From Microbotryum violaceum (taxonomy: Eukaryota): a stretch of DNA of 64,000 nt. How positions within the stretch are numbered: the stretch's first letter is position 1; the number at the start of each line of letters is the position of its first letter. Location of the stretch: contig CDLV01000009.1 of the NCBI GenBank assembly GCA_001244265.2, positions 310,001-374,000 of the forward strand, in the 5' to 3' direction. Shown here piece after piece: positions 1 to 64,000 of the stretch. The notes beneath the pieces are model-generated. The model was given only the letters and a program-made list of their open reading frames with translations. It searched no databases and was not told the origin of the DNA. The translations under genes and the position numbers were made by a program.

Positions 1-570
1 TAGATGGGGAAAGTAGGTCGATGGAGACGGGATCGGGACGGAGAAGGACGAGAGCAGCGTTTCGTGCAGGGCGATCAGGTGCGCGTCCGGAACGAGCGTG
101 GCGAGCACGCATTGGTAAAAGAGGTCACCTGTGAAGTCAGAAATCAGCGTAGGGGGTGAGCGGTCAAAGCTGCGGCCTAGTGGAGTGCTCGTCACTAGCC
201 AGCTTCGTGCGCGACAAGATTTGGGGCCCCACTTGCACGTCATCTCGAGGGCGGCGTGGGAAAGACATTCAAATCATCAAGCCCGCTTTCAGGGGTACGA
301 GTACATTCAACCGAACTGACCCTGTCGGACATCCAAAAACTTGATCTCCAACCCGGGTCCTTGGATCGCGCGATCACTCTTCCACCTCGCGATCGCTTCT
401 CCTATCCTCTTGACCAGCTCGTCGACGGGCAGCCCGGGCACAATCGCATCCGACACCAGCGTCGCGTGCGGCTTGAAATAAACGGTCTGGTAGCGGTCCG
501 AGAGCGAGGTAATCAAGTCGCCGAGTGGGGACGTTGCGGGTGGGGATAGCCATAGCGAGAGACCTGACAT
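1..570 (-). CDS. CPD1: 2',3'-cyclic-nucleotide phosphodiesterase (2H phosphoesterase, Cpd1-like); 3' end runs off the window
   Basis: ATG at 570 (MSGLSLWLSPP). First HxT motif FKPHATL; after an intron (~130-320) the exon reads DLFYQCVLATL...YFPHL, the start of the second 2H motif. Confidence 0.8.
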
Positions 571-775
571 GGTGGTGATAGTAGGTGGTGGGAAGAGACA
601 GTCTAGGCTGGGCCACGTGCGATCTGTGCGCCCTGCTCTCGGCCGGGTAATGTACTGCAGGGCAGTCAGGGGTAATCCCGCATTAGTAATCCGTGGAACT
701 GGCCTTGTTCTCTGCTCTCCGCGCTCTCGCTTCTCCCTCATCACCATGGCTCATCAACCCTGAGCCTTCCATCTC

Positions 776-1213
776 ATGCCCCCGAAGCTACCCCACCTGA
801 CGCTCTTCACCTCGGGACCGCAGTGTACGCTGTGCACGGTCGCCAAAGAAGTCCTGACCGAAGCGCAGTCCCAATCGCCTTTCCATCTCCGTGTGTACGA
901 CATCCGCAAGACCGCGTCCGACACGCTCGACCAACAGATCGAACGTACGGCGTGGAGGAGGTTGTACCAGTACGACGTACCCGTTTTGCATCTTACCGCC
1001 CACGACGGTGGCTTTGACGATTTGGCGGGCAGGGGAGGGGGTGGAAGGGTGTTGAAAGGTGGGCGAGTGATGAAACATCGCATCGACCACGACAAGTTGG
1101 TCGAATTAGTCAAGAAATGGACCCAACAATTGAACGCAAAACAGGTAAGTGACTCAGCTTTCTGACGAGAAGAGAAATTTTTCCCGACTGAACCCCATAC
1201 GGCACAGGGTTGA
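776..1213 (+). CDS. Glutaredoxin-like protein (DUF836-type thioredoxin fold)
   Basis: LTLFTSGPQCTLC (CxxC), YQYDVPVLH, MKHRID. Ends KQG-stop at 1213 if the GTAAGT..CAG intron 1145-1207 is spliced, otherwise at 1165. Confidence 0.8.
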
Positions 1214-2462
1214 AAAGAGCTCGCAGCTGCTCAGCATTCCCACCACGCGAAACCACCTCCTCAACCGAGACCATCAAACGGCATCGAGCCTCACCCGAAC
1301 CTTCACCCGAATCCGAATCCGAACGCTTCCCCTTCTCCGGACCGCCCTTCTTTATCTCGTCGGCGCCGTCCCCGACCGAACCCGTCGATTTCCCGACGAC
1401 GACCATCTCGTACGACTATTCGTCCTTTGACGAGCTCACGACCTTGCCCGTACTCGGCGTCGAAGCATCCCCCTCGAACGAATCAGAGAGATCCCAGCAG
1501 TTTAAACCTATCGAGGACGTCCGACGGTGCTTCAACTGCCTAGGTACCCACCTCCTCCACGATTGTCCCTTCCGCAACGACCGTTCCGTCATCGCCCAGA
1601 ACCGTCGCGAGTTCCAAGCCGAGTATTCGATCCATGCCGGTCCAGGCTTGAGCCTCGGTTCCTCCACGTCGAACAAGGCACGAGAAGAAGATGTAGCGCG
1701 ACGACTAGGCTTCTTGAAGAGAATGCGACCCGGTGTCGTAGGGCCGGAATTGGAGGGTGCTCTCGGAATTTTAGGGTCGCAAGGGGAATGGCCTTGGTTC
1801 GACAAGTTCAGAGAATGGGGGTACCCTTCTGGGTGGACGCGCACTGCAAGGCAAGATCAAGGGGGGATGATCGATGAAGAGACAGGTTGGCTTGCTTTGT
1901 CTTTTTTCAGTGCGACGACCCTTTTGAAACCCGATACTGAGTATGAGCTCTGCCCACAGGTCTGCAAGAACTGCTTTACGTCGTGCGGCAAAGGATCCAA
2001 GGGCGAGACTCCTTGGATTGGGAAGAGGTCGAGGCGCTGCGAGTGTATGACCAAGGAGCTTCGTTTGCTCCACCGCTGGATGCGCAATCATCGTCAAAAT
2101 TATCACCTCCCAGCGAGCCTCCTCCCCCCTTACCCACCTCCACTCCACCCCCTCTACCACCGAACGCCCCTCCACCTCTCCCACCGGGTCCTCCTCCACC
2201 TCTACCCCCACCTACAATTGACTTGCCTATCTACCGAACGATTAAACTCGTTCATTACCCTTCACGACAAACGGATTTCTCAAACCTCGAGATCCATAGA
2301 CCAGACCTCTACCTGGCTAACCCCACGCCTTGGACTTCTTCGCCAGCACCTTGCGTACAAGTGGGCAAAGCGACGATGCCTTCTCCACCACCTTCGGAGG
2401 CTGTGGTGGAAGAGGAAGACCTGAGTGAACGCTCGATGGAGATCGGGAGCGAAAGTGAATGA
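1117..2462 (+). CDS. Zinc-knuckle + PSP-domain protein (ZCCHC8-like)
   Basis: CFNCLGTHLLHDC knuckle; PSP-like RPGVVGPELEGALG...PWFDKFREWGYPSGW; Pro-rich C-terminus. Introns 1145-1207 and ~1886-1959; start ATG inferred at 1117. Confidence 0.7.
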
Positions 2463-2549
2463 TGTGTAGCGAATCATGCGAGTAATTTGACAACATGTAA
2501 TGACAACAAATGAGAAACCCCACTACCCAACCTTTCTCCTTTATTTCCC

Positions 2550-4601
2550 TCACCGTACCCCCACAGGAGGTGCACGAATGGGTATACCACCCCATACAAA
2601 CTTTTCGTTCCTCCATAGGACCATTTCTTCCTCCCCTCGAGCTTCGCTAGGTTCCAGGTCGTCGTACGCGTCCGGAACGACGGGGTACGACGACGTTACT
2701 CCTTCAGTCCGGGAGGCGACGGCGGCGGCGGTGAAAGAGCCGAATCCACCACCCGTAGTACTCGAAGGTGCCGATCCAAAGGTAGAGAACCCTCCCGATG
2801 AAGGTGCGGCAGGGGTAGTAGCAGCAGCACCAAAAGCTCCTCCGCCGGCATTGAAAGCCGAAGGTGTCGAAGCCGCAAAAGCACCAAATCCCCCTCCACC
2901 GGAGGCAGGACCCGCGCTCCCCTCTGCACCGAACGCACTGCCCCCACTTCCGAATACCGAAAATGCTCCACCCGAAGCTCCGAACGCACTCGTCGTCGAC
3001 GTCGTCTTCGCAGGTGCTCCGAACGCACTGACGGGTGTCGTCGAAGTCCCACCGAACCCACTCGACCCAAAAGCCGGAGCGGCCGTCGTTGATGAACCGC
3101 TTCCAAACACCCCTGATGCGGGAGAACCGAAAGCGCTTGCTGGTGCGGCCGTCGATCCAAAACCAGTCGATCCGAAAGCGCCTGTTGTCGTAGTCGGTCC
3201 CGATCCAAAGACACCGAATGCCGAGGTCGGCGCACTGCCGCTCGTACCGAACGCCGAGACGGGGGCTCCCCCTGCGGCTCCGAACGCAGAAGGGGTCGTC
3301 GTCGGAGCCGCTGCGGTGACTCCAGGTCCCGGTGTGCCAAACGGTGAAGCCGAAGCAGCGGCCGAACCAAAACCAACCGATCCAAACGCCGGTGCGGATC
3401 CGCCCGTACCGAAAGCGGAAGGGGCGGATCCACCGGCTCCGAACGCTGATGGGGCTGAACCGCCAGCACCAAACACCGACGGCGCCGTCCCTGCCGCACC
3501 GAAAGCGGAGGTGGACCCTCCGAATGCCGAGGGGGCGGGTTTCGATCCAAAGACCGAAGGTGTGGACGTCGAGTTGGAGGAGAAGGCGCCAAAGCCACCG
3601 CCGCCGGCCGTCGAGGTCGCTGCTCCAAAAGCGCCGCCGCCCGTCGTCGTCGATCCGAACGCCGACGGTGCCCCACCTGCTGCCCCAAACGCACTCGTCC
3701 CCATCCCCGTGCCACCAAACGAATTCAAAGTCTTTTTCGTCGAACCAAAAGCGCCTCCCGAGCCAAAAACGGACGTGGTCGCGGGCGTGCCACCGAAAGC
3801 GGTCGATCCGAAAGCGCTCGATGGAGCGGCGCCGACGGCGTTCGAGGTCGAGGCTCCACCGAACGGGTTGGGTGTCGTCGAGGCTCCTCCGGCAGCACCA
3901 AAGACCGACGTCGCCTGCGGTGCCGAGCCGAACGCACCGAAGGCTGAGGTCGTCGGTACAGCACCTCCAAAGACCCCCGTTGTCGACGTCGTGGTGGAAG
4001 AGGTTGTCCCGGAGGATTGCTGCGCCGCCATGAAACGATACGCCGCGGGTAGATCTGCCAGAATGGACTTGACGGTCTGTTCTGCCTTGTTGACGAGAGC
4101 TTCTTCAGGCTGTTGGGAAGAGGGTGAATGCTATGATCAATGAACTTTACCCTAGGGCAAGTCGCCTCAACGACGACAAGAGTTGAGGCATCCGCCAGCG
4201 CGCATACTCACGTAGAGCGACGGGTTGTTGGCCTTGACGGCATTGTAGTACGACAGCCTCAACTCTTCGGGGGAGAGGTCCTGGTCCTTGATGAGGTTGC
4301 CGGTCTTGCCCGGCCCGTACGAAGACAGCGCGTAGGAAGGTCGATCGGTCGTCAAGTCGATCTTGATCGACTCAGAGCTGCGGGGAGACACACACACACG
4401 GTTTGGCGTTCAGCGCACAAGCGAATGGTTCAGAACCAAAGGGTGGTTTCAGAACACTAACGTGAATCCAGGGTTGGAAGGTGCGGCATTGCTCGTCGAG
4501 GACGGATTCGCGTGGGAGAAGCGACAGTTGTTGCCGTTGCGACATTGCCCTAGCGGGTAGTACTTGCATGGCACCGAGCTCGTGTTGCTACGGAAGCTCA
4601 T
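2550..4601 (-). CDS. FG-repeat nucleoporin with N-terminal CCCH zinc finger (Nup42/NUPL2/Amo1-like)
   Basis: MSFRSNTSSVPCKYYPLGQCRNGNNCRFSH; DLSPEELRL motif; dozens of SAFG/xFG repeats; C-terminal FVWGGIPIRAPP. Confidence 0.85.
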
Positions 4602-5081
4602 ATCTTGCGGTGTGAGAGCCGGATGGGGAGGCGAGAGGGCAAGCCCGCGACGAAAGCGGAACGCTGGTGTGGAGAGCGGACGACACCACGAAGGGCACCA
4701 AGTTCCGAGAACTGTCGACTGTCGCAGCTCGATCGCCTATCGATAGCCTCAAACCTGGAGTTTTGCGAGGTCACAAGCCCACTGGCAGTGGTGTACCCAG
4801 GAGCGGGTTGTCCCTTATGGAGCCAGTTTTACCCTGTGACAAGACAAGAGCTTCAACAACATGCCTTGATTACCGGCTCGAGCAACTGTTGAATATTTAC
4901 TGGCAACAGTTTCGCCCATAATCCGGAACTTGGCTACGTCAATCTGGAGAACCAAGTGAAATAATAGATCATTGTTGAAACTTCATCAAGGGCTCCCTGC
5001 ACCAAGGTATTGTACTGATCATACTGGTTCTTACGGCTTGGATGCCGGGTGCCACTGCAACCCAGTCGCACCTCCGAGTCG

Positions 5082-5110
5082 GACTTGGGCTGACTTGGGC
5101 TGACTTGGGC
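5082..5110. repeat. 10-bp tandem repeat (GACTTGGGCT)x~3 in divergent promoter
   Basis: Read directly from the sequence. Confidence 0.85.
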
Positions 5111-5197
5111 GACTGGATCGTCAACCCCACCCCCTGACTGCGCCGGTTCTCTTTCGTTGGTTCGCCCGCCCGCTCGCTCGCTCGCTCGTCACCCGCC

Positions 5198-6665
5198 ATG
5201 GTGAGTTCAACCAGCTTACGACAAGAGCACAAATCGCTAACTTAGTCATCTTCCACAGTCGGCAACCTACCTCCTCGCGCACGTCTCGGCGGCTGCGAAG
5301 GAGTCGTACCGTTCTCTGCCCTCGACCCCGTCTCTCAATCTCGACAGCGACGCCTCGGCGGAGCACAAGGGCCACTCGGATGCCATCTGGTGCACCAAGT
5401 GGGCTCGATTGGAAAATGGCGAGTCGCTCGTCATCACGGCTGGAGCGGATCACGAGATTCGAACTTGGTCAGTTTCAGCTCCTCGTCGACGTCATCATTT
5501 GGCCAGCAGTCGAGGTTATCCAGCGCCTCCTAGTTGATCAAGATCGCTTCTTCAAAAATGTAGGAACTCATCCAACGGTGAAAAACCGACGACCGTCATC
5601 AAGCCCAAGCAGTCGCTCGGCATCGTCGGCCTCGACGTCGAACGGGACTCGAGTCGCGGGCGCTCGTCGTCCTACTTCATCACCAACACCCTCGACTCGG
5701 TCCTCACGCGATGGACCCTGGAGGGTGAACAACAGGCGAGGAAAGAGCTGGGTCCAGGTCAGTGTTCTTCCGAACTCAACTCGTAGAGTCTCGACTGGCG
5801 CTGAACCGACTTTCTCTCTACTCTGCAGCCGAGTCGTGGGGAGTCACGATTCATCCTTCCGCGCCCAACGTCGCCACGGCGGGCAATGAAGGCAAAGTGA
5901 GGATACTCTCGGCCGCGATCGACGCCTTTGGTACCGAGTTGGTGCAGATGGATGCTCAGGGGACCTTTGGTAGCGCCATCCAATATGTCAGTTGGGAAAC
6001 TGGCAAGATTTCGTTAAACGAGGCCCTATCTAACACGTTCGGGGATCTGCAGAGCCAAGATGGTCGATACCTCGCAGTCGGGTCCGAGACGGGCTACATC
6101 ACCCTCTTTGACGCTCAAACAGGCTCGCTCGTAGCCACCTTCCCAGGTCAGCCCTCAAGCAAAAGCTAGATTTATCCGCCTCAGTCTCGAAACTGACGCG
6201 CACTTTTTTCCCACAGCCCACGCCTCGCCGATCCGCTGCATCACCTTTACCAGTTCCCTCCTCATCTCCGCTTCAGACGACCACCGTCTCAACATCTTTG
6301 ACCTCCGCTCCCTCGCCTCCCCGACAGCCTCCAACGCCACCTTCTCCCGTCGAGGCCAAGTCGCTTCCCTTGGGGGTCACGAAGGCTGGGTTACATGTTG
6401 TGCGGCGCGCAACGATCGTCTCTTGGCTTCGGGCAGTTCGGATGGGACGATCAAGCTTTGGGATTTGGCGAATTTGGCGGGCGGGACGGGGGCAGTCGGC
6501 ACGCTGAGGGATCATCAGGCCGATGTCTGGAGTTTGGATTGGATGCCCGAGGATGCCTCGAAATCCATTGAAGGCTTGGGCGGAGCAGGGGCGGGGATGA
6601 GTGGTGGACAATTGGTCAGTGGGGGCGAGGACGCCGCTCTGAGGTGGTGGCGAGGCGGAGGCTAG
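5198..6665 (+). CDS. SKI8: WD40 protein Ski8/Rec14/WDR61
   Basis: ATG-only first exon; GHSDAIWCTKW, AESWGVTIHP, ASGSSDGTIKLWD, DHQADVWSLDW, LVSGGEDAALRWW; multiple GT-AG introns. Confidence 0.75.
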
Positions 6666-6911
6666 CGAAGAAGCCGAAGTGCAAGTAATTCCTTTCTTAG
6701 AATATACCACAGTAGTTTGCGATCGTACGAGTCTGGTGAGTGACGTACTCGATGCCATCAGAGACCACCGAAATGTGTTCATGCACGCCCGGCGGCTGGA
6801 GAGAAGCGTACATTACGACCTGCGCGCAACTAGTTCTACAAAGGAGGGCTTCGCTGCAAACAAATGAAGCACAGCTGTACGATTCCTTCCGCGATTCAGA
6901 CACACAAACCA

Positions 6912-9440
6912 TTACCCTCTCAACAACTTGGGTCTGCCATACATCAACCCGGCGCCACTCTTGCCCTTCATCTTGCTGACGAGCCCTTTGCTCTTGCCGA
7001 AGGTGCCCATCGCATTGATCTGGAGCTTGCCCTCGACCTTCTTCTTGTTCTTTGGCGCCGACATGGGGGAGGGGCCGTTCGTAAAGACACCCGATCCGGG
7101 GCGCGCACCCGTGTTGTACTTGGGGCCACGAAGCTGCTTGCGTCGCTCCTTCTTGGCGTCCTCGGAATCCGACTCGATCGGGTCTAGGTCGTCCTCTTCT
7201 GGTGCTTCCTCCTCGGGTGCTTCTGACGAAGGGGATACGGTTGAGGGGTTGATGAAGGGTATGCCACGGGGTGCAGATGGAGGTGGAGGAACGGTCTCGA
7301 GCAACGGCTTCTTGGCAGTCTGCACGATCGGCGGTCGAGGTCCCGAGTTGCTCAACACGCGCGGCCTCGCGATCGCCTCGCTCTGCGTGGGCCGGACGGG
7401 CGACCCGACCCCATTCGTCATCCCGGGCTTTTTCGATGCGACGCCGTTCGGGGCGGGAGCGCGAACTGAGGAAGAGGAAGAGAGCCGCTCGGTCGGTCCG
7501 GTACCTTCTCGGCTGTACGCGAGGATGTAGGCTTGTCGGCGATGCAGCGGCGGACTGGACCCCATCGAGCTGATGGTTTCGTCGTTCATGTCGTACCATG
7601 TCCCGTTCGCGGCCTTGACATTGGCGGTGTAGTGGCCCGAATGAGGTCCTCCACCCGAGTGATTGATAACGCCGTACAAGCGATAGGTCGGATTTGTCGA
7701 GCGCTGCTGGAGGCGAACACAGAGATGTGGATCAGCGACTGCGGTACAGATCGTAAAGGCATGGGCGCGCACGAGACCCACGTCGGACATATAGTTCCCC
7801 AATTGCAACTGATCGGGGTACCGGATCGTATCGCCGATCTTGCGCCCCGTTGCAGTGAAGCGCTTGAGGTGGATCATCAGCACCATCGGCGCGCGGTCTA
7901 TCGTGAAACCCTTTTCGGCGTTGACTAGCTTCCTGCACTTTTCGCATTTGTACTTGTTCGCGCCGCGCAGGGAATCGGTCTTGATGAAGCGATCGAGCGC
8001 TTCCTTGACCGATGTGGTTTTGTTGACGTCGAGTGAGAGGTCGAGGACCGAATCGAACGTGTCCGAGGTGTGGCCACAGGCTTCGCACGTGACGCGCGAG
8101 CGCAGCCGCCCGCCAAAGATTTGGTGGACGAACGTCGAGTCCTTCGCGGGCTGGTCGAGTGTTCTGTAAGTTGAACGTGCAGAGCATGAGCATGAGAGTC
8201 TGGTCTTCCATATGGTGAATTCCCACTGTATCTCGTTCACTCACGAAGGAGTCCCAAACAATGCCGAGAGCTGCATGTTGTCGATCGAGAAGCGCAAAAA
8301 CTCGTGCGCATCCTCTTGCCGCCCGGGACGAAAGTGCGATGCGATTTCTGGTAAGAGATGACCATGGAAGGAAACGTGCGTCAGACACTGTATGACATGA
8401 CATGCGAGTACGGCATGATCAACCCACTTCGCATGTTGTTGACGATGAAGTTAGGCGCGTACGACCTCTTGGACCCGTAGAACGAGATCTTGATCGCATT
8501 CTGCAGCGCGCACGTCATGCAGAACTTTTTCGCTGCCAGAAACTTGCCTAAAAATGAAAGGCAAAGTGATCAAGCAGAAAATTTGAGCATATGGAGTCTC
8601 GTGTGATGACGGGGAGAGGAACCAAGCGAAAAAACGCACAGGTGGAGGTAGAGTGATTCGTGGCTTCGAGGTGACGGACGAGGGGTGGGGTATGGAGCAT
8701 AACCTGCAGCGCGCTGTTGAGGAAGCACGTGTTGCCAAGGTTCTGAAGACCCCACCCGACCTTGAGGGACTTGGACCAGGTTGCGTCGGTCGAGATGGCC
8801 GGAAAAAACTGCGGCGGACTGGCATCCGTACTACTGCTGTTCTTCTTCTTCCCGGCCACCGCTGCCGCAGCTTCGGCTTGGTCGGTTGGCTCGGTCTTGT
8901 CTACGAGGGCCTTTTTCCTTTTCTTCTTGCGAGGTGAGGAGCTCGGTGTTTCTTCCTCGTCAGCGTCGTCATCGCTGCGCTTTGGACGACTCGTCAATGC
9001 GGGGCGTGATGATTCCGGCGACGACGGCTCGGCTGTCGCGTCATTCGCACTCGCATTCGCAGCTGTGGCGGCACTCGTCGAGCTCAATTGCGAGCCGGGC
9101 TGAGAGTCGCAGTGTACACCAAAGACCGGAGAGAGCCTCAGTACGAAGAACTTGCACATGATGCGCTTCTCGAAGGTATACTGACCTGGTCATCGTTGAT
9201 GGGCTCGTACGGGATCTCGTTGGCCGGGTTCGATGACGCGGCGACGGTGGCCGCTTGCTTGCGGAATCGGACCGGATTCGCGAGCAAGTCCTTGATTTGC
9301 AACGGCTTGCTGCCGAGCCCAAAGACTCCGCTCGCCCCGATCCCGTTGCGGTAGGTCGGTCCCTGCGATCCTCCGACGCCCTTGAGGATCGCTTCGTCGA
9401 GCGCGGTGGGGCTCATCCTCGTCTCGGTCAACGTCGACAT
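6912..9440 (-). CDS. Ubiquitin-specific protease, USP36/USP42-like (peptidase C19)
   Basis: Cys box GLQNLGNTCFLNSALQ; QEDAHEFL; HQIFGGRLRSRVTC; His box YGVINHSGGGPHSGHY. Confidence 0.9.
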
Positions 9441-10316
9441 GCCAGAGCAGCGACCAAAGACGTTGAAGCGAGCGCGGGCTTGAGCTGGAGCGTCAGCGCG
9501 GCCGTGGCTGCGGTCGTCGCAATCGCAGTCGCGCGAGACAAGTGCTTGCGCCTGTTGGAACGAACTTGTTGGCGCACGCGAGTGGTTGATCCGGACAGAG
9601 TGTCGCACTTGCCCTCGGAACGCGTCGATGAGTAGCTGCAAAGGTGGGATCGCAGCTGAGGTGACGCGATGGGACGCGAAAAGAAGCGGTACGACGAGTC
9701 TGACAACGCGTACAGCGTGGATGGTTAAATTAGGCCGCCTCTTGGGCCGCCGCGAACCACACGAGCTAAGAGCAACGCTTTGGACTCGCTCTGGACGGGC
9801 GTGTTTGTCGCACGGACCGCGTGACGCGACAGCGGAGCCGCGGACGACGGTGAACCGCGACTATTACCGAGCACGCTGGCGTTGGAAGTGCTTCCTGCAT
9901 TGAAGCATGGTCCGTGTTTCCCAACCACAGAGCAAACAAAGCTCCGGTCCTCACCCCCCGAAAAGGTACCTGTGTCGAGCACAAGTACGTTACCTCATGG
10001 ATGCAAACTTAAACCAAGCACGGGCACGGCGGCTCCGAGGTTGCACCTCTCGGTATCATCTGCAACTTGATCGCTTTGCATTTGTGGTTCATGTTAATGG
10101 TAGTGAACTTTGATTGTGCTCGTGGCCTCAGCTAGCAAGTAGTGCCACCACACTGAAGCAGCAAAAAGAAAAGGGAACACTGTATGCATCGGCAGAGAAA
10201 ACTTGGCGCTCTCGGCGACGAGGGGGAAAGATTTTCGTCCAGCTTGACCTGGCCAGGAGCTCCTGTGCGCTGTTTCCTGCGACTGAGCAGTTGCAGCAAC
10301 ACCTCCACCCAGCGCT

Positions 10317-10405
10317 TCCCGCCACGCGGGATCGAACCGCGGACCCTCAGATCTACCATTAAACCGTTACAGTCTGATGCTCTTCCAAAGCTGAGCTATG
10401 GCGGG
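10317..10405 (-). tRNA. tRNA-Tyr(GUA) with 14-nt intron (10353-10366)
   Basis: Acceptor stem CCCGCCA/TGGCGGG+A; D-arm TAGCTCAG..GGAAGAGC; anticodon arm TCAGA-CTGTAA^A-TCTGA; T-loop GGTTCGATCC. Confidence 0.95.
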
Positions 10406-10828
10406 AAAACGACGCTAGGTGCTGTGTCAGCACGGTACGATGGACGTCATTTATGTGGGGGTCGCCTCGGCCGGGTCGTTTGGAGTCCGCATTAGGTGCT
10501 CGGCGGGCTTTGATCTGCGCAGCGCTGTTTGCGCGCAGGGGTTTGACTTTCACCCAACTGCTTGCCGTCGTTGCTTTATAACCTCCTTTAGCTCTTTTTG
10601 TAGCGGTCCCAGCCAACCCGAAGGATAGCAATTTATGAGCCCCAGTCAAAAAAACAAAAAAAAAACCTAGTTTTTCCGTAGGCCAATCAGGGGGAACAGG
10701 AATTGGGGGCAATATGATCAACAAGTTCTACAAAAAAAAAATCTACAGAAAAAAACAAAAACGCCGCAATTTCCCATGGGGAATGGCTTCCTGCCTCTTA
10801 CAATATACCGCCATCCCCGTGAAGCGAC

Positions 10829-12038
10829 ATGAGTTCAGCTGCTACAATCATCCTTACTGGTGCGATTCTTGTGTGATCGGGTTCTCTGACCCGGAAGGTT
10901 ACTCACCCTGCGACCGCATCATCGTCATCATGCTCGTTCGCAGGTGGCTCCAAAGGCCTTGGACTTGCTGCCTTGTAAGCCCTACAAGGCCCGGTCGGAC
11001 TCACCTTCACAGAGGCACGCAAGACTAATAAAACTTCCTGCATTGTCCCCAGAGAAATTCTACTCAAAAACGGGTACAACGTCGTCGCTTTGCAGCGATC
11101 GGAAACGCCCGAACTGGTCAAGCTCGCCGACACCTATTCGGGCTCACTCGTCATCTCCAAAGGCGATGTCGCCAAGGATGAGGATAACAAGGTGAGCCTT
11201 GTCGTCATATGGAATGACTGATCTTTGACCTGACGGAAAGCTTGGGCCTTCGCTGCCCATCGTCGCTTGTGCAGGCCGCTGTCGATGTCGCGATGCAGAT
11301 GTTCAGCCGTCTCGATGGCTTGATCCGTCAGTCCAACTCATCGATTCTGCATCTTCCTGTCCGCCCATAGTAGACGCAACTCATCCCATTCTAACTCTTA
11401 TTCCCAGTCAACGCCGGCACGCTATCCCCTCTCGGCAAAATATCCTCCATGGCGGGCCGCTTGGCTGAACACAAAGCCCTCTTCGACACCAATTACTTTT
11501 CTCTCGTATCCCTCATCTCCCACGCTCTACCCTTCTTGAACGAGAGGGCGAACAAGGACCTCCAGGAAGGGGAGGAAATTTCGGGTAGGATCGTTATGGT
11601 TTCCAGTGGGGCTTCGACCGGGGGTGTAGCGGGGTGGGGGGCGTATTCGTCAGTCGAGATCGCAACGTCCAGCGCTCTCTCAGAATACGAAGCTGTTCAT
11701 TCCTGAATAAGCCCGATGTTCCTTCCTACAGTGCCTCTAAAGCAGCGATGAACTCCCTCGCCCGCACACTAGGCAACGAAGAACTCCATATCTCGACTCT
11801 CGCCGTGCGCCCCGGCGTCGTCGACACGGAGATGCAAGCCTCCCTTCGCGCAACAGGAGAACAATACATGAGTGCAAAAGATTTCTCCAAGTTCACAGGT
11901 CTGCACGAGAGAGGCGAGCTGGTCCCACCGGAGAAACCGGGAGCGGTTTTGGCCGGTTTGGCGATCAAGGCGACGAAGGAGTTGAGTGGGAGTTTCGTCA
12001 GTTGGGATGCGGAGGAGATGAAGGGGTATGCGATGTGA
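10829..12038 (+). CDS. Short-chain dehydrogenase/reductase
   Basis: Spliced IILTG|GSKGLG Rossmann motif; NAG; VSSGAS; YS|ASKAA catalytic YxxxK; VRPGVVDTEMQ. Confidence 0.9.
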
Positions 12039-12147
12039 TTGTGATTTAGGTCGAAGGACTGTGCAATAGATATATCTCAGACTATTTCCTGATTTTGACT
12101 GGGGATACTGATTTATTCCCCGGTTCAATCACAAGTCTTCGTGCATA

Positions 12148-13989
12148 TCATCGCCTCGGACTCCTCGACCGCTGTCTACCTGAGGATCCATAGTATCCAT
12201 CACCTCCGCCTCCTCTCCGATCGTCCCTTCTATCATCTCGTCTATCATCCCGTCTATCATCCCGTCGAACATCCCGTCGATCATCCCGTCGATCGCCCCT
12301 CCGATCGTCCCGTCGATCAACGCTCCCGTACTCCCTCGCTTCTTCCCCCCTCGATGACCCGCCCCTATCTCCATCCCTCCGTCTCTCATCCCCTCCACCT
12401 CTCCCACCTCTGTCCTCATAATGACGTCTCCTCCTCGCTCGATCATCATGCACATCCGCCATGTCGAACAAGAGATCACCGCCGCCTCGGGAAGATCGAG
12501 GTGTTTCCGAATAATCCCTCGCGGAAGAGAGTTCGCCTCGATACAATGATGAGGAAGGGGCAGATCCTCCTCGAACAGCGTTACCACCACCACCACCTCC
12601 TACTCCTCTGGTTCCACCTTTGTTGGGTGGTGGTCGACCCCCGGTCTTGTTGAACACCCACGACTTGTGCAGTTTCGAAACCGACTGCCGAGAATGACAT
12701 CGTCAGAACAAATCAGCACCCTCCCTCCCAATCATCAGGCAGATCAAGTTTCACTCACCTGCGAGAAATCAACGTGAATCCTGCGATCATCAACCAAAAC
12801 ATTATCCATCTTCAAATACGCCCTCTCGGCCTCTTCCCTCTCCTTGAATTCGACGAAAGCATACTGCAACGAGTCCCCAGTCTTGGGATCCTTGATAATC
12901 TCGCACGACAAGATCTCCCCAAACCTCGAGAAAATCAATTCGAGATCTTCGGATTTGGTGACGTTGTTGAGCTTGCATACAAACAAGACGTTCTCTGGGG
13001 GGGCAACGTCCGCGAAGGGAAGGTCACCGACCATTTCGAGGGTTAAGGCTTGGGCACGAGCTTCGCGCGCTCGGCGGGATTCGTCCAGTTCTTCGGCGTC
13101 GCCGCTTTCTTCGAGGGTCTCATCGTCACCTACGCGGAGGGAGGCGAGTTGAGCGGGCGTGGGTTCGGGTGACTCGGGTGGGATGACGAGGCCTTCGGGA
13201 TCGGGGAAGGGGTCGTCTGTGACATGGGAGAAAGACACGTTGCCGGAAGGAATCAGCGTCGGGTCATTCTCGCTTGCGGCAACATCGAGTGTTCCACTCA
13301 CCAAGCACGACGACATGCCGTATCCTAATATCCCTCAAAGGCCGTCCACCCTGATCCAAGTATGCCTCGTTGATCTTGTCCAACACCTCCAATCCTTCAA
13401 TGACCTTACCGAAAGGGGCATGTTTGCCATCGAGGTAATCCAACTCGTCCTTGAGCGTGAAAAAGAATTGACTCCCACACCCGCGTTGATCACCTTCCCC
13501 CGCGACAGCCATAGACAGCGTTCCCTTGGCCGTATGTTTGATCGCTTTGGTCATCTCGGGGACGAAATATTTAGTCGGGAGGTACGAAGGCGATGATTTG
13601 GGCAACCGATGCATAATCGATTCTCCACCTGTTCCGGTCTCGGTTGGGTCACCAGTTTGGGCGATGAAATCTTGGACGACGTTGTGGAAGGAACAAAAGT
13701 TGTAGTAATAGGTCGAGCAGAGCTTGAGGAAGTTGAGGCTTGTGCGAGGGCATCGCTCCGTGTCGAGATCAACCTGGGGCAGAAGTGGGGGAAGGAGAAA
13801 CCGGGTGAGTAGCGGAATAGTGTAGGGCTTGCATGACATGATGAGTCTCACGATAATGTCACCTAATGAGGTTTCGAACAGGACCGACTGCGTAAAGATA
13901 GGATCGTATACGTGCTCAGCAACTAGCTCATCGCTCAATCGTATTCGACTGGACTTGAGCACAACATCAGGTCCAAGGGAGCTCACCAT
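12148..13989 (-). CDS. PPIL4: Cyclophilin-RRM protein PPIL4/Rct1 with RD/RS-rich tail
   Basis: [63 protein letters not shown] repeats. Confidence 0.92.
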
Positions 13990-14251
13990 GGCGGCGAGAC
14001 CTTATCAGTCGCCCAGTTGTTGAGATGTCTGTACGTGGACGACTGTGCTCAGTGCAGACCACGGTTGAGAGTTGAGAGATGGAGGCAAAGGGAAACCTCA
14101 AGTCACGCCCAACGCGCACGATCGCAAGTTGACTTATAGCGATCGCCGGAAGAGCCTTTGCACGGACCTCTTTTCGAGGCCACAACCTTGTATTTCAGAC
14201 AACAAGCTCTAGCATATAAACGGGTTCTTACAACACAGGTGCCCTTTCTCA

Positions 14252-15691
14252 TCAAAACGTCTCCACCTCAACCTTGAACCCACACTCTGAACAAACCTGC
14301 ACGCCCTCGCCCTCCCCTTCCTCAAACTGATGTTCATGCTCCCCCTCGACCCTCTTGTGCCACACGTTCGTCTTGGTCTTTTTCCTTAATTCTTGCAACT
14401 TCCGCGCAAACTTTTTGGACTTTTTGTCGACCTTTTCCGCTTCCCTCTTTTCGAATTCAGCGTCCAAGGCCTCGGGGGACCCCCATTTCTTATCCGAGAA
14501 GGCGAATTCTTCGACTTGGACGCGGAGGAACAGCATCATGTTGCTGTAGGTTGGGCGATGCGGATTGGGCCGTAAGAGGTGGGGTAAGAGTTCTTCGTCC
14601 CGTAGTTCGGCTGCGGGCAACCTATGCCATCAGCATGAGGTCCATACACCCTCCTCTGATGAACATCATGCGTGGACTCACAATCGGTCAAGAGGTAGTC
14701 CTCCTTGCACTCGGTCTTGGTCAACAACGAATACAGGTCCGGCAGTTCGGCTTTGTGTTTGGCGCAGACGAAAATGCCAAAGATGGTGCGGAGTTGGGTA
14801 TCGAGGTCCATCGATCCGCAGTGGCGACATTTCGGGTTCTGTTGCTGATCCAGCGCCATCTCTGTCAGAAAATGGGGGTGAGACGTGGTCAGTGCTCGCA
14901 TACCCACCAGTGGTACGGTGAGATACTCAACTCGGTTCCCTCAGTTGGCCTTGTTTCTGAGCATTTTCTATGCGTTTCTGTCGTAGGGCCTCTTCCATCT
15001 GCCGTGCCCTGATCTTGCGTGGATCGTCCTCTTCGTTCTCGAGCAAGAAACCACCTTTCGAGTTCTTGACCGTCGCGAGGTCATATCTAATGCAAAGTAT
15101 GAAAGTGGTTAATATCATACTCGGTGGCTCGGCGAGAGTAGCCATTGCTCTGTCACCCCTCCCTTTCCTTGACCGAACTCGGCTCGGCTCGGCTCGGCTC
15201 GGCTCGGCTCGATGGCGTCGTTTCGTCCATCGGTGGTCGATGAAAATCCCCCACTCACTCTATGTAATTCCCAATCATATTCTTCAGCGGCGCATTCTTA
15301 TCCGCCCCTTGGAAATGCCTGACCCCAACCTGGTCCCCACTGCCCGAAGCCAGAGCTTGTTGCAACGCATTCGATGAGGTCGTGGTGCCCCAAGTGGGGT
15401 TCGTCGCGTGCGTTCGTCGGGTGTTGGGTGCGGTTGGGGAAGTCGAGGAAGCGGGTACGACTTGGAGCGGTCTTTTGGCGTTTGCGTTGAGGATCGAGGA
15501 CGAGGCGGCGACGAGGTGGCGTTCTCGTTCTTGAACGCGGGCTTTGGCTGCGACCGAGCAAGGTGGAGGGGGAGCAACGCGAGGTCTAGTCAGGTGAGAT
15601 CGAGTGGATGACTAACGAGTGGAGGTGTAGGGAGCTTACCCTTGAGTCGGTTCTCGGCGATCGTGCGCGCGTCTTGGGCTGAGAATTCCAT
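14252..15691 (-). CDS. RAD14: Nucleotide-excision-repair damage-recognition protein Rad14/XPA
   Basis: YDLATVKNSKGGFL; CRHC..C zinc region; YSLLTKTECKEDYLLTD; NPHRPTYSNMMLFLR; KWGSPEALDAEF; CSECGFKVEVE. Confidence 0.92.
15178..15211. repeat. (CTCGG)n microsatellite in a RAD14 intron
   Basis: Six full units plus a partial unit. Confidence 0.9.
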
Positions 15692-15849
15692 GCCGATGTG
15701 GGTCCACGGACAGGAGAGGAGTGAGGACAGGAGCCAAGTCGACAGGCCGCAGGAGGCGAAGAAGCAACCAGCGAGTGGCGATCGAGCAGCCGCCCGAAGC
15801 TAGGGCGCAGCTGAGCGAGGCTGAGCGCTGATCGCGAGCCGACGAGCAG

Positions 15850-15906
15850 CCTGCTATTAGCCTGCTAGAGCCTGCTAGAGCCTGCTAGAGCCTGCTAGAG
15901 CCTGCT
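15850..15906. repeat. 10-bp tandem repeat (CCTGCTAGAG)x4 plus degenerate flanking units in divergent promoter
   Basis: Read directly; lies between the RAD14 and SNRNP40 start codons. Confidence 0.9.
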
Positions 15907-15992
15907 GCAACCAGCGTCGCACCCCGCGCGGCGCCAATCAAAGCCAGGGGCTCACGCTCTTGCCCCGCACCTCCGTCCCCCGCTCAGCAACC

Positions 15993-17475
15993 ATGTCGTC
16001 CAAAAGAGCAGGTGATGAGTCATCATCCCTCATCAAGCGCGTACGCATGGACCAGGACGGCACGGCGGAGGACGACCCAGCGATGCAGCAGATCGTCGTC
16101 GCCTCGGACGGCAACTCGGCCAACAAGGGCGCGCTTATACAGACCATTCGTAGGACATCCGGGTTACAGGCACCTATAATGTGTTTGCAGGTGCGTACAC
16201 ATCCAATTTGTACGGTGCGGTATGTTGCCCCGTGTTCATCTCTCGCTCTTGTTGCCTCCACAACCCAGGGCCATCAAGGTGAGATCCTCGACGTCAAGTT
16301 CTCTCCCGATGGAGAACACCTCGCTTCATCTGGGGTGGACCGGACTATCTTGTTGTGGAACGTATACGGAGAGTGCAAAAAGTGAGTCAAGCTCCGTGGG
16401 GCTAGGGCACGTACTCTGGTCGCCACCTCACGACGCGCTCTCGCTCCTCGATGCTGACCCTGTATCTCGTGTGATCATCTCACCGCCCCCAGCTGGGGCA
16501 TGTTGCGTACACCAAAAGGAGCACCAACCTCGATCGCCTTTGTCGGCAACGACCGCCTCTTGGCCGGCTCGACCGACCACACCCTCTTCCTCTTCCATCT
16601 CCCCACGGGCCAAGTCCAACGTCGGTTCCGTGGGCACACCTCCATCGTCAACAGCGTCGATGTGCAACGAGGGGGTGCGGGGAGGGACCTGTTCGCTTCG
16701 GGGAGTGATGATGGTTGTGTCATGGTTTGGTCAGAGGACAGCAAGGACGCGATCGAGGTCGTCGAGCTGGGCTATCCCGTCACCGCCGTAGGTTCAGAGA
16801 TGTGTCATTTGCGTTGCTCAAGGCCGAGTGATTACTCATATTATGGTTTCACCATTCACAGGCCAAATGGTCCGAAGACGGCCAACAACTCTTCATCGGT
16901 GGCCTCGACAACGACATCCACGTCTATTCGCTCGCCTCGAAGTCGGTCATCTACTCCCTCCGCGCCCACACCGACACCATCACATCCCTCTGTCTCTCCC
17001 CCTCGAACCCTTCCCACCTCTTATCAACAGGTATGGATTCCGTCCTCCATCTCTGGTCCGTCGCCCCCTTCGCACCAACGATCAACGCCTCGAACCCGAG
17101 TCTTCACCCTCGCTTGATCAGGAGTTTCTATGGCGCTCCTGCGGGATTCGAAGGGTTGTTGAGGAAGGCGAGTTTCTCGAGGCATTCGACGCAGCAGGGG
17201 AACGGGGGGAGTATGGTCGCTGTTGGAGGGGCGGATAGGGCCTTGACGATCTGGGATGCCGAGACGGCCAGTATTCGGTACAAGGTGCGTAGAAGAGCCG
17301 TGTGCGATGGAGTTGACGTGTGAGACTGACTCTTGAATTCTTTCTTTCGCCTTGAACTCAGTTACCGGGTCATACAGGAACGGTGATCGCGACGGATTGG
17401 TCGCCCAAAGAACCCATCTGCGCCTCGACCGGCGTCGAAGGGGTCATTTACTTGGGTGAAGTCGCTAGTGTATGA
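15993..17475 (+). CDS. SNRNP40: U5 snRNP 40-kDa WD40 protein (SNRNP40/Cwf17)
   Basis: RTSGLQAPIMCLQGHQGEILDVKFSPDG..ILLWNVYGECKN; C-terminal YKLPGHTGTV..SPKEPI..IYLGE. Confidence 0.9.
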
Positions 17476-18018
17476 AGATGTGGCGTGATTTCGAAGACGA
17501 TTGATAGCTTGGGAATGGCGATCGAAAACCATGCCTGCAATAGAGGCTTGTAATTTTTCCTTGTCCTTGAGGACCTTGGCACCAGCAGGCGAAATAATGT
17601 GGGGGGATTTTCCGAGGCCATTCATTCGTCGCGGAGCTCAAAGTTGAACGTTGATCGGTCGGTAAGGAACGTCGTCTGGACCTTGCCGCACCGTCATAAA
17701 ATTTGGCCCAAACACGTTAGAAGGGACCATACCATGCATAGAAACTGTGGGGATCCCACGAAGCCATACATACAAGTGCCCGTTGCCGTTTCACCTCCTG
17801 AAGGCCGCTCGACGTCCTCCGCATAAACTGGGACCCGCGTCGCATAGTTTCGGATTTGAGCCTGCCGAGCGAAGCGGGCGAGCCTCAGCACACCCGAGCG
17901 CTCTTGGCCTTCGATCGTGACTTTATTAGCCACTCTTCATTCACCTTCCTGGGACGCTCTATCGGCCCGAAGCGGACCAGTACGATAAGAAGCAACTACG
18001 AGATTCGAACTGAGAAGC

Positions 18019-19918
18019 ATGTCGAACCAATTGTCGCCTTTTGGAATGGCGTTCGCGGGAGCGGTCGGGGGTGTCGTTGCCAACTCGATTGTGTCAGTTC
18101 ACATGCGTCACTTTGGGCCCGGAGACGAGGCTTGACGAGGAGGGACGCTTAACATGGTTTGTGAGACAATGACTGACTAGGCTCCTATGAATGGCTCTCT
18201 AGGTACCCTCTTGATACGTAAGTGTCACCTCGAGTGAATGTGCGAAAGGGCACGTTCCATCCCTCTCCATGTCCAACGAAGCCTTGTGATTGTAGAGAGC
18301 GGAAGCCCTCCGCCCGAGCCTGCAGGCGCCCCGGCTATTCGGGAACCCGCTCGCGCAGAGATGATCGAGCAGCTCGCACATCACGATTCCAGACGACCGC
18401 GGATTGCATTACCGCATGATTCATTTCGGGAGCTGACATCTTTCTTGGGGTGCTCTTCTCCGGGACTTAATGGTTATAGTATCAAGACGCGCATCCAAAC
18501 CGAAATACAAGCCAAAAAGTCTGAAGCCGGCGCGGCTGGGGCTTCCTCCCCCTCGGCGTTGAATCGACCGGGCGCGCCGAACCGATTACCCGCGGCTAGC
18601 ACCAGTCGGAGTGCGGGTGGTGCGGCGATCAAAGGCAAAGGGGCGCGCGAGATGTTGTTCAAGATCTTGAAGGAGGGTGGGGTTAGGGCTTTGTACCGTG
18701 GCTTTGGGGCGAGCATGTTGAACACGTTCAGTATGCAGTTGTAAGTTTTCGGACGGATGAAGCAGGTGGGGAGAGGAGGGGCAGGCACGGGCAGGAGCTG
18801 TGACCAACGAATCGGGTTGCTGATACACGTATTGCTCCCTTTTCAAACAGTGCCTACTTTTACTGGTACACGATCGTGCGGAGGACCTACATGAAGCGAT
18901 TCCCTTCCGTTGCCGCTCTCAACACCGCGTGAGTTGAGGAGTGTGCTTGAATTTACGGCTCTCGTCCGCTCCCTTCTGAGGATGCATCGTGAAGAGTGCT
19001 TGAAAGCCAAAGAGCTCAGCGTTGAACCCTCGAGACGACCACAAAAAGACTACAGAGCTGATTCTGGTCCTCGAACTCTCCTTCCCGATTCAGTACCGAA
19101 CTCGCCCTCGGCGCCCTCGCCGCGGCCTTTGCTCAACTCTTCACCATCCCCGTCTCGGTCATCGCAACTCGCCAACAGACCTCGACCAAGGACCAAGGTT
19201 TTGCTGCGACGACGCGCGACATCCTCGCCGACGACGGCATCACCGGTCTCTGGAGGGGTCTGAGGCCTTCCCTTGTTTTGGTTGTCAACCCTAGTATCAC
19301 CTATGGCGCGTTCGAACGCCTCAAGACGGCGCTGTTGAAGCCGGGGGAGAAAATGACCCCTGGGAAGGCGTTCTACGTCGGGGCTTTGTCAAAGACATTG
19401 GCGACGGTAGTGGGTTTAGATTCCCTGATCTGCCGAAGGCAAAAGATTCCTTGGAGACTGACCGTTCGCCGGGGATGTCTCACAGGTCACCTACCCTTAC
19501 ATCATGGCCAAAACCCGTCTCCAAGCCAAATACGAGGACGTGGACGAACCCCTTCTTAATGAAGAAGCCTCGATCGGACTGCCCTCGAAATCGACACAGC
19601 ACAAGAAGCGAAAGGAGAGGTACAATGGGGCCGTCGATTGCTTGCGACAGGTGTACAAGGAGAATGGGTTTGCCGGGTGGTACCAGGGGATGCAGGCGCA
19701 GATTACCAAGGCGGTCTTGTCCCAGGCGTTGTTGTTCGGTATCAAGGATGCGATCGAGGCTTGTGAGTCACGAGGTTGTTGTTTGGCGCAGATGCAGGGT
19801 CTGTGGTGGCATACTAAATTGTCTTTTCCAACGTTTCTCTCAATGCACAGACGTCGCTTTGGCTTTATTGTGGTACGCACGCAAGTCGGGTCTGGCCGTC
19901 GGTGTAAAGTCCGTCTAA
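18019..19918 (+). CDS. ANT1: Peroxisomal adenine nucleotide carrier (mitochondrial carrier family, Ant1-like)
   Basis: Carrier signatures YPLDTIKTRIQ, PVSVIATRQQT, YPYIMAKTRLQ; AYFYWY; LVVNPSITYG; QITKAVLSQALLF. Confidence 0.85.
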
Positions 19919-20336
19919 AGTAGCCCGTTCAGCAAGTCGTTGACGAGTTCGCTTTCGAATGACAAACCCCACGTCAACAAAATCAACAAAACCACCACCG
20001 ACGGAAATTTCCCGCGGCTAAGAACGCCATTTCGCCGCCCTCACGCTATGTCCTCTTCTCTTTTCCCTCATGACCTTATTGTATCTGTACTGTCCTTGTG
20101 GTCGGCCGCCTTTTCCTATGACTGGAGCTGTGTGTGAGCGTCTTCTCCTCCTCCTTTCGACACCGTGGATCTCCTGCTTCCCTATTCTTTGTTATGATAC
20201 AGTGTTCGGATTTTGCAGTTTAGAAGGTTGTCGTGATCCTTCCCGAGAGCCGTACGAGAGTATCCTTGTCCACCCCACTCAAAGCCCTGAAGAGAAGAGT
20301 TGCGTAGATAGACCATTGCAATCGTCACCCCCAAAA

Positions 20337-22123
20337 TCATATCTCGGACCACCCACTTGCCTCCGTACTCCCCGCAACCAAACCCAAAATGAAAACGACA
20401 AAGTTGGCCCCGACGCCCATCCCAAATCCACGATACAACTGCGTCAAGCCCGAACCGGCACCCAGACCCATCAACCCAAGATCTTCCTTTACAAATTCAG
20501 GAACGACTTGGGTTTTCCCACTTCCCCCACCGGACGAAGAGGACGAACTGGACGATCGTTTCATCTTCCTCCTCCGTGGGATCCGTCCTGTTTCTTCGGT
20601 CAGTATCCTATACACGGCCTCAACGACGCCCGCGTACCCTACGGGTCTTGTCTCGACGCACGTTCGCCACGGTCGACCTGTACCTCCAGCTCGACCGGCT
20701 CGAACGAACTCGGCTCGCGATTGTAGTTGCAGACGTTTCCGAACGGTCTCGATCGGGATCGTGATCAGTAAGCCTGCAGTGTCCAAGACGAGCTCGGCTA
20801 ATCCGAACGAGATGGGCGAGGTCGAAGGTTCGAGATGAAGATAGCGAGAGATGATTAACGGTGTCGAGAGATGGACCAAGGGTCGGGCGATCCCTTCGAG
20901 GAGAGCGGGGATAAAGAGGTTGGGGTGGAAGTAGGTCGTCCATAGCCCACCTTCCTCGCGCAGGATGAGGTGCAAGGCATCGTACGGTCCGGCGTACTTG
21001 CGGTGTCGGGGTTGAGCGGACTGCACAATCAGTCGCGTGCGCACAAGGTCGAGGGGGGAGACGACGAGGTTCGCGAGGGCGTGCGAAATGGTCGAGAAGA
21101 AGAGGAGCGGCAAGGGGCGCGGGGAGTAGATGAGGGGCAGGGTTGAAAGGGACGAGGTGGGGAGGAAGACGAAGCTCAGGGCGGAGAGGAACATGGGTTG
21201 GATCGACGTCGTGATGGCGTCGAGGATGCACGTCGTCAGCTGGCCTGTGCGACGCAGGATTCAATCCGGGCGTTAGCTGACTCTTCGAGGTAACTTGACC
21301 TTTCTCCGATATACGACCCTGAACCAACCTTTCCACAGACTGGCCCACCCTTCGCCCTTCCAGCGTCCGACGTGCTTGATCATGTCCCACACCCCACCTT
21401 GCACGACGACGGGCATGATCCACTCTGGTTTGGTCCCCGACCGCTCGTCGACGACCCCATCCCGTCGAAGATAGCCCGACGGCGAGACGGCGCGAGGTGG
21501 CGCGCCGGACGTCGGCGGTGCAAAGCCTGGCTTGGCGATGTTGCTTAGATCCGAAAAGTAGGCTTCAGCCTCGGCTTCATCCTCGAGCTGGCGGGGTGAG
21601 GAAGCATCAGGTCAGCTCGCAGTCCAGTGTGAGCTCGGCCGGTTGGGTGGGGGGCTGAGGGAAGCTCCACCAGGTGCGACGGCCACTGAAGCTCCGGAGA
21701 AGCGTTCGGACTTGCCTCGATTGGTTCTTCGTCCTGCTCGTAGTGAGCTTCGTCCGGTGCGGCCCAGTTGGGAGGCTCGAGACCATCCTTGGGCACCCAT
21801 TGCACCTGCGCCAACGTCTTGCCGACCTCGAACGGCATCACGAGCGCCGTCCCCGAAAAGGACAGGATGCTCGACATGACGAACGCCTTCAACAACGATC
21901 CAGCCGCAGGCGCTGATCCTGAAGAGCCATCGATGCCATCGAGGGTCGTCGTCGAGGCGTAGCGTTTTGAGGACGGAGGCGCCGACAGACCACGGAGAGA
22001 CGAGCTGCCGGATGATGACGCGTTGGGGCCACCGCTGCTGGGGAACGACCAGTCTTGGGGGGGCAGCGAGGTGGCGTAAGGTCGCAGTGGGTGACTGGGT
22101 GCACCCCCTGATGCTGTGTCCAT
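20337..22123 (-). CDS. UGO1: Mitochondrial fusion/transport protein Ugo1 (carrier-like)
   Basis: HPLRPY N-terminus; MPFEVGKTLAQVQW; EGWASLWKG; SPLDLVRTRLIVQ; PIETVRKRLQLQ; LYRGFGM. Confidence 0.85.
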
Positions 22124-22429
22124 CGTAGTGGTTTACGCCGGGCTGGGCAGGCACCGATAGTGGGAGGGCCGAGACGTGGGTGCGTGGCAGAAGCCAACAT
22201 GGCTCGTCGGCCGGGACGAAGCCGATCGACGCGCACGGCCTGTTGTGCCAGCTTGTGCCTGTCGGCAAGTCACGGGACCTCGACCCCAAAGTTCACACCA
22301 CTCGCTCGGCGTGGGCTTTGGCACGACACTACTCCTTCTCTGACTCACGCATCTCGGGATTGTCTTCTGAAATGTCAATTACAATAATGCCAACCACAAG
22401 CAATCATGTCGTAGTCTCCAAAGCCGTCA

Positions 22430-24133
22430 TTAGCCTCGTGGCTGTGGCACAACCAGCTGCAAACTTGGTGGCTTGCCAAGACTGCGAACAGAAGTCTCAC
22501 GGGCGAAGTCAGCGCATAAATACTATGTCGAAGGTCCTGGATCAACTCACCCGTTGGGTTCATATAACGACTCCCGAGGCAATACGAGCACATCACTCCA
22601 CTCTCGGTGATCCCGAACCCGCCACGAACCTTTCCCCGAAGTATGGCGCAACTCCGACCACGGTAACGACCATCGTACCAAGAGCCAGTTCATGAGCGCA
22701 TCCGTAAGGCAGTCATCGTTTCGATTAATTCTGTGAGGGTTCTGGAGAGAGTGGTACAGCCTTCGGAGGGCATCGATGATGATCGGGTGGCCTCGAGCAG
22801 CGCGAAGAACGTGTCCGTTGATTTCGAGAGGGCGTTTGTGGTTCTGCGCGTCGTGGGAGCTTCGTTAAAATCGGGGGTTCAGGCACGCACATGCATGATA
22901 CACTTACCTTATTCCATCCTGCCCCGCTCGCTTCGTATCCCACCGCAAGCAAGAGCGCTGGTTCTGTCCAGCCCCTCGGTAGCCTTCACAGATAGGAGCT
23001 CATTCAGCACGCCCGTTCAACGAAGTCACTCTGCGGCGCCACTCCCAGACTCACGGGCTGGTGAGACCCCATTCTTCGATGGACTTTCGCGATGTTGTAC
23101 CTTGTTCAGCCCAAATACCGCCTTCGACTGCGAGGATGAGGTATTGATAAAGCCTTGTCCGGACCTCAATCGGGATTGTACCATCCTGCCAAAGGTCGAG
23201 AACAGTCCGCGCAGCTTGGGAATGGGTCTTTTCGCCATCCAATCTATGATCCGCTGGGAGACGTTCGAGCTCGAGATGCTCCTGCTTCTGTTTCCTGAGT
23301 GCCGAAGGTGCTGGAACGTTCGGAGCTCTGCGGAATATCGAAGCCATCCATCTTCCCACATCCTCCTCATCTCGCAAGATGATCTCGATCGGGTGGTTCA
23401 TGGTGAGCCACGAGGTCAAGGCTTTCCGTGTAGCTTGTGAGGCCTCTTCGGTCTTGGGGATGCCCTTGACTTGGAACAACCGTTTCGGTGCCCTCGGGCC
23501 GGTCTTAACGGGTCGATGCATCGGGAAATGAGCTCTCAAATCATTGATGAGCGATTGTGAATCCTTCTCGTCCGAGTCACTCTTCGGGAAGTGACCTCGA
23601 ACAAACGCTTCCAGGGTCGCCAGATATTCGTGCAAGTCGTCCGTCTCGATCTTGTAAGAGGCATCCGCTTCGAGACCCAAGGACGTCAAAGGCGATGTGA
23701 TGGTTCCATTGTATTGAAGGATGACCCGACCGTTGACGAGTCGAGCGAGGGGTTTCCCGCGCCGGACGTAGGGTGGTTTGAAGCGGTTCAAAGGATCACC
23801 CTCGACGGGTGGGGGTGGGGTCAGCGATAGTCGCGACCAGTCGATCGAAGACTCCTGGGTTCGGGAAGGGGTCGCTTGTGATGAGGGCTCGTAGAGTTGA
23901 CACCACATCAAGACGTAGAGCTGCGATAGTAACACTTGAATCAGCTCAGTCCACAGACTTCAGGAGGATCTATAGCTTACCGTAAGGAAGAGAACAGCCA
24001 AGGGAAACCTCGTCGATTGGTGCTGTTTCCGCAGGTCGGGAGGCGCTTCAGGAAGTTGGGCCGTGAGAAGTTGTGGTGAGGATGGGATGTGAGCGATCAC
24101 CCAATCAGGGTCATCTGGAGCGTGCCAACGCAT
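22430..24133 (-). CDS. Och1/Hoc1-like GT32 glycosyltransferase paralog A (type II membrane; DxD degenerate)
   Basis: Spliced TM anchor FPLAVLFLT|LYVLMW; YQYLILAVEGGIWAEQGT..KSIEEWG; PALLLAVGYEA; AARGHPIIIDAL; SDVLVLP. Start may instead be 24184. Confidence 0.6.
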
Positions 24134-24423
24134 TATTGACGAGGATGACAGAGTAAGAAGGACTCGACGAATGTCCCGTTCCATTGGAGACTCTCCTGGA
24201 CGCGGTCCGGTTTTTAGCGTCCAAAATCGGGGTTACCGCAGACAGCCCCCTGTCTCGCAGGCCGTTCGTGTTTGCGTCCGCGTCCGCCGTTCGTTCCCTC
24301 GCGCGACGTCTAGAGGACGGTCACATTAACCCATGCTACCTCTTCTCGAAAGAGAAGAAAAACTAGAGATTGGTCAACACTTCTTCGTTTGCACACACTG
24401 TTCCAAAGAATGTAATCCGCTGC

Positions 24424-26148
24424 TCATCTACCGAACCCTTCGACAGGCACAAGTTTGACGTCCCCCCACTCCCTCTCCCCACGATACCTCCACCCCTTCT
24501 CAGACATCTCCAGTAACTCGGACCAGGCCAAGCGATGACGTACTAACATCCAATTGATCATCGCATCCGTGAAATGACTCGCGACGGAGATCGGGGACTT
24601 GGGACCGGCTTCGTTGTTGAGTATGGCGAGTTGGACCCGACGGACCGTGTCGACCAGGACGGGGTGACCTCGTCTTGCCCCTAGGTAGTTTGGCGTGAGC
24701 ATGATGGGTCTGCTTGCTCTCTGAGATGGACAAGGAGGGCGGAAATTGGTTATTGCGGGGGTTCTTAAGAATAGGTTTGACCCTCACGCTCACCTTTCGC
24801 CAGTTTCTGTCTTGGGCCACGAAGCCGACCCCCGCAATGAGACCTGGATCTTTGCAAGAGTTGCTACTGTATACGAAAAGTGATTCAGTACCGCCCACAA
24901 ATGAGTTTCCCGGAACATGTAGGGGTTTTCTCACCTTCTCGCAATGCAGGCCTTGCCCGTAGTCGGCCAAAGTCCCCATTCCCTAGGTTTGCGCGTCGGC
25001 CGGTAGTTGAACGGCGTGTAAACGCCACCAGATGTAAGGATGATCAAGATCTGCCATAGATCCGACTTGGCCTGATCAGTGGTAAGCGCTTCGTAGGTTG
25101 TGACGACGTTGCGTGTAGGGTCAGGGACAACGCGTTTCAGCATCCTCTCGTAAGGGAGATCGTCCATGCCCGGTTCTTCATAATCGACATCCGCCTCGTA
25201 TTCAGTCCCATGATCGGTGCCAGCATTGAGGTCGAACCTTTCCTTGACCCACTCCCCCATCTTGGATCGACCATAGACGAAGGCCTTCATTGTCCACCCG
25301 ATCAGGTCGCGCCATTCGGCCCTCGTATCCACATAGTCTGGTCGAAGCATCTCTGATTTCATCGGTGCGTTCTGATACACCTTGGGTGGTATCCTAGGTT
25401 TAGGAGATCCCCATTGGTTTAAAAGGGATTTGACGAGAGGGAAGAAGACGCGCATGTCGTTGATGAGCGAACGGGTCGCTTGCTCGTCCGAATCCTCCTG
25501 GGGAAAATTATGGCGCAGAAAGTTTTCGAGCGTCGTCATGTATTCGAGACGGTCGTAGATGAGGTTTTTGAAGGCTCCATCGGCTGCTGTACCGAGAGGC
25601 GTCAGTGGAGTGATTCTGCTTCCATCGGGGTAAAGGTAGACCATCCGGCCGTTGGCGTCGAGTGAAGCGCGAGGCCGACCTTCAGGTGTGTGAACTCGTT
25701 CGATCGTATCCCACGCCTGGATCTTTTCCTCGGGCCATACGTTCGAGAATGTCAGCTGCGACCGTGTGATTGAAGGAGCATAGATGTGTCTCGACCAATC
25801 CGTGTTCAACCGACCCGCGACCGTGTACGGCCTCGCATCGAACAGCGACACGTAATCGAGCACCATGATCGTCATGCAAAACACAACGAGCGCGACGAGC
25901 ATCAACGAGATATAGCGAGCGAATGAAGATACAAGTCGTCGGGCCCGACTTGGGGAAGGAACGTGATGGCATGGTCTGAAGGAGGGGCGTTGGTCGATGC
26001 TACGCGACTTCTCGTGTGTCCCTGGACGAGGGGGCGCTGCCGTGCGGGCGAAGGGGAGCATGCCACTGAAGGAGTGGGTCGAGGGTGACGAGGGGCTCTT
26101 TCGCTTCGTGGGAAGGGTAGCTGAAAGAGTTTGCTGGTGAGCCACCAT
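24424..26148 (-). CDS. Och1/Hoc1-like GT32 glycosyltransferase paralog B (type II membrane; DxD degenerate)
   Basis: TM ISLMLVALVVFCMTIMVL; IPPKVYQ; KSDLWQILIILTSGGVY; PGLIAGVGF; ARRGHPVLVDTV; FTDAM; GDVKLVPVEGF. Confidence 0.65.
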
Positions 26149-26829
26149 GATTGAGGAGAGTGGGGGAGGGCAGTCGGCAGCACATCGTAGTGACCCGAGT
26201 CGTCAGCGCGAGGGGCGCTTGCCCCTATCCGAGAGGTGACTCAGGGGCTCTTTGATGGCCCCGGCGATGCGGGGATATTCGTGCAAGAGGAAGGCGGTGC
26301 TCAACGAAAGAAAAGACTTTGCTGGTAAGAGACTGTCATGCAAGTACACGACGACAGGGCTTTCACCTGACGTCGCAACTGACAGTCGTCATCTTGCATC
26401 CCGTGGGCCCGTGAGCTCAGGCTCGCTCTCAGTCTCAGCGGTGCTTCCGCTAACGGATTTTCGGCCTCCACCTCCTCGTTTGACTGTTTCAAATATGTCT
26501 TACTAGCTCCCACGGTCACCCTGTGGGATGACTCTGCAGTCACAAAAGTTTGACGCTGGGGGTGGACCATAACGTGCCAAGGGATACAGAGCCGATTGGA
26601 TTGTTGTTTTGCCGAGGGATGTAATTATAGCGATTAGCCTCGATTACTCCACCCTGGTCACCGCCCGCCAGCTTCGGCGCGTCGTCGTGTCGTCTGAGCG
26701 CGAACACTGCGCCAACAGCTCAACGGCCCTACTATTGCTGCCCTTGTGTCGAGCAAGCCTTCGTACTCCACAGCCCTCCACTTGCACTACTCACCCACAC
26801 CGCCTCCCTTCAATATACAGCATCCAAAC

Positions 26830-28457
<1,628 letters not shown>

Positions 28458-28883
28458 AGTGTCTGTCTTTGTAGTTCGGCCGGTTCGTGTGGTGTCGAAG
28501 AGGGAGTCTTTGCGTGTTCTTAGAAGTTTGGCTGAGGGGAGTGATAAACGTGGGGAGGAGAAGAAGGGTGTGAGGTGGGCCTTTGCCGCTCTCTGTTTCC
28601 ATCGTGACTTTGTCTTCTTCGATCTATGTCTTCTTCTCCCATCCTATCCCCTCTAATTGTGCTTTTTCCACATTTCTGTTTTTTTGGCCTTTCTTTCGAC
28701 CATTTTGTGTTTTCCCTCCTCTTCCTTTGACAAATTCTCATCACACACAAAAACACACCCGCAATGCTCTCGACGTCGTCGCGACCTCGAGTGAAATTCC
28801 TGATTGTACACCGATGCAACAATACTGCAAATATGCGCGACTCTACCCAAGAAAGGTATCTACCCATGTCTCAATCACTTGTC

Positions 28884-29970
28884 TTACAACGACAATTCTT
28901 CGAACGCACTCGGGCCGGCCATTTCTTGAAATAGGTTTCTCGTTTCGTTGCGCTTGCGGTTCTCGACTTGGGCCAAACGACCGGCGAGGAGGTCCTTGCA
29001 GTCGAGTTTATGCGAGGGCCTATTGGGGAGGAGTGGAGAATAGTTTAGAATGAATTTGTTGGATTCGATAGACCGAGTGCTGAAAGGACTTACCAGTCGT
29101 CTTTCTGGCACTGAGGCAGGGACAAAGAAGGGCCGGGAAGTGGAGGTGGGGCGGGCACGTGATCAGTACACGTCAAGGGACAACTCTCCGAGTCTACTTA
29201 TACTGACGTGACTCACTTGGGCTGAGCACTATCCAATGCCACGCCAATGATGAAACACAGCTTATTCAGTGATATGATTCGGAGGGTGTTCGCCTTGTTC
29301 CCTTCGCACGACTCACATAATACCTCTTGCGGCATTTCGCACACCTCTTGAACCTGTGCTCGTCCAAGATGGACTCGTACCGATTGCATGCCGGACAATG
29401 GCGCGCCAAGGCTTGTTCGTCCAATCGAAGTTCACACATCGGGTAGACGACGAAAGCTTGTTTGTGTGTTCGACCGGTTCTGTTGTTGGAGTAGGAAAGG
29501 AGTGGGGTTCTCAGGTGGGGTCCCGGGGGTGAGGTTGAGGAGGAAAAAAATACTTGCGGTCTAAACCAGCCTGCTGTGATGCATTCTTCTAGTAAGCCTT
29601 TGTTCTCTGAGTACGTCTTGATCTGGGAATAGGGTGGAAAGTAAGGTGGTACATCAGCTCGCAAGCCGGGAGCCAGCCCCTCTTGGAGAGAGGTGGGCTC
29701 GATTCCCGTCACATACCGCGGAGTACGTACCCAAAACATCTCATTCCCGTCGGTCGAATAACCGGGGAACGGATCTTCCGGTACCATATTGGACAAGACG
29801 GCCCAAATTGGACCATCCTCATCGACTCGGACCTCGCTCCCTGCTGGGACGGGTTCGAAAGATGGCTGCGGTTGGGTCGTCATGATGAGTTGTTGGCCTA
29901 GACGAGAGAGGGAGACGGACTTGCCGTTGGCGAGTTTGTGCGTCGCGATGGAGAGAGAGGGGCTCGTCAT
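28884..29970 (-). CDS. MYND zinc-finger protein
   Basis: CPAC..RCAKCRKRYY|CSAQ|CQKDDW|PSHKLDC assembled across 12-nt and 17-nt exons. Confidence 0.8.
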
Positions 29971-30342
29971 TTCATCGAGGTGGGTGGTGAGGGGTGGTGA
30001 GGGAGTGGGCGGGAAGAGGGAGCGGAAGCGGAACGGAGAGAAACTTCGTGCGAGAGGTCCCGTGATCCCGTGACTTGTCTCGGTGCGAATCGTCGGTCCT
30101 TTACTTAGCCGGAGGAGCAAGCGATGGGGCAGCCGGCAGATGATTTGATTTGCGAATGTAAAAGCGTTTCTTGGAAGACAAAATTATACACCTCACCGGG
30201 AAAAACTACAGTGATGACAGTCCCCCAATAAAATGGGCCACACTGTAGCTCCGCCGTCGCCCCCCACATGACCACGCCCGGACCTTGCTTCTCCTCCTTG
30301 CTCTTGGACCGACGACCCGTTCACACCCCAAGGTCATACGGA

Positions 30343-31094
30343 ATGGCCCCTTCCAAACCAAGCGGCAATAAAGGCGCTTCCAAAGGAAAAGGCAAATCTA
30401 CCTCCGACGATGCCGACCGGCCCAGCAGTGGAGGAGATCTCAAGATCGCCAACTCGCTCAAACTGCGACACATCCTGTGCGAGAAGCAGACTAAATCGCT
30501 CGAGGCGTTGGTCAAGATCAAGGCGGGGACCTCGTTTGATGCGGTTGCGACGGCTTATTCGGAGGACAAAGCTAGGCATGGAGGATCATTAGGGTCCGTT
30601 CTGCGCGGGGGGAAGCATGCTGCAAGGGCCATAGAGCGGCTGGCGTCCGCAGTGCAGGGGGAGGAGCTGACAACGGTCGGATGAACGTGTTCTACGTGTT
30701 CTACAGGTGGATGACACGAGCTCAAATGATGGGCGCTTTCCAGGATGTGTGCTTTACGATTCCGGGTTAGTCTAATCGACGTACAGCTAGACCCGGCCGT
30801 GGGTTGCAAGGCAGAAGGAAGCTTTTGCCATAGTAACTGGTTACTGCCGTCCACCGGTGGCAGCTCAGCTGATCATGCCGAAGAATTTCGTGTCTTGTGA
30901 TTCCAGTCTCGACATGTGCCTCACCGATATACCGAGAAATCAAGACCAAGCACGGCTATCAGTCAGTCTTCTCGCCCGGCGGTTACCACTGCTTGTTCAA
31001 AAAGTTGGTCTCGACTCGGCTGACCCACCCTTGTTAAATTTGGTTTCTGGTACAATCCGATCACAGTATCGTAATGGTGGAGGGCAGGAAATAG
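30343..31094 (+). CDS. PIN4: Parvulin peptidyl-prolyl isomerase Par14/Pin4
   Basis: LRHILCEK; YSEDKARHGGSLG|WMTR; AFQDVCF; KTKHGYH|IVMVEGRK-stop. Confidence 0.92.
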
Positions 31095-31375
31095 AGCAGC
31101 ATCTGAAAAGATCCGATTTTGAGGCAATCCGGTGGGGAAATTTACTCCAACTAGTAATAATAAAAGATTTTGTCGCCGAGATCGCCGATTGCCCAAGAGC
31201 CAGCTTCTCCTCAGGTCTTGGCTCCCTGCCGCGCCTCGCCGAACCCTACTCCTGATCCCACAAACCCATCACACGCACACCACAGCAATCGTATCCTTTA
31301 AAGAACCCCCGCCGTGCTGGCAGCAAATACTGCTCAGGCCCATTCGCCCGATCACCCAGCCCTGCCACCGGGGCC

Positions 31376-32980
31376 ATGACGACGTCGACCCCACCCAACG
31401 AGCTACTGCTGCTCGTCTTCCTGCACGGCTTCAAAGGCGGCGCAGACACGTGAGTGGCCGTTAGGCAGGACTCCAAGTATCGCTTACTCACTATGTTGAA
31501 AGTGTCCTTGATGCGCTCCCACAGCTTTGCTGCGTTCCCCGATCGACTGCGCCACAACCTCGAGCAGACCGAACCTCGTTGCGAGATCCAGTCTCACGTC
31601 TATCCCCCTTATGACACTCGAGGCGAATTGACCGTAGCAGGTGAGTGAGCATCGAACTGGTTACGGGGTCCCCCAGCTAATCGCTGACTGGAATGTGCCC
31701 CGCCTTGTGTCCGACCTGACACGTACTCTCTCCTCTTTTTCCTCTCTCTCGCTCTCTCTAGTTGACAAACACGTCTCATGGCTCACCGATCTCGTCGCCA
31801 CAAAAAAGTGCGAATACACCGAAAAAGGTGGAACTGGACCCCTACGCGTCATACTCCTCGGACACTCGTGCGTCGCAGGTCTCAGCCACGTCTTCCCGAG
31901 TCGGATCGGCACGTGATAAGCACCCGGGCTCAAGCTGATTCTTCCGCTCCCTCTCTCTTGGCCGACAGTATGGGCGGTCTCGTCATTGCCGATTCGACCT
32001 TGTCGGCGCTTGGAATGCTGCCCATTCTGGGTCTCATTTGTTATGACAGTCCTTTGCTCGGATTGCACCCAGCCGTCTTCAGGGTCAGTCTCGTCTCTCC
32101 TGGCTCGCCCAGTTCTGGGCAAACCAAGGCACTGAACGACCGATGCTCCTCGATCGGAAACAGAACACCTTCGACAAGGCTTTGAGCTACGCATCGCAAG
32201 GCCAAGCCGCCCTGTCGGCTTTGACCGCTGGGTACGGCTTTATCCGATCCACAACCGGCAATGCTTCATACTCATCTTCGGGTTCAGGCAAAACCACGCC
32301 TCCCAAAGACGGCAAGAAATCCAACGAAGTAGCCGCATCATCGAACGCATCCTCTTCGAAAGGCTGGTTCTCTCTCGCCACCATGGCCGGTGTAGGAGCC
32401 GCAGTAGGAGCGATCGGAGCTGCCGGTGCGGCGTATTATAACCGAGAAGCTATAGGGAACCATTGGAGTTGGGCGACGAGTCATCTTTCTTTTGTGGGCG
32501 AGTTGTGGAAGACGACCGAAATGGAGCAGAGGATCCAACATATCGTCGAAGCGCAGGAGAAAGGGGTCGGTTTTCATTGGTCGGTTCACAAGCTCAACGC
32601 ACAATGCCCTACAATCAAGACATGAGCGATTTACTAATCTTGAAAGTTTCTTACGGTCGTACAGCTTCTACACCCACCTCCCACCCAAGAAAGATCTCCC
32701 CGAACGCACCTTTTGCGTCCTGCCCCACACCCCCGTCGTACGCGAACGCTTCACCCCTAATTCGAATCACCAAGCCGACGACGAGATCACGGCGCACATC
32801 GAGATGTTCACGGAAAAGTCGGACGGATTGTACGATTTGGCGCAGAAGAGTTGTGCGCTAATTAGTGATTGGGTGAACGCGGCGAGGAAGGGGAAGATGG
32901 GCGCTGGAGTAGGGGAGAAGGTGGATGGCTCGGCGGGGAAAGAGAAGGTGGAGGAGCCGGAGAATGAGAGGATGGTGTAG
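31376..32980 (+). CDS. Alpha/beta hydrolase (DUF676/PGAP1-like putative serine esterase)
   Basis: LVFLHGFKGGADT; ILLGHS|MGGLVIAD nucleophile elbow; YDSPLLG; DEITAHIEMF. Confidence 0.8.
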
Positions 32981-33115
32981 GGTTGTTCGGGCTCGAGGGG
33001 TTGCGATGACATTTATTATTGTCGGTTTATGTTTCACTAGACGGAATTCTGTAAGGTATGATAACATTACGTTGGAACACAAGCTTCATGGTGGACTGAT
33101 TGAACAAAGCTAAAT

Positions 33116-34510
33116 TTAGTTAGGGGGCAAGTGCCTGTGCAAAAAGTCGACATAGTCTTTGGTCGCCTCTTCGAAATGCTCGTCGAAGTAGATCTCGAAA
33201 TGACCCGCCTATACGAGAGATAAAGCAGCCCACATTAGTCACACCGCTGATGAAACGGACAGGAGATTATCCATGCCCCTGAACAGGAAAAAGGCCTCCA
33301 CTCACCCCATACTCCTTAATCTCCCCCCTTGGCGCCTGCTTCGCGTACCCCATCGTAGCCCCAGGAGGCGCAACCGAATCATTCTTACAAATCGCGAAAT
33401 AAATAGGACATTGGACCCTTTTCGCGTCACGACCAGGGTAGAGGAAGGGCATTTGAAAGACTATGCGAGCGGCGACGTATTCACGATCGGGGTGTTGGGC
33501 GCGATAGTCCTTGGAGACGAAACGGTTGAAACCCGTCATCGCGTCCGGGGCGTTCATCAGGGCGGCTGAATCAGAGGGACGCATTAGTAAGAATGGAAGC
33601 AAACGTAGTCAGCGGGTGTGGCCTCGTCATCAGTGCGACAGCGTGAAAAAAACGCGAGGTCCGCAGTCACATGATCACCCCGGCCCTCGAAGAGCCCGTC
33701 TCCAAAGCCCAAAAACCAGCTCCCCGAGACTCACGTTCACCCGGGTACCCAGCCACCTTGATGGGGGTGTACGACTCTTTGGTCCCAAAGAGCACATCTT
33801 TCGTCGCTGCGAACAAGACCCAAGGCAAGGTTTTCCAATCGACCGTCAAGGAGGAATGGAAACCAGAGGTGAAGGGGCATTGCGAGATGGCGGCTTTGAG
33901 GCGCTTGTCCTTGGAGGCGGCGGTGATGGCGTGTGCTGTGGAGGAGGCGGATGAGGTCAGTCTAAAGTTCTCTATATACTTGTGTAATTTTAACTCACCA
34001 CCTCCAAAGGACGTGCCGAATATCGCGATGCGCTCCGGGTCTTTCGAGTCCGGATCGTAGCCAACCGATGTCCCAAAATCGACCCTGTCAGTCTCTTCTA
34101 TACTCCTGGTATCATGTTCCCACCAGGGAACCGCGGAACAACGCCCGGATCACTTCTATAGAAAACTTACCAACTTGATCAAATTCAGTACGCGTATACT
34201 CCAACACGACCTTCCAATCCTCCTGTTGCGCATTCCAATCCAAGATCTGCCTCGGCGAGCCAGTGCTCTCTCCGAAGCCTCGGTAATCGAACGCCAAAGC
34301 GCTGTACCCGGCTTTCTGGAACGTCTCGGCGTACGCATCGAGGCGCATCAACTTGAAGGCACCTAAACCGTGGCCGATGACGACGCAGGGTCCGGGCTTG
34401 TCCGTCGTTGCGATGGGAGAGGGGTAGAACCAAGCGGACATACGGGCGGCACCGAAGGGAATCTCAATGTCTTGGCGCGGGGGAGTTTTGGAAGGGCGTC
34501 GAGAGGCCAT
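33116..34510 (-). CDS. Alpha/beta hydrolase (peptidase S15/hydrolase_4-like)
   Basis: VVIGHGLG; AFDYRGFGESTGSPRQ; RIAIFGTSFGGG; ICKNDSVAP; GHFEIY (Ser-Asp-His triad). Confidence 0.85.
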
Positions 34511-36038
34511 GCTCGAGGAGGGTAATCCGGGGCTGAGTTGTGAGGTGGGAGGGAACGAGGTCAAGTGTGTGAAAGGGAGATGATTTTGACAGGGAAAGGT
34601 GCGCTGGGGAGTAGGTGAACGCTGGTGCGTTGGTGGAGACCTCGTGTGGCACGCCCGGCGACTTTCTCCGACGGAGCCAGTCGCCGATCACGTGAACGGA
34701 ACACGCGTGCTTGGATCGCATACATCCACACTTATTTTTGAACGCCGCAACATCAGATAAAAGGTATCGTGGGCAAGGCCTCCCGCAAGGGTATAAAGGT
34801 AAACATCGCTACCCGTGAGTAATTCCGGTACCAAGGTGTCCCGCATACAGCTACGAGCTGTAACAGCTTATGGGTGTCCTGCAACAAGATGACGCCGCGG
34901 CCTCCGACCTCTGAAAGCCTCGAGGTTTAGCAAATAGGGGCAGGGTTGTGAGCTTACAGCTGGAATTTAGGTAAAACTTACGGTTGCCTCTACATCTGAC
35001 TCCTAAGCCCCTTTCTCAGATCACCCTTTCACCAAGCCGAATGAAGCCCCTAGCCGCTGCCCACGGTTTCAAACCCGAGCCAGAGGGCTCCGGACCCCGG
35101 ACCGGGCGTGGAGGCGGGCGCTGGCGAGCGTGGGTGTGGGCGTGAGCGCATCGCGCCTAGGCCCTGACTGGGTGGGGGTCCTCTCCTCAGGCCACCACTC
35201 TCTTCACCTCTTCACCCACTTTTTTCGGCTTTTCGCTCGCGTTCACCACGCACGCCCCACACGCTCCCTCAACCCCTCCTCCGAATTCTTGGCATCATGT
35301 CATAGCTAATCGATTTTCCTTGTTGAGCAACCTCCACAATTCAACGGAACAAAGCCTACGGTGTCTCGGGCAGTCCACGTCGTTCAAGCTGGCTACACCA
35401 AATCACCGCCCTCGAACGATGGTAACGAGAGAATCATCAGAGAGTTTATGACGGACAACGAGGCTGGCGTCATGTTTCACCTGCGTCCCGGGCACCGATT
35501 TTTCATGTCTGCCCGAGGTGGTCCCGGGCCCCGGCACCGGTAGCCTTGAAACGAAATTTGACTCTTTGCAGACTATTATAAGCTTCGCCGAGACGTCATC
35601 AGGGGATTCAGGGCACAAGGCAGCCGCTTAGCCCGCCTCCAAGCTCCTCCGGCTGCAGATATTCCCCACGGAACTCTGCGCAGGCAGACCGGTGCGCACA
35701 AGCCGCCCGCCCCCCACCCCCCCACCCCCGGTTCACTCACCTCCGCTCCGTTTTCCCCGGGTTGCCCAGCCGATTTTCACTCGGAGCAGCGGCTGAGTTC
35801 GGGCGGCGGGCGAGCATCGTTTACCGCGCTTCTGTAGCGTTACGCGCTTGCGAAAGGCCCACACACCTCTTTGGCAACGGATCCTATCTTTTTGCTTTTT
35901 TGCTCCCAGTCACATCCCTCTTTACGACTCGACCAAACACCACCTTTGGCCGCGAGCGGAAAAACTGCGCCGAAACCCACCTCAGCCCGAGCTCCTGCCC
36001 CTCCCCTCCCCTCTGCCTCACCCAAGCACGTCCACACC

Positions 36039-37950
36039 ATGCCTGCTCTCCTTAGCGCGACGTCGTCCAACACCGTCGAGGGTCTCGAGTTCTCGAAACA
36101 AGTCAAGTCCCACGACTCGGAAAAGCTTGAATCTGTCTCTGTAGGAGCCGAAAACGTCGAGCATGACGGTGTGGCGGGAGAAGCTGGCGGTTTTGACCGA
36201 ACTCGGCTCGAGAAGAGGCTCATGCGAAAACTCGATGCCCGATTCGCGATTCTGATCATTATCTACGTACGTGACGAGGTTATGACCCGATTTTGATCGA
36301 TACAGTTGCTTACTCTTAGGACTCCCCGACCCGTACTCCAACAGATCCTCAACTACATCGATCGCAACAACATCTCCGCGGCTCGCACCAAAGGTCTCGA
36401 AGTGGACCTTAAGCTCACCGGATCGCAATACCCTACGCTCCTCTCCATTCTCTACGTGGGCTACATTCTCATGCAAGTGCCCAGTAACATGATCGTCAAG
36501 AAGATGGGTCGACCCTCAATCTACCTCCCGCTCTGCATGGCTATCTGGGGTCTCATCTCGGCGCTCACCGGCATCACCACCACTTTCATTGGCGCTCTTT
36601 TGACTCGGTTCTTCTTGGGGTTCGTGGAAGCGTCCTTCTTCCCCGGATCCGTCTTCCTCCTGTCTTCTTGGTACAAGAAGGACGAGCTGGGTCTCCGCAC
36701 CGCTATCCTCTTCTGCGGTTCGCTCATCTCCAACGCCTTTGGGTCAGTTCATGAACCTCCGCTTGCTGGTCCCCTTCCGAGCCCCTTTGCTGACCAAAGA
36801 TGCGCTTCTTTTTGGCAGCCCACTTATGGCCGCCGGGATCCTCGCCAACATGGAAGGGTCTTTTGGGGGCCGTGAAGCATGGAGGAACCTCTTCTTTATC
36901 GAGGCGATCATCACGGTCGCCGTGGCCTTGCTCGCCGTGCCCATCTTGCCCGACTTCCCTCACAACTCGCGCGGATTCAGTCAAGCGGAGCGCAACATTG
37001 CAATGCAACGCATGGTGAGTCTTGCATGTAGAGTTTTCTGTAAAAGGCTGCCCTCGAGAATATTTTCTCACCGATTCACTTTTTTTTATCTCACTTAGAG
37101 TGAAGATGTTGGTGTGGAAGACGAAATTGAAGTCGGCGCTTTCCGATCGCTTCTCGATACCCTCCTCGACCCCAAAGCATGGGCCATGGCCTTGACCTTG
37201 ACCGCTCTTGTCGTCGGCCTCTCGTTCAACCAGTTCTTTCCTACCTTGACCAAGACCCTCGGTTACAGCAACACCGTCTCGCTCTTGCTCTGCGCCCCTC
37301 CTTTCTTCTTCGCCACCTTGTGCGCCTTCTTCGTCGGTCGTCACTCCGACAAGACTCAGGAGCGAGCGATGCACATCATCGTTCCCGTTCTTATTGGCAT
37401 CCTCGGTTGCATCATCGCCATGTCGACCGAGGCCGTTGCCGCTCGTTATGTCTCTCTCTTCTTGCTCGCCCAGACCTACGCCGGCTTCGTCGTCTTCTAC
37501 GCTTGGATCTCCAACACGTGAGTACTGACACTCTTCTTTCCAGCGACGAGCCTTGACTTACCCGATATGTTGTGCTTCCAAATTCAGTTTCCCTCGACCC
37601 GCCATGAAGCGCGGTATCGCCATCGCCTTCATCAACGCCTTCTCCCAGCTCGGTAACATCAGTGGAGCTTACACGTACCCCAAAAACTGGGGGCCTTCTT
37701 ACGTTAAGAGGTGAGTCATCTTGACAGTGTTTCACACCGCTTCTCCGTACCGAAAAGCTGACTTATCATCTTCACCCGAAACAGTTTCGGAATTGTCATC
37801 GCCATGTTCTCCACCTGCATCGCCGGCGTCCTCTTCCATCGCTTCACTCTCGGTCGATTGAACCGCAAGCTCGTCGAGGCCGAGGCGCGTGGTGAGAGCT
37901 GCGAGTTGAGTGGGGTCAAGTTGCCCAAGGGGTTCCGTTATGTCTTGTAA
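36039..37950 (+). CDS. MFS transporter, anion:cation symporter (Dal5/Tna1-like) family
   Basis: EKRLMRKLD; LNYIDRNNI; QVPSNM; RFFLGFVEASFFPG; WYKKDELGLR; WRNLFFIEA; C-terminal FRYVL. Confidence 0.92.
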
Positions 37951-38184
37951 ATGGTGGAATTTTATTAGAATATGGGTAGGCTTTTTCCAGCGCTTACGGT
38001 AAACTGATTGCACTGGTAGAGTCGTCTCCCCACTATGAGTCTCGCACATACGCTCGTAACCATCCACATTTTCACTGTGTCGAGCCTCTGGACTTGAGTG
38101 AGGCCATGGGGTCTCATATTTCACACGGAAGGGCTTAAGAAATTTTCGCTTCTGATTCCAGCTAGTCTCTCAAACCTGAACCAT

Positions 38185-40822
38185 TCAGTCCGTGTAAGCC
38201 CCCTCATCCGCACCCTTGACGTCCTGTAGTGAAAGACCACCCAAGCAAGAGGATCGATCAGGTTTTTCTGCCGCAGAGCCAAGGACCGCATTACCCGACG
38301 AGTTCTCGTACTTACTCGAGCATATCTGTACAATACTCCCCTACGGTGCTTATGCGCCGGTGCTTTCCAACCCTTCTTCCTCTCCTCCAGCGTCTTGTCG
38401 TCGACCTCGGCAGTGATTTCACGTGTGACGGCGTCGATGTGGATCATATCACCGTCTTGAACGAGGGCGATGGGGCCTCCGATTGCGGCTTCGGGAGTAA
38501 TGTGGCCCTACGATGGGAGGAGATCCGAGGGAGATTTTTTTATTTTTATTTTTATTTGTCAGTCGGTGGACGCTCGGAGTGCGGAAAGTATGAGGGGACA
38601 CGTACAATGATGAAACCCCTCGACGCTCCGGAGAACCTTCCATCCGTCAACAAGCAGACCGAGCCTCCGAGTCCAGCACCCATCAAAGCTCCCGTTGGGC
38701 CCAACACTATTGTAAAGCCAGATCAATTAGGCTTCAAAGATGGTTGACGAACTTCCTAAAGTCTGACTGCATGTGGACTCACTTTCTGGCATACCCGGTC
38801 CACCTTTAGGGCCCAGGTACCTCAACACCACGGCCATACCAGGCTTAATCTCCCCCTTGCACAAAGCGGGGTAAAAGGACGGCTCGTCGTCGAAGCACTT
38901 CGCTGGGCCGCGGAACGAAAGGCCTTCTTTGCCTGTGACCTTGGAGACGGCGGACTTGGGGGCTAGGTTTCCTTTCAACTGTAATGATCCGAGTGGCGAA
39001 TAGGTTCATTTTCTGGGGTTTCCTCAAGTATGGTAGGGCCACTTACGATCACAAGATGACCCGTCGCTTTGATCGGCTTGTTCAACGGACGAACAACATC
39101 CTGTTTCTCGAAATCGAGATCCTGCGCATCCTCAACATTCTGCCCCAACGTCTGCCCCGTCACAGTCATCTGCGACCCATCGATCAAATCCGTCTCCTTG
39201 ATGAGGTACTTCAAAATCGAAGGGATCCCACCGATCTTGTGCAAATCCTCCATCACATAAGCTCCGGAGGGTTTCAGATCGCACAAGACAGGGGTCTTGT
39301 TGGCGATAGCGACGAAATCGTCCGTTGTCAATGGGATGTCGGCGGATCGAGCGATGGCTAAGAGATGAAGGACTGAGTTGGTCGAGCCACCGATGATCAT
39401 GCACATGGTGATGGCGTTGAGGAAGGATTGTCTCGTCATAATGTCGCGAGGCTTGAGGTCCTTCTCCAGGAGGATGCGCATGAACTTGGCGGCTCGGAGA
39501 CATTCTTGTTGCTTCTCTGTGATCCATACGGCAACAAGAACCAAGGTCTGAGAAAACGAAGCCAGAAAGAAGCAAGGCCGTCACTCACCTGGATACTCGG
39601 CGGGGATCGACGACGAGTAAGGCAAGCTCATGCCGAGCACCTCGAGCACCGTGCTCATCCTGTTGAGCCCTCCTCGTCCATATCTCAGTCCCATTTCAGA
39701 CGCACCCAAAGCCTCTCCACACTCACGTATTAGCCGTGAACATGCCTCCACAAGCCCCCGCACCGGGACATGAGTGCTTGACGACGTCATCCCTCTCTGC
39801 ATCGCTGATCCTTCCCGTCGCCCAAGCGCCGTAGGATTCGAACGCATCGCCGATGGTGATGTCCTCCCCTTTCTTAAATCCCATCGAAGGACAGTCGATC
39901 GTGCGTTTACCCGCGGCAATCGTGCCTCCGTAGATGATGAGCGTGGGTTTGTTGTGGCGGGCAGCGGCCATGAGACAGCCGGGCATCTGGATGGGTTTCT
40001 CAGCCGATGGCAAAATGGTCAGCTTGGTCGGAGATGCTGAGTGAAGTAGAATGAGAGCTCACATTCTTGTCACATCCCGGAATGGAAATGTTGCCATCGT
40101 AGCTCTGGGCGGTGACGATCATCTCAATCGCGTCGGCGATCAAGTCCCTGCTCGGCAGAGAGAAACTCATTCCAGGGTTGCCTTGGGTCTGTAAGACTCT
40201 TCATCACGATTAGAAGGTACTCATCGCGGGGCAAGCCCGCAACAAACTCAACAACATACCTGACCATCCGAAACCCCAATCGTCGAGTGCTGCAGTCCCA
40301 CCAGCCCCTCCAACTCGCACCCCTTGGCAACTTTATCCCCCAAACCTCTCAGATGGGCGTTGCAAGGGTTGCCCTCGAACCAGATGGACGAGATGCCGAT
40401 TTGAGGTAGTTTCATCTGCTCGTCCGTCATTCCCGTGGCGTACAGCATGGCTTTTCATGAAACAGATGCGCATCTTTAGGTTAGTACCGATCGGCCAGGG
40501 CGAAAGGGGTCTGGAGTAAAAATCGTCTCCTCGCCGGTGACCCGCCGGGCCGGAAAGTCGGTCCGACGCGGTCACCGATGCGTGGGGGGAAAAGTTCCGA
40601 GCGCTCACCTTTGGCGCCACCGTTGGTGACATCCTGAGTGAACAGGCGCGAGTACTTGTTGAGACTGAGTGAAGTTCATATTGTAGTGTGGTCAGCAAGC
40701 TGTTGTCCGAAAGGACGGAGAGGTGGGGAAGTTGTGGTCGTCGACGACTCGATGTGGGGTGTGGGGCGACACGACGGCGCGATTCCGCGCGGTCTAACTT
40801 GGCAGAACGCGCACGGTGGCAT
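38185..40822 (-). CDS. ILV3: Dihydroxy-acid dehydratase family (IlvD/Ilv3-like), apparently lacking a mitochondrial presequence
   Basis: [83 protein letters not shown]-stop. Confidence 0.9.
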
Positions 40823-41169
40823 GGCTTGATGTTCTTGGTAGCAGACGAGTCCATGGCGCTTTGCGGGCCATTGCCGACCATGGGCACCAGATTGTTCTAG
40901 AAAGCTTACACGACACCTTCTGAATGAGCTTGTGAGGACATTATGGAGTGCGGGAGTGACTGTCGTATGTGATTGGCGCGTGCCGGGAGGATGAGGAACA
41001 AGGACTAACGGCCGGAACCAACCTTCCGGCGCTCGGCGCTCGGCGGGCTACTGCGCCGAATTATGATCGTCACTCCGAGGCGACAGCCATGAAAAGCACA
41101 GTTACTCTTCCGTCAACACTACTGGCATAATTATTTTAGATTTTTCTTCTTCTACCGTTCTTCTGCCCG

Positions 41170-41217
41170 GCAATCCACTTTTACTCCAGCCTTGCAATCC
41201 ACTTTTACTCCAGCCTT
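41170..41217. repeat. 24-bp direct tandem duplication (GCAATCCACTTTTACTCCAGCCTT x2)
   Basis: Read directly from the sequence. Confidence 0.85.
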
Positions 41218-41481
41218 ACCCAATGACCCCCCACGTGCAGTGGCAGTATCACCAGTGGTGAGCCGTTGGCAGGACCCGGTCGCGCTGGGCCCTGTCGAGC
41301 CGCGACACCGCTGCCAAGCTCGGCGCGCACCGTCGCTCGTCGAGCGTCTCGTGTCGGCCAAGTTATACGACGAGCACTGTCTCCGACTGAACGTCGTTTG
41401 TGCGAAGCTTCAGTGATATAAAAAATGACTCTGGTTTGGGCTTGGGGACAAATTCCCCCAAGCTGATACGGCCCTGCGAAG

Positions 41482-41556
41482 AAACCGGCGGGGCAGCGCA
41501 AGCAAGGGGAGGCAAACCGGCGGGGCAGCGCAAGCAAGAGGAGGCAAACCGGCGGG
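41482..41556. repeat. ~32-bp tandem repeat (AAACCGGCGGGGCAGCGCAAGCAAG..GGC) x~2.3
   Basis: Read directly from the sequence. Confidence 0.85.
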
Positions 41557-41740
41557 CGGGCGGGAAAGCATAGGATCTGAAGTTTCGAGCGAGCAACAGC
41601 TGATGTTGCGAGCAGAAGAAATTACGTCTAGCATGAGGGAGTGATTCACACCGCACTTGCTTTTCGACTCGCTCGGGGCCCCCGTAGGTCGCCTCTGGTC
41701 GCCTTTGGCAACCAGCCATTTCCGCCGCGCCAGCTAGGAG

Positions 41741-42833
41741 CGTTCGCTTCTTCGCCCCTCTCCTCTCGCCCCCTTACGCAACTCGCCACGCCGCCTCGTT
41801 CGCACCTCTGCGTCAGGTTACACGTGAACAGCATTCTCAAATCACTTCCATCAATTTCGTCCCGCAACTCCGCGACCATTGACTGGCGTGGTTGTGCTGA
41901 GCAAGCCGAGGGAGACTTGGAACTACAACAACTCGAAGCCGAGCGCGATCTTGCCTGCGCGCAGCGTGACGTTCTTCAAGCACGAGTTGCTGCGCTCGAG
42001 ATCGCAAACGAGGGCATCAGAGGAAGGAATGAGTATTTAGAAAACCGCGATCGCGTCAAGGTAGAGCATGGTAAGTGTACCAGCTCGTCCCCAAGATTCA
42101 ACCTGTGTCTGCCGGAGCTAGCACGGACCGCTTTAGACCTTCTGCTGCTAGGCCAGTGCTACGGTGGACTCTCATCTCGCAAACCCCCTCGCAAACCTCT
42201 TGCAATACTCACTGAATCATTTTTTGAGCCTCGTCAAAACGACCCTGTGGATTGCAGAAAACAAGTCATCGCTATCGGAAGTTAGTCGTAAGCGTGTGCT
42301 CAACACGACGCAGCCTTCAAACAACGACAACCACACCGAGCACCTCTCCACCGACCCCACCTGCCTCAAGCTCCAAAACGAGCTGCAAGTGTACGTACGA
42401 CAGGAAGCCATCAAGGACCACCTGCACTTGATGAAGCTGGACGACGGCAAGGACGACCCCGAGGTCAACATCAATACGACGGCGCTGCGTGAGGTCAAGA
42501 TCGAGGCGGCCCACGGGGCCATGGCCAAAATTGAGCAGCGCAGCAACGGAGCCGTCAAGCCTGGCATGGCCCACCGTGACTACTCTGAGCGTCGCCGAAG
42601 TCGCATTCTCTAGCATTTTCGAGGCCGGCGTTGCTTTCGGCTCACAGCACAACGTTAGGGTCCAGCTCAATTTGCTGTCGATGTCATCGAAGTGAGGTAC
42701 CCTGCTCTGCAGATGTGGCCGGCTACTTCGCTCGTCGTCAAGCAACTTCTCGCCACCAAGATTGCGAATGTGGCCAAAGTTCCTCCACCGCCACTAAACG
42801 TTGCAAAGGCTTGAAGCACAACGTCGCTGCGAG
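41741..42833 (+). pseudogene. Left arm of long inverted duplication; frameshifted copy of an unknown spliced coiled-coil gene
   Basis: 41741-42557 is the reverse complement of 46240-47060 (ORF-track peptides identical). 42558-42833 is a diverged reverse complement of ~42905-43179, with frameshifts. Confidence 0.7.
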
Positions 42834-43404
42834 TCATTATGCGAGTCTTGGTGTCATTATGCGAGTCATCAACCATGACCTCGAAGCTTTTGGCGCTCGC
42901 AGAATCACTCGCAGTGACGTTGTCGTTCAAGCCTTTGCGACGTTTGGTGGCGCGGGTGGAGGAACTTTTCGCCACATTCGCAATTTTGGTGGCGAGAATT
43001 TGCTTGACGACGAGCAAAGTAGGCGGCCACATCTGCAGAGCCGGGTACCTCGATTCGATGATATCAACAGCTAATCGGACCCTGCTATCGTTCTGCGAGC
43101 CGAACGCAATGCCGGCCTTGAAGACACTGGAGGTTGCGAGTTCGGCAATGGTAGTAGTTACGGCGGGCCATGTGAGCGTTGTTGGAATCAACGAGGATCC
43201 CGAAATGATCAACAAAAGAATAAGAACGGCTGGACCAGGAGGTCGAACCTGGGTCGCTTCCATTAATCGGAAAAGCTTTGACCTCTAAGCTATCCGGCCC
43301 CCGATATCAGTGCAAGGTCTACTAACACCTTCAACACTTCCCCTTAGACCTTTGCACTGTTCTACAAAAAAAAAATGCTGCCAGGCTATTGCAATGCGTC
43401 GACT

Positions 43405-46035
43405 CTAAGTCCTAATTGGACTCTGTGTCAAGCTTCTGCGGCAGCTCCGGCTGCTCTGTGCGGCGTCACTGGAGAGATTTACATGAAAGGTTCTATAATA
43501 GATCCTCACAGTTCCCCTAGTCCAGACCTGGTACGCTTCAAGTTCCTCGATCCCGCAGATGCCCTCGGTGGTTCCTTGAACGATCGACGAAAGGTTGGTC
43601 CACCCATTGCATTCTTCGAGGTTGACGACGACGCTGAGGACTTGCTCCCATTCTGGAAGCTCGTTGAGGGGAATTACGTCTCCCAAGATGGTCCCCAAGT
43701 CGACGAACATGGCTTGCTGCTCTGCCCCCCCTCGACGGCGGGACCCTGCAGGAGCACCCCAGCGCTCGGCCAACTCGGAGGTCCGCTCCGTCGTAGGTAC
43801 CACCGGTTCGTAGCCATCAGGAATCGGATTCAGATCAGGTGGGTCGTTGTCAGCATCGTCGTCAAGAAAAGGAGACGGACGACGGGAGGCGACGGGAGGC
43901 GGTGCTCCACCGTCGCCAGCAACAGGAGCGGGCGCTCGACCGTTGGGAACAACAGGAGCTGGCGCTCGGCCGTTGGGAGCAACAGGAGCTGGCGCTCGAC
44001 CATTGGAAACAACAGGAGCCGGTGCTCGACGGGTGGGAACAATGGGAGTAAGCTCTTGAACATTGCTGTGTTGAACTCTATCGCCTGGAGCGCGCTCGCA
44101 ACCAGGTGCAGCGGGAGTGTACTCACGATCAGGAGCCCTTGCTCGACCGACCGGAGGAGGAGTGTTATCTCGACTGTTGCCGTCCGGAGCAAACGCTCTA
44201 CGGGCAGCAATAGGAGCCGTCGCTCGATCGTCTGTGCCAGGAGCCTGAGCTCGACCGGCCCCGTCGAGAGAAAAATCTTGTTCAACAGCATCATCGCCGT
44301 CGATGTCGAGGGATCCGGTCGGAGGATCGCCGAAGAGGGTAGTTGGCGAATCCTCACGAAGATCAGCGTCGTCCGAATTTCCCCGGTGAAGTTCGAATGA
44401 GCTCTCGTCGAAGTCCGCGTCATCCGATACGAACACAGTGTTGGTGTCGGGCCGCCAGAACATCCTTCCCTGCTCCGCGTAGCCAATGAAACGAGCCTTG
44501 ACTCTTGGCGGTTCGATCTTCGAGGCACGACGTTCTGGCGCAATCCGGACGTACGCCACGCAACCCCATACGCGAAAACGCGAGACATTGGGTTTGCGAA
44601 GGTGGTACATTTCGAAGGGTGTCGAACCCGGTAACGCCGCGGTAGGTCGACGATTGCTCCCATAGGTAAATGCGGTCGCCGCAAAGGCCCAGAAGGACAA
44701 CGGTAACCCCGAGACCAGGAGCCAGATCCGCACCGTCTCGAACATAGTGCGCCATCCTCGTTCGATGACTCCGTTCTGATAGTGGGCGTATGGAACTGTG
44801 GTCCTGTGCTCGATGCCCCGCTCCCGAAAGAATGCCTTCAGCGAGTTGTTGACGAACTCTCCACCATCGTCGGAGTGGAATATTGCCACGTTGCAGTCGC
44901 GACTTCGCTCGACTCGCTGAATGAACTCAACGACGAGAGCAGTGACGCTGGACTTCTTTCCGATCGGAAAACTCCATCGGAAACGCGAGTAGTCGTCGAC
45001 CAAGCCTAAAACCATGACCTCGCCGGCGAAGCTCTCGTGGCGCACCGGACCCCAGAGATCGGCGTGAATGGCGTGGAGTGGCTTATCGGCGCGGGAAGCC
45101 GGACCTTTCGAGATATTGGCGTGAACACCTCTTCCTTGCATGCAACCATGACATTTTGCTACGTCAAAATCTTCTTCCTTGATGCTCAACCCCATAACAG
45201 TCTCCTTTCGTTCCATCTCCAGCAGATAAGGCATATTCAGATGACCGAATCGTTGATGCCAAATTTCGCGATCTGCGGAGTTGGAACGTACGGAGACCGT
45301 CAGCGATTGTGCCTCGGTGGGGTTGAGGTTAGATAGACGAGCCTGAAAGATGTATTTTGATCCGACTAGTTGAGCGATGGCGAACGTCTGGCCGTCCTTG
45401 CTGAACTCGCAGCGGCCTTCTTCCATTTCGATGCGGACGCCCTGCTTGCACAACGAGGGTCCCGAGATAAGATTGACGACGAAGTTGGGAACGTGGAGGA
45501 CGTCGGCGATGGTCATCTTGGAGGTCGTGCCGTCAGCGAGTGCGAACTCGGCAGTGAGAGTTCCTCGCCCTACCGCCGGAGTGCGCGTTCCCGCTGCATC
45601 GATCATGAAGATCGGGCAATCTAACGTCGCATAGTCGCTCAACATGCATTTGTCGTTGACAAGCGACGTAGTGGCGCCGGTATCAAAAATCAGCTCCGGA
45701 GCCTCGGCCGTCGCCGCGCGAAAAATCGTCTGCTCGCGCACTTCCGCCGCATAGTTCGTGAAATGGAAGGAAGCACCCATACGATTCGCGAGACTCATGG
45801 GAACAGGATCCTCGACGAAGTATGTTCCATGACTTGCTACTGGAACGTTGATGTCGAGCGACTGGAGAAACGCAATCCTGTCACCCGTCGGGTTCCTTGA
45901 GTCGCATGCCGCCCGGCGATGGCCGAAGCCGAAGCAGTTCACAAATTGATTGTTTGCACACATGAACTTTCCGCCAACGATCTTGCCCCACTTGTCGGAG
46001 TTGGCGTAGTGTTCCGCGCGGGTTTTGGCTCCCAC
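43405..46035 (-). CDS. Copia-type polyprotein fragment: degenerate zinc knuckle, aspartic protease, HHCC, DDE integrase, SH3; no RT/RNase H
   Basis: FVNCFGFGHRRAAC; IFDTGAT; WHQRFGH..CHGC; HADLWGP..SDDGGEF-x35-E(QNGVIER); FRVWGCVAYV. Confidence 0.9.
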   Translation of the reverse strand: MGAKTRAEHYANSDKWGKIVGGKFMCANNQFVNCFGFGHRRAACDSRNPTGDRIAFLQSLDINVPVASHGTYFVEDPVPMSLANRMGASFHFTNYAAEVREQTIFRAATAEAPELIFDTGATTSLVNDKCMLSDYATLDCPIFMIDAAGTRTPAVGRGTLTAEFALADGTTSKMTIADVLHVPNFVVNLISGPSLCKQGVRIEMEEGRCEFSKDGQTFAIAQLVGSKYIFQARLSNLNPTEAQSLTVSVRSNSADREIWHQRFGHLNMPYLLEMERKETVMGLSIKEEDFDVAKCHGCMQGRGVHANISKGPASRADKPLHAIHADLWGPVRHESFAGEVMVLGLVDDYSRFRWSFPIGKKSSVTALVVEFIQRVERSRDCNVAIFHSDDGGEFVNNSLKAFFRERGIEHRTTVPYAHYQNGVIERGWRTMFETVRIWLLVSGLPLSFWAFAATAFTYGSNRRPTAALPGSTPFEMYHLRKPNVSRFRVWGCVAYVRIAPERRASKIEPPRVKARFIGYAEQGRMFWRPDTNTVFVSDDADFDESSFELHRGNSDDADLREDSPTTLFGDPPTGSLDIDGDDAVEQDFSLDGAGRAQAPGTDDRATAPIAARRAFAPDGNSRDNTPPPVGRARAPDREYTPAAPGCERAPGDRVQHSNVQELTPIVPTRRAPAPVVSNGRAPAPVAPNGRAPAPVVPNGRAPAPVAGDGGAPPPVASRRPSPFLDDDADNDPPDLNPIPDGYEPVVPTTERTSELAERWGAPAGSRRRGGAEQQAMFVDLGTILGDVIPLNELPEWEQVLSVVVNLEECNGWTNLSSIVQGTTEGICGIEELEAYQVWTRGTVRIYYRTFHVNLSSDAAQSSRSCRRSLTQSPIRT
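43921..44040. repeat. 30-bp x4 coding tandem repeat (xPNGRAPAPV) in the post-integrase linker
   Basis: AACAGGAGC.GG.GCTCG units read directly. Confidence 0.9.
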
Positions 46036-47720
46036 GCGAGTACCGGTGCGACCATGTCCTCCCGAGCGGTAACTACTCCTGGTGGGACCCGCGTGGCCCC
46101 TAGGCTGACCAGCTGTCGCGAATGCGTGGGGTTGCTGTCGACGCAGTCCGCGCCTCCCTGGCCAAAATGGCTTAAACTACTCAGAAACCCCAAAGACGCT
46201 TCTAGCCATTACTGCTCGCGCAGTCCCTTCCAACAAGCGTGACGGCTCCGTTGCTGCGCTGCTCAATTTTGGCCATGGCCCCGTGGGCCGCCTCGATCTT
46301 GACCTCACGCAGCGCCGTCGTATTGATGTTGACCTCGGGGTCGTCCTTGCCGTCGTCCAGCTTCATCAAGTGCAGGTGGTCCTTGATGGCTTCCTGTCGT
46401 ACGTACACTTGCAGCTCGTTTTGGAGCTTGAGGCAGGTGGGGTCGGTGGAGAGGTGCTCGGTGTGGTTGTCGTTGTTTGAAGGCTGCGTCGTGTTGAGCA
46501 CACGCTTACGACTAACTTCCGATAGCGATGACTTGTTTTCTGCAATCCACAGGGTCGTTTTGACGAGGCTCAAAAAATGATTCAGTGAGTATTGCAAGAG
46601 GTTTGCGAGGGGGTTTGCGAGATGAGAGTCCACCGTAGCACTGGCCTAGCAGCAGAAGGTCTAAAGCGGTCCGTGCTAGCTCCGGCAGACACAGGTTGAA
46701 TCTTGGGGACGAGCTGGTACACTTACCATGCTCTACCTTGACGCGATCGCGGTTTTCTAAATACTCATTCCTTCCTCTGATGCCCTCGTTTGCGATCTCG
46801 AGCGCAGCAACTCGTGCTTGAAGAACGTCACGCTGCGCGCAGGCAAGATCGCGCTCGGCTTCGAGTTGTTGTAGTTCCAAGTCTCCCTCGGCTTGCTCAG
46901 CACAACCACGCCAGTCAATGGTCGCGGAGTTGCGGGACGAAATTGATGGAAGTGATTTGAGAATGCTGTTCACGTGTAACCTGACGCAGAGGTGCGAACG
47001 AGGCGGCGTGGCGAGTTGCGTAAGGGGGCGAGAGGAGAGGGGCGAATTCGGAAGCGAACGTCGAACGCGACAATTCACAGCGCGCCGGCGAAGTTGTGTG
47101 TTTTGTTGAGCTAGGTATAACGACGCTGAGGGAGAAGCGATTGCTTTCTTTGGTCGATGTCTTCACAGTTGCCATGGACATCCGGGGGTCGTGCCAAAGA
47201 TTCGATGTGGATGGTCCTCGCACCCTCAGCCTGATCGGCGTCGAGCGTCTCCGCCAAGTCGTGTCCATCATCCCGAATACGATGCGGTCGCCTCCCACCG
47301 CGGGCGAGCTTGCGCAAGGCGCAGGGCCAGCTGTAACAGCTCCCAACACATATGCGAAATCTGTGTTTCCACCTTCAACTGCGACCCCTCTGCACCGAGT
47401 CGACGCCTGGCACTGACACGAGGCAGAGCGCTCTCCATTCGGTGGTCCGGTTGAAGATACAGGGGCCCGGTTTTTCCAATTGCTCATTAGCTTCAATCCT
47501 TTAGAAACCTTCCAAGACCACCACATGTTCGAATCTGGAGATGGTACACGTTGTTAGGTTGATGTATGTAATCAGAGCACCACTCGAGACTATATCACGA
47601 GTTGTTGGCTGAACTAGCTAAGGTCTCAAAGTCAGGCTGTTCTCGCTTAATTAGTCTACGAGCCAACTGGTCAATGCAGGGCGTAATGGAGCATTTCCAA
47701 GTTGGCGACCTCGTGCAGTT

Positions 47721-47806
47721 GCAACCGCAGTTGGTAATCCGCGCAACCGCGGTTGCGCTGCGGTTAACTTCGGCGCAATCGTCCAACCGCGGTCAACTGC
47801 GGTTGC
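47721..47806. repeat. Nested palindromes built from AACCGC/GCGGTT motifs
   Basis: 13-bp perfect inverted repeat 47721-47733 / 47794-47806 enclosing the perfect 18-bp palindrome GCGCAACCGCGGTTGCGC (47741-47758). Confidence 0.85.
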
Positions 47807-48068
47807 GTGGATTTCCCCCGTAGGGCCCGGTCGGCGCTCGGCGCGTTCGTTAGCTGAGCCTGGCCTCCGCGTCGTCGTGCTGGCTCGAGCGCCAAAAGAC
47901 GCGCGACTTGTTCGCGCCGAGGTTCGCTCTGATTGGTGACCACGCATCTCAGCGACAGAGCTTCGAGCTCCCCGTATCGCCTCGCACTCTGGTTTTGGAG
48001 CCTAGTCTGGCACATCAACATCAGAGACTAGGATCTCAGCACCCGTGGACTTGTGCGAGGTCGAGAGA

Positions 48069-51000
48069 ATGCCGACTCGGTCGCGTCGCTCGTTGGGAGC
48101 GGCCGATGCCGTCGTCGCCGCGGACTCGAATTCGACCCCGACCTCGACTGGGGTCGCTTCGACGAGCAAAGCCACCTCACCACCACCACCACCGCCATCA
48201 ACGCTTCCAACTGAGAAGGGTGAGGCCTCGACCTCTCGGAGATCGCGTCGTGCGTCGCATTCAGGTAGTGCGGTCGATCAGAAACCGGTCGTCAAGCCCG
48301 ATCACGTCGTCCAACTCGAACCGACCTCGTCCGCAGCTCCGATCGCAAGTACGTCGACTTCCTCCTTGGCTACATCGTCGAATGTGAATGCCTCGACACC
48401 GAACACACCCTCGTTCGAACTTTTGGTACCGTCCATCTCGGCGACGGCCAGTCGTAAGCGTCGCAAGTCGGTCGCCTTCAGCCGCGCATCTGCTCCCACC
48501 TCCGCGTCTGCATCTACATCCCAGCCGGCTCCGATTGCCTCGACGTCCGGTGCACCCCGCACTTACACCGAGGAGGAGATAAATGCTTGGAGGGCAACCG
48601 AGATTGAGGCCAAGTCGAACGAGGTCAGTGGTTCTGTGGAATACGAGATCTTCAGTAGAGTGGACCGTTGAGCTGACGCGCCCTTTCGCGCTTCACGATC
48701 CAGCTCGCCGAGATTGTGAACCGGCACGACGACTGCGTACGAGAGCTGTTCCATCTCGATCGATTCGTTACTTTGGTGGGGTTTGATCCCGCAGTAGCGA
48801 AACGTGAGTCTATCACCTCTCTTTTGATTTCCCTTCGTCGACTGCTTTCCTCGTAGGCGCTAACCATCTATGTGCCCCACTTGCTCGACATACGTAGAGG
48901 ACAAATCGGACGTATTCCTAACGTTCCAATACGACTATGACCTCTTCAATCACGCCACCCCCCAAGCCGAGGGGACTCGACGAGGGCGCAGGGCCACTCG
49001 ACGCGCTGCGAACGATGCCAAAGCCAGCTCGATCGGCGTGCCCGTCGTCGAAGCACAAGTAGTAGCAGAAGCGGCCGAGGTTGTACAGCCAACTTCGACT
49101 TCGACTGCAGCGACAAGTAGCACTTCTCGAAGACGTACCTCGTTCGATCACAAGGGCAAGGGCAAGGGCAAAGCCAAGGAAGAGATCGTCGAGGACGATG
49201 CGGCGATGCTCTGGCAGGCGTCGCAACTCGAGCAGTTGCCCGAGGAGGTCGTCGTAGCACCCTTCGAGGAGCCCGTGGAGGAACCGGAGCCGGAACGCGA
49301 GTTGCATCTCATTCTCAATTCCACAGCGGAGAGGGAGTATCTCAAATTGCAAGCGCAGAACGAGGCCAGGCGTTCAGGCAGGAGGTCGAGTTCATCTCAT
49401 GACAAGGGCAAAGGCAGAGCGATGCAGGCCGACGGGGAAAACCTGCCCGACTTTGACGAGGAGCTCTGGGAGGACGAACCCGTCGTCGATAACTCGATCC
49501 CAGCTTCGTTCTGGCCTCAGAATCGACCCCTGCAATTTGGTGATGCTCGTCTGGAGATTCCGCCGCCGTTGCAATTTTCCACCCCGGCCGAACTACGACA
49601 GACGAGCGACTTCCCACTGCCGCGTCGATCGCGCCCGGACAAACGACCCAAGTACTACCACGGTGAAGAACGGACCATCTACACGCATCATCAACAATTG
49701 CCCTTGCCTCGGCCCCATGACGGTTCACTGGATACGATGCTATCTCGTTTTTACTTTTGGACGGAGGATAAGATTGTGCAACCGCCTCCCGCCGAAGGCG
49801 ATATCGAAGCGAGGGCCACCCACGAAGCCGCGGTCCTGCTTGAGGCGGATCGAATACGAGCCAAACATGGGGTTCTTCACAATCCTGATTTGACCAAATC
49901 GGTCGAAGCGAAACGCGAACGAGATCATCAAGAGAACCTGATCGACCACGCAATCTATTTCAGCAAACTCGTACACGACGAACGCAAAGCCCATATCGTT
50001 TTGGCCAAAAAGGTGGGCAAGATGGTTTTGGCGCATTTCGATCGACTCAAGAACAAGGGGTCGATCGAGACGAAGGAAGAGGCGAAGCATAAGAAGGCGT
50101 TGGCGAGATGGACGATGCGCGAGGTACGACGCAAATGGAAGATGGCGATTGATGTGATCAAGGCGAGGAGGAAGGCCGCAGTGAGGGAGGAGAAGGAACG
50201 GTTGGGCAAGGAACAGTTGAACAAGATGTTGGACAAGTCGACGACGATGTTGCAAGCTCAACAAATGGAGATGGCGGGGGAAGAGGAGGAAGAGGAAGGG
50301 GAGAATGGCTCTTCGGCGGGGGAATCGAGCGACGAGGAGGGGAGTGAGGAGGAGGAGGAGGAGGAGAGCGAGGGCGGAGGGATTCTGGAAGAGGAGGAAG
50401 AAGAGCAAGGAAAGGAGGCGGAAGAGGAAGCAGAATCCTGTGCTCTTGCATCGGACGCTGCATCCTCAGAATCTGCAACACCTCCTACGGTCGCCCGAAG
50501 CAGTCGCCTCACGAATGGACGCCGAAATGCACCCCAGCGAGCGCGCTCACGGTTGTCCGTCTCGGTCACGCCCCTCGATCTGCAGGACGACGAAGTTGAT
50601 GCCGACCCGGATCTCTCTGTCGACGCCGATGTCTTTAAGGGGGACGGTGACGAAGGTCGAGAGGAGGAGGACGCGAAATTAATGGCCGAGATGGAAGCTG
50701 AGGATGAAGATGACGATGATGATAGTGAGCTTGGAGGATTGGCAGAGGAGGCGGATATGCCGATCGAGGAGTTGCTCAGGCGCTCGGGCTACGCGGCGAT
50801 GGTCCAGGCTGAGCAAGAGGGAACTGGAGATGAAGGTGACGCTGCGGAAGAGGTTGCGGTGACAGACGAAGCAGAGGCTGAAGCACCAGACGAGGACGTC
50901 TCGATGATAGACGACGCTTTGGTCGCTGCCAAAGACGAGGAGGCCGCGCCACTCACTGCCGAAGAGGTCGAAGCGGAGGCCATGTCCGAGTTTGGGTCTG

Positions 51001-54000
51001 ACAAGGTCGACGACGAGCGGGAAGACGAAGACGAACGACTGATGCGAGCTATGGAGGAGGACGAGGAAGATGCTGGATCGGACGATAGCGAGATGGATGG
51101 GCTGGTCGAAGAAGCCGATCTACCGATCGAGGAGTTGATGCGCAAGTATGGGTACGGGAATGGAAACGGAAACGGTGAGGTCAATGGAACCGATACCTCG
51201 ACGCGCGAAGCTAGCTTTGTCGCCGATACCGAGGACGAGCTACGCGTAAATGGCCGCGATCAAGACACCGCCGAGACCGAGGAAGAGGAGGAGGAACAGA
51301 ACGAGGAAGCAGAGGAAGAGCATCAAAGCCAAGATGAAGCCGAAGAAGAGACGCTGTCGAATGGCAAGCAGCAAAACGAGGCTGAAGATGGGGTTACAGA
51401 TAAGGACACGATCGTTCTGCGACCGCCGTTCCTCTTGCGAGGCTCTCTTCGACCGTACCAGCAAGCGGGCCTCGAATGGCTTGCTAGTCTGTATGCCAAT
51501 GGAGTCAATGGGTAAGCACAGCGGCTCCTATTACACGAGTGACTGTTAGGTATCTTTGAGCTCACTCGAGATACTTCTGCAGAATCCTGGCCGATGAAAT
51601 GGGTCTGGGTAAAACGGTGAGCACCGACGTTGTTCGCCTTCACTATGAATGGGAGCTCATCGCTTTCACCTTCAACTTGCCCAGATCCAAACCATCTCGT
51701 TGCTGGCTCACCTCGCCTGTGATCGCGGACAATGGGGACCTCATCTCGTCGTCGTCCCGACCAGTGTCATGCTCAACTGGGAGATGGAGTTCAAAAAGTT
51801 TCTCCCCGGCTTCAAGATCCTGACCTACTACGGCAACCAAAAGGAACGCAAGGACAAGCGCAAAGGCTGGAGCACTGAAAACTCGTTCCACGTCTGCGTT
51901 ACGTCGTATCAACTCGTGCTCGCCGATCAACACGTGTTTCGACGCAAGCCATGGCACTACATGATCCTTGATGAGGCCCATCACATCAAGAACTTTCGCT
52001 CCCAGCGATGGCAGACTCTACTCGGCTTCAACGCTCGTCATCGGCTGTTGTTGACGGGCACACCTCTACAGAACAACTTGATGGAACTCGTGAGTGGAGG
52101 TTCTGTGGGTACACTCGAGAGTGCTGCTGAGCTTGAGCGGTCCCCTTCACAGTGGTCCCTGCTCTACTTCCTCATGCCCCACGGCCTAATGCAAGATGGC
52201 AAGGGCCCATTTGCGGACCACTCCGACTTTCAGGCTTGGTTCTCTAACCCGATGGAAAAGGCGATTGAGAACGGCGAGGTGATGGACGAGGAAACGAAAG
52301 CGACCGTCAACAAGCTGCACACCGTATTGCGACCGTACCTTCTGCGCCGCCTCAAAGCCGAGGTTGAGACGCAGATGCCGGGCAAGACCGAGTCCATCAT
52401 CTACTGCCGCATGTCCAAACGCCAGCGCTTCCTCTACGATGATTTCATGAGTCGATCCCAAACTCGCGAGACGCTCGGCTCAGGCCACTTTCTCAGCATC
52501 ATCAACTGTTTGATGCAGCTGCGCAAGGTATGCAACCACCCGGATCTGTTTGAGACGCGCCCCATCGTCACGTCGTACCAACAGCGCCGGTCGATCGCGA
52601 ACGAGTATGAACCGACCGAGCTGCTCATTCGCAAGCGCCTACTCGCCGAGGAGCCGATCTCCAAGATCGACTGGGCGACCTTGACCTTGATCCAACCGAT
52701 GAACGAGACGTCAATGTCGACCGTCGCGGGTTCGTCGCTGCGGCGTCTCGACGCCTCGCCGCTGATGCACTCGTTGCACGCGCCTCCCGTCGACTTTGAC
52801 CCCACCGCCGAACCGCCACGAGACACGCTGACGGTTGCGGGGTGGCGTCGATACTACGACTGGCAACAGCATGCCGCCGCTTTTGCTCGCCTCGACCGCC
52901 TCGCCACCATCAACGCTCGACGTGTGAAAACCGCCGGCCCTTACATCGGTGCGGATCTGATCCACCTCGTCAGTGAGGTCGAGCGCAAATCGACGCTGTA
53001 CCCGACCGATTACGAAGGTGGTGATCCGCGCTCTGCCCTGGAGCGCTCGACGATCCTGCCCCACCTAATCCACTCGCGACTGCAGCGCTCCGAGATGCTC
53101 GACAAGACGATTGACACCTTCGCGTTCGTGACACCCAAAGTCCGAGTCGTTGATATCGAGCGTCACGCGCTAGCCGGTGCGACACAGGACGATGTCGAGG
53201 ATTTCGAATGGAATGCGCTCGCGGACGTGATCCAACCCGCCGCGGGGAAGCTCTCGATAGCTTTCCCCGATCGCTCGTTGCTGCAGTACGATTGCGGCAA
53301 GCTGCAAAAGCTCGACGAGCTATTGCGTGAATGCAAAGCCGGTGGTCATCGCGTGCTCATCTTTACGCAAATGACCAAAGTGCTCGACATCCTCGAAGAG
53401 TTCCTCTCCTTCCATGGGCATCGATACCTCCGCCTCGATGGCTCGACCAAGATTGAGCAAAGGCAGATCATCACCGAGCGTTTCAATTCGAACGACAAGA
53501 TCCTGTGCTTCATCTCGTCCACGCGTGCGGGTGGTCTCGGGATCAACCTTCAGGGTGCTGATACGGTCATCTTTTACGACTCGGATTGGAACCCTGCACT
53601 CGATCGACAGTGCCAGGATCGTGCGCATCGTATCGGTCAAACGCGCGAGGTGCGCATTTGGCGATTCGTGACTGAGCATTCGTGAGTGGGCCGTGGTCTT
53701 TACGATGAACGAACATGAAATAGTTTCTGACCCCTCTGGACTCTTGCCCGCACAGCATCGAGGAGAACATGCTCAAGAAGGCAAACCAGAAGCGTCGTTT
53801 GGACGAAATGGTCATCTCGGACGGCGAGTTTACGACCGACTATCTACAGCGTCTCGATTGGCGCGATTATCTCGACGAGAACCAGCTTGAAGAACTCGGG
53901 GTAGACGCCGACGCCGATCCGACCCAGGGTGGAGGTCCGGTACAGACCGAAGCTGAGATCCGACAGGCTTTGGCAGCAGCGGAAGACGTTGAAGATGCGA

Positions 54001-54305
54001 CGGCGGCGAGGGCGGCGATCACGGAGTTGCAGGTCGATCAGAGCGATTTCAGCAACGAGGCTGTGGCTGCACCTACGACGGTCAACCATCCTAGCTTGGA
54101 AAGTGTGAATGGAGGGCGCGCTGAAGGGTCAGCAACGCCATTGGGAAGCGGGGCCGAGTCCCCTGCTCTGGGGGTGGGATCGAATGGGGACGTCGAGATG
54201 GCTGCGGCGGCGGTCGAGTACAACCAACCGGTCGATCCTTTGGCGGGTACGATCGATGGTTACATGGTCAATTTTGTAGAACGTAACTTTGAACTGTTTG
54301 TTTGA
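48069..54305 (+). CDS. SWR1: Swr1 Snf2-family chromatin-remodelling ATPase
   Basis: HSA-like basic helix; acidic region; LRPYQQAGLEWL; NG|ILADEMGLGKT; LDEAHHIKNFRSQRWQ; split-ATPase insertion; LQYDCGKLQ; QDRAHRIGQTR. Confidence 0.95.
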
Positions 54306-54489
54306 GTAGTCAGGCTTTCTCTCTCGGAAATTGTCTTTTATCAGGATGTAGTATCACCCTCGCAATTTTCTCTTGTGCCCGGCGCTCACATAGTCCGCGT
54401 CCGAAGTGCCTTTTCTCAGTCCAGCTTCATAGAGTTCTCCCGCAAAGACGTGATTGCATCACACTCATCTATACAGCCCATCGCCCAGC

Positions 54490-55327
54490 TCATGCCGATG
54501 GTGTCGGACTCGCTGCCGCTGCCGCTGCCGCTGCGGCCGCCTCGGCCTTTTTAACCCTAGACCAGGTCTCCCCCAACTGGGCCGAATAGTCCTTGAGCAG
54601 GTTCTCCTTGTATGGGTGTTCGGCATCGGCAAAGATCATGAGACGATCCAACCTCTTGGCGCGCAGTCGGTTCTTGGGCAACATCCCCGAGACGGCTCTC
54701 CGGATGATCTGGCAAAGGAAAGCTCGTGCGGTTTTAAAAGACATGTGCGAGCATCCTCCGCTCCGAGTAGCACTGACCTCTTCGGGTTTGTTCTTGAGCA
54801 TGGTCTTGTACGGGATCTCTTTGAGCCCGCCGGGGTACATGGTGTGGTGTCGGTAGAGCTTCTGGTCGGCCTTTTTGCCTGTGACGGCGACTTTGCTCGC
54901 GTTGGTCACGACGACGTAATCACCGCAATCGGCTGTGGGACGATCAAGAGGTTAGTTTCCTTTAGCACGAAGATTTTATATTACACTGCGCGTGGGGGTG
55001 TGACTGAACTGGCTGGATCGAATATGGGCTTGTGCTTGCCCATCAAGGTGATCGCAATGCGGGTCGCCATCCGTCCCAAGATCTGCCCATCGGCATCGAC
55101 CGATCTCCATGTCCTTGCATAAGCCAAAGCGGTCTGTGTGGCAGGGTCAGATTTTGAAATCGATCAGGTCGAGGAAGAGCACGTTGCGAATTCCTGCTTC
55201 AAGCAGTAAAGCGCGGACTGACGTTTCCTACGGCCATGTTGGGCGTCGGTCGACGAGCCAAGGTACGGGTGGCGGCATTGAAGCTGGTCGAGGCGGTCTT
55301 GGTGGCTTTGGTTGTTATTGTGGTCAT
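54490..55327 (-). CDS. MRPL23: Mitochondrial ribosomal protein uL13m
   Basis: [67 protein letters not shown]; Thr/Arg-rich N-terminal leader. Confidence 0.92.
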
Positions 55328-55702
55328 GGTGATGTGATATGCTGTGGGCGGAGACTGGTGGGGAGGAGGCTAACGGGCAAGTTCGAGTTCGGGTGATTCT
55401 CGTCGTTCTCTCGCTCGGCTCGCTCGCTCTCTTTACACTCTTTCGCCCAGGCTGCAGCTCTCGCCGCTCTTCGCCGCCGACTGCCGCAGTTCTGCCGCTC
55501 TCGCACACACGCGCCGCTGGTCTGGTCTGGGCTGGCCCTCTTGGCGCGGCGCTCCCTGTGCGCCTTCACTTGCGCCGCTGTCAGTTGTCTCAGTAATACT
55601 CTCAGTCGCGGAACGAAGCCAAAGTCAACGCACTCACTCACTCGGGGCCAACGGCGGAGCGACAGACGGCCGCCCATCGAAACCCCTCTCTTCCCAGATC
55701 GG

Positions 55703-57018
55703 ATGTCTGGTACTTCCAGTCTGGATCGGTGAGCTGCTTACACAGGCGTGTTCACTGTCAGCGTACACTCGCTTACATCCCACCCTCGTCATCACCACAG
55801 GCAGATACAGCAGCTCAAAGAGTGGTGAGCCATCAAGCACACCCCGTGCATGCTTCCCTAATCCACCCCTGACCACCTTCAACCCCTTCAACTCCTCCCC
55901 CCTTAGCCAACCCATCTCGGAACAACAAGTCAAGGACCTGTGCTTGAAGGCGCGCGAGATCCTGGTCGAGGAAGCGAACGTGCAATGGATCGACTCGCCT
56001 GTCACCATATGCGGTGACATACACGGCCAGTTCTGGGACCTGCTCGAGCTCTTCAACGTGGGCGGTTCCTGTCCCGATACCAACTATCTGTTCTTAGGTG
56101 AGAGGCTCTCGGCTTCCTACCCCCCAGGCACGCCGCAGCCCCTGACTGTATGCATCTCCCTGCGCCCCTCCCCTTCCCCAGGCGACTACGTCGACCGAGG
56201 CTTTTACTCCGTCGAGACCTTTCTCCTCCTCCTCGCCCTCAAAGTACGCTATCCGGACCGCATCACCCTCATCCGGGGCAACCACGAATCCCGCCAAATC
56301 ACTCAAGTCTACGGCTTCTACGACGAGTGCCTCAAGAAATTCGGCAGCGCGAGCGTGTGGAGATACTGCTGCGAGGTGTTTGATTACCTCAGTTTGGGCG
56401 CGGTCGTAGATGGGAGGGTCTTTTGCGTTCATGGAGGGCTGAGCCCGAACGTGCAGAGTCTGGATCAGGTCAGTTCATCGCACCTTGGTTCGGCGCTTCC
56501 GAGATGAGGGTGCTCAAACCCTGCCTTCACGCCGGCGCGTTCCCACCCAGATCCGCCTGATCGACCGAAAACAAGAAGTACCCCACGACGGAGCCATGTG
56601 CGACCTCTTGTGGTCCGACCCGGACGATATCGAAGGCTGGGGGCTATCCCCGAGAGGAGCGGGTTACCTCTTTGGCGCCGACGTCGTGCGCCATTTCGTC
56701 CACAATAACGATTTGGACCTCATCGCACGGGCTCATCAATTGGTACGGTTGCTTGGATTGAGCGGGGCTGCTATCTTAGATGACGGAACTGATCGACGCT
56801 CTGTTATACATCAGGTAATGGAGGGTCACAAGCTCATGTTCGAGAACCTGATCGTGACCGTATGGTCCGCCCCGAACTATTGCTACCGATGCGGCAACGT
56901 CGCCTCGATCTTGACCTTGGACGAGAACCTGCAGTCGACGTACAAGAGTTTCGACGCGGCACAACAGGATTCGCGAGGGATCCCGGCCAAGTCGACGGCG
57001 CTGCAGTACTTTTTATGA
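55703..57018 (+). CDS. PPH3: Ser/Thr protein phosphatase 4 catalytic subunit (PP2A-like family)
   Basis: [67 protein letters not shown]-terminal YFL. Confidence 0.9.
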
Positions 57019-57791
57019 CCGGGTCCTTTTGCTCTCTCTCTCTTTCTCTCTCGCCTCTTCCTTTTTTCTACCGTGTACGAACGCAGGGCCCCACAGCCTC
57101 CGCATCACCTGTCCTTTATCGGGAATATCTCGATCTCTTCTGTCTAATTCTGGCTCATTAGAGAGTATATGAATACGTTTTTTTTTCGCGTATTTCGACC
57201 GGATTGTCTTTGAACGAGCTGTAACCTCGTCGTTCAATGTTAATGGGCGACCTTGGGCCCCTCTCAAGTTCGGCGGCCCGCATCACAGCACGATCTAGGA
57301 GGTTACATATCCCATCTCTTGTAAAGAGCAGGTATCTCGGAGTTTACATTCCAGTTTGCAGGCTTTGTTGATTCATCCGCACATGAGTTCGGGCAACTGC
57401 TGCGGTGGTCGTGCCCCTAATCGTGTTGCCAAGTGCCATGGTGTGTGCGCTGTGCATCCGGAGGGAGTAATCTACGGTAGGTAGGCGGGGTAATAATTTG
57501 GATCTGGGAGCACTGATAGTCAGAGTGAGAACGTGAGACAGAGAAAGACAGAGCAGATCGCGACCCTGTTCGGAATCGCCTCGCTTGGGTGAGTCCCAAT
57601 CCTTGTTCGGACAAGACAACCCCCAGGTGTACCCCGCACTTTTTCGACATGACGCAATTCAAATGGAGAGTAGATGCATTACAAGACCGGGGCGCTTCAC
57701 ACTCGAAAAACCCAGACCTGAAACAGAACAGAATACCCAAAGAACGTAACCCCAATCGGCAGGTCCCCCTTCCCAACCTTTTTTTCTCACT

Positions 57792-60279
57792 TTAAAGCTT
57801 CTCCCTCGACAACAAATTCCTCTTTGAGAAAATGTGCTCGACCTCAGTCGGTTCCCCACTCGCATGTTTGGGTTTGACCTCTTTTCGTTCCAACATGGGG
57901 ACGTAAGGGCGTGAGCCTTCGCCAAGGTAGACTTGACGCGGTCGCCAGATCTTGACGCCACCGGCTTGGAGCATCATTTGGCGCCAGTGGGCCAACCAAC
58001 CGGCTATTGTTGAAAGAAAATAGAGGTTAGAGAAAGGTAGGATGAGGTTGTATCGGGTATGGTCTGAAATGGGAGCAAAAGCGATCACTCACCAATCCTC
58101 GGTACGGCAAACAAGATGGGGAAATAGTCCATCGGGAACCCCATGGCTTGATAAATCAATCCGGACCAGAAATCGACGTTGGGGTACAACCTCCTTTTGA
58201 CGAAGTACTCGTCCTTGATCGCCGCATCGTGCAACGCGATCGCCGTCTCCAGCAACTTGTTCTTGCCCGTGACGGCAAAGACTTGTTCGGCCGTTTTGCG
58301 GATGATGAGCGAGCGAGGATCCGAGGTGCGGTAAATGCGGTGGCCGAAGCCGGAGAGAACGACTTCCTTTTTCTTGACTTTTTCGAGGTAAGGCTTGACC
58401 TTGTCCGGCGTATCGATCGCCATGAGCATACGGATGACGGCTTCATTCGCTCCGCCGTGCAAGGGGCCGTAAAGAGCCGCGCAACCGGATGCGACCGCGG
58501 AGTAGGCTGTACGTTGGCAGACGAATCAGGATCAACTTTTTTTTTCGCGTGCTGGCTCGAGTCTTTAAAGGCGTTGACGTACGATCAACAAGCGTACTTC
58601 CGACCTGCAACGTCGTCGCGGCACTCGCATTAAGTTCATGATCGGCATGCAAGAGGAACAAGGTGTCGAGTGCCTTGGCCAAGACGGGGTGGGGGCGGAA
58701 CTCGCGCTCGTTGAGGTGGTCGAGCAAGTACAAGAACGTCTCGGTGTAGCCCAATCCAGCGGGAGGTTGGTTGAAGGGTCGGCCTGTAAGTGGGAGACAC
58801 GTTCAGGGGTCAATATTCAATTTGTAGAGCCCCTTGGTGGATCAGCGCCCTCACCCACCCTGACGCATCCTGTAAGCCATCGCCGCCAACGTTGGCGCCT
58901 TGCCGAGCAAACGGAAGATCTGCTTATCCATCGTCATCAATGACGACATCGTACCCGAGGTGTAGAGCTTTTGTCCAGCCAGACTAGGGTTCGCTTCTGG
59001 GGCAAAGGCACCGAGGGAAGCGATTCCACTGATGAGGATGCTCATGGGGTGGGCATCGTAGCGGAAGGCGGAGATACTGCGAAGAGGAGATTGGGGGGGG
59101 GGGGGGGGGGGGGTTCAGGATCCTGCACACGCTGCACGCGTGATATCGGTGGTGGAAATGTTCTTACATCTGATCAAGATCTCGGTGGGTGTAAGTATGC
59201 CCCAGAATCTCGGACTCGAAGATTCTGAACTGACGTTTGCTCGGCAATTCTCCGTAGCTTCAAACGAGGAAAGGGTCCGAGCATCAGTTTCAACGCGCGA
59301 GAGCAAGTCGATACTGATGTGAACGTACATGAGCAAGTAAGAGCATTCCAGGTAGTTTGATTTCTCGGCCAGTTGCTCGATCGGGTACCCACGGTAGCGC
59401 AAGATGCCCTACAAGCCCAAGCGTCGGAGTTGGGGGATGGGTCTCGATCAGCCGCGGCCCTCGCGAATCAAAAAGTGTCCGAATGCCCTCTTGACAGTCG
59501 GCGCTCGGTCCGGAGGTGCCGTCGTCATGCCCCAAGTTCATTACGCACCTTTTCTCCATCGATGAAAGTGATGGTCGATTCAATGACGGCCGTGTTCATG
59601 AATCCTGTAGTTTATTTGAGAGAGCGTTTTCCGTCAGCATGTCGCACTGGATGCCGCAACTCCGGATAGATCGCGCCGGCGCGGACTGTAGTTGTCCCGG
59701 GTGGGCGCTTGTGTGAAATCACGCGCCGGCCGCGGTCCAAAGGTCGTCCCCCCCAAAACCCAAGCTCCGAAGCCGAGTCGATCTCGATCCAGAAACTGAC
59801 CTGGGTCATAGACTCGAATACCATTCTCGATCTCATCTTCTTCGCGTTCTCCGTTGCTCAACTCCTTCTTGGACAGTTGTTTGAACGCGGTGGCGGGGAT
59901 GGCGTTGTGCTACAGTGAGAAAAGGGGTCGATTACGGGGACAGGCAGATTCAGGTTGAGCGCCTGCGAGGTGAAAGGCTCCGGAGGCGAACGGGATGAAC
60001 ACTAGAAAGCTGTGGAGTACTGACTTGGATGGGAACATGGATCGTCTTGCCCGTTCGGTTGTCTGTACAGTGTCAGTCATACGGGTGAGAGTAGTAATGG
60101 TCAGCTTCGTATTCCCCAACGTCGCCCCTCTGGCCTCATGGCTCCGACAGGTTCGCCGCCCACAACGATCACAGCGCCGTCCTCGTCTACGATCAGGTAC
60201 AGCGGCTACCTCGTCTCGATGACTTGCCTGTGATAGTTAGCGAGTTGGAAGACTCGGGCGCGGGTGCTGATTTGCCCAT
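57792..60279 (-). CDS. Citrate synthase, peroxisomal/type-II-like
   Basis: [86 protein letters not shown]. Confidence 0.92.
59093..59113. repeat. G21 homopolymer (poly-C on the sense strand) in a citrate synthase intron
   Basis: Read directly; lies just upstream of the 3' splice site on the minus strand. Confidence 0.9.
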
Positions 60280-61162
60280 GGTTTGTGAGTGCTCGCCGTG
60301 GATGGTCAAGGCTCGATGATGGGTTGAGGATGTGGTGGGATGCGGAGGAGCAGCTGAGCCGACTGCCCGAACGTCGTCGAATTCGAACTGACGTCTGACT
60401 CGGGAGTCGGCAAACCAAGCCAACCCCAAGAATCCGGGCACACGGGACGGGGAAGCCAGAGTAAGACTTACGAAATAGTCATGTAGCATGTCCTAAGGCC
60501 ACCTGTTTAATTAGTTTCTCGTGACTGCAGTGCCTCAAGACAGCTCTCCAGCTGAAAACCTGCCAGTGCAAACATTTGAGCTTTGTGCATACTGGTCCGC
60601 CTCTGGCACTCGCCCACTGCAAACACCTATTGTAAATCAAGGTAAGCCGAGTAAAATACTACATCACGAACGATTCTGTGACAACAATCTATGAGAGACC
60701 AAGGTCGAGAGTCTTGAAGTCAGAGCCGGATGAAATGATGTCGATTATTTGGAAGTACTCGGGAAGCCTCAGCCTCTCAAACGCTTTGTCGTACTGTCAA
60801 GAGCTCATGTTGGCAAGCTCAATATTCGTTAGTTATGGGATATTGGCACCGTTTCATCAAGCAAGCTCGTGACGCCGAATGACTGCAGTGGCGCCGCCGG
60901 GCCGATAAGTAAATTGCAAGCGCCAATTTTTTGCCTACATCGCATCCCCATATATGCTACCAGCTTGCTCGTCCTGGCAACCAAAACAACTGGCGCCTCT
61001 GCGGGTCAGGCATTCGAAAACCCTAGACCTAAGCCCGTCCTGGCGACCGTAGAATCCTCGGCAAATTGAGTCACATGACCTGACCTACTTAGTAGGCTGG
61101 CAATCAAGCGCGCCCTGACAAGGCTGGGCCTCTCAGAGCTTCGTCGCCTTACACGATAGGTG

Positions 61163-61794
61163 TCGTTGCTGACGTTTTACGCGGGGTAAAACATGCGCCT
61201 GCAATGTACTCTTTCTTTGAACCCGGCAGCTCACAACTTATGTTACGGGACATTTCGATACTCAAGTGTCCAGCCAAACCAAAGTCGTGGTCTGCTGCAA
61301 CTCTCAAGTTCCCGTTCCCACCTCCGCTGGTCAGGTCCCGTCCAACGACAACTGCCTCGACGTCGTTCACCTCTTTCCTCACTGCATGGAGCGACAGCGG
61401 ATAAGCTGAGGAGTTGGGCCATGATAAAGCAGGAGATCGAGGCGACTAAGGCGAGAACTGGGCTCAAGCTGGCAGATCTTCGCACGCTGAACGAGGTGTT
61501 CGCTTTCATGGAGCTGAAGAGCAGCCGTTGTGAATGGTATGCAGCGGAGGCGCAGTCCTTAGGCGTCTCTACCGGATGACGTCAACCCATCCGATCCGAC
61601 GATGGGTCTTTGCGGCGACCATGTGCGGGTGCTACCTCCGCGTTTACGTGCACACGCCAGCAGGGATAGTCCATACTACCCCAATTAACTGCGCCTCGCC
61701 GAACGGTTTGCGCATCCTCAAGCGTACAATATTGCGCATCCTCAATGGGGACCTCGATTGGAAAATTCGACAAGCGGGTGGACAATGCGGATAG
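61163..61794 (+). pseudogene. Frameshifted fragment resembling the N-terminal region of fungal-type (FunK1/Pkinase_fungal) kinases; left palindrome arm
   Basis: EVFAFMELKS..AEAQ; PIRRWVFAATMCGCYLRVYVHTPAGIVHTTPIN, split over different frames. Confidence 0.55.
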
Positions 61795-61859
61795 GAGATC
61801 CCGCAGTGAGAGCGAGATCGGAAATGTAGCGGCAGTGGTTACAATGCCGTGCCACGAAA

Positions 61860-62683
61860 CGAGGTCCCCATTAGGAATACGCAGTATTGTTCGCTTGAGA
61901 ATGCGCCAGCCGTTCGGCAAGACGCAGTTGATCGGGGTAGTATGAACTAGTATTCCTGCTGGCGTGAGTACGTAAACGCGGAAGTAGCATCAGCCCGCAC
62001 ATGGTCGCCGCAAAGACCCATCGTCGAATCGGGTGGGTGGACGTCATCCGGTAGAGATGCCTAAGGACTGAGCCTCCGCTGCATACCATTCCCCACGGGT
62101 GCTCTTCAGCTCCATGAAAGCGAACACCTCGTTCAGCGTACAATAGTCCGCCAGCTTGAGCCCAGTTCTCGCCTCAATCGCCTCGATCTCCTGCTTTGTT
62201 ATGGCCCACCTCCTCAGCTTATCCGCTGCCGCTCCATGCGGGAACAGTTGCGAAAGAGTATTCACTCGAAAGAGGTGAACGACGTCGGGGCAGTTGTCGT
62301 TGGACGGGACCTGACCAGCGGAGGTGGGAAAGGGAACTTGAGAGTTGCAGCAGACCACGACTTTGGTTTGGCTGGACACTTGAGTATCGAAATGTCCGTA
62401 ACATAAGTTGTGTGCTGCCGGGTTCAAAGAAAGAGTACATTGCAGGCGCATGTTTTACCCCGCGTAAAACGTCAGCAACGAAGATCTTGAAACCATCCTC
62501 CGAACCCCACTTCTGGCCCGCCGACCATTGGACCCCTACCGCCAGCGCGTCGAGTTCGCTGTCGTCTGAGATGATGTAGGCTTTCAAGGCCTCTGACCGT
62601 AGCACAAGCCCTTTGGTGTCGTGTTCGAGACGAGAAGCAGCGCGCCACTTGAGGTTTGTGTTGTGATCGAATGCCACCATCAC
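61860..62683 (-). pseudogene. Second, inverted copy of the same FunK1-like fragment, with extra 5' sequence
   Basis: 61860-62481 is a near-identical reverse complement of 61163-61756; several frameshifts. Confidence 0.55.
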
Positions 62684-62906
62684 AGTGGCGTAAGGACGCG
62701 GTCTCGACCTCGGCAGGGGTCGCGGCGGCGGCGGCACGGAGTCGGAGTAGTTGGACGACGACTAGAGTCAGCGGCTGGGCCTCCGAATGAACTCCAAGAC
62801 ACGCTGAATCGAAGCACTACAATGCCACTGCTCGGCGGATTCACTGGCAGAGTATGTAGAGGAGTGGCACAGACGAGGGGTCCAGGCTTAGGGCGTCGTT
62901 AAAAGA

Positions 62907-62993
62907 ACCGCGACTGATGACCGCGACTGATGTACTGATGTACTGATGACCGCGACGGTGACCGCGGCCGCGATGATGACCGCGACGATGACC
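62907..62993. repeat. Degenerate tandem repeat of GACCGCGA(CT)GAT and GTACTGAT units
   Basis: Read directly from the sequence. Confidence 0.8.
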
Positions 62994-64000
62994 ACTGCGG
63001 TCCAACGGCCTGTTAAGCCCAGCGTTAATTGGAAGCAGTGTTTACTCTGACAGGCAGATGGTTCGACAGAATACGTGCCCAGAAATTCGAATGTGTAATC
63101 AAGTGAGCCGAAAGAGCGCGAGCAATGGAGCGTGGCTGAGCGCTGAGGCCGAGGCTTGAGCCTTGAAGCTTGGCGCTTCCACCGCCTCGAGGTAAGCGTG
63201 TGAGCGCACGCGCCCCTGAAGGTTTGTCTGCTTACATAGACGCATCAGACCACGCTTGTGCCGCTTTCTAAGGACCCAACAGCATCGCTCGGAGAAGCGA
63301 TCAGACTGAATCCTCGATCCGGCTCACACTGGGAAATTATTCCCCCACAGTCAGCAAAAAGCGCCCATGGTAGTGGCGAGTCTCCCCGAGGACTCGAGCC
63401 GAACATGTCGCACGGAGGACAACTGAGCTTCGTGCTCCGTGCTCCGACTCGGTGAACCGCACAGCCAGTAATCGTCGACGTTCCCCACGCATGCCGTTTC
63501 TGCCTTCACGTGTGCAACCCGGGCCGCGCATCGCCCAAGCTGCCCAAAGATTGACGGAGGAGTCTGAGCATCAAACAAGTCGCGATCGGAGCGCGCTAAG
63601 GGAAACTCGGGAGTCACTCGACTTGAAAAACCTACCCCGCCGGGTTATATGAGTCTAACAGGGTTACCCAGAAGGTCGATTACATAATATATTAAAGTGA
63701 ATTCAGAATGGGAAAATCAACAATCTCAGCCGGTTCTTTCTCTCGGCCACTGGCAATGATTGTGATTTAGGCATTGCACGAGACCGCCGACCGAAATTCG
63801 ATCTCGGACGATTCGCGACGATTCGCGCCGCGACTTGTCTTGCCACTCAACAACTCTACATCTTGCTCTCCCCTGTCCCCTAGCCTTTCACACCTCAACT
63901 CTCGATTAACCAGTGAGTACTAGACTCATCCCCTCTCTGCACTTGTGGTTCTGCACTGATCGCCACCCATGACTCTTGCCTCCCATCTCGGCGACCTTTC

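Follow-up and report, generated by a model that had tools for sequence, protein, structure and literature searches.

How is a gene translated whose only start codon lies inside the coding sequence of its neighbour? The question is raised by two plus-strand reading frames near the beginning of the window, a 64,000-nucleotide stretch of the Microbotryum violaceum genome (contig CDLV01000009.1, positions 310,001 to 374,000), in which a glutaredoxin-like gene (ORF1) overlaps with a ZCCHC8-like gene (ORF2). Unrelated cellular genes of eukaryotes seldom overlap in their coding sequences on the same strand, and conserved overlaps of this kind constitute natural test cases for the access of ribosomes to a second start codon. 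The parts of the locus are as follows.

776..1144, plus strand: exon 1 of ORF1, the coding sequence of the glutaredoxin-like protein (DUF836, Mgp12-type), with the CxxC at residues 17-20
1117..1144, plus strand: first coding exon of ORF2 (MDPTIERKT and the first base of Gly), in the +2 frame of ORF1
1145..1207, plus strand: intron common to both ORFs, 63 nt, GTAAGT...CAG, spliced out in the RNA-derived contig of run X6
1208..1213, plus strand: end of spliced ORF1 (GGT and TGA), overlapping the ORF2 codons G-L-K
1208..1885, plus strand: exon 2 of ORF2, with the KR-x-R-S motif, the CCHC-type knuckle at 1528-1566 and the PSP domain at about 1726-1839
1886..1959, plus strand: second intron of ORF2, 74 nt, GTTGGC...CAG, spliced out in the X6 contig
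1960..2462, plus strand: exon 3 of ORF2, with a proline-rich region, an acidic C-terminal tail and the stop codon TGA at 2460-2462

Between positions 601 and 1300, ATG triplets occur only at 650, 746, 776, 1070 and 1117. The ORF2 frame is closed upstream by the stop codon at 1189-1191, and from 1192 to at least 300 nt past position 1210, well past the knuckle, it contains no in-frame ATG. The sole in-frame ATG on the 5′ side of the junction is that at 1117, built from the last base of a lysine codon (AAA) and the TG of a conserved tryptophan codon (TGG) of ORF1; upon splicing, its frame gives MDPTIERKTG-LKRARSC. The only usable start codon of ORF2 is ATG 1117, inside ORF1 in the +2 frame, acting via the intron 1145-1207. 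Both ORFs are joined across the same 63-nt splice, and the segments 1117-1144 and 1208-1213 are therefore read in two frames. Spliced ORF1 ends with NAKQ-G-stop (124 aa, TGA at 1211-1213); with the intron retained, its frame continues to the TGA at 1163-1165 (129 aa). An earlier reading made from the sequence alone (hereafter the sequence-only reading) had proposed that ORF2 lacks its own ATG behind the stop at 1189-1191 and that ATG 1117 splices into the knuckle frame, and all of these points hold on re-checking; the splice arithmetic also bears out its claims that the shared intron ends the glutaredoxin at TGA 1213 and that the two segments are dual-coding.

The junction 1144/1208, for which that reading had called for transcript evidence, is found in RNA-derived material. 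In run X6, a contig of 4423 nt omits precisely the 63 nt at 1145-1207, with GT..AG borders, as well as 74 nt, again GT..AG, at 1886-1959. The same contig also lacks the minus-strand intron 129-320 of the upstream gene, and is therefore derived from spliced RNA. Runs X2 and X4, which are of DNA type, follow the window colinearly and contain the intron 1145-1207. This intron is really spliced. The X6 contig runs unbroken from 319 to past 2650, yet it also merges genes on opposite strands, taking in the divergent CPDase-like gene and extending past 2650 toward a convergent minus-strand ORF; its continuity is therefore uninformative on transcript ends or on a single mRNA. Run X1 (taken as RNA by guess only, at a depth of about 3 where it may be DNA, and therefore given no weight) gives one unspliced piece at 1034-1252 and none at 300-1033.

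Regarding the encoded proteins, the ORF1 product matches the Pfam profile PF05768, the family of yeast Mgp12 and mouse C330018D20Rik, over residues 8-111 (E 8.5e-12; 45.7 bits, cut-off 26) and the PDB entry 1wjk (E 3.2e-5), and both cysteines of its N-terminal CxxC, C17 and C20, are invariant in alignments of 14 and of 17 sequences. By its profile match above the curated cut-off, ORF1 is assigned as a small DUF836/Mgp12-type glutaredoxin-like protein. The ORF2 protein matches PF04046 (PSP; E 2.6e-5, 24.3 bits, cut-off 19.6) and, across knuckle and PSP, the human ZCCHC8 chains 7z4y and 7s7b (E 2.5e-10 and 7.3e-10, respectively), the former aligning query residues 100-220 with chain residues 186-297. 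The spacing of its knuckle is CX2CX3HX4C as opposed to the canonical CX2CX4HX4C, with C, C, H and C invariant in the ORF2-family alignment; against the zinc knuckle profile PF00098 the ORF2 protein (P0002) falls short of E 0.01, while relatives such as P0047 do match. A KR-x-R-S motif is conserved directly 3′ of the splice junction. Removal of the 74-nt intron at 1886-1959 restores an open frame of 402 aa, whose exon 3 runs colinear with P0004 and P0005, the models of M. saponariae and M. intermedium; exon 2 as a query returned no match in the near-length protein search. These homologies identify ORF2 as a fungal homologue of ZCCHC8 with a CCHC-type knuckle and a PSP domain. Both labels given from the sequence alone, glutaredoxin-like and ZCCHC8-like, proved right. 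Animal ZCCHC8 is the scaffold of the NEXT complex, which targets RNAs to the nuclear exosome; such a role for ORF2 would entail binding of the MTR4 helicase and an RBM7-type partner.

The same arrangement was compared across five further metagenomic lineages in which ORF2 follows the Grx-like gene (L003, L004, which equals L005, L006, L007 and L009; six with the window), two lineages without ORF2 downstream (L001 and L008) serving as controls. The start appears as xxA-TGG-ACx, that is ATG-GAC, in all five other ORF2-bearing lineages and in neither control. An A precedes the conserved tryptophan codon in six of six ORF2-bearing lineages, compared with CAG-TGG in L001 and AAG-TGG in L008; the chance of a wobble A in all six is about 0.002, or about 0.009 with L004, L006 and L007 taken as one lineage, both values being based on rough local codon usage. 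An intron of 46-72 nt occupies the same place at the junction in L003, L004/5, L006, L007 and L009. The distances from the ATG to the best donor in the six lineages (28, 58, 67, 52, 67 and 52 nt) are always 1 mod 3, and the best donor together with a CAG or AG acceptor brings the ATG into frame with ORF2 in every case. An in-frame ATG of ORF2's own is absent in five of the six. The ORF1 stop lies 3 nt past the junction in the window, is the first codon past it in L003, and precedes the donor by 3 nt in L004, L006 and L007 and by 19 nt in L009. A search among prokaryotic genome contigs for contaminating ones from yeasts turned up 19 pattern matches, none of them a relative.

The architecture is more than chance, because five other lineages repeat the ATG, its frame and an intron at the junction; the comparison shows that all three are conserved in other Microbotryomycetes, the sequence-only reading having proposed a check for conservation of the overlap in related yeasts. 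It is highly probable that the whole architecture is as described, with ORF2 starting within ORF1 in its +2 frame, a spliced 63-nt intron, the ORF1 stop 3 nt past the junction, and conservation. The pair is an old, conserved set of same-strand overlapping genes in the Microbotryum genome.

Public annotation of the locus is inconsistent, comprising fusions, truncations and splits, R. toruloides by itself having six different models. Fusions of the two genes account for 14 of 151 ORF2-family models (at least ten Microbotryomycete and four Agaricomycete, and in all at least 14 cluster representatives); within Microbotryum, M. saponariae and M. intermedium carry such annotations, and a dozen further species do likewise. 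A single Grx-ZCCHC8 protein would arise through an alternative splice site or a frameshift, and a GT four bases past the main donor, used with the same acceptor, does give an in-frame join in the window and in L003. This reading is nevertheless very improbable. The splice supported by RNA places GGT TGA right past the junction in the ORF1 frame, and the ORF1 stop precedes the donor in four of the six lineages (L004/5, L006, L007 and L009), where the main donor therefore cannot fuse the frames. Furthermore, in all 27 of 27 near-length matches the Grx-like orthologue stands alone, with lengths of 117-148 aa in Rhodotorula, Leucosporidium and others. The fusion junctions vary between models, several of them removing the conserved C-terminal helix of the Grx domain, and look like the product of predictors forced to avoid overlaps. 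Since gene predictors cannot place two overlapping genes on the same strand, the "glutaredoxin-ZCCHC8 fusion" of basidiomycete domain surveys is probably a gene-predictor artefact.

How ribosomes would reach ATG 1117 is a separate matter. The structural part of the sequence-only reading stands, in that the overlap, the shared intron and the dual coding are confirmed and deeply conserved; the three routes that it had offered, leaky scanning, reinitiation and a promoter nested in ORF1, are not separable by the present data. Tentatively preferred, at a little short of an even chance, is one dicistronic mRNA on which ORF2 is reached by leaky scanning. One transcription unit beginning 5′ of 776 would yield both proteins. 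Most scanning 40S subunits would initiate at AUG 776, and its poor context, with a pyrimidine at -3, would let a fraction leak past; these subunits would meet one AUG in the next 341 nt and then AUG 1117. ORF2 would be made from the spliced mRNA alone, because the retained intron closes its frame with stops at 1150-1152 and 1189-1191. The two proteins would then be made in a ratio fixed jointly by splicing and by the strength of the first AUG. Among basidiomycetes, leaky scanning that depends on start-codon context has been documented in Cryptococcus (PMC7049704), and Agaricomycetes are known to produce polycistronic transcripts (PMC4503453).

The contexts themselves are consistent with this route. 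ATG 776 lies in catctcATGc (-3 C, +4 C) and ATG 1117 in caagaaATGg (-3 G, +4 G), with ATG 1070 alone between them, so that the weak first and strong second start described earlier are confirmed. A reference set of start contexts drawn from long ORFs of the window, which had taken in an antisense ORF, was discarded as too crude. They are also kept in relatives: the -3 position of the ORF1 AUG is C, C, C, T and T in the five measurable ORF2-bearing lineages, and the ORF2 AUG has a purine at -3 and G at +4 in all six. This conserved weak/strong order favours leaky scanning; the ORF1 AUG context is also weak in control L008. In five of five lineages one AUG occurs in the approximately 330 nt between the two starts. 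Depletion of AUGs was considered as proof of leaky scanning and set aside, the controls being equally AUG-poor (0 and 1 extra AUG). Two other features point the other way. The intervening AUG, the Met codon of GGRVMKHRID, has G at -3, is in frame with ORF1, lies 47 nt 5′ of the ORF2 AUG and is kept in six of six ORF2-bearing lineages (Val in control L001); it counts against leaky scanning, because selection of that kind predicts its loss. In addition, L004, L006 and L007 differ less at synonymous sites close to the ORF2 AUG: their synonymous divergence is 0.78/0.73/0.27 over codons 1-64 and 0.48/0.35/0.11 over the last 24 codons ahead of that AUG.

This reduction, over the 70-140 nt 5′ of the ORF2 AUG, fits an embedded promoter or 5′ UTR at least equally well. 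Two mRNAs would then be produced, that of ORF2 from its own promoter and start site within the 3′ half of the ORF1 coding sequence and that of ORF1 ending inside ORF2; the coding overlap would be a frozen accident, and the pair would be inseparable because the ORF2 promoter is ORF1 itself. We give this reading rather less than an even chance. It is in keeping with the retention of the in-frame Met codon 47 nt upstream, and accounts for the conserved adjacency as well as a dicistron does. Close spacing with overlapping UTRs is described as usual in fungi (PMC12230235), and co-transcribed Agaricomycete genes are reported to be transcribed independently as well (Gordon et al., PMC4503453). It leaves the weak ORF1 AUG context of five of five lineages unexplained, however, and gives no cause for an ORF2 AUG inside ORF1 instead of past its stop. 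A promoter within a transcribed coding sequence of 370 nt would, moreover, be expected to meet transcriptional interference.

The conserved Met codon would also gain a role if the dicistronic mRNA were translated by termination and reinitiation, with ribosomes from ORF1, or from the short frame beginning at AUG 1070, terminating at UGA 1211-1213 and restarting at AUG 1117, which in spliced mRNA precedes that stop by 31 nt. The distance between the ORF1 stop and the ORF2 AUG in spliced mRNA is always 31-61 nt, L004 has a second in-frame AUG that overlaps the stop (AAUGA), and reinitiation after a full-length upstream ORF over a very short spacer has been shown in fungi for IGG1/IGG6 (PMC10352335). 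The weak ORF1 AUG is unexpected under this route, following the logic set out for green algae (PMC11291117), and the ribosome would have to move backward, the restart AUG being 5′ of the stop. The 115 nt before the donor contain no significant RNA structure (z = -1.31), and positions 1-5000 of the window no Rfam match. Reinitiation is accordingly regarded as improbable. The short upstream frame at 746-763 was examined as a conserved device and discarded: no ATG occurs upstream within 260 nt in L003 or L001, and those found upstream in L004, L006 and L007 differ.

In human MOCS2 (MOCS2A/MOCS2B), too, two proteins are encoded at a single locus by ORFs that overlap in different frames. The locus was initially interpreted as a dicistron with leaky scanning, and later work assigned the products, two subunits of one enzyme, to alternatively spliced transcripts. 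This history is a warning, as alternative transcripts could hold for the present pair too. Dicistronic nuclear loci translated by leaky scanning are described in the green algae Chlamydomonas and Auxenochlorella (PMC11291117). As reported there, they share with the present pair a short ORF1 whose Kozak-like context is weak, a small number of AUGs ahead of ORF2, a stronger context at ORF2 and products that are unrelated, and some of them also have overlapping stop and start codons. In contrast, the ORF2 AUG here lies 31-61 nt inside ORF1, which results in real dual coding, the junction intron is shared, one in-frame AUG intervenes, and the single transcript is a candidate. The fungal IGG1/IGG6 dicistrons (Yue et al. 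2023, PMC10352335) likewise have two full-length ORFs with almost no spacer, but their downstream AUG follows the stop, whereas here it precedes it. The Kozak-programmed leaky scanning described for Cryptococcus (Wallace et al. 2020, PMC7049704) shares the basidiomycete yeast setting and the weak first and strong second AUG; its second AUG, being in frame, produces N-terminal isoforms of one protein, whereas in the present pair the second AUG leads into another frame that encodes another protein.

The polycistronic units of Agaricomycetes (Gordon et al. 2015, PMC4503453), for which conserved gene configuration was taken as a proxy of co-transcription, resemble the present pair in their basidiomycete origin and same-strand neighbours. 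As described in that report, they consist of complete, non-overlapping ORFs, translation of the downstream ORF is not among the points addressed in its accessible text, and conservation drops outside the Agaricomycetes, whereas the present pair occurs also in Pucciniomycotina. The accessible part of its supplements contains none of the terms "glutaredoxin", "CCHC", "PSP" or "DUF836", a search that pairs given by protein number alone would escape. In the literature on Microbotryum, R. toruloides, MGP12/DUF836 and ZCCHC8, no paper on a Grx-like/ZCCHC8-like gene pair was found.

At the protein level, adjacency and the +2-frame overlap appear also in Agaricomycete gene models. The N-termini of 17 of 144 ORF2-family models are compatible, at 17 or more of 20 positions, with the +2 frame of an Agaricomycete Grx-like coding sequence, compared with at most 14 for shuffled controls and at most 16 for the +1 frame. 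The pair, anchored by a verified splice, thus appears to recur from anther smuts and red yeasts to mushrooms. We would place somewhat short of even the proposal that it is an obligate dicistronic gene, in which one capped mRNA encodes a Grx-like protein and a ZCCHC8-type adaptor with an embedded AUG, and which may predate the split between Pucciniomycotina and Agaricomycotina. If the dicistron reading is true, the pair would be conserved to an unusual depth for overlapping cellular genes in fungi and would naturally couple a redox protein to RNA surveillance, the ratio of the two proteins being set by leaky scanning and by splicing of the shared intron. The pair is also present in Rhodotorula toruloides, a widely used engineering host, where, as in R. 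pacifica, the two genes carry adjacent locus tags. The R. toruloides ORF2 models P0043 and P0186 begin with MDGTDGRGGGG..., which is the sequence expected, by back-translation, from the +2 frame of the tail of the Grx-like protein P0014 of the same species.

Two plus-strand genes, ORF1 and ORF2, occupy the initial 2.5 kb of the window, which has a G+C content of 56% and whose closest proteins are those of Microbotryum saponariae and M. intermedium. ORF1 (ATG 776) matches the glutaredoxin-like (Grx-like) family DUF836, PF05768 (45.7 bits vs a cut-off of 26), has a CxxC that is invariant among the aligned relatives, and resembles mouse C330018D20Rik (structure 1wjk, E 3.2e-5). ORF2 is a ZCCHC8 homologue: its PSP domain scores over the Pfam cut-off, and human ZCCHC8 structures align to it across both knuckle and PSP (7z4y, E 2.5e-10). 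Pfam zf-CCHC gives no match to the ORF2 protein of the window at E 0.01. The knuckle (1528-1566) is spaced CX2CX3HX4C in the protein from Microbotryum and in a small number of relatives (P0033, P0038, P0039), and CX2CX4HX4C in most relatives of the ORF2-family alignment.

The sequence-only reading proposed that these genes overlap and have one intron in common, as a candidate bicistron, and all particulars of its sequence description are accurate. The only ATGs within 601-1300 lie at 650, 746, 776, 1070 and 1117. The ORF2 frame begins at 1192, after the stop at 1189-1191, and offers no in-frame ATG ahead of the knuckle. Removal of the 63-nt intron GTAAGT(1145)...CAG(1207) links ATG 1117, inside ORF1, to ORF2 (MDPTIERKTG-LKRARSC), and the same splice terminates ORF1 as ...KQ-G-stop, with the stop at 1211-1213. 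A second intron, 1886-1959, restores a 402-aa ORF2 ending at 2460-2462.

Four public sequencing runs were compared over window positions 300-2650. Being colinear with the window, runs X2 and X4 are DNA-like, and run X1 (RNA by guess only, depth ~3) was left out of inference. Run X6 provides a single 4423-nt contig, identical in sequence to the window, which omits exactly 1145-1207 (63 nt with GT..AG ends, after a 4-base shift of the cut), as the proposed 1144/1208 junction predicted, and a further 74 nt with GT..AG ends, 1886-1959. Furthermore, the loose end that the contig shows before 319 corresponds to window 97-126, indicating that the minus-strand intron 129-320 of the upstream gene (GTCAGT...CAG; CT..AC on the plus strand) is also spliced out. 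The contig thus has spliced RNA as its source and shows use of both ORF2 introns. However, it also joins the divergent upstream gene and continues towards a convergent minus-strand frame; since it merges neighbouring opposite-strand genes, its continuity is no evidence of a single ORF1-ORF2 mRNA. The surrounding features are:

1-570, minus strand: divergent upstream CPDase-like gene (PF07823, E 1.9e-4)
746-763, plus strand: upstream ORF of five codons, MAHQP-stop, context caccATGg
2550-4130, minus strand: 526-codon open frame rich in FG/SAFG repeats, nucleoporin-like in appearance, no Pfam match

The start of the CPDase-like gene lies 205 nt from that of ORF1, and the contig is unbroken across their shared promoter region, so that one or both 5' leaders extend over this region. 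The upstream ORF, whose context is near-ideal, closes 13 nt short of the weak AUG of ORF1; were it part of the leader, reinitiating ribosomes could be carried beyond AUG 776. The feature is not conserved, loci L003 and L001 lacking any upstream ATG within 260 nt. The FG-repeat frame converges on ORF2, their stop codons lying less than 100 nt apart, and the extension of the X6 contig into this frame suggests overlapping 3' ends.

Scanning metagenomes with the Grx alignment brought up nine loci, L001-L009. ORF2 follows immediately on the same strand in L003, L004, L005, L006, L007 and L009 (L004 and L005 are identical over this region), L002 is too short to tell, and L001 and L008, with no ORF2 on either strand in the 4 kb downstream, serve as controls. 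In the window and in 5/5 ORF2-bearing lineages, the codon preceding the conserved Trp in the last Grx helix has A as its third base (GAA/AAA), giving ATG-GAC in the +2 frame; in both controls the third base is G (CAG, AAG). With a per-lineage chance of A of 0.18-0.5 (rough local codon usage, long ORFs), the chance of A in all six is ~0.002, or 0.009 with L004, L006 and L007 taken as one lineage. In every lineage the best donor lies just past the ORF1 end.

Table. Junction donor, ATG-donor distance and intron length (predicted outside the window).
Window: GTAAGT; 28 nt; 63 nt
L003: GTGCGT; 58 nt; 68 nt
L004/L005: GTGAGT; 67 nt; 69 nt
L006: GTGAGT; 52 nt; 68 nt
L007: GTGGGT; 67 nt; 72 nt
L009: GTGAGC; 52 nt; 46 or 49 nt

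The ATG-donor distance is 1 mod 3 throughout, and with a CAG or AG acceptor the ATG is in frame with ORF2, the acceptors outside the window having been chosen with the frame known beforehand. In L004, L006 and L007 an earlier TAG acceptor also occurs; the stretches between both acceptors (19, 16 and 17 nt) do not all differ by multiples of 3, which argues that they are intronic. ORF2 itself provides no in-frame ATG in 5/6 lineages, and the one in L006 falls within the putative intron. Within 4 codons past the junction, five lineages show a KR-x-R-S motif, which is present also in stand-alone models. The ORF1 stop is always near the junction. It lies past the junction in the window (by two codons) and in L003 (as the first codon), and ahead of the donor in the others, by 3 nt in L004, L006 and L007 and by 19 nt in L009. 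The ATG, the frame and the predicted junction intron of the overlap recur in five other ORF2-bearing lineages. At L004 817-820 (L005 4481-4484) a second ORF2-frame ATG overlaps the ORF1 stop (AATGA), a form typical of coupled termination-reinitiation.

As to how ORF2 is expressed, a dicistronic mRNA on which ORF2 is reached by leaky scanning is tentatively favoured. At -3, the ORF1 AUG carries a pyrimidine in 5/5 measurable lineages. The ORF2 AUG is flanked in 6/6 by a purine at -3 and a G at +4, and a single AUG lies between the two starts. Green-algal dicistrons display the same combination of weak ORF1 and strong ORF2 starts (PMC11291117), leaky scanning that depends on start context is at work in Cryptococcus (PMC7049704), and Agaricomycetes have polycistronic transcripts (PMC4503453). 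On the other hand, the AUG in between (-3 G; it encodes the Met of GGRVMKHRID) is kept in 6/6 lineages and lost in control L001, AUG scarcity is equal in the controls, and L008 likewise has a weak first AUG. Moreover, synonymous divergence among L004, L006 and L007 drops towards the ORF2 AUG (pS 0.78/0.73/0.27 at codons 1-64 vs 0.48/0.35/0.11 at codons 89-112), a fall that an embedded promoter or leader would account for; a separate ORF2 promoter nested in ORF1 is a serious possibility, ranked second. Termination-reinitiation on a dicistronic mRNA has fungal precedent (PMC10352335), but would here need backward movement of 31-61 nt and is improbable, and something else altogether takes the small remainder. 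No significant RNA structure was found in the 115 nt ahead of the donor, and the Rfam search over 1-5000 matched no family.

The nearest ORF2 relatives are annotated as fusions of both domains (505-509 aa). A single Grx-ZCCHC8 protein is nevertheless the least credible reading, being contradicted both by the splice seen in X6 and by an ORF1 stop that precedes the donor in 4/6 lineages. Near-length ORF1 relatives are stand-alone in 27/27 matches (78-189 aa; Rhodotorula, Leucosporidium, Rhodosporidiobolus and metagenomic/Logan records), several being named glutaredoxin-like or Mgp12p. HMMER with ORF2 exon 2 against 1.84 billion representatives gave 217 matches at E <=0.001; among the best 149 of these and two Microbotryum models, 14 carry an N-terminal Grx-like domain, ten from Microbotryomycetes (Microbotryum x2, Sporobolomyces x3, Phenoliferia, Rhodosporidiobolus, Microbotryomycetes sp. 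JL201, Rhodotorula paludigena, R. babjevae) and four from Agaricomycetes (Cristinia, Bondarzewia, Crassisporium, Schizophyllum). Their fusion junction varies, several drop the conserved last Grx helix, and they look like the output of predictors unable to place two overlapping same-strand genes. The Grx-like and ORF2 genes have adjacent locus tags in R. toruloides and R. pacifica. In R. toruloides, six public models (P0043, P0182, P0183+P0184, P0185, P0186) give one gene five shapes (overlapping start, truncated start, split in two, Grx-like fusion, truncated end), with lengths of 424, 338, 202+167, 527 and 272 aa.

Models P0043 and P0186 begin MDGTDGRGGGGRVDEQ, by back-translation the exact +2-frame reading of the R. 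toruloides Grx-like tail ...WTERTDEEEAAESTS. When ORF2-family models (n=144) were screened for an N-terminal stretch compatible with an alternative frame of Grx-like coding sequence, 17 were compatible at >=17/20 positions of the +2 frame, each of them with the Agaricomycete reference and one being from Daedaleopsis nitida; shuffled controls reached <=14 and the +1 frame <=16, with none >=17. Three of the 17 start ME[ET]EI[CR]VLD, the ATG being formed likewise at the first conserved Trp. As judged from gene models, Agaricomycetes share both the tandem order and the +2-frame overlap, with a longer overlap and a less fixed start.

Overlapping or dicistronic nuclear genes are known, MOCS2 being one example, and the algal loci have an arrangement of the same kind. 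Our literature search found no description of this Grx-like/ZCCHC8-like pair, nor any paper naming both ZCCHC8 and glutaredoxin; in the portions of the supplement of Gordon et al. (PMC4503453) covered, the searched terms are absent, and pairs given by number alone would escape. The pair appears to be undescribed and unusually widely conserved, and the locus, systematically mis-annotated, is directly testable in a widely engineered yeast.

Five ORF2-family models (P0071, P0117 from Schizophyllum commune, P0136, P0143 and P0164), all scoring against the Agaricomycete Grx reference, run from a true Grx N-terminus through CSLC[DE]V into an apparent retained intron, then the +2 frame and ORF2. If they are real, alternative splicing of an internal Grx intron could be a further route to ORF2 in mushrooms.

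What the first reader, a model, noticed from the sequence alone, without database searches (positions are those of the whole stretch)
43175..46240. Copia-derived, RT-less, LTR-pair-less element with intact integrase, inverted termini and a clean 5-bp TSD: a possible DNA-transposon-like derivative
Seen: the 3,056-bp element is flanked by AGCGT on both sides and both ends read TGTTGGAA inward. One uninterrupted ~870-codon frame keeps the protease (DTG), HHCC and a full D..D-35-E integrase. It stops right after the linker (EELEAYQVW resembles the RT start) with no RT or RNase H motifs. Only the 3' end has a PPT plus a 157-bp LTR-like block; the 5' end shares only about 10 nt with that block (TGTTGGAAGG vs TGTTGAAGG), has no visible PBS and runs into the gag C-terminus. 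Known: retrotransposition yields identical LTRs, Copia integrases make 5-bp TSDs, and Ginger elements are DNA transposons with Gypsy-like integrases. Inference: either two post-insertion deletions spared PR-IN, or this is a Copia-integrase element moving without RT.
Basis: partly seen in the sequence, partly recalled or inferred. Interest (0 to 1): 0.85.

Follow-up and report, generated by a model that had tools for sequence, protein, structure and literature searches.

The report
Decayed Copia retrotransposon with tRNA-like LTR
This is a broken copy of an ordinary Copia-type retrotransposon lodged in a gene of an anther-smut fungus (Microbotryum), not a new kind of DNA transposon, although its surviving end carries an unusual tRNA-like piece.

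Summary
A 3,056-bp insertion (43180-46235, minus strand) has a 5-bp duplication (AGCGT), 8-nt inverted termini and a 923-codon open frame with protease and integrase but no reverse transcriptase.

The DNA-transposon reading is not supported. The host is Microbotryum. Relatives at 92% identity carry RT (Pfam RVT_2, plus about 250 more residues). M. silenes-dioicae has the same insertion: same host junctions, same RT gap. That copy still holds the 5'UTR and the whole gag, so the 5' truncation arose in place. The element's first 24-31 nt equal the last pol codons and stop of RT-bearing relatives, so the integrating template still had a pol 3' end. The frame has no start, its gag zinc knuckle is mutated, and both same-site copies show changes in conserved motifs.

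Best reading (0.85): a decaying Ty1/Copia copy with two internal deletions.

By-product: the 157-nt 3' block, preceded by a polypurine tract, contains a degenerate tRNA-like sequence with box A, box B and a T-run. This is the architecture of Helenus-type LTRs, known from rust fungi and reported absent from Microbotryum. No Microbotryum DNA was available, so I could not test whether it is a repeated family.

The parts
43175..43179 (.). Left copy of the 5-bp target-site duplication (AGCGT)
   Evidence: Residues 43-44 of the uninterrupted homologue P0035 align on both sides of the element. The in-silico empty site gives a continuous frame.
46236..46240 (.). Right copy of the 5-bp target-site duplication (AGCGT)
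43180..46235 (-). Whole inserted element, 3,056 bp: a defective Ty1/Copia copy, single in the window
   Evidence: In one search, blastn of the element against the window gives only itself, its internal 30-nt repeats and 4 short matches with E >= 0.013.
46138..46235 (-). 5' LTR remnant of at most 98 nt. It starts TGTTGGAAGG and its first 24-31 nt equal the last codons and stop of pol in RT-bearing relatives.
   Evidence: CWKGLREQ* of P0003 and VGRDCASSNG* of P0006 match two frames of the first 31 nt; gag homology starts at 46137.
45904..45960 (-). gag C-terminal zinc knuckle. The first Cys is replaced by Phe (FVNC-FGFG-H-RRAA-C, where relatives have CVNC...).
   Evidence: private change C78F; relatives.
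45439..45690 (-). Aspartic protease (Pfam Pol_BBD, residues 163-246), with DTGA at 45682-45684
45133..45318 (-). GAG-pre-integrase / integrase zinc-binding region (H307, H312, C342, C345)
44788..45084 (-). Integrase catalytic core (rve): D373 (45058-60), D436 (44869-71), E472 (44761-63)
44395..44598 (-). Integrase C-terminal SH3-like domain (PF25597)
43859..44065 (-). Five tandem 30-nt units in the Pro/Ala-rich IN-RT linker (NGRAPAPV repeats), also present in relatives
   Evidence: (family D1).
43519..43548 (-). Stub of the RT N-terminus (EELEAYQVWT). Protein homology to relatives ends at 43519; the frame is shifted afterwards.
   Evidence: RVT_2 of P0003 starts about 40 residues further on.
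43346..43518 (-). Non-coding stretch between the RT stub and the polypurine tract; contains a T10 run. Origin unresolved: either the interior of a long family LTR / 3'UTR, or the internal part of a Helenus-like element.
   Evidence: Shared with the M. silenes-dioicae same-site copy (P0002 exon QPELPQKLDTESN...).
43337..43345 (-). Polypurine tract AAGGGGAAG directly 5' of TGTTG
   Evidence: the only run of 8 or more purines before any of 172 TGTTG on both strands of the window.
43180..43336 (-). 157-nt LTR-like block (TGTTGAAGG...GATTCCAACA) with Helenus-type architecture
   Evidence: Compared by eye with the Helenus LTR consensus sequences and lengths in the supplement of PMC10886601.
43227..43299 (-). 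Degenerate tRNA-like sequence ('Sup-TTA'). It has A at position 33, an 8-nt T loop and an acceptor-stem mismatch; box A and box B are kept.
   Evidence: ARAGORN. Rfam tRNA 41.5 bits against a gathering score of 29. No cloverleaf as MFE, z = -1.45.
43214..43217 (-). T4 run 10 nt downstream of the tRNA-like sequence (Pol III terminator-like)
   Evidence: read directly.
42868..43174 (-). Downstream part of the interrupted host coding sequence (TWPAVTTTIAELATSS...)
   Evidence: P0034-P0037.
46241..46943 (-). Upstream part of the interrupted host gene (two aligned exon blocks, ending ...IEQRSNGAVT)
41751..42563 (+). Left arm of an inverted duplication of the host gene. It holds an uninterrupted but diverged and frameshifted version of the target site, and is about 100% identical to 46234-47046.
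   Evidence: (I1).

Best explanation
The feature is a dead-on-site copy of an ordinary Ty1/Copia LTR retrotransposon of Microbotryum.

It was made by reverse transcription of an RNA that still contained the 3' end of pol. The family's own integrase inserted it into a host coding exon, which produced the 5-bp duplication and the TG...CA termini.

It then lost two internal pieces.
1. An older deletion runs from just after the start of RT to a point about 340 nt before the 3' end. It removed RT, RNase H and the beginning of the 3' LTR. The M. silenes-dioicae copy shares it.
2. A younger deletion, private to this lineage, runs from at most 98 nt inside the 5' LTR to the C-terminal part of gag. It removed the rest of the 5' LTR, the PBS, the 5'UTR and about 277 codons of gag.

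What remains (PR, IN and the linker) stays open simply because it is young. It cannot move in this form.

Shown: the insertion boundaries, the domain content, the existence of RT-bearing relatives, and the same-site copy with gag. Inferred: the order of events, and that the family LTR runs from the TGTTGGAAGG start to the TTCCAACA end and therefore includes the tRNA-like block.
For: Family and host
- Of 33 proteins with E <= 0.001, 12 are Microbotryum gene models. The best is 97% identical.
- 4 of those 12 carry precomputed RVT_2 (P0003, P0006, P0008, P0009).
- P0003 (92% identity) has RVT_2 at residues 914-1142 of 1389. The window's homology to it stops at residue 872.

Same-site copy in M. 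silenes-dioicae
- P0023 and P0002 are adjacent models (C004g02612 and g02611) on one 1,412,762-bp contig.
- P0023 reads host ...IEQRSNGAVTL, then the 5'UTR and the full gag N-terminus.
- P0002 reads PR-IN...EELEAYQVWTRGT, then QPELPQKLDTESN... (the window's 3' stretch), then the host right flank at 94.9% over 158 residues.
- The RT-gap junction is therefore shared and the 5' truncation is not.

5' end equals the pol 3' end
- The element's first 24-31 nt translate in two frames to the exact C-termini and stops of P0003 and P0006.
- U3 at the 5' end is copied from the 3' end of the template RNA (established retrotransposon biology). The template therefore had the pol 3' end that this copy now lacks.

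Decay
- There is no Met before residue 72 and gag residues 1-277 are absent.
- 15 private substitutions include C78F in the CCHC knuckle, N437D next to catalytic D436, and W571R.
- Against the same-site copy P0002, 14 of 787 aligned residues differ: 7 derived on each side, and several in conserved motifs.
- An open frame is expected at this age. Only 3.2% of single substitutions create a stop, so P(no stop) is 0.72 after 10 substitutions and 0.52 after 20.

Size
- At 3,056 bp it lies below the 5-7.5 kb that Duhamel et al. 2023 treat as intact Microbotryum Copia (PMC10502011, passages read).
Against: - No Microbotryum DNA other than this window could be read. The structure of relatives is known only through predicted, spliced gene models. 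In the M. silenes-dioicae copy the 5' LTR and the tRNA-like block lie in predicted introns and were not seen.
- Three other M. silenes-dioicae models (P0001, P0004, P0005) also lack RVT_2. They end ...PTYKQAVRQTAVH*, about 10 codons beyond the point where the window copy leaves the family frame. If that is the same deletion at other loci, an RT-less form has spread.
- The 3' block has its own good PPT and TG start, which differ from the 5' end. So the copy has, on its face, two different LTR starts.
- Amino-acid divergence from the same-site copy is lower in the element (14 of 787, 1.8%) than in the host flanks (5 of 138 and 8 of 158). Mild constraint on the ORF cannot be excluded without dN/dS.
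Confidence: 0.85

Rival explanations
1. Non-autonomous RT-less Copia derivative. The gag-PR-IN form with the RT/RNase H deletion is a trans-mobilised retroelement that uses the 157-nt tRNA-like block as its LTR and AAGGGGAAG as its PPT. This locus received such a copy, and only the 5' deletion happened in place.
For: - The 3' PPT and the 157-nt block are intact and bounded by TG...CA.
- Three further M. silenes-dioicae gene models on two other contigs (P0001 and P0004 on C053, P0005 on C138) have gag-PR-IN, lack RVT_2 and stop near the same point.
- Fungal Helenus elements with tRNA-like LTRs are thought to be mobilised by Copia and make 5-bp duplications (PMC10886601, abstract and sections 3.2 and 3.6 read).
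Against: - The 5' end of the window copy is not the start of the 157-nt block. It is the sequence found at the pol 3' end of RT-bearing relatives, which an RT-less template would not contain.
- The tails of P0001, P0004 and P0005 (KQAVRQTAVH*) differ from the window/P0002 junction (QVWTRGT...). They may be a different lesion or truncated gene models.
- C053 and C138 are small contigs (65 kb and 15 kb), so their copies may be duplicates of one locus.
- No other copy of the 3' stretch was found through protein translations.
Confidence: 0.1
2. Chimera. The last ~340 nt (internal stretch + PPT + tRNA-like LTR) come from a separate Helenus-like TRIM family of Microbotryum. They were joined to a Copia copy by template switching between co-packaged RNAs or by later recombination, rather than being part of the Copia family's own LTR.
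For: - The stretch has the layout of the 3' half of a Helenus element: internal portion, G-rich PPT, and an LTR starting TGTTGAAG.
- The LTR holds a tRNA-like core with box A/B and a T-run, and ends ...AACA.
- Its 157 nt lies within the 106-284 nt LTR lengths listed for Puccinia Helenus families in the part of Table S1 that I read.
- It shares no similarity with the 5' LTR remnant.
Against: - Reverse transcription gives identical LTRs at both ends even from two templates, so a chimera made in the particle should start with the block's own TGTTGAAGG. It does not.
- Post-insertion recombination would not normally keep a perfect 5-bp duplication.
- The element's two actual ends form a perfect 8-nt inverted repeat (TGTTGGAA/TTCCAACA), while the block's own start does not pair as well with its end. 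That fits one long LTR running from the 5' start to the 3' end.
- Kojima 2024 found no Helenus in Microbotryum (section 3.2).
Confidence: 0.15
3. One reading: a Copia-integrase element that transposes as DNA without reverse transcription, using its inverted termini (a Copia counterpart of Ginger).
For: - The integrase motifs are intact, there is a clean 5-bp duplication, and the termini are 8-nt inverted repeats.
Against: - The same insertion in M. silenes-dioicae has gag and the 5'UTR, so the present form arose in place.
- The ORF has no start codon or promoter-bearing 5' region.
- Both same-site copies accumulate changes in conserved motifs at equal rates, 7 and 7.
- The inverted repeat is only the normal LTR terminus, whereas Ginger1 has TIRs of 40-270 bp (abstract of PMC2836005).
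- The element is a single copy in the window.
- The 5' end is templated from a pol 3' end.
Confidence: 0.01

Closest known systems
Ty1/Copia LTR retrotransposons of Microbotryum (e.g. M. silenes-dioicae gene models BQ5605_C006g03868, C043g12086)
   Same: - 92-97% amino-acid identity over gag C-terminus, PR, IN and linker.
- Same domain order, and the same Pro/Ala-rich 30-nt repeat linker.
- 5-bp duplication and TG...CA ends.
   Different: This copy lacks RT/RNase H, the gag N-terminus, the PBS and most of the 5' LTR. At 3.06 kb it is well below the 5-7.5 kb taken as intact Copia in Microbotryum (PMC10502011, passages read).
Helenus (TRIMp3) non-autonomous LTR retrotransposons of rust fungi, Kojima 2024 (PMC10886601)
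   Same: - The LTR starts TGTTGAAG/TGTTGGAA and ends ...AACA.
- A G-rich PPT lies directly upstream.
- A tRNA-derived core with box A (TAGCTTAG.GGT) and box B (GGTTCGA) is followed by a T-run, and is unlikely to be a functional tRNA.
- tRNA finders call a 'suppressor' tRNA.
- 5-bp duplications and an association with Copia.
- By eye the core resembles Helenus-9_PSt and Helenus-6_PTrit.
   Different: - Helenus elements are 311-1263 bp, non-coding, and have two LTR copies and a PBS. Here one block sits at the end of a 3-kb protein-coding Copia remnant, with no second copy or PBS.
- The paper reports no Helenus in Microbotryum.
- No formal alignment was made, because the consensus sequences could not be entered into the tools.
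Ginger1/Ginger2 DNA transposons (Bao, Kapitonov, Jurka 2010, PMC2836005; abstract read)
   Same: They encode a retroelement-type DDE integrase, and their termini resemble LTR ends.
   Different: - Ginger integrases are Gypsy-like, with YPYY and GPY/F motifs.
- Ginger1 TIRs are 40-270 bp.
- Ginger1 TSDs are specific for CCGG or CCGT.
- There is no gag or protease.
- Here the integrase is Copia-type, the TIR is 8 nt, gag and PR remnants are present, and the form arose by deletion in place.
Cassandra TRIMs (5S rRNA in the LTR), as described in the introduction of PMC10886601
   Same: A Pol III-type small-RNA gene is embedded in an LTR.
   Different: Cassandra carries 5S rather than tRNA, is found in plants, and is a short non-coding element.

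Membership tests
Ty1/Copia LTR retrotransposon | Polyprotein order gag-PR-IN-RT-RNase H with Copia-type domains (gag_pre-integrs, rve, RVT_2) | tested here: met
   This copy has gag C-terminus, PR, gag_pre-integrs, rve, SH3-like and an RT stub in that order. Relative P0003 continues into RVT_2 at residues 914-1142. RT and RNase H themselves are deleted from this copy.
Ty1/Copia LTR retrotransposon | 5-bp target-site duplication and TG...CA termini | tested here: met
   AGCGT on both sides and TGTTGGAA...TTCCAACA. The empty site is confirmed by the uninterrupted homologue P0035.
Ty1/Copia LTR retrotransposon | Two direct LTR copies | tested here: not met
   The 5' 98 nt and the 3' 340 nt share no similarity beyond chance. 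This is explained here by deletions that removed complementary parts of the two LTRs; that explanation is an inference.
Ty1/Copia LTR retrotransposon | PBS after the 5' LTR and PPT before the 3' LTR | tested here: inconclusive
   The PPT AAGGGGAAG is present at 43337-43345. The PBS region is absent from this copy: gag homology starts 98 nt from the 5' end. No formal tRNA-complementarity scan was run.
Ginger-like integrase DNA transposon | Long terminal inverted repeats (Ginger1: 40-270 bp) | tested here: not met
   The inverted termini are 8 nt. No longer inverted repeat between the ends appears among the 25 longest of 36 pairs listed.
Ginger-like integrase DNA transposon | Gypsy-type integrase (YPYY, GPY/F); no gag or PR | tested here: not met
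   The Pfam hits and the nearest relatives are Copia-type (gag_pre-integrs, PF25597). A gag zinc knuckle and a protease are present.
Ginger-like integrase DNA transposon | Several copies of the same form with different duplications, or empty alleles | not testable with these tools
   No Microbotryum genome DNA was available. The only other copy seen at this site (M. silenes-dioicae) has a more complete 5' half.
Helenus / TRIMp3 | tRNA-derived sequence with box A/B and a T-run inside an LTR bounded by TG...CA and preceded by a PPT | tested here: met
   ARAGORN and Rfam tRNA (41.5 bits) at 43227-43299. A T4 run lies 10 nt downstream. The block 43180-43336 starts TGTTG, ends CAACA, and has the PPT at 43337-43345.
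Helenus / TRIMp3 | Short (311-1263 bp) non-coding element with two LTR copies and a PBS | tested here: not met
   There is one block only, attached to a 2.7-kb coding remnant. No second copy exists in the element or the window.
Helenus / TRIMp3 | Repeated family in the genome | not testable with these tools
   Indirect searches through translated frames found no other copy. In one search, 0 of 26 candidates passed. In one search, all 4 hits fell in the host part. Only two of six frames were tried.

The most novel reading that the evidence does not exclude
The LTR of this Microbotryum Copia family, or of a partner element that recombined with it, carries a Helenus-type tRNA-derived Pol III module. 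That would be the first such LTR in Microbotryum, where it was reported absent. It would also be the first seen attached to a protein-coding Copia backbone rather than a miniature element. It would be a candidate intermediate for how tRNA-bearing TRIMs arise from, or exchange ends with, their autonomous Copia partners. The family would contain two usable PPT/LTR-start sites.
Probability: 0.3. Interest if true: 0.55.

Novelty: new member of a known kind. Interest (0 to 1): 0.3.

Why it matters
The main result is negative and useful. A clean duplication, inverted termini and a long open integrase frame can all be left by ordinary in-place decay of a young Copia copy. One comparison with a sister species settles the question.

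The side result is modest but real. A tRNA-like, Pol III-type module inside an LTR block in Microbotryum extends the known range of Helenus-type LTRs within the fungal group that contains the rusts. It sits on a coding Copia remnant, which bears on how such miniature elements originate. It also explains a spurious 'suppressor tRNA' call that genome annotators would otherwise report.

Tried and rejected
- **Other copies in the window.** blastn and tblastn of the element against the window found none.
- **A real tRNA gene or functional suppressor.** Rejected: A at position 33, an 8-nt T loop, an acceptor mismatch, 41.5 bits only, and no cloverleaf as MFE (z = -1.45; 24 of 200 shuffles fold as well).
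- **Pol III transcription of the whole element.** Unlikely: 12 runs of T4 or longer lie on the sense strand.
- **5' remnant and 3' block as overlapping parts of one LTR.** No similarity.
- **Other copies of the 3' stretch through translated frames.** The antisense ORF 43348-44400, residues 1-56, gave 0 of 26 candidates. The sense-frame ORF 42667-43284 against 1.84 billion representatives gave 4 hits, all in the host part. Four frames were not tried.
- **Gene models that read from the 5'UTR into the 5' LTR.** Only P0023 and P0011 were found. The N-terminus of P0011 shows no similarity to the window's ends.
- **N-terminal ~340 residues of P0002.** From recall I suspected a Helitron-type piece.
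- **P0001-type tails as the same RT deletion.** I tried by hand to align ...KQAVRQTAVH* with the window DNA. The result is suggestive at best and I do not rely on it.
- **Collections.** Genome contigs holds only bacteria and archaea and was not used. No fungal DNA outside the window was examined.
- **Supplement PDFs.** Figures S1-S3 of PMC10886601 could not be read. They may show tRNA-like structures and PBS types relevant to the comparison.

Full report
**What is there**

The element occupies 43180-46235 on the minus strand and is 3,056 bp long. It is flanked by AGCGT at 43175-43179 and 46236-46240, and both ends read TGTTGGAA inward. TGTTGGAA occurs only 4 times on both strands of the window, and two of those are these ends.

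The boundaries do not rest on the 5-nt match alone. A search of 1.84 billion representative proteins with the ORF that crosses the 3' junction returned 4 proteins, all matching the host part. These are uninterrupted versions of the host gene. P0035 aligns to the window up to residue 44 (...IEQRSNGAVTL) at 46235 and resumes at residue 43 (TLTWPAVTTT...) at 43179. Two residues are therefore covered twice, which is the duplication. Removing the element and one copy of the 5 nt gives a continuous frame that matches P0035 across the junction. The insertion interrupts a coding exon of a conserved Microbotryum gene with no Pfam domain.

**Coding content**

The frame 43405-46176 (-) is open for 923 codons from stop to stop. 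Pfam finds Pol_BBD (protease), gag_pre-integrs, rve and the retroviral SH3-like domain, and no reverse transcriptase. The following motifs are present:
- DTGA at residue 165.
- H307/H312 and C342/C345.
- D373, D436 and E472, with 35 residues between D436 and E472.

The observation as written is therefore confirmed.

**Organism and family**

Of 33 proteins with E <= 0.001, 12 are Microbotryum gene models. The best (M. silenes-dioicae) are 97% identical. Four of the 12 carry RVT_2. P0003 (92% identity) has RVT_2 at residues 914-1142 of 1389, while the window's homology to it stops at residue 872, window position 43519. At the other end, homology to gag starts at 46137 and corresponds to residue 278 of P0001. 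About 277 codons of gag, the 5'UTR and the PBS are therefore missing. The window is otherwise gene-rich, with a ubiquitin hydrolase, cyclophilin, a mitochondrial carrier, dihydroxy-acid dehydratase and a SNF2 helicase. It holds no other copy of the element.

**The same insertion in a sister genome**

P0023 and P0002 are adjacent gene models (C004g02612 and g02611) on one 1.41-Mb contig of M. silenes-dioicae.
- P0023 reads the host protein up to ...IEQRSNGAVTL, then the element's 5'UTR and the complete gag N-terminus. Its host part matches 46645-46232 at 96.4%.
- P0002 reads PR-IN-linker...EELEAYQVWTRGT, then QPELPQKLDTESN...VQRSKG, which is the window's stretch 43340-43462. It then reads the host right flank (43143-42670) at 94.9%.

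Both host junctions and the RT-gap junction are shared, but the M. silenes-dioicae copy still has gag. The 5' truncation therefore happened in place in the window's lineage. One caveat applies: these are spliced gene predictions, and the 5' LTR and the tRNA-like block lie in predicted introns and were not seen.

**The 5' end**

The element's first 24-31 nt translate, in two frames, to CWKGLREQ* and VGRDCASSNG*. These are the exact C-termini and stops of the RT-bearing relatives P0003 and P0006. The family's LTR therefore starts inside the last codons of pol.

Combining the two overlapping frames of P0003 (...RQGAC...) and P0006 (...ARGRV...) fixes the DNA just upstream as CAGGGGGCG. This is a G-rich PPT like those at the end of the rust Copia/Helenus internal regions. 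It is an inference and assumes both copies share the DNA.

The 5' U3 is copied from the 3' end of the template RNA (established retrotransposon biology). The RNA that made this copy therefore had a pol 3' end, and the RT/RNase H deletion, or at least its 3' part, came after integration.

**Decay**

- No Met occurs before residue 72.
- 15 private substitutions include C78F (first Cys of the CCHC knuckle), N437D next to catalytic D436, and W571R.
- Against the same-site copy, 14 of 787 residues differ, 7 derived on each side. Those in P0002 include DNGGEF to DNGREF.
- After ...QVWT the window frame departs from the family frame. By hand, the DNA still resembles the next ~8 family codons with indels (inference).
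- The long open frame is not evidence of selection. Only 3.2% of single substitutions make a stop, so P(no stop) is 0.72 after 10 substitutions and 0.52 after 20.
- One result points the other way: the element's amino-acid divergence (1.8%) is lower than that of the flanks (5 of 138 and 8 of 158). The flanks lie in an inverted duplication that may exchange sequence, so I draw no conclusion from this.

**The 3' end**

AAGGGGAAG (43337-43345) is the only run of 8 or more purines before any of the 172 TGTTG in the window. It precedes a 157-nt block, TGTTGAAGG...GATTCCAACA, that ends at the host junction.

Inside the block, at 43227-43299, ARAGORN calls a 'tRNA-Sup(tta)' and Rfam's tRNA model scores 41.5 bits against a gathering score of 29. 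The sequence is degenerate:
- It has A at position 33, an 8-nt T loop and an acceptor mismatch.
- It does not fold into a cloverleaf as MFE (z = -1.45).
- It keeps box A and box B.
- A T4 run follows 10 nt downstream.

This is the architecture of Helenus, the tRNA-bearing TRIMs that Kojima described from rust fungi. Those elements make 5-bp duplications, are thought to be mobilised by Copia, and cause spurious suppressor-tRNA predictions. The paper states that none was found in Microbotryum (PMC10886601: abstract, sections 1, 3.1 and 4 read, plus passages of 3.2, 3.5 and 3.6 from a term search; supplement parts 1 and 9 read). The 157 nt lies within the 106-284 nt LTR lengths listed for Puccinia families in the part of Table S1 that I read. 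By eye the core resembles Helenus-9_PSt and Helenus-6_PTrit. I made no formal alignment. Two literature searches found no report of such an LTR in Microbotryum.

**How the two ends fit together**

The 5' remnant and the 3' 340 nt share nothing beyond chance. On its face the copy therefore has two different LTR starts.

The simplest model is that the family LTR is long. It would run from TGTTGGAAGG to TTCCAACA, which are a perfect 8-nt inverted pair, and would contain the tRNA-like block with a relic internal PPT and TG start. The 5' copy kept only its first 98 nt or fewer, and the 3' copy only its last ~340 nt.

The alternatives are a chimera with a separate Helenus-like element, or an RT-less form that spread using the short block as its LTR. 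Both are weakened by the 5' end being pol-derived, but they cannot be excluded without Microbotryum DNA.

Three further M. silenes-dioicae models (P0001, P0004, P0005) lack RVT_2 and end ...PTYKQAVRQTAVH*. Whether this is the same deletion, a second one, or a truncated model is open.

**Comparison with Ginger**

Ginger1 elements have TIRs of 40-270 bp, Gypsy-type integrases and CCGG/CCGT-specific duplications (abstract of PMC2836005). None of these features applies here.

**Verdict**

This is an ordinary decaying Copia copy (confidence 0.85). The DNA-transposon idea is not supported (about 0.01). The one point worth following is the Helenus-type tRNA-like LTR block in Microbotryum.

Noticed in passing
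window 41751-42563 and 46234-47046; inner arms 42670-42845 and 42896-43075: The host gene lies in an inverted duplication. The outer arms are about 100% identical over 813 nt and the inner arms only 85-90% with indels. The perfect identity stops within 5 nt of the insertion site (46241). This may be gene conversion between the arms that was stopped by the 3-kb heterology.
   Followed up: partly
window 42431-42778 (+): The left-arm copy of the host gene has no insertion, but it is frameshifted and carries stops around the target site (...NGAVKPGMAHRDYSE...*). Neither copy of this gene looks intact in the window.
   Followed up: partly
window 43308-43321 and 43345-43359: An imperfect 14/15-nt inverted repeat brackets the polypurine tract and the first 15 nt of the 157-nt block, forming a potential hairpin with a 23-nt loop. 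Its meaning is unknown.
   Followed up: no
window 43859-44065: Five tandem 30-nt units encode NGRAPAPV-type repeats in the integrase-RT linker. The same repeats occur in the M. silenes-dioicae relatives.
   Followed up: no
M. silenes-dioicae gene model P0002, residues 1-340 (no window coordinates): In the same-site copy, an unrelated ~340-residue segment is fused in front of the protease in the gene model. P0023 breaks off in gag at ...KWGKIVDGKF. Something else therefore seems to be inserted between gag and PR there. Pfam gives no match.
   Followed up: partly
window 10316-10406 (-): An ordinary tRNA-Leu(taa) gene; it is unrelated to the element.
   Followed up: no
M. silenes-dioicae gene models P0001, P0004, P0005 (contigs C053, C138): Three further gag-PR-IN models lack RVT_2 and all end ...PTYKQAVRQTAVH*. 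They may be a second RT-less lineage of the same Copia family, or truncated gene models.
   Followed up: partly
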